A stretch of DNA of 24,963 nt from Candidatus Levyibacteriota bacterium. Lineage in GTDB: Bacteria > Patescibacteriota > Microgenomatia > Levybacterales > UBA12049. The stretch is taken from the NCBI GenBank assembly GCA_903872785.1, contig CAIQLZ010000022.1, positions 1-24,963 of the forward strand. Direction: 5' to 3'. The notes under the pieces are model-generated. The model saw nothing but the letters and a program-made list of their open reading frames with translations, did no database searches and was not told where the DNA came from. Within the stretch, counting starts at the first letter, position 1. Each line of letters opens with the position of its first letter. The translations under genes and the position numbers were made by a program. Shown here in pieces: positions 1 through 24,963 of the stretch.

Positions 1-194
1 GCTAAAGAGAATGACTTGTAAAACCAATAAACATCAAAGAAAAGAATAAAATAAGCAACAATATAGGGTATTAAAAATGAACCCCAAATAGGAAAAAGAA
101 TCAAAGTCCAGGATACAAATCCAGGAAGTAATTCTAATCCACGCCTCGTTTTTATCGGGTATCGCGTAAATAGTTTTTGAAAAAAATTAGTCAT
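1..194 (-). CDS. N-terminal part (runs off the window) of a membrane protein, probably a GT2-family glycosyltransferase
   Basis: Hand translation from ATG at 194: MTNFFQKLFTRYPIKTRRGLELLPGFVSWTLILFPIWGSFLIPYIVAYFILFFDVYWFYKSFSL, open to the window edge with two hydrophobic segments. The product call is recollection of similar CPR N-termini; the catalytic domain is not in the window. Confidence 0.5.
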   Translation of the reverse strand, partial: MTNFFQKLFTRYPIKTRRGLELLPGFVSWTLILFPIWGSFLIPYIVAYFILFFDVYWFYKSFSL

Positions 195-229
195 ATTCAA
201 GAGACTGGCAGTAAAAAACAAATAATAAA

Positions 230-1024
230 TTACAGGTTAAAAAGTTTTATTGTATTTTCTGTTGTTTTTGCTTCAATTTCCGCAAAAGTTATATCTTTTA
301 CTTTTGCTATAAACTTGGCTGTAATTATAGCATACTCAGGCACGTTTCTGCTACCGCGTTTCGGAACGGGCGCTAAAAATGGGCTATCTGTTTCAACAAT
401 AAGCCTATCGGTTGGAGTGTATTTTGCCAAATCTTTTAGGTCCGTATCTTCTCCCGGCGCTAAACCATTATAGGTTATATTTCCGTCGAATCCCACATAA
501 AATCCTAAATCCAAAGCTTTTTTTAATAAATTCAAGCTTCCTGCAAAGCAATGAAATACTCCGGGAGAATTTAAAAGGCGGGATTTATAATTTATGAGTA
601 TATCGATTATATCTTTACCTGCCTGGCGGTTGTGAATTTGTAAGGGCAATTTAAGTTTATGGGCCAATTCAATCTGTTTAATAAATACTTCTTTTTGTAA
701 TTTAGGATTTATCACATCGTTTGATTTATAACTGAAATAATCTATGCCAACTTCACCAATTCCCACAACTTTTGGCTTTTTAGCAAGCTTTTCCAGTTCT
801 TCAAGCCAGTCTTCTTCGAGTTTATCAGCATGGTGAGGATGCATGCCGATAACTGCATATAAATTTTCGTATTTTTGGGCCAGCTCAACTGCTTTTTGAC
901 TTGAATCAATTTTGGTGCCGACATTAATAATTTTTGTTACCCCGGCTGCAAAAGCACTTTTAATAACTTCATCATAATCTTTTTCAAAAGAATGAAAATT
1001 CAAATGACAATGCGCATCGATCAT
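230..1024 (-). CDS. tatD: TatD-family metal-dependent deoxyribonuclease
   Basis: DAHCHL (HxH), GEVGIDY, IHNR, FHCF and ETDSPF motifs; 264 aa; near metG as in the common metG-tatD arrangement. Confidence 0.95.
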   Translation of the reverse strand: MIDAHCHLNFHSFEKDYDEVIKSAFAAGVTKIINVGTKIDSSQKAVELAQKYENLYAVIGMHPHHADKLEEDWLEELEKLAKKPKVVGIGEVGIDYFSYKSNDVINPKLQKEVFIKQIELAHKLKLPLQIHNRQAGKDIIDILINYKSRLLNSPGVFHCFAGSLNLLKKALDLGFYVGFDGNITYNGLAPGEDTDLKDLAKYTPTDRLIVETDSPFLAPVPKRGSRNVPEYAIITAKFIAKVKDITFAEIEAKTTENTIKLFNL

Positions 1025-1030
1025 AAATTT

Positions 1031-1039
1031 ATTATAGCA
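1031..1039 (-). promoter_or_regulatory. Extended -10 (TGCTATAAT) 6 nt before the tatD ATG; probable leaderless promoter
   Basis: Minus strand reads TGCTATAAT-AAATTT-ATG; no SD. Confidence 0.7.
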
Positions 1040-1051
1040 GTTAAAGAAATA

Positions 1052-1080
1052 TTGATTTTCTTAATAATTTTGTGTAATCT
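1052..1080 (+). promoter_or_regulatory. sigma70-type promoter for the small-ORF cluster
   Basis: TTGATT (1052-1057), 17 bp, TAATCT (1075-1080), 8 nt before ATG 1089; divergent from the tatD promoter. Confidence 0.5.
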
Positions 1081-1088
1081 GTAGCTGA

Positions 1089-1271
1089 ATGGAAAAAGAA
1101 CCCAAAATAAAAAGCCTAAAAGATATACCGAAAGCATTTATTGATGGGGATGTTGTAGATATGGATTTTAGAGAAGTAAAGGGATTTGTAAACGGTCCGA
1201 TTTGGAAGTTAAGACTTCAGGGCGAATGGGAAAAAAGAAGAGAACAAATTATTAAAAAGGGACTGCCTTAA
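1089..1271 (+). CDS. Small hypothetical protein, paralog 1 of a tandem trio (60 aa)
   Basis: Shares an MEKE start and FxxxD[VT][VI]x[MV]DFxxxKGFV motif with the next two ORFs; ends KKGLP. Confidence 0.75.
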   Translation: MEKEPKIKSLKDIPKAFIDGDVVDMDFREVKGFVNGPIWKLRLQGEWEKRREQIIKKGLP

Positions 1272-1310
1272 ATTTTACTAAAGTTTTATGTGGACTTAAA
1301 TATAGGTAAG

Positions 1311-1490
1311 ATGGAAAAAGAAGGATTATCAACGGGGATAGATAAACTAAGGGAAATATTTAAAAGTAGGGATACTGTTGATGTGGATTTTGGGGCAATG
1401 AAAGGATTTGTTAAGAATCCACGTAGAATAATGAGTCCAGAAGAGGCACAAGAAAGAATAGAAAAGCTTCGCAAATTGCGAATAAAATAA
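1311..1490 (+). CDS. Small hypothetical protein, paralog 2 (59 aa from ATG 1311; the ORF track extends it to GTG 1290)
   Basis: MEKEGLSTGIDKLREIFKSRDTVDVDFGAMKGFV...; ATG 1311 gives the same MEKE start as its neighbours. Confidence 0.75.
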   Translation: MEKEGLSTGIDKLREIFKSRDTVDVDFGAMKGFVKNPRRIMSPEEAQERIEKLRKLRIK

Positions 1491-1511
1491 TTTTAATAAA
1501 AATGAAATAAA

Positions 1512-1694
1512 ATGGAAAAAGAAACAGAAGTATTAACAAAAGCATCTAAAATTCCTAATGAATTTATAAATAAGGACGTTATTATTGTAGATTTTGTAGA
1601 TGGAAAATAATTTGTAGCGAATATTCGTGAGTCGAGATCTCGGAAAGAATCAAAAAAAAGAAGAGAAGCAGTTACTGAAAAAGGCCTGCCTTAA
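1512..1694 (+). pseudogene. Paralog 3 of the small-ORF trio, interrupted by an in-frame TAA at 1608-1610
   Basis: Hand translation MEKETEVLTKASKIPNEFINKDVIIVDFVDGK*FVANIRESRSRKESKKRREAVTEKGLP*; 61 codons like paralog 1; the stop sits where paralogs 1 and 2 have Gly of KGFV. Confidence 0.75.
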
Positions 1695-3100
1695 ATTCTT
1701 GGAAATAAAGATTTTCCTGAAGTGATTTTTGGTCCTTTAAATTGTTCTTCAATTTTTTCTGCAGTTTCGGGAAGAAATGGTTTAAGTTCGTAGGCAATAC
1801 AAACTATTCCGTCAACAGTTGATTGGAGAACTTGGGTTAATTTTTTTTGATCTTTTATTTTCCAGGGTTCTGCAGTATTTATCTGTTGATCAAGAATTCT
1901 AATTTCATTCCAAATAATTTCCAAAACCTCATTAAATTTAAAATCTTCTATTTCCTTTTTATAATTTTCAGAAAAAACAGGAATAGGCGAAGGTTTTAAA
2001 GTTACTTTTTCACACAACTTTGCAACTCTGGCAACTAAATTTCCTAATCCATTTGCCAGGTCGGCGTTGTAAGCTTGCAATAATTTTTCTTCAGAGATAT
2101 CACTGTCGTCGGTTAGATTGGTATATCTTAAAAGATAATATCTGACAGTATCTGTGCCATATTTTCCAACCCATTGACTTGGATGGATAACGTTTCCGAC
2201 TGATTTGCTGATTTTTTGCCCGTTAATATTCAGGAATCCATTAACTAAAATAGTTTTTGGAAGTGCGATGTTAGCCGACTTAAGCATTGCCGGCCATAAA
2301 AGCGCATGCCAACGAAGATTATCTTTACCAAGAATATGAACGTCTGCGGGCCAGAATTTCTCAAATAATTTCTTGTTTTCTAGAAACTCGACTCCGGTTA
2401 AATAGTTTATCAAAGCATCGAACCAAACATAGATTACTTGTTTAGGATCATTAGGAACAGGAATTCCCCAGATAAAATTACCTCGGGAAATTGGGATATC
2501 CTTAATATTTTTGGCAAACTCGAGCATTTCATTTGCCCTGTGTTTGGGGAAAATAAAATCAGGATTATTTTTAATATGCTCAATTAGAAAGTCTTTGTAT
2601 TTAGTCCATTTGAAAAAATAGTTCTGTTCCTTAATCATTTTTATTTCCAAAGTCGGATGAACAGGGCATTTTCCCTTAACCAGATCTTCTTTTGTGTAGT
2701 ATGCCTCACATCCTTCACAGTACGACCCCTGATATTCTCCGGAATATATATCCTTATTTTCTTGAACTCTCTTCCAGATTTCCTTAACAGTTTCCGTGTG
2801 ATCGGAATCGGTTGTTCTGATAAACCTGTCGTAAGAAATATTTAAGCAGTCTTGTTCTTTCTGATCCGAATCAGAAATCTTTTTAACCAATTCAGCAGGA
2901 GTTATATTTTGCAATCTGGCTGCTTTTTCCGCTTTTTGTCCGTATTCGTCAGTGCCGGTCAAGAAAAAAACATTGTCCTTGTCAAGCGTAATTCTGTAAT
3001 AACGCGCCAATACATCTGCGGCAATTTTCTGAAAAGCATGCCCCAGATGAATAGTGTCATTAACGTAATCAATGGCGGTTGTAATATAAAACTTGTTCAT
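1691..3100 (-). CDS. metG: Methionine--tRNA ligase (short form without appended C-terminal domain)
   Basis: FYITTAIDYVN, HLGH, GTDEYGQK, CEGCE...CPVH knuckle, YVWFDAL, KISKS (KMSKS-like). Confidence 0.97.
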   Translation of the reverse strand: MNKFYITTAIDYVNDTIHLGHAFQKIAADVLARYYRITLDKDNVFFLTGTDEYGQKAEKAARLQNITPAELVKKISDSDQKEQDCLNISYDRFIRTTDSDHTETVKEIWKRVQENKDIYSGEYQGSYCEGCEAYYTKEDLVKGKCPVHPTLEIKMIKEQNYFFKWTKYKDFLIEHIKNNPDFIFPKHRANEMLEFAKNIKDIPISRGNFIWGIPVPNDPKQVIYVWFDALINYLTGVEFLENKKLFEKFWPADVHILGKDNLRWHALLWPAMLKSANIALPKTILVNGFLNINGQKISKSVGNVIHPSQWVGKYGTDTVRYYLLRYTNLTDDSDISEEKLLQAYNADLANGLGNLVARVAKLCEKVTLKPSPIPVFSENYKKEIEDFKFNEVLEIIWNEIRILDQQINTAEPWKIKDQKKLTQVLQSTVDGIVCIAYELKPFLPETAEKIEEQFKGPKITSGKSLFPRI

Positions 3101-3106
3101 AGAAGC

Positions 3107-3115
3107 ATTTTAACA
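3107..3115 (-). promoter_or_regulatory. Extended -10 (TGTTAAAAT) 6 nt before the metG ATG
   Basis: Minus strand TGTTAAAAT-GCTTCT-ATG. Confidence 0.65.
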
Positions 3116-3118
3116 GAT

Positions 3119-3454
3119 TTAGACCTCTTTTTTAAAGAAAAGTTCAAGACTTATATAAAGGGCGAAGAGAAGAAGCGGAAAATAAAGATTATTTAAATGA
3201 AGCATGCGAAAGACAAGGTAAATAATTATCAATATTGCGATGAGCGCTGCTCTGCGGAGTTTACGAAGGAAATGAGATATAAAAGAAAAAAGAAAAAGGA
3301 AAAACAATAAGAAGAAGGCGTGCAAAATTGGAAATTTAAAATTATAAATTGCAAATTGCCGGTTTGGAGAAAAAGCCAGAATTAGATAAGTAAGGCCGGC
3401 TAAAGATAATAGGCTAAGGAATAATGGCCAGAATGGCCGTTTTCTTCGGTTCAT
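3119..3454 (-). CDS. Small multi-pass membrane protein, unknown function (111 aa)
   Basis: Basic N-terminus followed by about four hydrophobic segments; preceded by TGTTAAACT-6 nt-ATG (-10 at 3461-3466). Confidence 0.75.
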   Translation of the reverse strand: MNRRKRPFWPLFLSLLSLAGLTYLILAFSPNRQFAIYNFKFPILHAFFLLFFLFLFSFISHFLRKLRRAALIAILIIIYLVFRMLHLNNLYFPLLLFALYISLELFFKKEV

Positions 3455-3487
3455 ATATTAAGTTTAACACAATTTACTATATACCTC

Positions 3488-3516
3488 TTGACAAGAATTA
3501 GCAGTCATGATATATT
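3488..3516 (+). promoter_or_regulatory. sigma70 promoter of the hrcA-grpE-dnaK-dnaJ operon
   Basis: TTGACA (3488-3493), 17 bp, TATATT (3511-3516) with TGn extension. Confidence 0.85.
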
Positions 3517-3524
3517 ACTGCTAA
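3498..3524. promoter_or_regulatory. CIRCE element (HrcA operator), variant
   Basis: TTAGCAGTC-ATGATATAT-TACTGCTAA versus canonical TTAGCACTC-N9-GAGTGCTAA; overlaps the -10 directly upstream of hrcA. Confidence 0.9.
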
Positions 3525-3536
3525 ATCAAAAATTCT

Positions 3537-4265
3537 ATGAATGATTTAACGCAACGCCAGGTTGAAATTTTAAAAAGCCTTATTGAGGAATATATTGCGA
3601 CAGCAGAGCCTGTGGGTTCGGAGACTTTGGAGAAAAAGTATAATCTTAGTGCAAGTCCTGCAACCATTAGGAATGAAATGGTCAGTCTTACAAAATTAGG
3701 ATATTTGAAGAAAAATCACACTTCAGCAGGTAGAATGCCTACTCCGACAGGTATGAAGTTCTACGTAAAGCAGCTTATGAAAGAAAAAGATCTTTCCGTG
3801 ACCGAAGAAACTGCGGTTAAGGAAGGCCTTTGGGATTATCGGGAAAAAGAAGATAAATTTTTAAGGAAATTGACGAAATCCCTGGCTGATAAAACCAAAG
3901 CTTTGGCAATTGCGACAACTGCAGAAGGAAGTGTTTATTGCGCAGGGTATGCTAATATTTTGGATATGCCGGAATTTTTTGATATTGATGTAACAAGAAG
4001 TTTGCTTTCAATAATGGATGAATTTGAACCATGTCGACAATTTTTTGCGGACATAGTCTCAGAAGACGTTCAAGTACTTTTGGGAGATGAATTGGGCCCA
4101 AATATGCAAGGTCCTTACGGATTTGTTTTTACTCATTACAAAACTCCAATGCAATTAACCGGTGAAATTGGAGTTTTAGGTCCTAGTAGGCTTAATTATA
4201 CGCAAATTGTTCCGACAGTCAGATACTTTGGTGACCTAATTGAAGAAATTGCAAAAGGTTGGTAA
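3537..4265 (+). CDS. hrcA: Heat-inducible transcription repressor HrcA (short form)
   Basis: LTQRQVEIL...EYIATAEPVGS, SPATIRNEM, HTSAGRMPT, IGVLGPSRLNY; upstream CIRCE. Confidence 0.95.
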   Translation: MNDLTQRQVEILKSLIEEYIATAEPVGSETLEKKYNLSASPATIRNEMVSLTKLGYLKKNHTSAGRMPTPTGMKFYVKQLMKEKDLSVTEETAVKEGLWDYREKEDKFLRKLTKSLADKTKALAIATTAEGSVYCAGYANILDMPEFFDIDVTRSLLSIMDEFEPCRQFFADIVSEDVQVLLGDELGPNMQGPYGFVFTHYKTPMQLTGEIGVLGPSRLNYTQIVPTVRYFGDLIEEIAKGW

Positions 4266-4277
4266 ACTATTAGCAGG

Positions 4278-4790
4278 ATGGACAAAAACGATAACAAAGA
4301 TAAAAAAAATAAAAAAGAAAATAATTTAGAAGAAAAAGACAAAAACAAAGAAGAAGTAGCATCTTTAAAAGAAAAAATTTTGGAACTTGAAAGCCAGGTA
4401 AAACGGATTTTCGCAGATTATCAAAATTTGGAAAAACGGGTTGCGATTGAGAAGAAGGAATGGCTCATAAAAGCCAACAAAGATTTAATTTTGAAACTGT
4501 TGCCGGCCTTAGATTTTTTACTCTTATCAAGTAAGCATATTGAAAATGAAGGCTTGAAATTGAGTATCCAGAATTTTTTTGATATATTAAAAACAGAAGG
4601 AGTTGAGAGAGTCGAAACCGTTGGAAAAGAATTTGATCCGAATTTCATGGAAGGAATTAAAACAGTAGCCGGGGAGGAAAGTAGAGTGATTGAGGAGTTA
4701 AGATCGGGATTTAAAATGGGGGAACAAGTTTTGCGGCCGGCGCAAGTAGTAGTCGGCTCAGGCAGACAAAATAAGGAGGAATTAAATTAG
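4278..4790 (+). CDS. grpE: Nucleotide exchange factor GrpE
   Basis: [34 protein letters not shown]; operon position. Confidence 0.95.
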
Positions 4791-4791
4791 T

Positions 4792-6705
4792 ATGGGAAAA
4801 ATAATTGGAATAGATTTAGGCACAACAAATTCATGCGTTGCGGTAATGGAGGGAGGAAGTCCTAAAGTTATTCATTCCGCAGAAGGACGCAACGTTATAC
4901 CGTCGGTTGTTGATCCGATAAGCCATGTCGTGGGAGATGTTGCTAAACGGCAAATTGTTCTAAAGCCTAAGAGAACAATTTTTTCCATAAAAAGATTAAT
5001 GGGTCGTAAGTTTACGGATAAATCTGTGCAGTTTGACATGAAATGGTTGCCATATACGGTTAAATCGGGCAGAGACGGAATGGCAGTCGTAGAAGTTGAA
5101 GGACGGACATTCACTCCTCAAGAAGTATCCGCTCAAATTTTACAAAAAATTAAAGTTGATGCGGAGAATTATTTGGGCGGAAAAGTTACGCAAGCAGTCA
5201 TTACGGTACCCGCATATTTTGATGATTCGCAACGTCAGGCTACAAAACAAGCCGGAGAAATTGCCGGACTGGAAGTCTTAAGAATTATAAATGAGCCAAC
5301 CGCTGCAGCTTTGGCTTACGGACTTGATAAGAAAAATGCCCATACGATTGCAATTTATGATTTGGGTGGAGGAACTTTTGATATCTCAATATTGGAATTA
5401 GGTGAGGGTGTTTATGAAGTTAAGTCTACAAATGGAGACACGCATTTAGGAGGAGATGATTTTGATCAATTAATTATTGATTACCTTGCAACAGAATTTA
5501 AGAAAGAGCAGAATGTTGATTTGAGAAAAGATTCTCAAGCTTTGCAGAGGCTTCGTGAAGCAGCGGAAAAAGCAAAAATAGAATTATCCAGTTCAACTTC
5601 AGCTGAAATAAACCAGCCGTTTATAACTCAAGGCAAAGACGGGCCCTTACATTTAACAATGACTTTAACCCGGGCAAAATTGGAACAAATAGTTGATCCG
5701 TTGGTGCAGGAAACCTTACGTCCTGTTGAACAGGCATTAAAAGATGCAGGGATAAAAGTTTCCGATATTGATGAAGTAGTTTTGGTTGGAGGAATGACCA
5801 GAATGCCGAAAGTCATAGAAACCGTTACGAAATTTTTTGGGAAAGAACCTAATAAGTCGGTTAATCCGGATGAAGTTGTTGCTGTTGGAGCTGCTATTCA
5901 GGGGGGGGTTTTGGGCGGAGAAGTGAAAGATGTCCTTCTTTTGGATGTAACTCCGTTAACATTGGGAATTGAGACATTAGGTGGAGTCTCAACCCCACTT
6001 ATTTCCAAAAATACCACAATTCCGACTTCCAAATCTCAGGTGTTTTCAACCGCCGCAGATAACCAAACCCAGGTTGAAATAAATGTTTTACAAGGGGAAC
6101 GTCCGATGGCAACGGACAATAAAAGTCTCGGACGTTTTATATTAGATGGGATTCCTCCAGCTCCCCGGGGTGTTCCTCAGGTGGAAGTAACTTTTGATAT
6201 TGACGCAAACGGAATATTAAATGTCAAGGCTAAAGATAAAGCAAGCGGAAAAGAGCAAAGCATTAAAATTACGGGTTCGACCGGATTATCCAAAGATGAA
6301 GTTGAGAAAATGACCAAAGAAGCAGAGATGCATGCTAAAGAAGATGAAGAAAAGAAAGCAAAAATTGAAACCAGAAATATGGCAGACTCTTTAATTTTTA
6401 CGGCAGAAAAAAGCCTGAAAGATGCCGGAGACAAAGTTAATGCGGAAATGAAAAAAGAAGTTGAGGATAAAGTAGCAGAGCTTAAGAAAATTTTGGATAC
6501 GGGAACGAAAGAAGATTTGGAAACAAAAACCAAAGATTTGTCTGATAGTTTGCAAAAAATAGGCCAGGCAATGTATCAGCAGCCGGGACAACAACCAGGC
6601 GCACAAGAGACAAAAAGGGCAGAAGAATCAAAGGAAGATAAATCCGACTCCGACAAAACTACTTCGGACAAAGAAGAGCCGGTTGAGGGAGAAGTGGTAA
6701 ATTAA
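4792..6705 (+). CDS. dnaK: Molecular chaperone DnaK (Hsp70)
   Basis: [69 protein letters not shown]. Confidence 0.99.
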
Positions 6706-6773
6706 TATTTAGTATTAAATAATTAGTATTAAGTACGGGCGCGTAGGGCGCTTATTTAGTATAATAGAACATT

Positions 6774-7670
6774 ATGGCAGATACAAAAGATTATTATCAG
6801 ATACTTGGAATTACAAAATCAGCGACCAGTGATGAAATAAAAAAAGCTTACCGAAAACTTGCTTTACAATATCATCCCGATAGAAATAAGGGGAAGGATG
6901 CTGAAGCAAAATTCAAAGAAGTAACCAAGGCTTACGAAGTTTTGTCTGATCCGCAAAAAAAACAAACTTATGATCAATTCGGTCATGCGGCTTTCGAGCA
7001 GGGTGCAGGACAGGGTCCATTTGGAGGCGCAGGTGGGCCATTTGGAGGTTTTGGGCAACAGGGAGGGCCTTTTTCCTACACATACGCTACTGGTGGGGAC
7101 GGAGGAGCTGGTTTTGATTTCGGAGGATTTACAGACCCATTTGAAATATTCGAACAGTTTTTTGGTAGTGCTAATCCTTTCGGTAGGCAAAGAAGACAAT
7201 CTTATTCTCTGACAATTGATTTTCTTGAAGCAGTTCACGGAACTGCAAAAAAAGTTACTATTGAGGGGAAATCGCAGACAATAAAAATTCCGAAGGGCGT
7301 TGATGAAGGCTCCAGAATCCGCTTTGGAGATTACGATGTAGTTATTTCGGTTAATCCGGATAAAAGATTTCAAAGAGAAGGGTTTGAGATTATCGGAATC
7401 AAAGAAATCTCTTTTGCACAAGCGGCATTGGGTGGAGAAGTTCAGATTGAAACAATTGACGGAAATTTGAAATTAAGGATTCCTTCCGGAACCCAGCCGG
7501 GAACTGCAATTAGGCTTAGGGGAAGAGGAGTACCTCATCTGCACGGGTCAGGCCGCGGCGATCATTATATCCGAATAAAAATTACAGTTCCAAAGCATTT
7601 AACAGGAAAACAAAAAGAACTGCTTCATGAGTTTGAGGGAGACTCAAATAAAAAATCCACCTGGTTCTGA
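6774..7670 (+). CDS. dnaJ: DnaJ-family co-chaperone, class B-like (J-domain, G/F-rich region, C-terminal domain; no zinc finger)
   Basis: KKAYRKLALQYHPD, G/F-rich linker, GTQPGTAIRLRGRGVP; no CxxCxGxG repeats. Confidence 0.92.
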   Translation: MADTKDYYQILGITKSATSDEIKKAYRKLALQYHPDRNKGKDAEAKFKEVTKAYEVLSDPQKKQTYDQFGHAAFEQGAGQGPFGGAGGPFGGFGQQGGPFSYTYATGGDGGAGFDFGGFTDPFEIFEQFFGSANPFGRQRRQSYSLTIDFLEAVHGTAKKVTIEGKSQTIKIPKGVDEGSRIRFGDYDVVISVNPDKRFQREGFEIIGIKEISFAQAALGGEVQIETIDGNLKLRIPSGTQPGTAIRLRGRGVPHLHGSGRGDHYIRIKITVPKHLTGKQKELLHEFEGDSNKKSTWF

Positions 7671-7676
7671 CGCTAC

Positions 7677-7889
7677 ATGAATTCAGACTACATTTTATAT
7701 ATTTTGGCGGCAATGATTTTCTATGATTTTTCATTGCATATTATTGAGTTTCTCTTCGGAATTGAAAACGCAAGAAAACTAAAATATTATTGGCCGGCAT
7801 TTCATAGCAGGAAAATTTACACAATTTTTTGGACAGCATATTGGGGAGTAGCTTTTATTTTAATATTGATTTATGTTCTGTTTCATTAA
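7677..7889 (+). CDS. Small two-helix membrane protein, unknown function (70 aa)
   Basis: Two hydrophobic, aromatic-rich segments; starts 6 nt after the dnaJ stop. Confidence 0.65.
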   Translation: MNSDYILYILAAMIFYDFSLHIIEFLFGIENARKLKYYWPAFHSRKIYTIFWTAYWGVAFILILIYVLFH

Positions 7890-7908
7890 GTAAATTAGCT
7901 TCAAATTG
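7889..7908 (+). repeat. Copy 1 of 21-bp intergenic direct repeat (AGTAAATTAGCTTCAAATTG)
   Basis: One substitution and one gap versus 12254-12274. Confidence 0.75.
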
Positions 7909-7955
7909 CAATATTTGGCAATATATGGCAATATTCGGCAATATCTGGTAAGATA
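7906..7955 (+). repeat. Five tandem 10-bp units (consensus TGGCAATATN) over the fic promoter; possible operator
   Basis: TTGCAATATT TGGCAATATA TGGCAATATT CGGCAATATC TGGTAAGATA; overlaps TGGCAA-17-TAAGAT (-10 at 7949-7954, 6 nt before ATG). Confidence 0.8.
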
Positions 7956-7960
7956 ATTTT

Positions 7961-8944
7961 ATGAAGATTCCGCCTGTGTACACCATTTCTGATCAAATGC
8001 TTTCTTATATTACGAAAATTGAAGCGGAACGTTTATATTTTTCCTCATTAAATCTCACAGAAGAGCTAAAAGGAAGTATCCAAAGGGCAAGTCTTCTAAA
8101 AAGTTCACTTTTTTCAGCCAGAATTGAAGGAAGTTCGCTTGAAATATCTGATTTTGAATTTAGCAATGAAACCGAAGAAGAAAAGAAAAAAGGAGTATTT
8201 AATATTATAAAGGCGATAAACTTTATCGATAAAGGTATCAAAATAAATGTTCTTTCAAAGGATATTGTTTTACAGCTCCATTCGTTAACTTTGAAAGATA
8301 TTGATCCGGATGCAGGGCGTTTTCGTTCGGAAATAAGTGCAATTTTTAATCAGGCAGGAGTAGCTGTTTATATGCCTCCTCCGCCAACGCAAATATCAAA
8401 ATTATTGGATAACCTCCTGGCCTATGTAAATTCAGAACAAAAGTTTCCTCTTGTTGTGGCTTTTGTTGCTCATCTGGTATTTGAGAAAATTCATCCATTT
8501 TTAGATGGAAACGGTCGGGTTGGCAGACTATTGATTCCAGTTATTTTGAAATCAAAGGGATGGGATTTTTCTTTGGCTGTGCCTTTTGAAGAATATCTGG
8601 ATGAACATAAAGATGAATATTATTTCTATTTAGATCAAGGTTTGGAAAACACCAATAATTATCTTGAATTCATGCTTGAAGCATTTTATAAGCAAATTGA
8701 GGAAATAAAAAATCAAATTAATGAAGAGAGGGCTAAAGAAGCGCATCCATTTCTCCCTCCCCGTCAGGAAGAGATACTGAATATTATTAAAGATCAGATT
8801 ATAGTTTCTTTTGACATGATCAGAAGGCGTTTTATCCAAGTTCCAGAAAGAACACTCAGATATGATTTAAAAAAACTTCTTGATCGGAAAATGATTGAAA
8901 AATCCGGCGAAACTAGGGGGAGATATTATAGGATAAGAAAATAA
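7961..8944 (+). CDS. Fic-domain protein with N-terminal inhibitory motif and C-terminal winged-helix HTH
   Basis: Canonical HPFLDGNGRVGR; SARIEG matches the (S/T)xxxE(G/N) inhibitory motif N-terminal to the active site (class II layout); C-terminal ERTLRYDLKKL...GRYY resembles a DeoR-like wHTH. Confidence 0.92.
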   Translation: MKIPPVYTISDQMLSYITKIEAERLYFSSLNLTEELKGSIQRASLLKSSLFSARIEGSSLEISDFEFSNETEEEKKKGVFNIIKAINFIDKGIKINVLSKDIVLQLHSLTLKDIDPDAGRFRSEISAIFNQAGVAVYMPPPPTQISKLLDNLLAYVNSEQKFPLVVAFVAHLVFEKIHPFLDGNGRVGRLLIPVILKSKGWDFSLAVPFEEYLDEHKDEYYFYLDQGLENTNNYLEFMLEAFYKQIEEIKNQINEERAKEAHPFLPPRQEEILNIIKDQIIVSFDMIRRRFIQVPERTLRYDLKKLLDRKMIEKSGETRGRYYRIRK

Positions 8945-8947
8945 AAA

Positions 8948-8959
8948 AACCACTTGGTT
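8948..8959 (-). terminator. Weak hairpin followed by a U-tract on the minus strand in the fic / HD-gene convergent gap
   Basis: Minus strand AACC-AAGT-GGTT then a run of T; only a 4-bp stem. Confidence 0.25.
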
Positions 8960-8965
8960 CTAGGT

Positions 8966-9649
8966 TTAAATATTATAAATAAGCTTTAATTGCTTGATGG
9001 CATTATTTATCTGTTCCGACAAATAGTGCGTTTCAGCGGGATATTTATTATATGCTTTTTTAAAAATGGGCATCAGAATTTCCTTTGTTTCACGGATCTT
9101 TTTCTCCGGAGTCTCCTGTCCTTCTTTGGGATAAAAAGTTCTTAGATTATCCAGTCTATCTGCCATTTTAACTAGTAATGCCTCTTCTGGGCCATCTTCT
9201 AAGCGTTTATACTTTATTGTTTTTGCCTGAGCTTTATTTTTTACAATTTTACCATCAACATAAGGTTCTGTTACGTAAAACACTATCTCTGCAGTTTCAG
9301 GATAGAAGATTTTTGAAATTCTATGAAAACTGTGAATATCAAACGCTCTAGCTGTCATTTCGGTCGGATTTCCGAAAAGAGACGTATCTTCCAATGTATC
9401 ATGCAGTAAAACTCCACAAATAATAGAAGGATTGGTAATTTTGCATTCATCAATCAATATTAAGCTTGCTCTTCTAGGATGCTCAAAATATCTTTCCCCA
9501 CTTATTCTTTTTTGTTCCCTATGGGCGGCTTTGGAAAGTTGATAAGCGGTTTCAATCTTATCTTTTTCACCTTCGGGCAAAGCTTTAATTCTAGCTTGAA
9601 AAGTATCCCAAGTTTCTTTTTGAACAGGATGTTCTTCTTCAGATGACAT
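8966..9649 (-). CDS. Stand-alone RelA/SpoT-type HD-domain hydrolase (small alarmone hydrolase / Mesh1-like)
   Basis: AYQLSKAAH, QKRISGERYFEHP, LLHDTLED, VKMADRLDN; no synthetase domain; TGGTAAAAT-6 nt-ATG with TTGCTC -35 at 17 bp. Confidence 0.88.
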   Translation of the reverse strand: MSSEEEHPVQKETWDTFQARIKALPEGEKDKIETAYQLSKAAHREQKRISGERYFEHPRRASLILIDECKITNPSIICGVLLHDTLEDTSLFGNPTEMTARAFDIHSFHRISKIFYPETAEIVFYVTEPYVDGKIVKNKAQAKTIKYKRLEDGPEEALLVKMADRLDNLRTFYPKEGQETPEKKIRETKEILMPIFKKAYNKYPAETHYLSEQINNAIKQLKLIYNI

Positions 9650-9706
9650 GACGGGATTTTACCAGAAAAAGGATTGAAGAGCAAACTATAAGCTATTAAG
9701 ATGATT

Positions 9707-9727
9707 ATTAATTTAACCTCAAAATTG
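9707..9727 (+). repeat. Copy 2 of 21-bp direct repeat (ATTAATTTAACCTCAAAATTG)
   Basis: 18/21 identical to 12254-12274 by eye alignment. Confidence 0.65.
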
Positions 9728-9835
9728 GTTTTTTGTGGAGTTTTAAATAAATTAATTTTAGTAAATTTGCAAATAAAACTATTAGCCTGGATGAAGTATC
9801 GGCAGAAGGTATGGTTAATTATGATTATGCCTAAA

Positions 9836-10309
9836 TTATTTTTTGTTGGAGGATTGGATTTTCTTAATTAGCTGGTCTACTTTGTTTTTAATTTTAGAAA
9901 ATGTTTTTTCTGAATTTTCTATTAATTCAATTTCAGCTTCTTTGTTTAATTTTTTCCCGTTAAGATTAACATTGTCAAAGTCAGGTATATCCCATATCTC
10001 GTACTTATTTCCCATGGGGTAATTTTTTGATTTGCATATATTATAATTATCTATGCTCATAAAAATTATATAATCATAGTTTTTCAAAGTTTGATATTCT
10101 GTATTTTTCCAAGAATAACTCATAAAGGATGTTAGTATGTTTCTTTGAAGAATTCTTTGGGCATACCAAGTGATCGGCCCTTTGAGTTGAGCAGAAGCCT
10201 TAGTTCCGCTCGAAGATACTGAAAGATTAGGTATTTGTTTTGATTTTAGGTATACTTCTGCAAGACGGCTTCTATAAATATTTCCGGTACAGACAAAATG
10301 TATTTTCAT
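9836..10309 (-). CDS. Low-molecular-weight protein phosphatase / ArsC-like family protein
   Basis: P-loop FVCTGNIYRSRLAE (CX5R), SSSGT, DYIIFM, WDIPD; the second P-loop Cys is replaced by Tyr. Confidence 0.88.
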   Translation of the reverse strand: MKIHFVCTGNIYRSRLAEVYLKSKQIPNLSVSSSGTKASAQLKGPITWYAQRILQRNILTSFMSYSWKNTEYQTLKNYDYIIFMSIDNYNICKSKNYPMGNKYEIWDIPDFDNVNLNGKKLNKEAEIELIENSEKTFSKIKNKVDQLIKKIQSSNKK

Positions 10310-10365
10310 GTTGTTAGGATTATAGCATTATGGAGTAAATGCGATTATAGTGTTATTTGTCATTG

Positions 10366-10386
10366 AGAAAATTAGTCTCAAAATCT
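10366..10386 (+). repeat. Copy 3 of 21-bp direct repeat (AGAAAATTAGTCTCAAAATCT), inside the dyad TTGAGA-AAATTAG-TCTCAA (10363-10381)
   Basis: 17/21 identical to 12254-12274; perfect 6-bp inverted arms around a 7-bp spacer. Confidence 0.7.
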
Positions 10387-10522
10387 CTCCTTTATCCAGC
10401 CCCGCAAAGATTTATATAGTTTAAGAATTGAAGCTAAGTTTGTGTGTAAAAAGTCCGAACATCATTCATTGCGCGGAGTCAAATAGGGCTATAACTCTAA
10501 ACTGGCCTAGACCGTGACGGGG

Positions 10523-10543
10523 AGCAAATTAGCCTCAGAAATT
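10523..10543 (+). repeat. Copy 4 of 21-bp direct repeat (AGCAAATTAGCCTCAGAAATT)
   Basis: GGAGCAAATTAGCCTCAGAAATT versus GGAGTAAATTAGCCTCAAAATT at 12252-12273. Confidence 0.75.
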
Positions 10544-10567
10544 ACAGTCGGAGTCCAAGTATTTGTA

Positions 10568-11360
10568 TTATTGACATTGGTTGTTGGAGTAAATACATCC
10601 AGCGTTATTACATTCGGATTTACCATTAATATTTGCGCATCCCCCGCAAGCAACTTTGGAGTTCACATATGTATCAGTTGAGTCAAACCATGATGCGCAA
10701 ACTCCTCCTCCCGCGCACTCAGGGTGCCATTTGCAATTGCTTGCCGCATCACAGCCACTTTTAGTTTTTACACTGTTGCACGTACATGACGGGTCAACGA
10801 AAGAATTCTCTTCACATCTACCGCAATTACTATCAATCCTGCAGCCACTACCCTGTTTATTGCAGGCATTTACTCCAATTATGTTTCCGCATCCCCCGCA
10901 AGCTACCTTAGTATTTGCTATCAACGATGCGCAAGCTCCTCCGCCTGCACATTCGGAACGCCACTCACAAGAAACTGCTCTATCACAACCACTTTTACTT
11001 TTAACACTGGCACATGTACAAGATGGGTCAGGAACAGTTGGATCCTCACATCTACCGCAATTACTGTCAATAAAACAACCGCTTCCCATCTTATTACAGG
11101 TATCTGTTCCAATGATGTTTTGACATCCGCCACAGGCTCCCTTAGAACTTTCTCCAACTACCGCACAAGCTCCTCCTCCGGCACATTCGGAACGCCATTC
11201 ACAGGAAGCTGCCGTATTACAGTCACCTTCACCTTTGATAGTATCGCATGAACATGCCGGATCATACGGGGCAGTTACGTCTTCACATTTACCGCAGTCG
11301 CTCCAATAACTGCAGCCATTTTTGATACATGACGTTTCTCCTATAAGAGATGTGCATTTT
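10568..11360 (-). repeat. Intragenic Cys-rich repeats (about 3.3 units; 234 and 252 bp periods)
   Basis: CGGC-encoding anchors at 10637-10648, 10889-10900 and 11123-11134. Confidence 0.85.
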
Positions 11361-12121
11361 ATTAAGCCGGCAAACGGATTGGTAAATATTTTTTGCCACC
11401 ATGGTTTGGTTATGGATTCAGTTATTCCACCGTTTCTATTTACGTTTAAGACAACCGTATTCGATATCGAGATTAATCCAAGTATTTTATTCTGTATTTC
11501 ACCTTTAACGGTAATATTTTTACCATCAGTGCCTGTAGTAATTGTTGGGTTAGTTAGGGTTATTCCCATATTGTTTACTATCTGTTTTATCTTGGTTGGG
11601 GGAAGCGGTGCGCTTGTAGGTTGCGGTGTCGGAGTCAGAGCGGTCGGATGTGGCCATTGATTAGGTTGCGGTGTTACCGTTGCAGTTGGGAAAGTTGGCC
11701 ATTGATTAGGTTGCGGTGTCGGAGTCAGAGCGGTCGGATGTGGCCATTGATTAGGTTGCGGTGTCGGAGTCAGAGTGGTCGGATGTGGCCATTGATTAGG
11801 TTGCGGTGTTACCGTTGCAGTTGGGAAAGTTGGCCATTGGTTGGGTTTCGAGGTAGGAGCCGGCGTTGCTTGGACAGTATATATTACTTGAGTTGGTATC
11901 TTAGGGTTAACGTTGAGTAGTGTTTGAAGGCTTGATAAAAGTGAACCTGAGGAGGTTTGAGTTCCAAGTACGAACCTGCCGCATTTTCCTAAAGAAACCC
12001 TGCCAATTATAAAGCCGACAAGAATAAAAAAAACAATCCCTAATGCATACGTCAATACACGGATAAATATTGATCTCTTCGCAGATTTAGGGACCGATGG
12101 CTGAACATTTTCAGCGTCCAT
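10568..12121 (-). CDS. Membrane-anchored surface protein: TM anchor, Pro/Thr repeat stalk, KPWW-ending globular segment, Cys-rich tandem repeats
   Basis: N-terminal hydrophobic helix (LTYALGIVFFILVGFIIG); five 15-aa repeats; 40 Cys in the C-terminal ~260 aa in 78-84 aa units. Confidence 0.9.
   Translation of the reverse strand: MDAENVQPSVPKSAKRSIFIRVLTYALGIVFFILVGFIIGRVSLGKCGRFVLGTQTSSGSLLSSLQTLLNVNPKIPTQVIYTVQATPAPTSKPNQWPTFPTATVTPQPNQWPHPTTLTPTPQPNQWPHPTALTPTPQPNQWPTFPTATVTPQPNQWPHPTALTPTPQPTSAPLPPTKIKQIVNNMGITLTNPTITTGTDGKNITVKGEIQNKILGLISISNTVVLNVNRNGGITESITKPWWQKIFTNPFAGLIKCTSLIGETSCIKNGCSYWSDCGKCEDVTAPYDPACSCDTIKGEGDCNTAASCEWRSECAGGGACAVVGESSKGACGGCQNIIGTDTCNKMGSGCFIDSNCGRCEDPTVPDPSCTCASVKSKSGCDRAVSCEWRSECAGGGACASLIANTKVACGGCGNIIGVNACNKQGSGCRIDSNCGRCEENSFVDPSCTCNSVKTKSGCDAASNCKWHPECAGGGVCASWFDSTDTYVNSKVACGGCANINGKSECNNAGCIYSNNQCQ
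11618..11842 (-). repeat. Five tandem 45-bp intragenic repeats of two variants (PQPNQWP-TFPTATVT / PQPNQWP-HPTALTPT)
   Basis: Plus-strand units start at 11618, 11663, 11708, 11753 and 11798; near-identical at the nucleotide level. Confidence 0.95.
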
Positions 12122-12206
12122 ATACCTATATTAAGTAAATCACAACAACAGTTTAATTGCAAAACATCATTTAATTCAGGCTGTTCCCAAACATAAAAGA
12201 CCGTTA

Positions 12207-12249
12207 AGAACTTTATTTTGTATAAATAAGTTCTAGCGTCGCTCGCTAG
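12207..12249. other. Two abutting hairpins immediately left of repeat copy 5
   Basis: AGAACTTTATTT-TGTAT-AAATAAGTTCT (one bulge, 12207-12234) and CTAGCG-TCGCT-CGCTAG (12233-12249). Confidence 0.6.
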
Positions 12250-12253
12250 GCGG

Positions 12254-12274
12254 AGTAAATTAGCCTCAAAATTG
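12254..12274 (+). repeat. Copy 5 of 21-bp direct repeat (AGTAAATTAGCCTCAAAATTG)
   Basis: Reference copy; right boundary of the accessory block. Confidence 0.75.
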
Positions 12275-12295
12275 ACTTTTGCATAAAACTTTAAT

Positions 12296-12324
12296 TTGTA
12301 ATTTATTCTTAAACTTCCTATACT
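12296..12324 (+). promoter_or_regulatory. sigma70 promoter, leaderless, for the Clp-like ATPase
   Basis: TTGTAA (12296-12301), 17 bp, TATACT (12319-12324), 6 nt, ATG. Confidence 0.7.
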
Positions 12325-12330
12325 GAATCT

Positions 12331-14796
12331 ATGCTGTTGCCAGTTCAGTTTTTGAAATTTTGGTTTATAGATTCCCCAAGGAATTTAATTGCTTTTTTCA
12401 ATTCTTTAAATAACGCTTTTTTGCAATTATGTTCCCTTCCTCTTTTGCTTAAAACCTATTTTAAGCCCTGGAAAAACGAATATCGGGAAGGACTGGTTGG
12501 ATTCTCAATCGGAATGGGAATATTCATAAAAACATTTGTTATTGCTGTCGATGTAGTTCTCTGTCTGCTTCTTTTAATTGCTGAGCTTTGTGCAGTTGTT
12601 GGTTTTATTTTTCTGCCGTTTATAACTGTTTTCTCAGTTTTTTATTCCCCTTTTTCCAGGGACTGTCTTTTTCCCGTTTCACTTATTTTTGTTCTTTTTA
12701 TTTTTCTATCTTTTAAGCCCAAAAAAAGCTTTTCTGAAATTGTTGCATCTGAAAAACAGGTTGTAAATATTGTTAAATTTTTACTCAAACAAAAAGAAAT
12801 AAATTTTCTTTTGAAAAAAGCCGATATAAAAAAGGAAGAAGTAAATTTGATCGAAGCGCAGAAAGATACGACTATTGATAGCCCTTTAGATTTTTTTGCA
12901 AGTTATTTGTTCTTAACGGAAGAACAAACAGGGATATTATTTAAAAAAAAGCTTAAAAAAGAAGATCTGTTGAATATCGTATATTGGTCAAAAACGAAAT
13001 TTAAGGATGAAGAAAAGCCGTTTAGAGCTAGTTTTTTCGGAGAGGGATTCGCGGAAGCTTGGACCTGCGGATGGACACTGGAAACCAAAAAATACATGGT
13101 TGACTTAACCCCCGAGATATTTAATGAAAAACCACTTCTTTTAGGCCGGCAAAATGAATATGGGCAATTATGGACTGCTCTGGCAGAAAAGAAAAGCGTA
13201 ATTTTGGTAGGAGAACCTGGAAGCGGCAAAAGCAACTTAATTAAGGCACTCTCTTTCGAGAGTTTTTCCAGCGATTTAAAAGATTTTCATCACCAAAGAA
13301 TTTTTAAATTATACGTAGATACGCTTTTAGCAGGGGCAGAAAACCAGGGAGAGATTGAAAAACGCCTTGATGGGATTATCGCGGAGATTGCACATTCCGG
13401 CAATGTAATTATCTATATTGCTGATTTTGAAAATATCTTGGGATCATCGTCGTTTAAGATTGATTTATCGGGAGTGCTGATTCCTTATCTTAAAAATAAA
13501 TCCATAAGGATAATAGGAACTGCGACAAAAGGTTCGTATAAAAAATTTATTGAAAATTCAGCAAGTGTTTCCGATGTTTTTGAAACTATAAAATTGGAAG
13601 AACCGGATCGGAACACATTGTTCGAAATGCTTTTGGATAAAGCATCTTCCATAGAAAAAAGGATGAAAGTAGAACTTTCCTACAGAGCTATTCTTTCGGC
13701 AATTAATTTGGCAAACAAATATCTTGTTGACAGAGTATTGCCGGGTGCAGGGGTCGCGCTTTTGGAAGATACGGCAAATGAGGTCAGGCTTTCGGGGAGA
13801 AAAAAAGTTTTGGAAAACGATGTTATTAAAAGAGTTGAAGAAAAAACAAATATAATCTTAGGTGTTCCAACGGCAGAAGAGAAAAAACTCTTACTGAGTC
13901 TTGAAGAAAAAATGCATGAAAGCCTTGTGGATCAGATAGAAGCAGTAGGAGGTATTGCCGAGGGTATGCGCAGAATCCGGTCCGGACTTAAATCCGAAGC
14001 AAAGCCCATTTCTTTTCTTTTTCTGGGCCCGACAGGGGTCGGAAAAACTCAAACTGCAAAAACTCTTTCCAATCTGTATTTCAATGGAGAAAAAAACATG
14101 ATCAGATTTGATATGAGCGAATATCTCTTCAGTGCGGGAGTCGATAGATTCATAGGTTGTGGTATGGGTTCGGAAAATGAAGGAATTGCGGGAAAAATCC
14201 ATGAGAATCCAAGTTCACTGATTTTGCTTGACGAATTTGAGAAAGCAGATCCTGCAATTCATAATCTCTTTTTACAAATTTTGGATGACGGTAGACTTAC
14301 GGATAAAAACGGCAAAACCGTTTCTTTTGCAAATGCGATTATTGTTGCAACCTCAAATGCGGGATCTGAATTTATACGGGAAGAAATAGAGAAGGGGTCG
14401 GTTATTGATAAAAATTTTAAAGATAAATTTTTGGGTCATCTTCTTTACAAAAATATTTTCAGGCCGGAACTTCTAAATAGATTTGATGACATTGTGATTT
14501 TTAAGCCCTTGGACATGATTGAAATAATTCAAATTACAAATTTATTGCTCAAGGATGTTTCAAAGGGGCTTTTGGAAAAAGATATTAGCGTAGTTTTTGA
14601 TGAAAAGGTTGTTTCGAAAGTAGCAAAAGAGGGGTTTGATGAGCAATTCGGCGCCAGGCCTCTTAGAAGATTTATTCAAAGTAAAATCGAAAACCTTTTA
14701 GCTCAGAAAATACTGAGAGAAGAAGTAAAAAGAGGAAACAAAGTTAATGTTACTGTAGATGCCTCAAATGAGATCCAAATAACTGTTGTTAGTTAA
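12331..14796 (+). CDS. ClpA/ClpB-like (Hsp100) double AAA+ ATPase with N-terminal membrane domain
   Basis: GEPGSGKS (D1), GPTGVGKT, RFDMSEY, LLDEFEKA, GRLTD, RPELLNRFD, GARPLRR (D2); hydrophobic N-terminal ~130 aa. No clpA/B/C symbol assigned because of the atypical architecture. Confidence 0.88.
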   Translation: MLLPVQFLKFWFIDSPRNLIAFFNSLNNAFLQLCSLPLLLKTYFKPWKNEYREGLVGFSIGMGIFIKTFVIAVDVVLCLLLLIAELCAVVGFIFLPFITVFSVFYSPFSRDCLFPVSLIFVLFIFLSFKPKKSFSEIVASEKQVVNIVKFLLKQKEINFLLKKADIKKEEVNLIEAQKDTTIDSPLDFFASYLFLTEEQTGILFKKKLKKEDLLNIVYWSKTKFKDEEKPFRASFFGEGFAEAWTCGWTLETKKYMVDLTPEIFNEKPLLLGRQNEYGQLWTALAEKKSVILVGEPGSGKSNLIKALSFESFSSDLKDFHHQRIFKLYVDTLLAGAENQGEIEKRLDGIIAEIAHSGNVIIYIADFENILGSSSFKIDLSGVLIPYLKNKSIRIIGTATKGSYKKFIENSASVSDVFETIKLEEPDRNTLFEMLLDKASSIEKRMKVELSYRAILSAINLANKYLVDRVLPGAGVALLEDTANEVRLSGRKKVLENDVIKRVEEKTNIILGVPTAEEKKLLLSLEEKMHESLVDQIEAVGGIAEGMRRIRSGLKSEAKPISFLFLGPTGVGKTQTAKTLSNLYFNGEKNMIRFDMSEYLFSAGVDRFIGCGMGSENEGIAGKIHENPSSLILLDEFEKADPAIHNLFLQILDDGRLTDKNGKTVSFANAIIVATSNAGSEFIREEIEKGSVIDKNFKDKFLGHLLYKNIFRPELLNRFDDIVIFKPLDMIEIIQITNLLLKDVSKGLLEKDISVVFDEKVVSKVAKEGFDEQFGARPLRRFIQSKIENLLAQKILREEVKRGNKVNVTVDASNEIQITVVS

Positions 14797-14807
14797 TCAT
14801 TGGGCGG

Positions 14808-14836
14808 TTGAAGCTTTGAATCGAATCTGGTATACT
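14808..14836 (+). promoter_or_regulatory. sigma70 promoter of nusA
   Basis: TTGAAG (14808-14813), 17 bp, TATACT (14831-14836) with TGn extension; 10 nt before ATG. Confidence 0.7.
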
Positions 14837-14846
14837 TACCACTATT

Positions 14847-15944
14847 ATGCCGGCCGTACAAAGAAGCGAATTTTTATTAGCTTTAAATCAAGTCGCCAAT
14901 GAGCGAGGCGTTGATGTCGAAATTGTTCTAGATACGGTAAAAAACGCTATTTTAGCAGCTTACAAAAAAGATCATTCGGACATCGAACTTGAAGAATATT
15001 CTACAACTTTGGACAAAAACACAGGGGAGGCCACAATTTTTCATAAAGATAAAAACGTTACGCCTCCTGGGTTCGGGAGAATCGCAGCCCAGACCGCCAG
15101 GCAGGTAATTTTGCAAAAAATCAGAGAAAAGGAAAAAGAAGCAATAATCGCTGATTACAAATTAAGAGTCGGGACAATTGTAAATGGAATGATTTTACGG
15201 TTTGCAGGGCCAAATATTATTGTTGATGTTGGGAAAACAGAGGCATTAATGACAATTCCGGAACAAATTCCAAATGAAAAATATCATTTGAATCAAAGGT
15301 TGGCTGTTTATATTTCTGAAATTAGAGCGGGACTCAAAGGTGATGAAATTATTGTCTCAAGGTCCAGCAATGGACTTTTGGAAGGATTATTTAAAAGGGA
15401 AGTTCCTGAAGTCGCCAAGGGAAGTGTAATTATAAAAAATATTGCCAGAGAGGCAGGAGCCAGAAGCAAGGTTGCTGTTTTTTCTAATCAGCAAGGAATA
15501 GATCCAGTCGGAAGTTGTGTTGGGCAGCGGGGAGTCAGAGTCCAGGCCATTATTCAGGAGTTCGGTGGAGTTGAAAAAATCGACATAATTCAATGGCATG
15601 AAAATACCAAAGACTATATTACTCAAGCTTTGTCTCCGGCGAAACAAGTAAGAGTTGAATTAGACAAAAAGATTGAGAAGTCAGCTCATGTGTTTGTTCC
15701 GGCTGAAGAACTTTCCTTGGCAATCGGCCGGGATGGACAAAATGTTCGTCTAGCCTCAAAATTAACAGGTTATGCAATTGAAATAGAAGAAGAGATCAGC
15801 ATTAAAAAAAAATCCGAAGAACCAAAGGAAGAAACAGAAGTAAAAACAGAAAAAAAGGAAAAGAAAACTGTAGCAAAACTTAAGGAAGAAAAAATAAAAG
15901 AATCAAAAGAGAAAAAAACAGATGGAGAGAAAACAAAGGTTTAA
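14847..15944 (+). CDS. nusA: Transcription termination/antitermination factor NusA
   Basis: FGRIAAQTARQVILQKIRE, S1 domain, AREAGARSKVAV, DPVGSCVGQRG, LAIGRDGQNVRLASKLTG. Confidence 0.97.
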   Translation: MPAVQRSEFLLALNQVANERGVDVEIVLDTVKNAILAAYKKDHSDIELEEYSTTLDKNTGEATIFHKDKNVTPPGFGRIAAQTARQVILQKIREKEKEAIIADYKLRVGTIVNGMILRFAGPNIIVDVGKTEALMTIPEQIPNEKYHLNQRLAVYISEIRAGLKGDEIIVSRSSNGLLEGLFKREVPEVAKGSVIIKNIAREAGARSKVAVFSNQQGIDPVGSCVGQRGVRVQAIIQEFGGVEKIDIIQWHENTKDYITQALSPAKQVRVELDKKIEKSAHVFVPAEELSLAIGRDGQNVRLASKLTGYAIEIEEEISIKKKSEEPKEETEVKTEKKEKKTVAKLKEEKIKESKEKKTDGEKTKV

Positions 15945-15974
15945 TTTCATGAAAACCTCTTTTTCTAAAAATAT

Positions 15975-17495
15975 ATGGCAAAAATATCAAAAAAAACTTC
16001 ACAAAACGAAAATTTATCTCACGTAGCCTGGCATTTTCCTCCTGTTGTAGCAGTTTTGGGTCATGTTGATCACGGAAAAACTTCACTTTTAGATGCAATC
16101 CGAAAAACAAATGTCGTTGCGAGAGAGCATGGCGGAATAACTCAGGGAATTGGAGCGTCAAGTGTAGAAATTGTAATTGAAGGAATAAAGAAACGTATTA
16201 CATTTATTGACACTCCTGGACACGAAGCCTTTACCCAGATGAGGGGACGCGGAATTCAGGTAGCAGATATAGGATTATTGATAGTTTCTTTGGTTGACGG
16301 AGTAATGCCTCAAACAAAAGAAAGCATTGAAATTCTCAAAAAAGCACAAATTCCTTTTATTGTTGTTTTAACTAAGGCGGATATCTCGGATAAGCAGGAA
16401 GAAAAAGTTAAAGGACAATTAGTAAAAGAAGGGGTAATGCTTGAAGGTTATGGCGGAGATGTTCCAGTTATTTCCGTGTCTAGCAAGACAAATACAAACA
16501 TAAGAGAATTATTGGAATTAATTTCTCTTGTTTTTGACATGAAGCAAAAGCCAATTTTGGACAATAAACTTAAAGGTGTTGTAATTGAGGCTCGTCTTGA
16601 TGAAAAATCCGGCCCAAGAGCAACAGTAGTTATCAAAAGCGGAGTTTTGAAAGTTCGACAGGAAATTGAATGTAATGAAATAAAAGCAAGAGTAAGAACA
16701 ATAATTAATGATAAAGGAGTGCATTTAGATGAGGTAACTGTTGGGGAAGCTGTTGAGGTTTTAGGATTTGAAAAAGTACCTTCGGTAGGGGAGATAGTTG
16801 TTGCCAGAGGGGAAGCTGTAAATAAGGCTGTGTCAGAAGTAGTTTCTTCATCTGCGCCTGTTCATGCTCAATTCCGTTCAGGTCAGGAATCAATGCCGAT
16901 GCCTGAGGATTTTTTAAATGAAAAAGAAATGCCTACGCTTTCAATTGTTTTGTGTGCAGATAATCAAGGATCTTTGGAGGCAATTGTGAAATCCTTGCCG
17001 GAAGAAATAAATATTGCCCTTCAAAAAACAGGCGACATTACTACAACAGATATTCTATTGGCAAAATCAATTAATGCAATAGTTTTGGGTTTCAACACTA
17101 AAATCAGACCGGAAATTGTAAACTTTGCTACTCAGGAAAAAGTTCTAGCTAAAAACTATAAGATTATTTATGAACTTATTTCGGAAGTTAAAGATGTTTT
17201 AGAAGGGAAACAATTAGCGTTGGTTGAGGAAATTTATGGAAGAGCAAAAATATTAGCAAGTTTTCCCTTTGAAAAAACAAAAGTTTTGGGAATTAAAGTT
17301 TTGGAAGGAAGAGTGGCTCGTGGGGACAGGGTCAGATTAATTAGGAAAGAAGAAATTCTCGGAGAAAGCACTATCAATTCTGTGAGGGCAGGTAAGGATG
17401 TCGTTTCGAAGATAGGGGAAGGTCAAGAGGGAGGAGTCATCCTTTCTCCTTTCCTTGACTTTACTATAGGAGATATGCTAATATGCCATGGTTAA
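15975..17495 (+). CDS. infB: Translation initiation factor IF-2 (N-terminally minimal)
   Basis: PPVVAVLGHVDHGKT, GGITQ, FIDTPGHEAF, DGVMPQT, ADNQGSLEA. Confidence 0.97.
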   Translation: MAKISKKTSQNENLSHVAWHFPPVVAVLGHVDHGKTSLLDAIRKTNVVAREHGGITQGIGASSVEIVIEGIKKRITFIDTPGHEAFTQMRGRGIQVADIGLLIVSLVDGVMPQTKESIEILKKAQIPFIVVLTKADISDKQEEKVKGQLVKEGVMLEGYGGDVPVISVSSKTNTNIRELLELISLVFDMKQKPILDNKLKGVVIEARLDEKSGPRATVVIKSGVLKVRQEIECNEIKARVRTIINDKGVHLDEVTVGEAVEVLGFEKVPSVGEIVVARGEAVNKAVSEVVSSSAPVHAQFRSGQESMPMPEDFLNEKEMPTLSIVLCADNQGSLEAIVKSLPEEINIALQKTGDITTTDILLAKSINAIVLGFNTKIRPEIVNFATQEKVLAKNYKIIYELISEVKDVLEGKQLALVEEIYGRAKILASFPFEKTKVLGIKVLEGRVARGDRVRLIRKEEILGESTINSVRAGKDVVSKIGEGQEGGVILSPFLDFTIGDMLICHG

Positions 17496-17514
17496 TCCGC
17501 CAGCTTGTGGATTA
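17493..17514. other. Short palindrome at the infB stop
   Basis: TAATCCGC-CAGCTT-GTGGATTA, 8-bp stem with one G.U pair; no U-tract. Confidence 0.5.
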
Positions 17515-17525
17515 GCTTGTAATCT

Positions 17526-18482
17526 ATGGATAATGCAATTCTTGAAAGATTTAAAGAACTTCTTGCTAAAAACGAAAATATTGGTATTGCTGTTGGTAAA
17601 AATCCGGGTATTGATGAAATGGCCGCAGCATTATCTTTATATCTCGCGCTTTCAGAAACAGGTAAAAGTATCACTATTGTTTGCCCTACAGAGCCAATTG
17701 TTGAAATATCTTCATTAGTTGGAGTAAATAAGGTGAAAAAATCTTTTGATGGCGGATCAGAAGGAGACTTAACGGTAAGTTTTCCGTACAGGGAAGGAGA
17801 AATTGAAAAAATTTCTTATACCCTTGAGGAAGGGAAATTAAACATTTTAGTTAAAGCGGGCGAAAATGGTCTTTCTTTTAATGAAAAGGATATTGAATAC
17901 AAGAGAGAAGGAGCAGCTCCGGGATTGGTTTTTGTCGTAGGAACACCCCGAATATCTGATTTAGGAACAGCTTTTGATATGGAAGTTTTTAAGGACTCAA
18001 AGGTAATAAATATAGATTATAAGCCGGAAAATCAGGGATTTGGAGACATACCTCTTCTTGGCAAAAGCGCATCCTCTGTATCGGAACTCATGGCAAATTT
18101 TATTTCTTCACTGGGTCTTAAGATGGATGTTGACATTGCCTCTAATTTATTGACTGGCATTATTGATGCAACAGATAATTTTCAAAGTGGGACAACCAGT
18201 TCTTTAGCTTTTGAAACGGCTGCGCTTCTCTTAAAGAAAGGCGCGGTTAGAAAAGCAAATAGTGTTTTGAAATCAGATATTGAAGCGGATTCTTTTTTCT
18301 CTTCAAAACCACAATCTAAAATTCCAACCTTTTCTAAAAGAACAATTGGAACAGAAGAAAAAAAAGCTGCCTTCGCCAAAGAAGGCTACGGTGAACCGAA
18401 GGAAGAAATGCAAATAGATGAAGATAATCCGCCAGATGACTGGCTTGCCCCCAAAATTTACAAAGGTTCGACCAGCGTTTAA
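17526..18482 (+). CDS. DHH/NrnA-like phosphoesterase fold protein with degenerate catalytic motifs
   Basis: Layout IGIAV..NP.ID..AAALSL / VFVVG / INIDYK / SSVSE / IASNLLTGIIDATDNF matches the DHH family, but DHH reads DYK; position after infB is typical. Confidence 0.75.
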   Translation: MDNAILERFKELLAKNENIGIAVGKNPGIDEMAAALSLYLALSETGKSITIVCPTEPIVEISSLVGVNKVKKSFDGGSEGDLTVSFPYREGEIEKISYTLEEGKLNILVKAGENGLSFNEKDIEYKREGAAPGLVFVVGTPRISDLGTAFDMEVFKDSKVINIDYKPENQGFGDIPLLGKSASSVSELMANFISSLGLKMDVDIASNLLTGIIDATDNFQSGTTSSLAFETAALLLKKGAVRKANSVLKSDIEADSFFSSKPQSKIPTFSKRTIGTEEKKAAFAKEGYGEPKEEMQIDEDNPPDDWLAPKIYKGSTSV

Positions 18483-18491
18483 ACCTGGTGC

Positions 18492-18520
18492 TTGAGAATG
18501 TTTTGAAAAACTGCTATAGT
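18492..18520 (+). promoter_or_regulatory. Probable promoter of rpsO-pnp
   Basis: TTGAGA (18492-18497), 17 bp, TATAGT (18515-18520) with TGn extension. Confidence 0.6.
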
Positions 18521-18557
18521 ATACTTTACTGCTAAATTTAAAGAATTAGAAGAACTT

Positions 18558-18872
18558 ATGCCGCTTAGTACAACATTAAAGAAAAAAGTTATCAAAGAAT
18601 TTCAGACAGTTCAAGGCGACACAGGAAGTCCTGAAGTTCAGATTGCGCTTTTGACAACCAGAATTGACCGCTTGACAGACCATTTGAAGGAGCACATTCA
18701 TGATGTTCATTCAAGACGCGGGCTTTTATCAATGATTGCAAAAAGAAGAAGACTTATAAATTTTTTAACAAAAGTTGATAAAAAACGTTCAAATGAAATA
18801 GAAAAGAAAATTGGTTTTGAAAAACGACCTCTGAAAAAGGTCGAGAAGACAATGAAAGTAAAGAAAAAATGA
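18558..18872 (+). CDS. rpsO: 30S ribosomal protein S15 with Lys-rich C-terminal extension
   Basis: GDTGSPEVQIALLT, HLKEHIHDVHSRRGLL; the stop overlaps the pnp start (ATGA). Confidence 0.97.
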   Translation: MPLSTTLKKKVIKEFQTVQGDTGSPEVQIALLTTRIDRLTDHLKEHIHDVHSRRGLLSMIAKRRRLINFLTKVDKKRSNEIEKKIGFEKRPLKKVEKTMKVKKK

Positions 18873-21217
18873 GGATTCAAAAAATATCAGCCTCCCTGGA
18901 GATAGGTGGGAAAAATCTAACATTAGAAGTAGGGGAATTAGCCCGACAGGCAACATCTTCTGTTTTAGCCCGTCTTGGAGATACAATGGTTTTAGTAACC
19001 GTAGTCATGGGTAAAGAAAGAACAGATATTGATTATTTTCCCTTGACAGTGGAGTATGTAGAAAGATTATATGCCGGAGGCAGAATTAAAGGTTCAAGGT
19101 GGGTAAAGAGAGAAGGAAGACCAACAGATGATGCTATTCTTACAGGGCGTCTTATAGACCGCTCCGTCAGACCTCTTTTTCCAAAAGGATTCAAAAAAGA
19201 AGTTCAAATAATTGTAACTGTTTTATCAGTTGACGGAGAAAATTCTCCCGATGTTTTGTCTGTTGTTGCAGCTTCAGCTGCTCTAGCAATTTCCCCAATT
19301 CCATGGAGAGGTCCGGTTGGAGCAGTCCGCATGGGATACGTTCAGGATAAAGAAAGTGGTAAAGCTGATTTTATCGTTAATCCGGGAATGGCGCAGTCAG
19401 AACTTTCGGAACTGGACTTAATTGTCACCAGTCTAAAAGATAAAACTTTGATGCTTGAGGCAGGAGCACAGCAGGTGTCGGAAAGTGTCGCCTTGGAAGG
19501 GATTAAAAAAGCCCAAATTGAAAACGATAAAATTATTGATTTTATTGAAGATTTTGCTAAAAAAATAGAAGTAAAAAAAGAAGAAGTCAAAACAAACACA
19601 GAACTTCTGGAACTTGTCGCGCTTTTAGAAAAATCATACAAAACTGAAATTGTTGCAATGATCAAAGGTAGAATATCCAAGGAACTAAGCGGAGATCCGG
19701 GGGTATTCATAGACAAAATTATTGAAGAGCAAAAAGCAAAAGATGAGGATTTTTCTGCGGATAAAAAAATAATTGCAATAGCAATCGAACACATCATGTT
19801 CAAGAATCTTAGAGAAAATACTTTGATAAAAGGGATAAGGCCGGATGGAAGAAAAATTGACGAAATAAGACCGATTTCCTGCAAGGTTTCAGTGCTTCCA
19901 AGAACTCACGGTTCAGCATTGTTTAACCGGGGAGATACCCAAGCTTTAACAATCGCAACTTTGGGTTCGCCCCGCATGGAACAATTAATAGAATCTGCAG
20001 AAGGAGAAGAATCAAAAAGGTATATCCATCATTACAATATGCCTCCATATTCTGTGGGAGAGGCCGGAAAATTTGGATTTACCTCACGCCGGGAAATAGG
20101 GCATGGAGCATTGGGCGAGCGGGCAATAATGGCAGTTATTCCAAGTCAGACAGAATTTCCTTATACAATTCGGGTTGTTTCGGAAATTCTTTCTTCCAAT
20201 GGCTCTACATCAATGGCAGCAACTTGCGGGTCAACTTTGGCTTTGATGGACGCGGGAGTACCACTCAAAAAACCGGTTGCAGGAATTGCCATGGGAATGG
20301 TTTCCAAAGATGATAAATATGTGATTTTGACAGACATTTTGGGACTTGAAGATTTTTCAGGAGACATGGATTTCAAAGTTGCAGGAACAGATTCAGGTAT
20401 AACAGCGATTCAATTAGATGTAAAAATTTTAGGATTAACAATAGAGCAGATTAAAGAGGTTTTTGAGAAAGCAAAAGTTGCCCGCCTTTTTATTCTGGAA
20501 AAAATGATTGCAGTTGTCGGGGCGGGAAAGAAAGACGTTTCAGAATATGCGCCAAAAATAGAACAAGTCCAAATTCCTGTGGATAAAATAGGGGAAGTTA
20601 TCGGGCCGGGGGGCCGCGTTATTAAAGGTATAATTGCAACAACAGGTGCAACTGTTGACGTTGAAGATTCTGGAATTGTAACCATTTCGGGAACAGATAA
20701 GGATGCTGTCGCAAAAGCTGTGGATTGGGTTAAAGGTATAGTCCGTGAAGTAAAAGTTGGAGAAATTTTTTCTGAAGCCGAAGTTAAGAGAATACTTCCT
20801 TTTGGAGCATTTGTTGAATTTTTACCGGGCAAAGAAGGAATGGTTCATGTTTCTAAAATGAAAGAAGGGTTTGTCCGCAATCCTTTAGATGTAGTTTCGA
20901 TCGGACAAAAAGTTAAAGTTAAAGTTGTTGAGATAGACGATCAGGGAAGAACAAATTTATCAATGTTATTCGGAGAAGTTAGCGGAAATATTCCGCCAAA
21001 AAAAGAAGAGCCTCATGATGACGATCAGAGCCAAATTCCTGTAGCACCAGTTGCTGCAGTTCCTTCCGAGCATCCGTTATCAAGGCAATTCAAGAGAGAA
21101 CGTTTTTCCCAAGGTCCAAACAGGACTCAGGGTAACTGGAGAAGCAGGAGAACTCCTGGTGGATCAGCTTCGGGATCAAGACCGGCAGATACGCGTTTCC
21201 GCAAATCCCACTATTAA
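18869..21217 (+). CDS. pnp: Polyribonucleotide nucleotidyltransferase (PNPase)
   Basis: DYFPLTVEY, RLIDRSVRPLF, RREIGHG, SNGSTSMA, DMDFKVAG, KH (VIGPGG) and S1 domains. Confidence 0.98.
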   Translation: MRIQKISASLEIGGKNLTLEVGELARQATSSVLARLGDTMVLVTVVMGKERTDIDYFPLTVEYVERLYAGGRIKGSRWVKREGRPTDDAILTGRLIDRSVRPLFPKGFKKEVQIIVTVLSVDGENSPDVLSVVAASAALAISPIPWRGPVGAVRMGYVQDKESGKADFIVNPGMAQSELSELDLIVTSLKDKTLMLEAGAQQVSESVALEGIKKAQIENDKIIDFIEDFAKKIEVKKEEVKTNTELLELVALLEKSYKTEIVAMIKGRISKELSGDPGVFIDKIIEEQKAKDEDFSADKKIIAIAIEHIMFKNLRENTLIKGIRPDGRKIDEIRPISCKVSVLPRTHGSALFNRGDTQALTIATLGSPRMEQLIESAEGEESKRYIHHYNMPPYSVGEAGKFGFTSRREIGHGALGERAIMAVIPSQTEFPYTIRVVSEILSSNGSTSMAATCGSTLALMDAGVPLKKPVAGIAMGMVSKDDKYVILTDILGLEDFSGDMDFKVAGTDSGITAIQLDVKILGLTIEQIKEVFEKAKVARLFILEKMIAVVGAGKKDVSEYAPKIEQVQIPVDKIGEVIGPGGRVIKGIIATTGATVDVEDSGIVTISGTDKDAVAKAVDWVKGIVREVKVGEIFSEAEVKRILPFGAFVEFLPGKEGMVHVSKMKEGFVRNPLDVVSIGQKVKVKVVEIDDQGRTNLSMLFGEVSGNIPPKKEEPHDDDQSQIPVAPVAAVPSEHPLSRQFKRERFSQGPNRTQGNWRSRRTPGGSASGSRPADTRFRKSHY

Positions 21218-21251
21218 TTTTCTGCTTTTAATTGTACAATTTATTTAATCT

Positions 21252-22301
21252 ATGGATTCAGCTACACCTTTGGAAAGCAAAATAAAAGAACTCGAAGAAA
21301 AAATTAAAACCGCTCAGTTACCTTCTGGCCTTGCCGAAAAATTAAATGAGGAAATAAGTGTTTTGCGTCTTAGTCTTCAGGGAGAAAATTCTTTCATGAA
21401 TTTTGAAAACTTTTCTAACTACGTAAGTTGCGTTTTGTCTTTACCCTTCAATAAAGAAACCAAGGATATTTTGGATATTGCCAAAGCAAAAGAAGTTTTA
21501 GATAAAAATCATTATGGTTTGCCCAGCGTTAAAAATTTAATTTTGGAATACTTATCCAGTCTTATTTTAAATATTAATAACAAAGAAAATACTGCCCGTG
21601 CTCCGATAATTTGTCTGACCGGACTTGTCGGGACAGGAAAAACAACCATTGCGTATTCAATTGCAGAAAGTTTGGGGCGGAAATTTGAAAGAATACCTTT
21701 TGGAGGAATGGGAGAAGCAAGTGTTCTGCGCGGAGAATCACGTGTCAATCTTAATGCCGAACCGGGACTGATAATTAGAAATTTGATTAATGCTCAAAGC
21801 AAAAATGCAGTTATTTTATTAGATGAGTTAGACAGGGTAACTGATACGGGAAGAAAAGATATCATGGGTGTTTTGGTTGAGCTTTTGGATCCGGAACAAA
21901 ACAAAGCTTTCGTGGATCATTATATTGATTACCCTTTTGATTTATCAAACGTTTTGTTTATAGCAACTGCAAATAACACAACCAATATTGCGACAGCAGT
22001 TTTGGATAGGCTGCAAATTATCCAAATGCCTTCTTATACAGATGAAGAAAAAACAGTCATTGCGAAAAAATATTTATTCCCGAAAATATTAAAGCAAACA
22101 GGTCTGACGGATAAACAATTAATTATTGATCAAAGCGTTTGGCCGGCAGTTATCCGGCCTCTTGGGTTTGACTCGGGAATTAGAAGTTTACAGCGGGCAA
22201 TTGAGGGTGTCTGCCGAAAAGCAGCCCGAATAATTGTTGAAAAGAAAGCCCAACAAATAATTGTTAATAATGAAAATATCAAGGAATTTCTGCCGGCGTA
22301 G
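21252..22301 (+). CDS. Lon-type AAA+ ATPase module lacking the N-terminal and S16 protease domains
   Basis: LDKNHYGL, GLVGTGKTT, LLDELD, LLDPEQNKAFVDHYIDYPFDLSNVLFIATAN, LDRL, GIRSL; ends at the ATPase/protease boundary. Confidence 0.88.
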   Translation: MDSATPLESKIKELEEKIKTAQLPSGLAEKLNEEISVLRLSLQGENSFMNFENFSNYVSCVLSLPFNKETKDILDIAKAKEVLDKNHYGLPSVKNLILEYLSSLILNINNKENTARAPIICLTGLVGTGKTTIAYSIAESLGRKFERIPFGGMGEASVLRGESRVNLNAEPGLIIRNLINAQSKNAVILLDELDRVTDTGRKDIMGVLVELLDPEQNKAFVDHYIDYPFDLSNVLFIATANNTTNIATAVLDRLQIIQMPSYTDEEKTVIAKKYLFPKILKQTGLTDKQLIIDQSVWPAVIRPLGFDSGIRSLQRAIEGVCRKAARIIVEKKAQQIIVNNENIKEFLPA

Positions 22302-22304
22302 TTT

Positions 22305-23963
22305 ATGAATAATCAATTATCTTTTATTCCTCTTGGCGGAATCGGTGATGTCACCAGGAATATGTATCTGTATGAATATAATGATCAGATACTGATTGTT
22401 GATTGTGGCCTTGGTTTTGCTGATGAAACAATGCTTGGCGTAGATTTATTATTGCCGGACATCTCATATTTGTTAAAAACAAGAAAAAGGATTATAGGGA
22501 TGTTATTAACCCACGGACACGAAGATCACATCGGAGCCCTTCCATTCTTGCTCCCTCAACTTCCGGATTTTCCTATTTTTGCAACCCCACTAACTGCGGC
22601 ATTTGCAAATGCAAAACTTAAAGATTTTAATGCTAAAAAAAGAGTAGAAAGCATTAATTTTAATTCTGCAGAAAGAAGTATCGGTAGCTTTAGGTTTTCT
22701 TTTATTCCGGTTACGCATTCAGTTTCCGACACTTCGCACATCTTTATAAAAACACCGGTTGGCAATTTTTATCATGGAAGTGATTATAAATTTGATGATA
22801 CACCTTATGACGGGAGAATAAGTGACTATGCAAAAATTTCACAGCTTAGCAAAAACGGCGTTTTGTGTCTCTTATCTGATTGTCTGGGAGCAGAAAAAAA
22901 AGGCAGAACACCAACGGAGATAGGCATTATGCAAAATTTTGCTAACGAAATGAAAACATGTCAGGGTAAATTTATCGTAACCACTTATTCATCCAATATT
23001 TCAAGATTGAATCAAATAATTGAAGCGTCTCTTCAAAACGGCAGAAGAGTTTGTTTTGTGGGCCGGTCACTCATGAAAAATAAAGAAGCCTCAAGAGATT
23101 TGGGATATCTTAAATTGAAAAAAGATATTGAAGTAGAGCTAGATGCATTAAAAAATTATCCAGACAATAAATTGACTTTGATTGTTGCGGGAAGTCAGGG
23201 ACAAGAGAATTCCGCCTTAACCAGAATTGCCAACGGTGAACATAAAGATGTTAAATTACACGAGAATGACACGATTGTGTTTTCTTCAGATCCGATTCCG
23301 GGAAATGAAACTTCTGTTTATGAAGTTGTGAATACATTAACCCACAAAGGAGTAAAAGTTCTTTATTCGCCGATTGTTAAAGATTTTCATGTTTCAGGAC
23401 ACGGGTCATTGGATGAGCTTGAACAATTAATAAAATTGGTAAAGCCAAAAAAACTTATTCCGATCGGAGGACAATTCAGACACATGTTTGCCTACAAAAA
23501 ATTAGCGGAAAAATTAGGCTACAAAAAAAATGATATTTTTCTGATGGAGGACGGACAGGAGCTTATCTTTGGTCAGGGAAATGTAAGATTAGGGAGAACA
23601 ATTCCGACTAAAAATGTTTATGTTGATGAGTTGTCTGGAGAAGCGTTAGAAAGTTTTGTGCTTCGGGATAGGCAAAAGTTATCGGAAGCCGGAATAATTA
23701 TAATTCTTGCGGAAGTGGATAGTTCTTCAGGACAACTGGTCGGGAGTCCCGATGTGATTGTCAGGGGGCTAACAACGGCCTATGATATTAAGCGTTTGAA
23801 TGCAAGATTGATGCAAGATTTTCATAAAGCGCTAAATCCGCGCAAAGCCAGAGTGACGAATTGGATTTATATCAGAAAATTAATTGGAGAAATTGCGGAA
23901 AAAAGAATTTATAAGGATCTGCGTCACCGCCCCCTCGTCCTACCGGTTGTAATAGAAGTCTAA
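22305..23963 (+). CDS. rnj: Ribonuclease J
   Basis: IPLGGIGDV, HGHEDHIG, TYSSNISR, GSQGQ, PIPGNE, HVSGH. Confidence 0.97.
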   Translation: MNNQLSFIPLGGIGDVTRNMYLYEYNDQILIVDCGLGFADETMLGVDLLLPDISYLLKTRKRIIGMLLTHGHEDHIGALPFLLPQLPDFPIFATPLTAAFANAKLKDFNAKKRVESINFNSAERSIGSFRFSFIPVTHSVSDTSHIFIKTPVGNFYHGSDYKFDDTPYDGRISDYAKISQLSKNGVLCLLSDCLGAEKKGRTPTEIGIMQNFANEMKTCQGKFIVTTYSSNISRLNQIIEASLQNGRRVCFVGRSLMKNKEASRDLGYLKLKKDIEVELDALKNYPDNKLTLIVAGSQGQENSALTRIANGEHKDVKLHENDTIVFSSDPIPGNETSVYEVVNTLTHKGVKVLYSPIVKDFHVSGHGSLDELEQLIKLVKPKKLIPIGGQFRHMFAYKKLAEKLGYKKNDIFLMEDGQELIFGQGNVRLGRTIPTKNVYVDELSGEALESFVLRDRQKLSEAGIIIILAEVDSSSGQLVGSPDVIVRGLTTAYDIKRLNARLMQDFHKALNPRKARVTNWIYIRKLIGEIAEKRIYKDLRHRPLVLPVVIEV

Positions 23964-23964
23964 C

Positions 23965-23993
23965 TTGTAGTCTTATTTTTTAGCGTATATAAT
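23965..23993 (+). promoter_or_regulatory. sigma70 promoter, leaderless, for ftsK
   Basis: TTGTAG (23965-23970), 17 bp, TATAAT (23988-23993), 6 nt, ATG 24000. Confidence 0.75.
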
Positions 23994-23999
23994 AGTTCT

Positions 24000-24963
24000 A
24001 TGCGTAGAAGAAAGCGTTATAGAAGAAGAAATAAGATTAGGGTAAAGCTTAAAAAAGGAACTGTTTATTCTATTTTTGCGTTTGGTTTTATTATCACAGG
24101 CCTCATTTTACTTCTGTCTTTTACCAAAAACGGCAATTCTTTTGTTTTCATGAATAGTCTTCTGGAACGGTATTTTGGCAAAGTTGCTTTTTTCTTTCCT
24201 TTTGTTTTGATATTTTTTGGATTTTTATTTTTTAAATTAAAATTTTTTCTGTCAGGACTCAATGTCTCTTTGGGATTCCTGCTTTTCTTTTTGTCCATTT
24301 CTGCTTTAACAGGTTCGGGTGTGGTTGGAAAGGAACTCTTCAGAGTTCTCTCTGATATTCTGACGGATATTGGTGCGAAATTAGTCTATTTTACAGGAGT
24401 TTTGGTTGGTTTAATCGTATTTTTCAATACTTCTGTTGATCAGATTGTAAAATTTACAGAGCGTATCTTAAAAAATCTGCACAGACTTTTCCCAAGCCAA
24501 TTGCTTGGGTTTTTCAAGACTAAACCAAGATTTAAAGAAACGCAGATGAAAATAAAAGGGGGAAACAAAATTATTCCTAATTTGTCCGGAGATACTCCGG
24601 TTATTAACTCTTCAGCAATCAAAAAAGAGTCATCGCTTCTTTCAGATCAGTTGGTCAGCAATTCTTTGACAAAGGCAGGTCTTTGGGAATATCCCCCTTT
24701 CTCGCTTTTGTCTGATGCGACATCACAAAAAGCTGACAGAGGGGATATAAAGGCAATTGCGACAACAATAGAAAAAACCCTACAAAGTTTTTCTATTGGA
24801 GCAAAAGTTGTTGAGGTAAATCTTGGTCCGGCAGTTACCCAATATGCCTTGGAAGTTGCTCTTGGAACAAAATTATCCAAAATTACAGCTTTAGCAAACG
24901 ATTTGGCTTTGAGAACAGAGGCGCCGACCGGACAAATCAGGATCGAAGCTCCAATTCCTGGCA
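24000..24963 (+). CDS. ftsK: DNA translocase FtsK/SpoIIIE, N-terminal part (runs off the window; absent from the ORF track)
   Basis: Hand translation MRRRKRY..., several TM helices, then WEYPPFSLL...GPAVTQYALE...KITALANDLAL...IRIEAPIPG (motor alpha domain); follows rnj. Confidence 0.92.
   Translation, partial: MRRRKRYRRRNKIRVKLKKGTVYSIFAFGFIITGLILLLSFTKNGNSFVFMNSLLERYFGKVAFFFPFVLIFFGFLFFKLKFFLSGLNVSLGFLLFFLSISALTGSGVVGKELFRVLSDILTDIGAKLVYFTGVLVGLIVFFNTSVDQIVKFTERILKNLHRLFPSQLLGFFKTKPRFKETQMKIKGGNKIIPNLSGDTPVINSSAIKKESSLLSDQLVSNSLTKAGLWEYPPFSLLSDATSQKADRGDIKAIATTIEKTLQSFSIGAKVVEVNLGPAVTQYALEVALGTKLSKITALANDLALRTEAPTGQIRIEAPIPG

Follow-up and report, generated by a model that had tools for sequence, protein, structure and literature searches.

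The window, that is the whole stretch of 24,963 nucleotides analysed here, carries genes called as DnaJ and a ClpB-like AAA+ protein, and between them lie genes for a Fic protein, an HD-domain hydrolase, a low-molecular-weight phosphotyrosine phosphatase and a Cys-rich protein. This block contains five copies of a 21-bp sequence with the consensus AGCAAATTAGCCTCAAAATTG. The copies start at 7889, 9707, 10366, 10523 and 12254, all on the + strand, as had been predicted and as both direct reading and script extraction confirm. Their spacings are indeed 1818, 659, 157 and 1731 bp, and copies are present in all intergenic gaps of the block except the fic/HD junction. The original prediction had 17 to 19 of 21 positions matching copy 5; the values found for copies 1 to 4 are 17, 18, 17 and 17. 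The core AAATTAG is intact in four of the five copies and reads AATTTAA in copy 2. The perfect TTGAGA/TCTCAA arms described for copy 3 are real; this 6-bp dyad is perfect in that copy only, and most other copies have a partial GAG...CTC.

The nhmmer E values given below were obtained with a 53-position profile of a longer element to which we assign the 21-mer. A 70-aa hydrophobic ORF (7677..7889, + strand) lies between dnaJ and copy 1 in the variable spacer, and its DNA is not conserved in relatives. Copy 1 (7873..7909, +; 21-mer 7889-7909; E 0.011) forms the left end of the stack, and its shortened, tRNA-like left part overlaps the 3' end of this ORF. It is followed by four GCAATAT repeats with 10-bp spacing (7908..7949, +), which precede the -10 box of fic, are conserved upstream of fic in five of five same-genus relatives and probably form an operator of the Fic-wHTH protein. 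The cargo of unit 1 consists of fic itself (7961..8944, +), encoding a Fic domain and a C-terminal winged-helix part, and the convergent HD-domain hydrolase gene (8966..9649, -). Copy 2 (9686..9727, +; 21-mer 9707-9727), with two mismatches in the 18-mer core and an E of 2.4, is the most degenerate of the five, and the phosphatase gene (9836..10309, -) is the cargo of unit 2. Copy 3 (10347..10386, +; 21-mer 10366-10386; E 0.005), whose inverted arms surround AAATTAG, opens the 157-bp unit. This unit has no gene, as was claimed, yet it encloses a sixth, degenerate element copy (10451..10497, +) that had been overlooked. The sixth copy has a good tRNA-like left part ending GCGCGGAG and then a degenerate right part, and the profile matches it weakly (10456-10486, E 4.7); it is supported by three better-conserved relatives on contig C15 of the same genome, on the strand of tRNA-Asn. 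In copy 4 (10499..10544, +; 21-mer 10523-10543; E 2.6e-6) the left part ends ACGGGGAGC, resembling the 3' end of the genome's own tRNA-Asn. The cargo of unit 4 is the Cys-rich repeat protein (10568..12121, -), which has an N-terminal membrane anchor, no Pfam family and a called length that varies among assemblies. Copy 5 (12225..12275, +; E 1.4e-9), in which a tRNA-like left part is followed by AGTAAATTAGCCTCAAAATTG, is the best copy and the right end of the stack. The clpB promoter (12296..12324, +; TTGTAA, a 17-bp spacer and TATACT, 6 bases before the ATG) is common to G003 and is backbone rather than stack. The units carry their own promoters, in line with the original prediction.

The repeats could be thought of as an AT-rich intergenic word, arising by chance or copied together with promoters by tandem duplication at the locus. 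The genome has 36% G+C, and coding DNA does contain weak partial matches; the one in nusA (15751-15764, E 5), which had been flagged before, is a chance match. However, four matches to the 18-mer core with at most three mismatches are found in the window against 0.13 expected, and none of 100 dinucleotide shuffles reached four. The flanking units share no other similarity, and the element is present in 40 other genomes of the family and on 69 metagenome contigs. Thus, we regard duplication or chance as barely credible. In a position-weight-matrix scan, which had been proposed as a check, the five copies rank at the top of the 842-kb genome, with three further strong copies at C15:9040(-), C15:13285(-) and C67:1554(-). 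A genome-wide repeat family is ruled out by k-mer counts, which show no high-copy repeat family.

The 21-mer had been taken for a free-standing site unlike integron attC or dif. It is better described as the right part of an element of about 50 bp that includes a decayed 3' half of tRNA-Asn, a classic mark of insertion into a tRNA gene. When the flanks of the motif are aligned across genera, the left half (consensus TAGGTTCTAACATCGTCTATCCCTCGGAGC) appears as a diverged copy of the last ~30 nt of tRNA-Asn, in direct orientation and alignable from the variable loop to GGAGC. In some Levybacteria, the right half, AAATTAGCCTCAAAA(TTGAC), stands immediately 3' of an intact tRNA-Asn. At L118 the motif directly follows the intact tRNA-Asn 3' end, and in G067 the intact tRNA-Asn ends within the motif, with a 25-bp perfect repeat 567 bp downstream. 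The left halves are poor in copies 1-3 of the window; in G102 and L118 they keep the T-loop and acceptor end almost intact. Since scoring single left halves against all tRNAs does not discriminate, the link to tRNA-Asn is drawn from position and alignment. In 12 genomes (G000, G054, G057, G065, G067, G079, G084, G126, G134, G137, G152 and G155), elements lie on the strand of tRNA-Asn and no more than 20 kb downstream of it, and the window's own genome, with contig C15, is among them; by our estimate such placement is expected by chance for roughly 1% of elements. The length of about 50 bp fits the attachment site of a large serine recombinase (LSR), which spans about 40-50 bp. Such sites also have an imperfect dyad around a central dinucleotide; in our element the dyad is perfect in copy 3 only and partial elsewhere. 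On balance, we favor the reading that each 21-mer is the centre and right half of an attachment-site relic of this length.

The left half varies mainly at antisense third-codon positions (0.25 versus 0.10 and 0.12; permutation p 0.013) and is open in the antisense frame in 32 of 34 copies. This is as expected if it derives from the tail of an LSR gene. The right half, i.e., the 21-mer, has no significant codon periodicity (p 0.31). Because no intact LSR gene reads into the element among 102 left-half copies, where the longest open antisense frame is 81 codons, the case for this origin is indirect. An un-recombined LSR gene running through the element was also sought among 71 motif copies on the 69 metagenome contigs; there was none, and the longest antisense frame has 155 codons. 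No viral contig gave an exact match to the motif. An RNA element was rejected, as Rfam returned nothing for positions 7000-13000 at E up to 1 and RNAalifold found no consensus pairs among 22 aligned copies; the conservation is in sequence.

The element is restricted to Levybacteria, a group of uncultured bacteria of tiny size, and is patchy there, occurring in 41 of 151 family genomes and in none of the three same-genus genomes searched. Exact 20-mer matches among 185,579 species all fall in Levybacteria-type records. It forms arrays on a single strand, with 10 copies in G058 (all -), 8 in G067 and 10 within 8.3 kb in G133 (all +). The window's genome has two arrays, with 7 copies on C15 and 6 in the window, the latter all on +. 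Array genes stand in either orientation, and the polarity of the element follows the array. The cargo consists of unrelated accessory genes, including those for a YafQ/ParE toxin, NUDIX, MscL, an MFS transporter, DUF488 and Fic, and some cassettes are duplicated (G133). These one-strand arrays in several other genera support the earlier idea that the repeats bound cassette-like units as relics of recombination sites. An intact tRNA-Asn borders the sister array on C15, and the same holds in 11 relatives. ARAGORN finds no tRNA in the window, which also has no recombinase gene; thus, this stack is not at the canonical site.

The original prediction pointed to a tyrosine recombinase as the agent, and this part of it is not supported. 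An integron-like capture by such an enzyme, Xer-type or an unseen integrase, would treat the 21-bp core as inverted arms around a 7-bp spacer. The perfect arms of copy 3, the partial dyad of most copies and the 25-bp perfect direct repeat of G067, an identity block like those that tyrosine integrases leave, all suit this reading. So does the fact that some array genomes are without an LSR match: G084, G137 and G152 have arrays and no resolvase-domain match at a cut-off of E 1e-8, and at least two Xer-like genes are present in all eight genomes checked, including G084 and G152. However, the eight genomes have two tyrosine recombinase genes each (three in G126), of two kinds that are common to all eight (about 150 and 105 bits), and none is near an array. 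In G000, G058 and G067 the two Phage_integrase-domain genes of each are on contigs other than the arrays, and in five more genomes, with two or three such genes, none lies within 100 kb of the elements found. Further, the alignment is without a conserved hairpin, unlike attC; there is no 11-6-11 dif-like dyad, and the copies are all direct, against the alternation in pdif modules. The tRNA-Asn junction is occupied by LSR genes and not by tyrosine integrases. Nine relatives have an LSR ORF of 495-583 aa that is convergent with tRNA-Asn and stops 13-40 nt within it. The LSR-bearing inserts of G155 (15.5 kb) and G065 (11.6 kb) terminate in the element. In the window's own genome, C15:19805-20104 abuts tRNA-Asn and encodes a 100-codon remnant, residues 401-500 of an LSR, 98% identical to one in G126. 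We conclude that a tyrosine recombinase is unlikely and that the units were most likely inserted by large serine recombinases.

The element could alternatively be a cis-regulatory one, a promoter-upstream or transcription-factor site of a regulon with clpB, fic and others. For fic, clpB, the DUF333 gene on C15 and a second fic, the motif stands 52-57 bp upstream of the ATG, and it often ends in a -35-like TTGAC box or has TGATATAAT after it. Each of the genome's three fic genes, the one in the window and two others, follows an element. Against this, anywhere between 0 and more than 17 nt separate the motif from the -10 box, the orientation of the element tracks the array and not the gene, and clpB of same-genus species is without the motif. 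A regulatory role also leaves unexplained the tRNA-Asn-like left half, the anchoring at tRNA-Asn and the position of copy 4, which lies at a gene's 3' end. We consider it highly improbable. A heat-shock operator of the HspR/HAIR or CIRCE type was suggested by the neighbouring chaperone genes and by the TTGAG-N9-CTCAA of copy 3. It was rejected, since the dyad is missing from the other copies and the element also occurs next to unrelated genes.

The comparison of the dnaJ-to-Clp locus, also proposed earlier, shows that the spacer differs in every same-genus species. The spacers of G001 (316 bp), G005 (about 1.2 kb) and G003 (about 1.6 kb) each have a different content, and in these three genomes the motif is absent upstream of clpB. 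The outer copies had been described as the borders of the block. This is true on the right, where the match to sequences upstream of clpB in other genomes picks up again at 12272, at the end of copy 5; on the left, the border is formed by the stop codon of dnaJ, 219 bp upstream of copy 1. The same-genus orthologues of fic (75-79% protein identity) lie at other loci, and the junction between motif and fic seen at copy 1 recurs upstream of fic in G005, again at a different locus. Homologues of the HD hydrolase occur in G023, G017 and G037, with no element near those of G023 and G017. There is no sign of present mobility. Every other assembly with an identical DnaJ whose contig extends into the block has an unchanged gene order over the part that it covers, and site-bounded variation among near-identical strains was rejected on these grounds. 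A search for copy-to-copy junctions gave no joints among the short Logan contigs, a result that proves nothing either way.

We suggest that the copies are relics of the attachment sites of cassettes that were inserted one after another, in this case at a secondary site within the genus-variable dnaJ-clpB spacer, and we give this reading a probability of roughly 0.6. Mobile elements carrying an LSR gene would insert at the 3' end of tRNA-Asn, after which the LSR gene would read into the tRNA and the far end of the insert would carry a relic. Repeated insertion, including that of small units without a recombinase, would stack gene units one way, each bounded by a relic. One such stack lies behind the genome's own tRNA-Asn on C15. 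The window would hold a second stack of four or five units, namely fic with the HD hydrolase, the phosphatase, one or two empty remnants and the Cys-rich protein, and this could have arisen by insertion at a look-alike secondary site or as a moved piece of the tRNA-Asn array. We infer that LSRs made these particular junctions and that the small units were inserted one by one. LSR integration normally gives hybrid sites that cannot be used again. Hence, regular stacks could form only if donor and target sites were alike in their right halves, which we assume. A bolder version is possible, though doubtful: that Levybacteria, and CPR bacteria more widely, have an active integron-like capture in which LSRs act in trans to insert and excise single-gene cassettes with a minimal site of ~50 bp, derived from the 3' end of an LSR gene and the tRNA-Asn trailer, with insertion at tRNA-Asn as well as at secondary sites, for example in the dnaJ-clpB spacer.

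The genomes of CPR bacteria are tiny, few mobile elements are recognised in them, and little is understood of the ways in which these bacteria acquire and shuffle accessory genes. In the literature on integrons, genomic islands, serine recombinases and tRNA in Patescibacteria, CPR and Levybacteria, we found no description of this element. A lineage-wide, tRNA-Asn-anchored and LSR-associated stack of small, self-expressed units with a conserved 50-bp site would be a distinct route of gene capture, integron-like in layout and different in enzyme and site. The window adds that such a stack can lie off the tRNA, within a conserved chaperone operon, and that the 21-mer, which directly follows intact tRNA-Asn in some relatives, would be the right half of the target site. 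LSR sites that are both short and specific are also of interest in practice, as tools for genome engineering.

Among known systems, integrons and integrase-less attC clusters (CALINs) have a similar layout, in which sites of one orientation mark off units that mostly hold a single gene and are unrelated in function; duplicated cassettes, as in G133, are a further likeness. They differ in that no IntI gene lies next to the array here, the site is conserved in sequence rather than folded like attC, the cassettes have their own promoters and mixed orientation, and the anchor is a tRNA gene and not attI. The dif/pdif sites are 28 bp long, with 11-bp arms and a 6-bp spacer, and alternate in pdif, whereas our element has no such dyad and its copies are all direct. 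Genomic islands at tRNA genes are marked by a regenerated tRNA and a displaced 3' fragment, the principle of the Islander database, and those described there have tyrosine integrases (PMC4383910). In such islands and their tandem accretion, as in our arrays, the far end of each insert bears the tRNA 3' part again as a direct repeat, and accessory genes are stacked behind one tRNA gene, here tRNA-Asn. However, LSR genes occupy the junction here, a unit is often just one gene and lacks a recombinase, the displaced fragment has a cross-genus consensus of its own, unlike the real tRNA, and the stack in the window is wholly without a tRNA. In archaea, gene capture by SSV-type integrases, whose gene is split on integration, was reportedly described by She et al. 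in 2001. There too the recombinase gene spans the attachment site, and integration alters the 3' end of that gene, with remnants of gene ends staying behind next to tRNA fragments; in our case only the last codons would be exchanged, the recombinase is of the serine and not the tyrosine type, and the hosts are bacteria. SCC at the 3' end of rlmH/orfX in staphylococci and the ssrA islands of Dehalococcoides are tandem arrays driven by serine recombinases that include units without a recombinase. They are alike in the serine recombinase, the 3' end of a conserved gene as target, the direct-repeat borders and the recombinase-less units, and what sets the arrays described here apart is the tRNA-Asn target, the CPR lineage, the LSR ORF that runs into its target and the much smaller units.

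We suggest, with a probability of roughly 60%, that the block between dnaJ and clpB consists of stacked, inserted units with relics of tRNA-Asn-type attachment sites as their borders, at a secondary location. Five direct copies of a 21-bp repeat had been predicted in the block. Sequence reading and script extraction place them all on the + strand, starting at 7889, 9707, 10366, 10523 and 12254, and the predicted spacings of 1818, 659, 157 and 1731 bp are reproduced. The predicted similarity to copy 5 was 17-19 of 21 positions; we measured 17-18. Two checks that accompanied the original prediction, a shuffled background and a whole-genome scan, were both run. With up to three mismatches allowed, the window has four matches to the 18-mer core; the shuffled expectation is 0.13. 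In the whole genome (842 kb, 36% G+C, 107 contigs), where the window corresponds to contig C22, a weight matrix made from the same five copies ranks these copies first, followed by only three other strong matches (C15:9040-, C15:13285- and C67:1554-) and a few weak ones; there is no abundant repeat family in this genome. By Pfam, the window encodes Fic, HD, LMW phosphatase, DnaJ and a ClpB-like AAA+ protein, and the Cys-rich ORF has no Pfam family.

The 21-mer forms the right-hand portion of a longer element. Its pattern recurs in further genera of this family, at 18 places versus 2 for a reversed control, and a conserved stretch of about 30 nt precedes it there (consensus TAGGTTCTAACATCGTCTATCCCTCGGAGC). 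This left stretch aligns to tRNA-Asn from the variable loop through the 3' end, and a linker, usually AAAT and ranging from 4 to 23 nt, separates the two modules. In one family genome, G067, the motif contains the end of an intact tRNA-Asn(GTT), and the junction is repeated perfectly over 25 bp, 567 bp downstream. In genome G102 and metagenome locus L118, the motif is preceded by a T-loop and acceptor end that are nearly or fully intact. In the window, the left halves are clear in copies 5 and 4, the latter terminating in ACGGGGAGC, which resembles the genome's own tRNA-Asn (C15 c[20099-20173]); they are shortened in copies 1 and 3 and poor in copy 2. A sixth copy, whose left half is good but whose right half has decayed, lies at 10451-10497 within the 157-bp "empty" unit and has three relatives on contig C15. 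The element alignment gave no consensus secondary structure, and an Rfam search gave no match. Separately, three tRNA-Asn matches (G091:C1:160452-160708, G062:C30:798-1097 and G102:C4:159854-160124) are each interrupted at the anticodon loop by about 180-230 bp, which may represent either an intron or an insertion.

The left half can also be read as protein. Translated from the complementary strand in the frame of the large serine recombinases (LSRs) that run into tRNA-Asn, it gives LRGIDDVRTY. Of 34 copies, 32 are open in this frame, versus 5 and 12 in the other two, and variation falls mainly at its third-codon positions (0.25 vs 0.10 and 0.12, permutation p 0.013). The left half is 3 nt shorter than the true tRNA segment.

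The original prediction had likened these sites to those of tyrosine recombinases, which the inventory of eight genomes does not bear out. Exactly two Phage_integrase-domain genes are present in seven of the eight and three in G126; two kinds, of a constant type, are common to all eight, and none lies near an array. In our genome, G058 and G067, the LSR genes extend in antisense into genes for tRNA-Leu, tRNA-Ser, tRNA-Pro and tRNA-Glu. Intact LSRs of 515-551 aa that end within opposite-strand tRNA genes were seen on our contigs C3 (L058) and C97 (L078), in G058 (L057) and in G067 (L060). Since such genes end inside the tRNA, their final codons are tRNA antisense (e.g. ...GFEPT...). Crossing LSR places with tRNA-Asn places, followed by ORF reading, gave nine relatives (G155, G065, G050, G018, G017, G090, G009, G105 and G159) in which an LSR of 495-583 aa converges on tRNA-Asn and ends 13-40 nt within it, typically reading ...LRG/LRD-stop. 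The inserts that carry the LSR in G155 (15.5 kb) and G065 (11.6 kb) are each terminated by an element copy. Our own genome retains a 100-codon C-terminal LSR remnant (C15:19805-20104, L035; residues 401-500) that has lost the catalytic part and directly adjoins tRNA-Asn. Its protein is 98% identical to an intact LSR within the array of G126, a different genus, and identity at this level points to recent transfer of the LSR between genera.

The left half would derive from the native tail of an LSR gene on the unintegrated element, and the right half would be the native chromosomal trailer of tRNA-Asn. This double origin fits the observations. Since we found no intact LSR reading into an element, the LSR-tail step is one that we infer.

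A sequence-only model detected the element in 41 of the 151 family genomes; the three genomes of the same genus all lacked a match. Exact 20-mers occur on only seven contigs among genomes of 185,579 species, six of them titled Levybacteria or Patescibacteria, and the 19-mer is on 69 metagenome contigs. The seventh contig (CAYWVK010000002.1; G152:C2, L071) carries the element under the title "uncultured Gammaproteobacteria"; its genome is placed in the Levybacteria family, and the title is probably wrong. Single-strand arrays are found on G058:C36 (10 copies), G067:C6 (8 copies, starting at tRNA-Asn), G133:C3 (10 copies in 8.3 kb), G126:C2 and our own C15 (7 copies). Crossing element with tRNA-Asn places gave 12 genomes, ours among them, in which elements lie on the tRNA-Asn strand and no more than 20 kb downstream of the gene. 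Many other cases are unlinkable, since the tRNA or the array coincides with a contig break. In G133, the element begins 0-25 nt past the preceding stop codon and keeps its orientation where cassette genes are inverted, and one two-gene cassette is present twice. The cargo is varied and includes DUF2268 protease, YafQ/ParE toxin, NUDIX, MscL, DUF1295, DUF2177, pyrimidine-dimer glycosylase, MFS transporter, DUF488 and Fic, with DUF333, SLT, PEMT-like, MliC and CDGSH proteins on our C15. Downstream of the element there is typically an extended -10 box (TGATATAAT) at varying distance, or TTGAC. Thus the units have their own promoters, as had been proposed. Another locus of our genome, on C81 (L003:68-1988), holds in order a class A beta-lactamase-family gene, an element copy, three tandem CTTGACAATTAG units and a second fic, MarR-like at its C-terminus; this locus probably represents a piece of a further array.

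Genomes of the same genus have dnaJ next to clpB but vary in the spacer: 316 bp with one small ORF in G001, about 1.2 kb with membrane-protein ORFs in G005, and in G003 about 1.6 kb, holding a 172-aa ORF plus an RHH/RelE-like pair. The element is absent from all three spacers. DNA similarity to relatives ends at the dnaJ stop (7670) and returns at 12272, the final three bases of copy 5 and the start of the conserved clpB promoter region. The G003 antitoxin/toxin pair (G003:C5, L021) lies between two repeats of about 30 bp (AGCTTYCGACCCCTGG..GTTGACGCA) distinct from the element; it may represent a second type of unit with site borders at this hot spot. The ancestral clpB upstream region (12272-12290; compared with L118, L124 and others) starts TTGACTTTTGCA and over 8-9 nt resembles TTGACTTCTTTTTG, the start of what follows the motif in L118, where tRNA-Asn is intact. 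Such a resemblance at the stack's right junction might have favoured insertion or recombination at that point.

In every assembly with identical DnaJ that reaches into the block (two extend to clpB and two more to the phosphatase), gene order is unchanged as far as the contigs reach, and the sole difference is the called length of the Cys-rich gene. This repeat gene (10568-12121) is called as 517, 472, 405 (contig end) or 333 aa across same-population assemblies, which reflects variable repeat number or, alternatively, collapse of its 45-90-bp repeats (11617-11839) during assembly. No copy-to-copy joints were seen in short Logan contigs of four runs; a second study gave one Logan contig with a near-identical element in a different context.

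Within the genus, fic is conserved at other loci. Just upstream of the window fic, four GCAATAT repeats at 10-bp spacing (7908-7949) look like an operator that the winged-helix domain of Fic itself would bind; they are kept upstream of fic in five of five same-genus relatives despite the differing loci. The motif-to-operator junction of the window also precedes fic in G005 and is absent in four other species.

We found no published description of such arrays. The window stack is like an integron in layout, but differs in its site and likely in its enzyme. SCC and ssrA islands are serine-recombinase stacks and are among the nearest known systems. The same holds for tRNA-targeted islands with displaced 3' fragments (PMC4383910).
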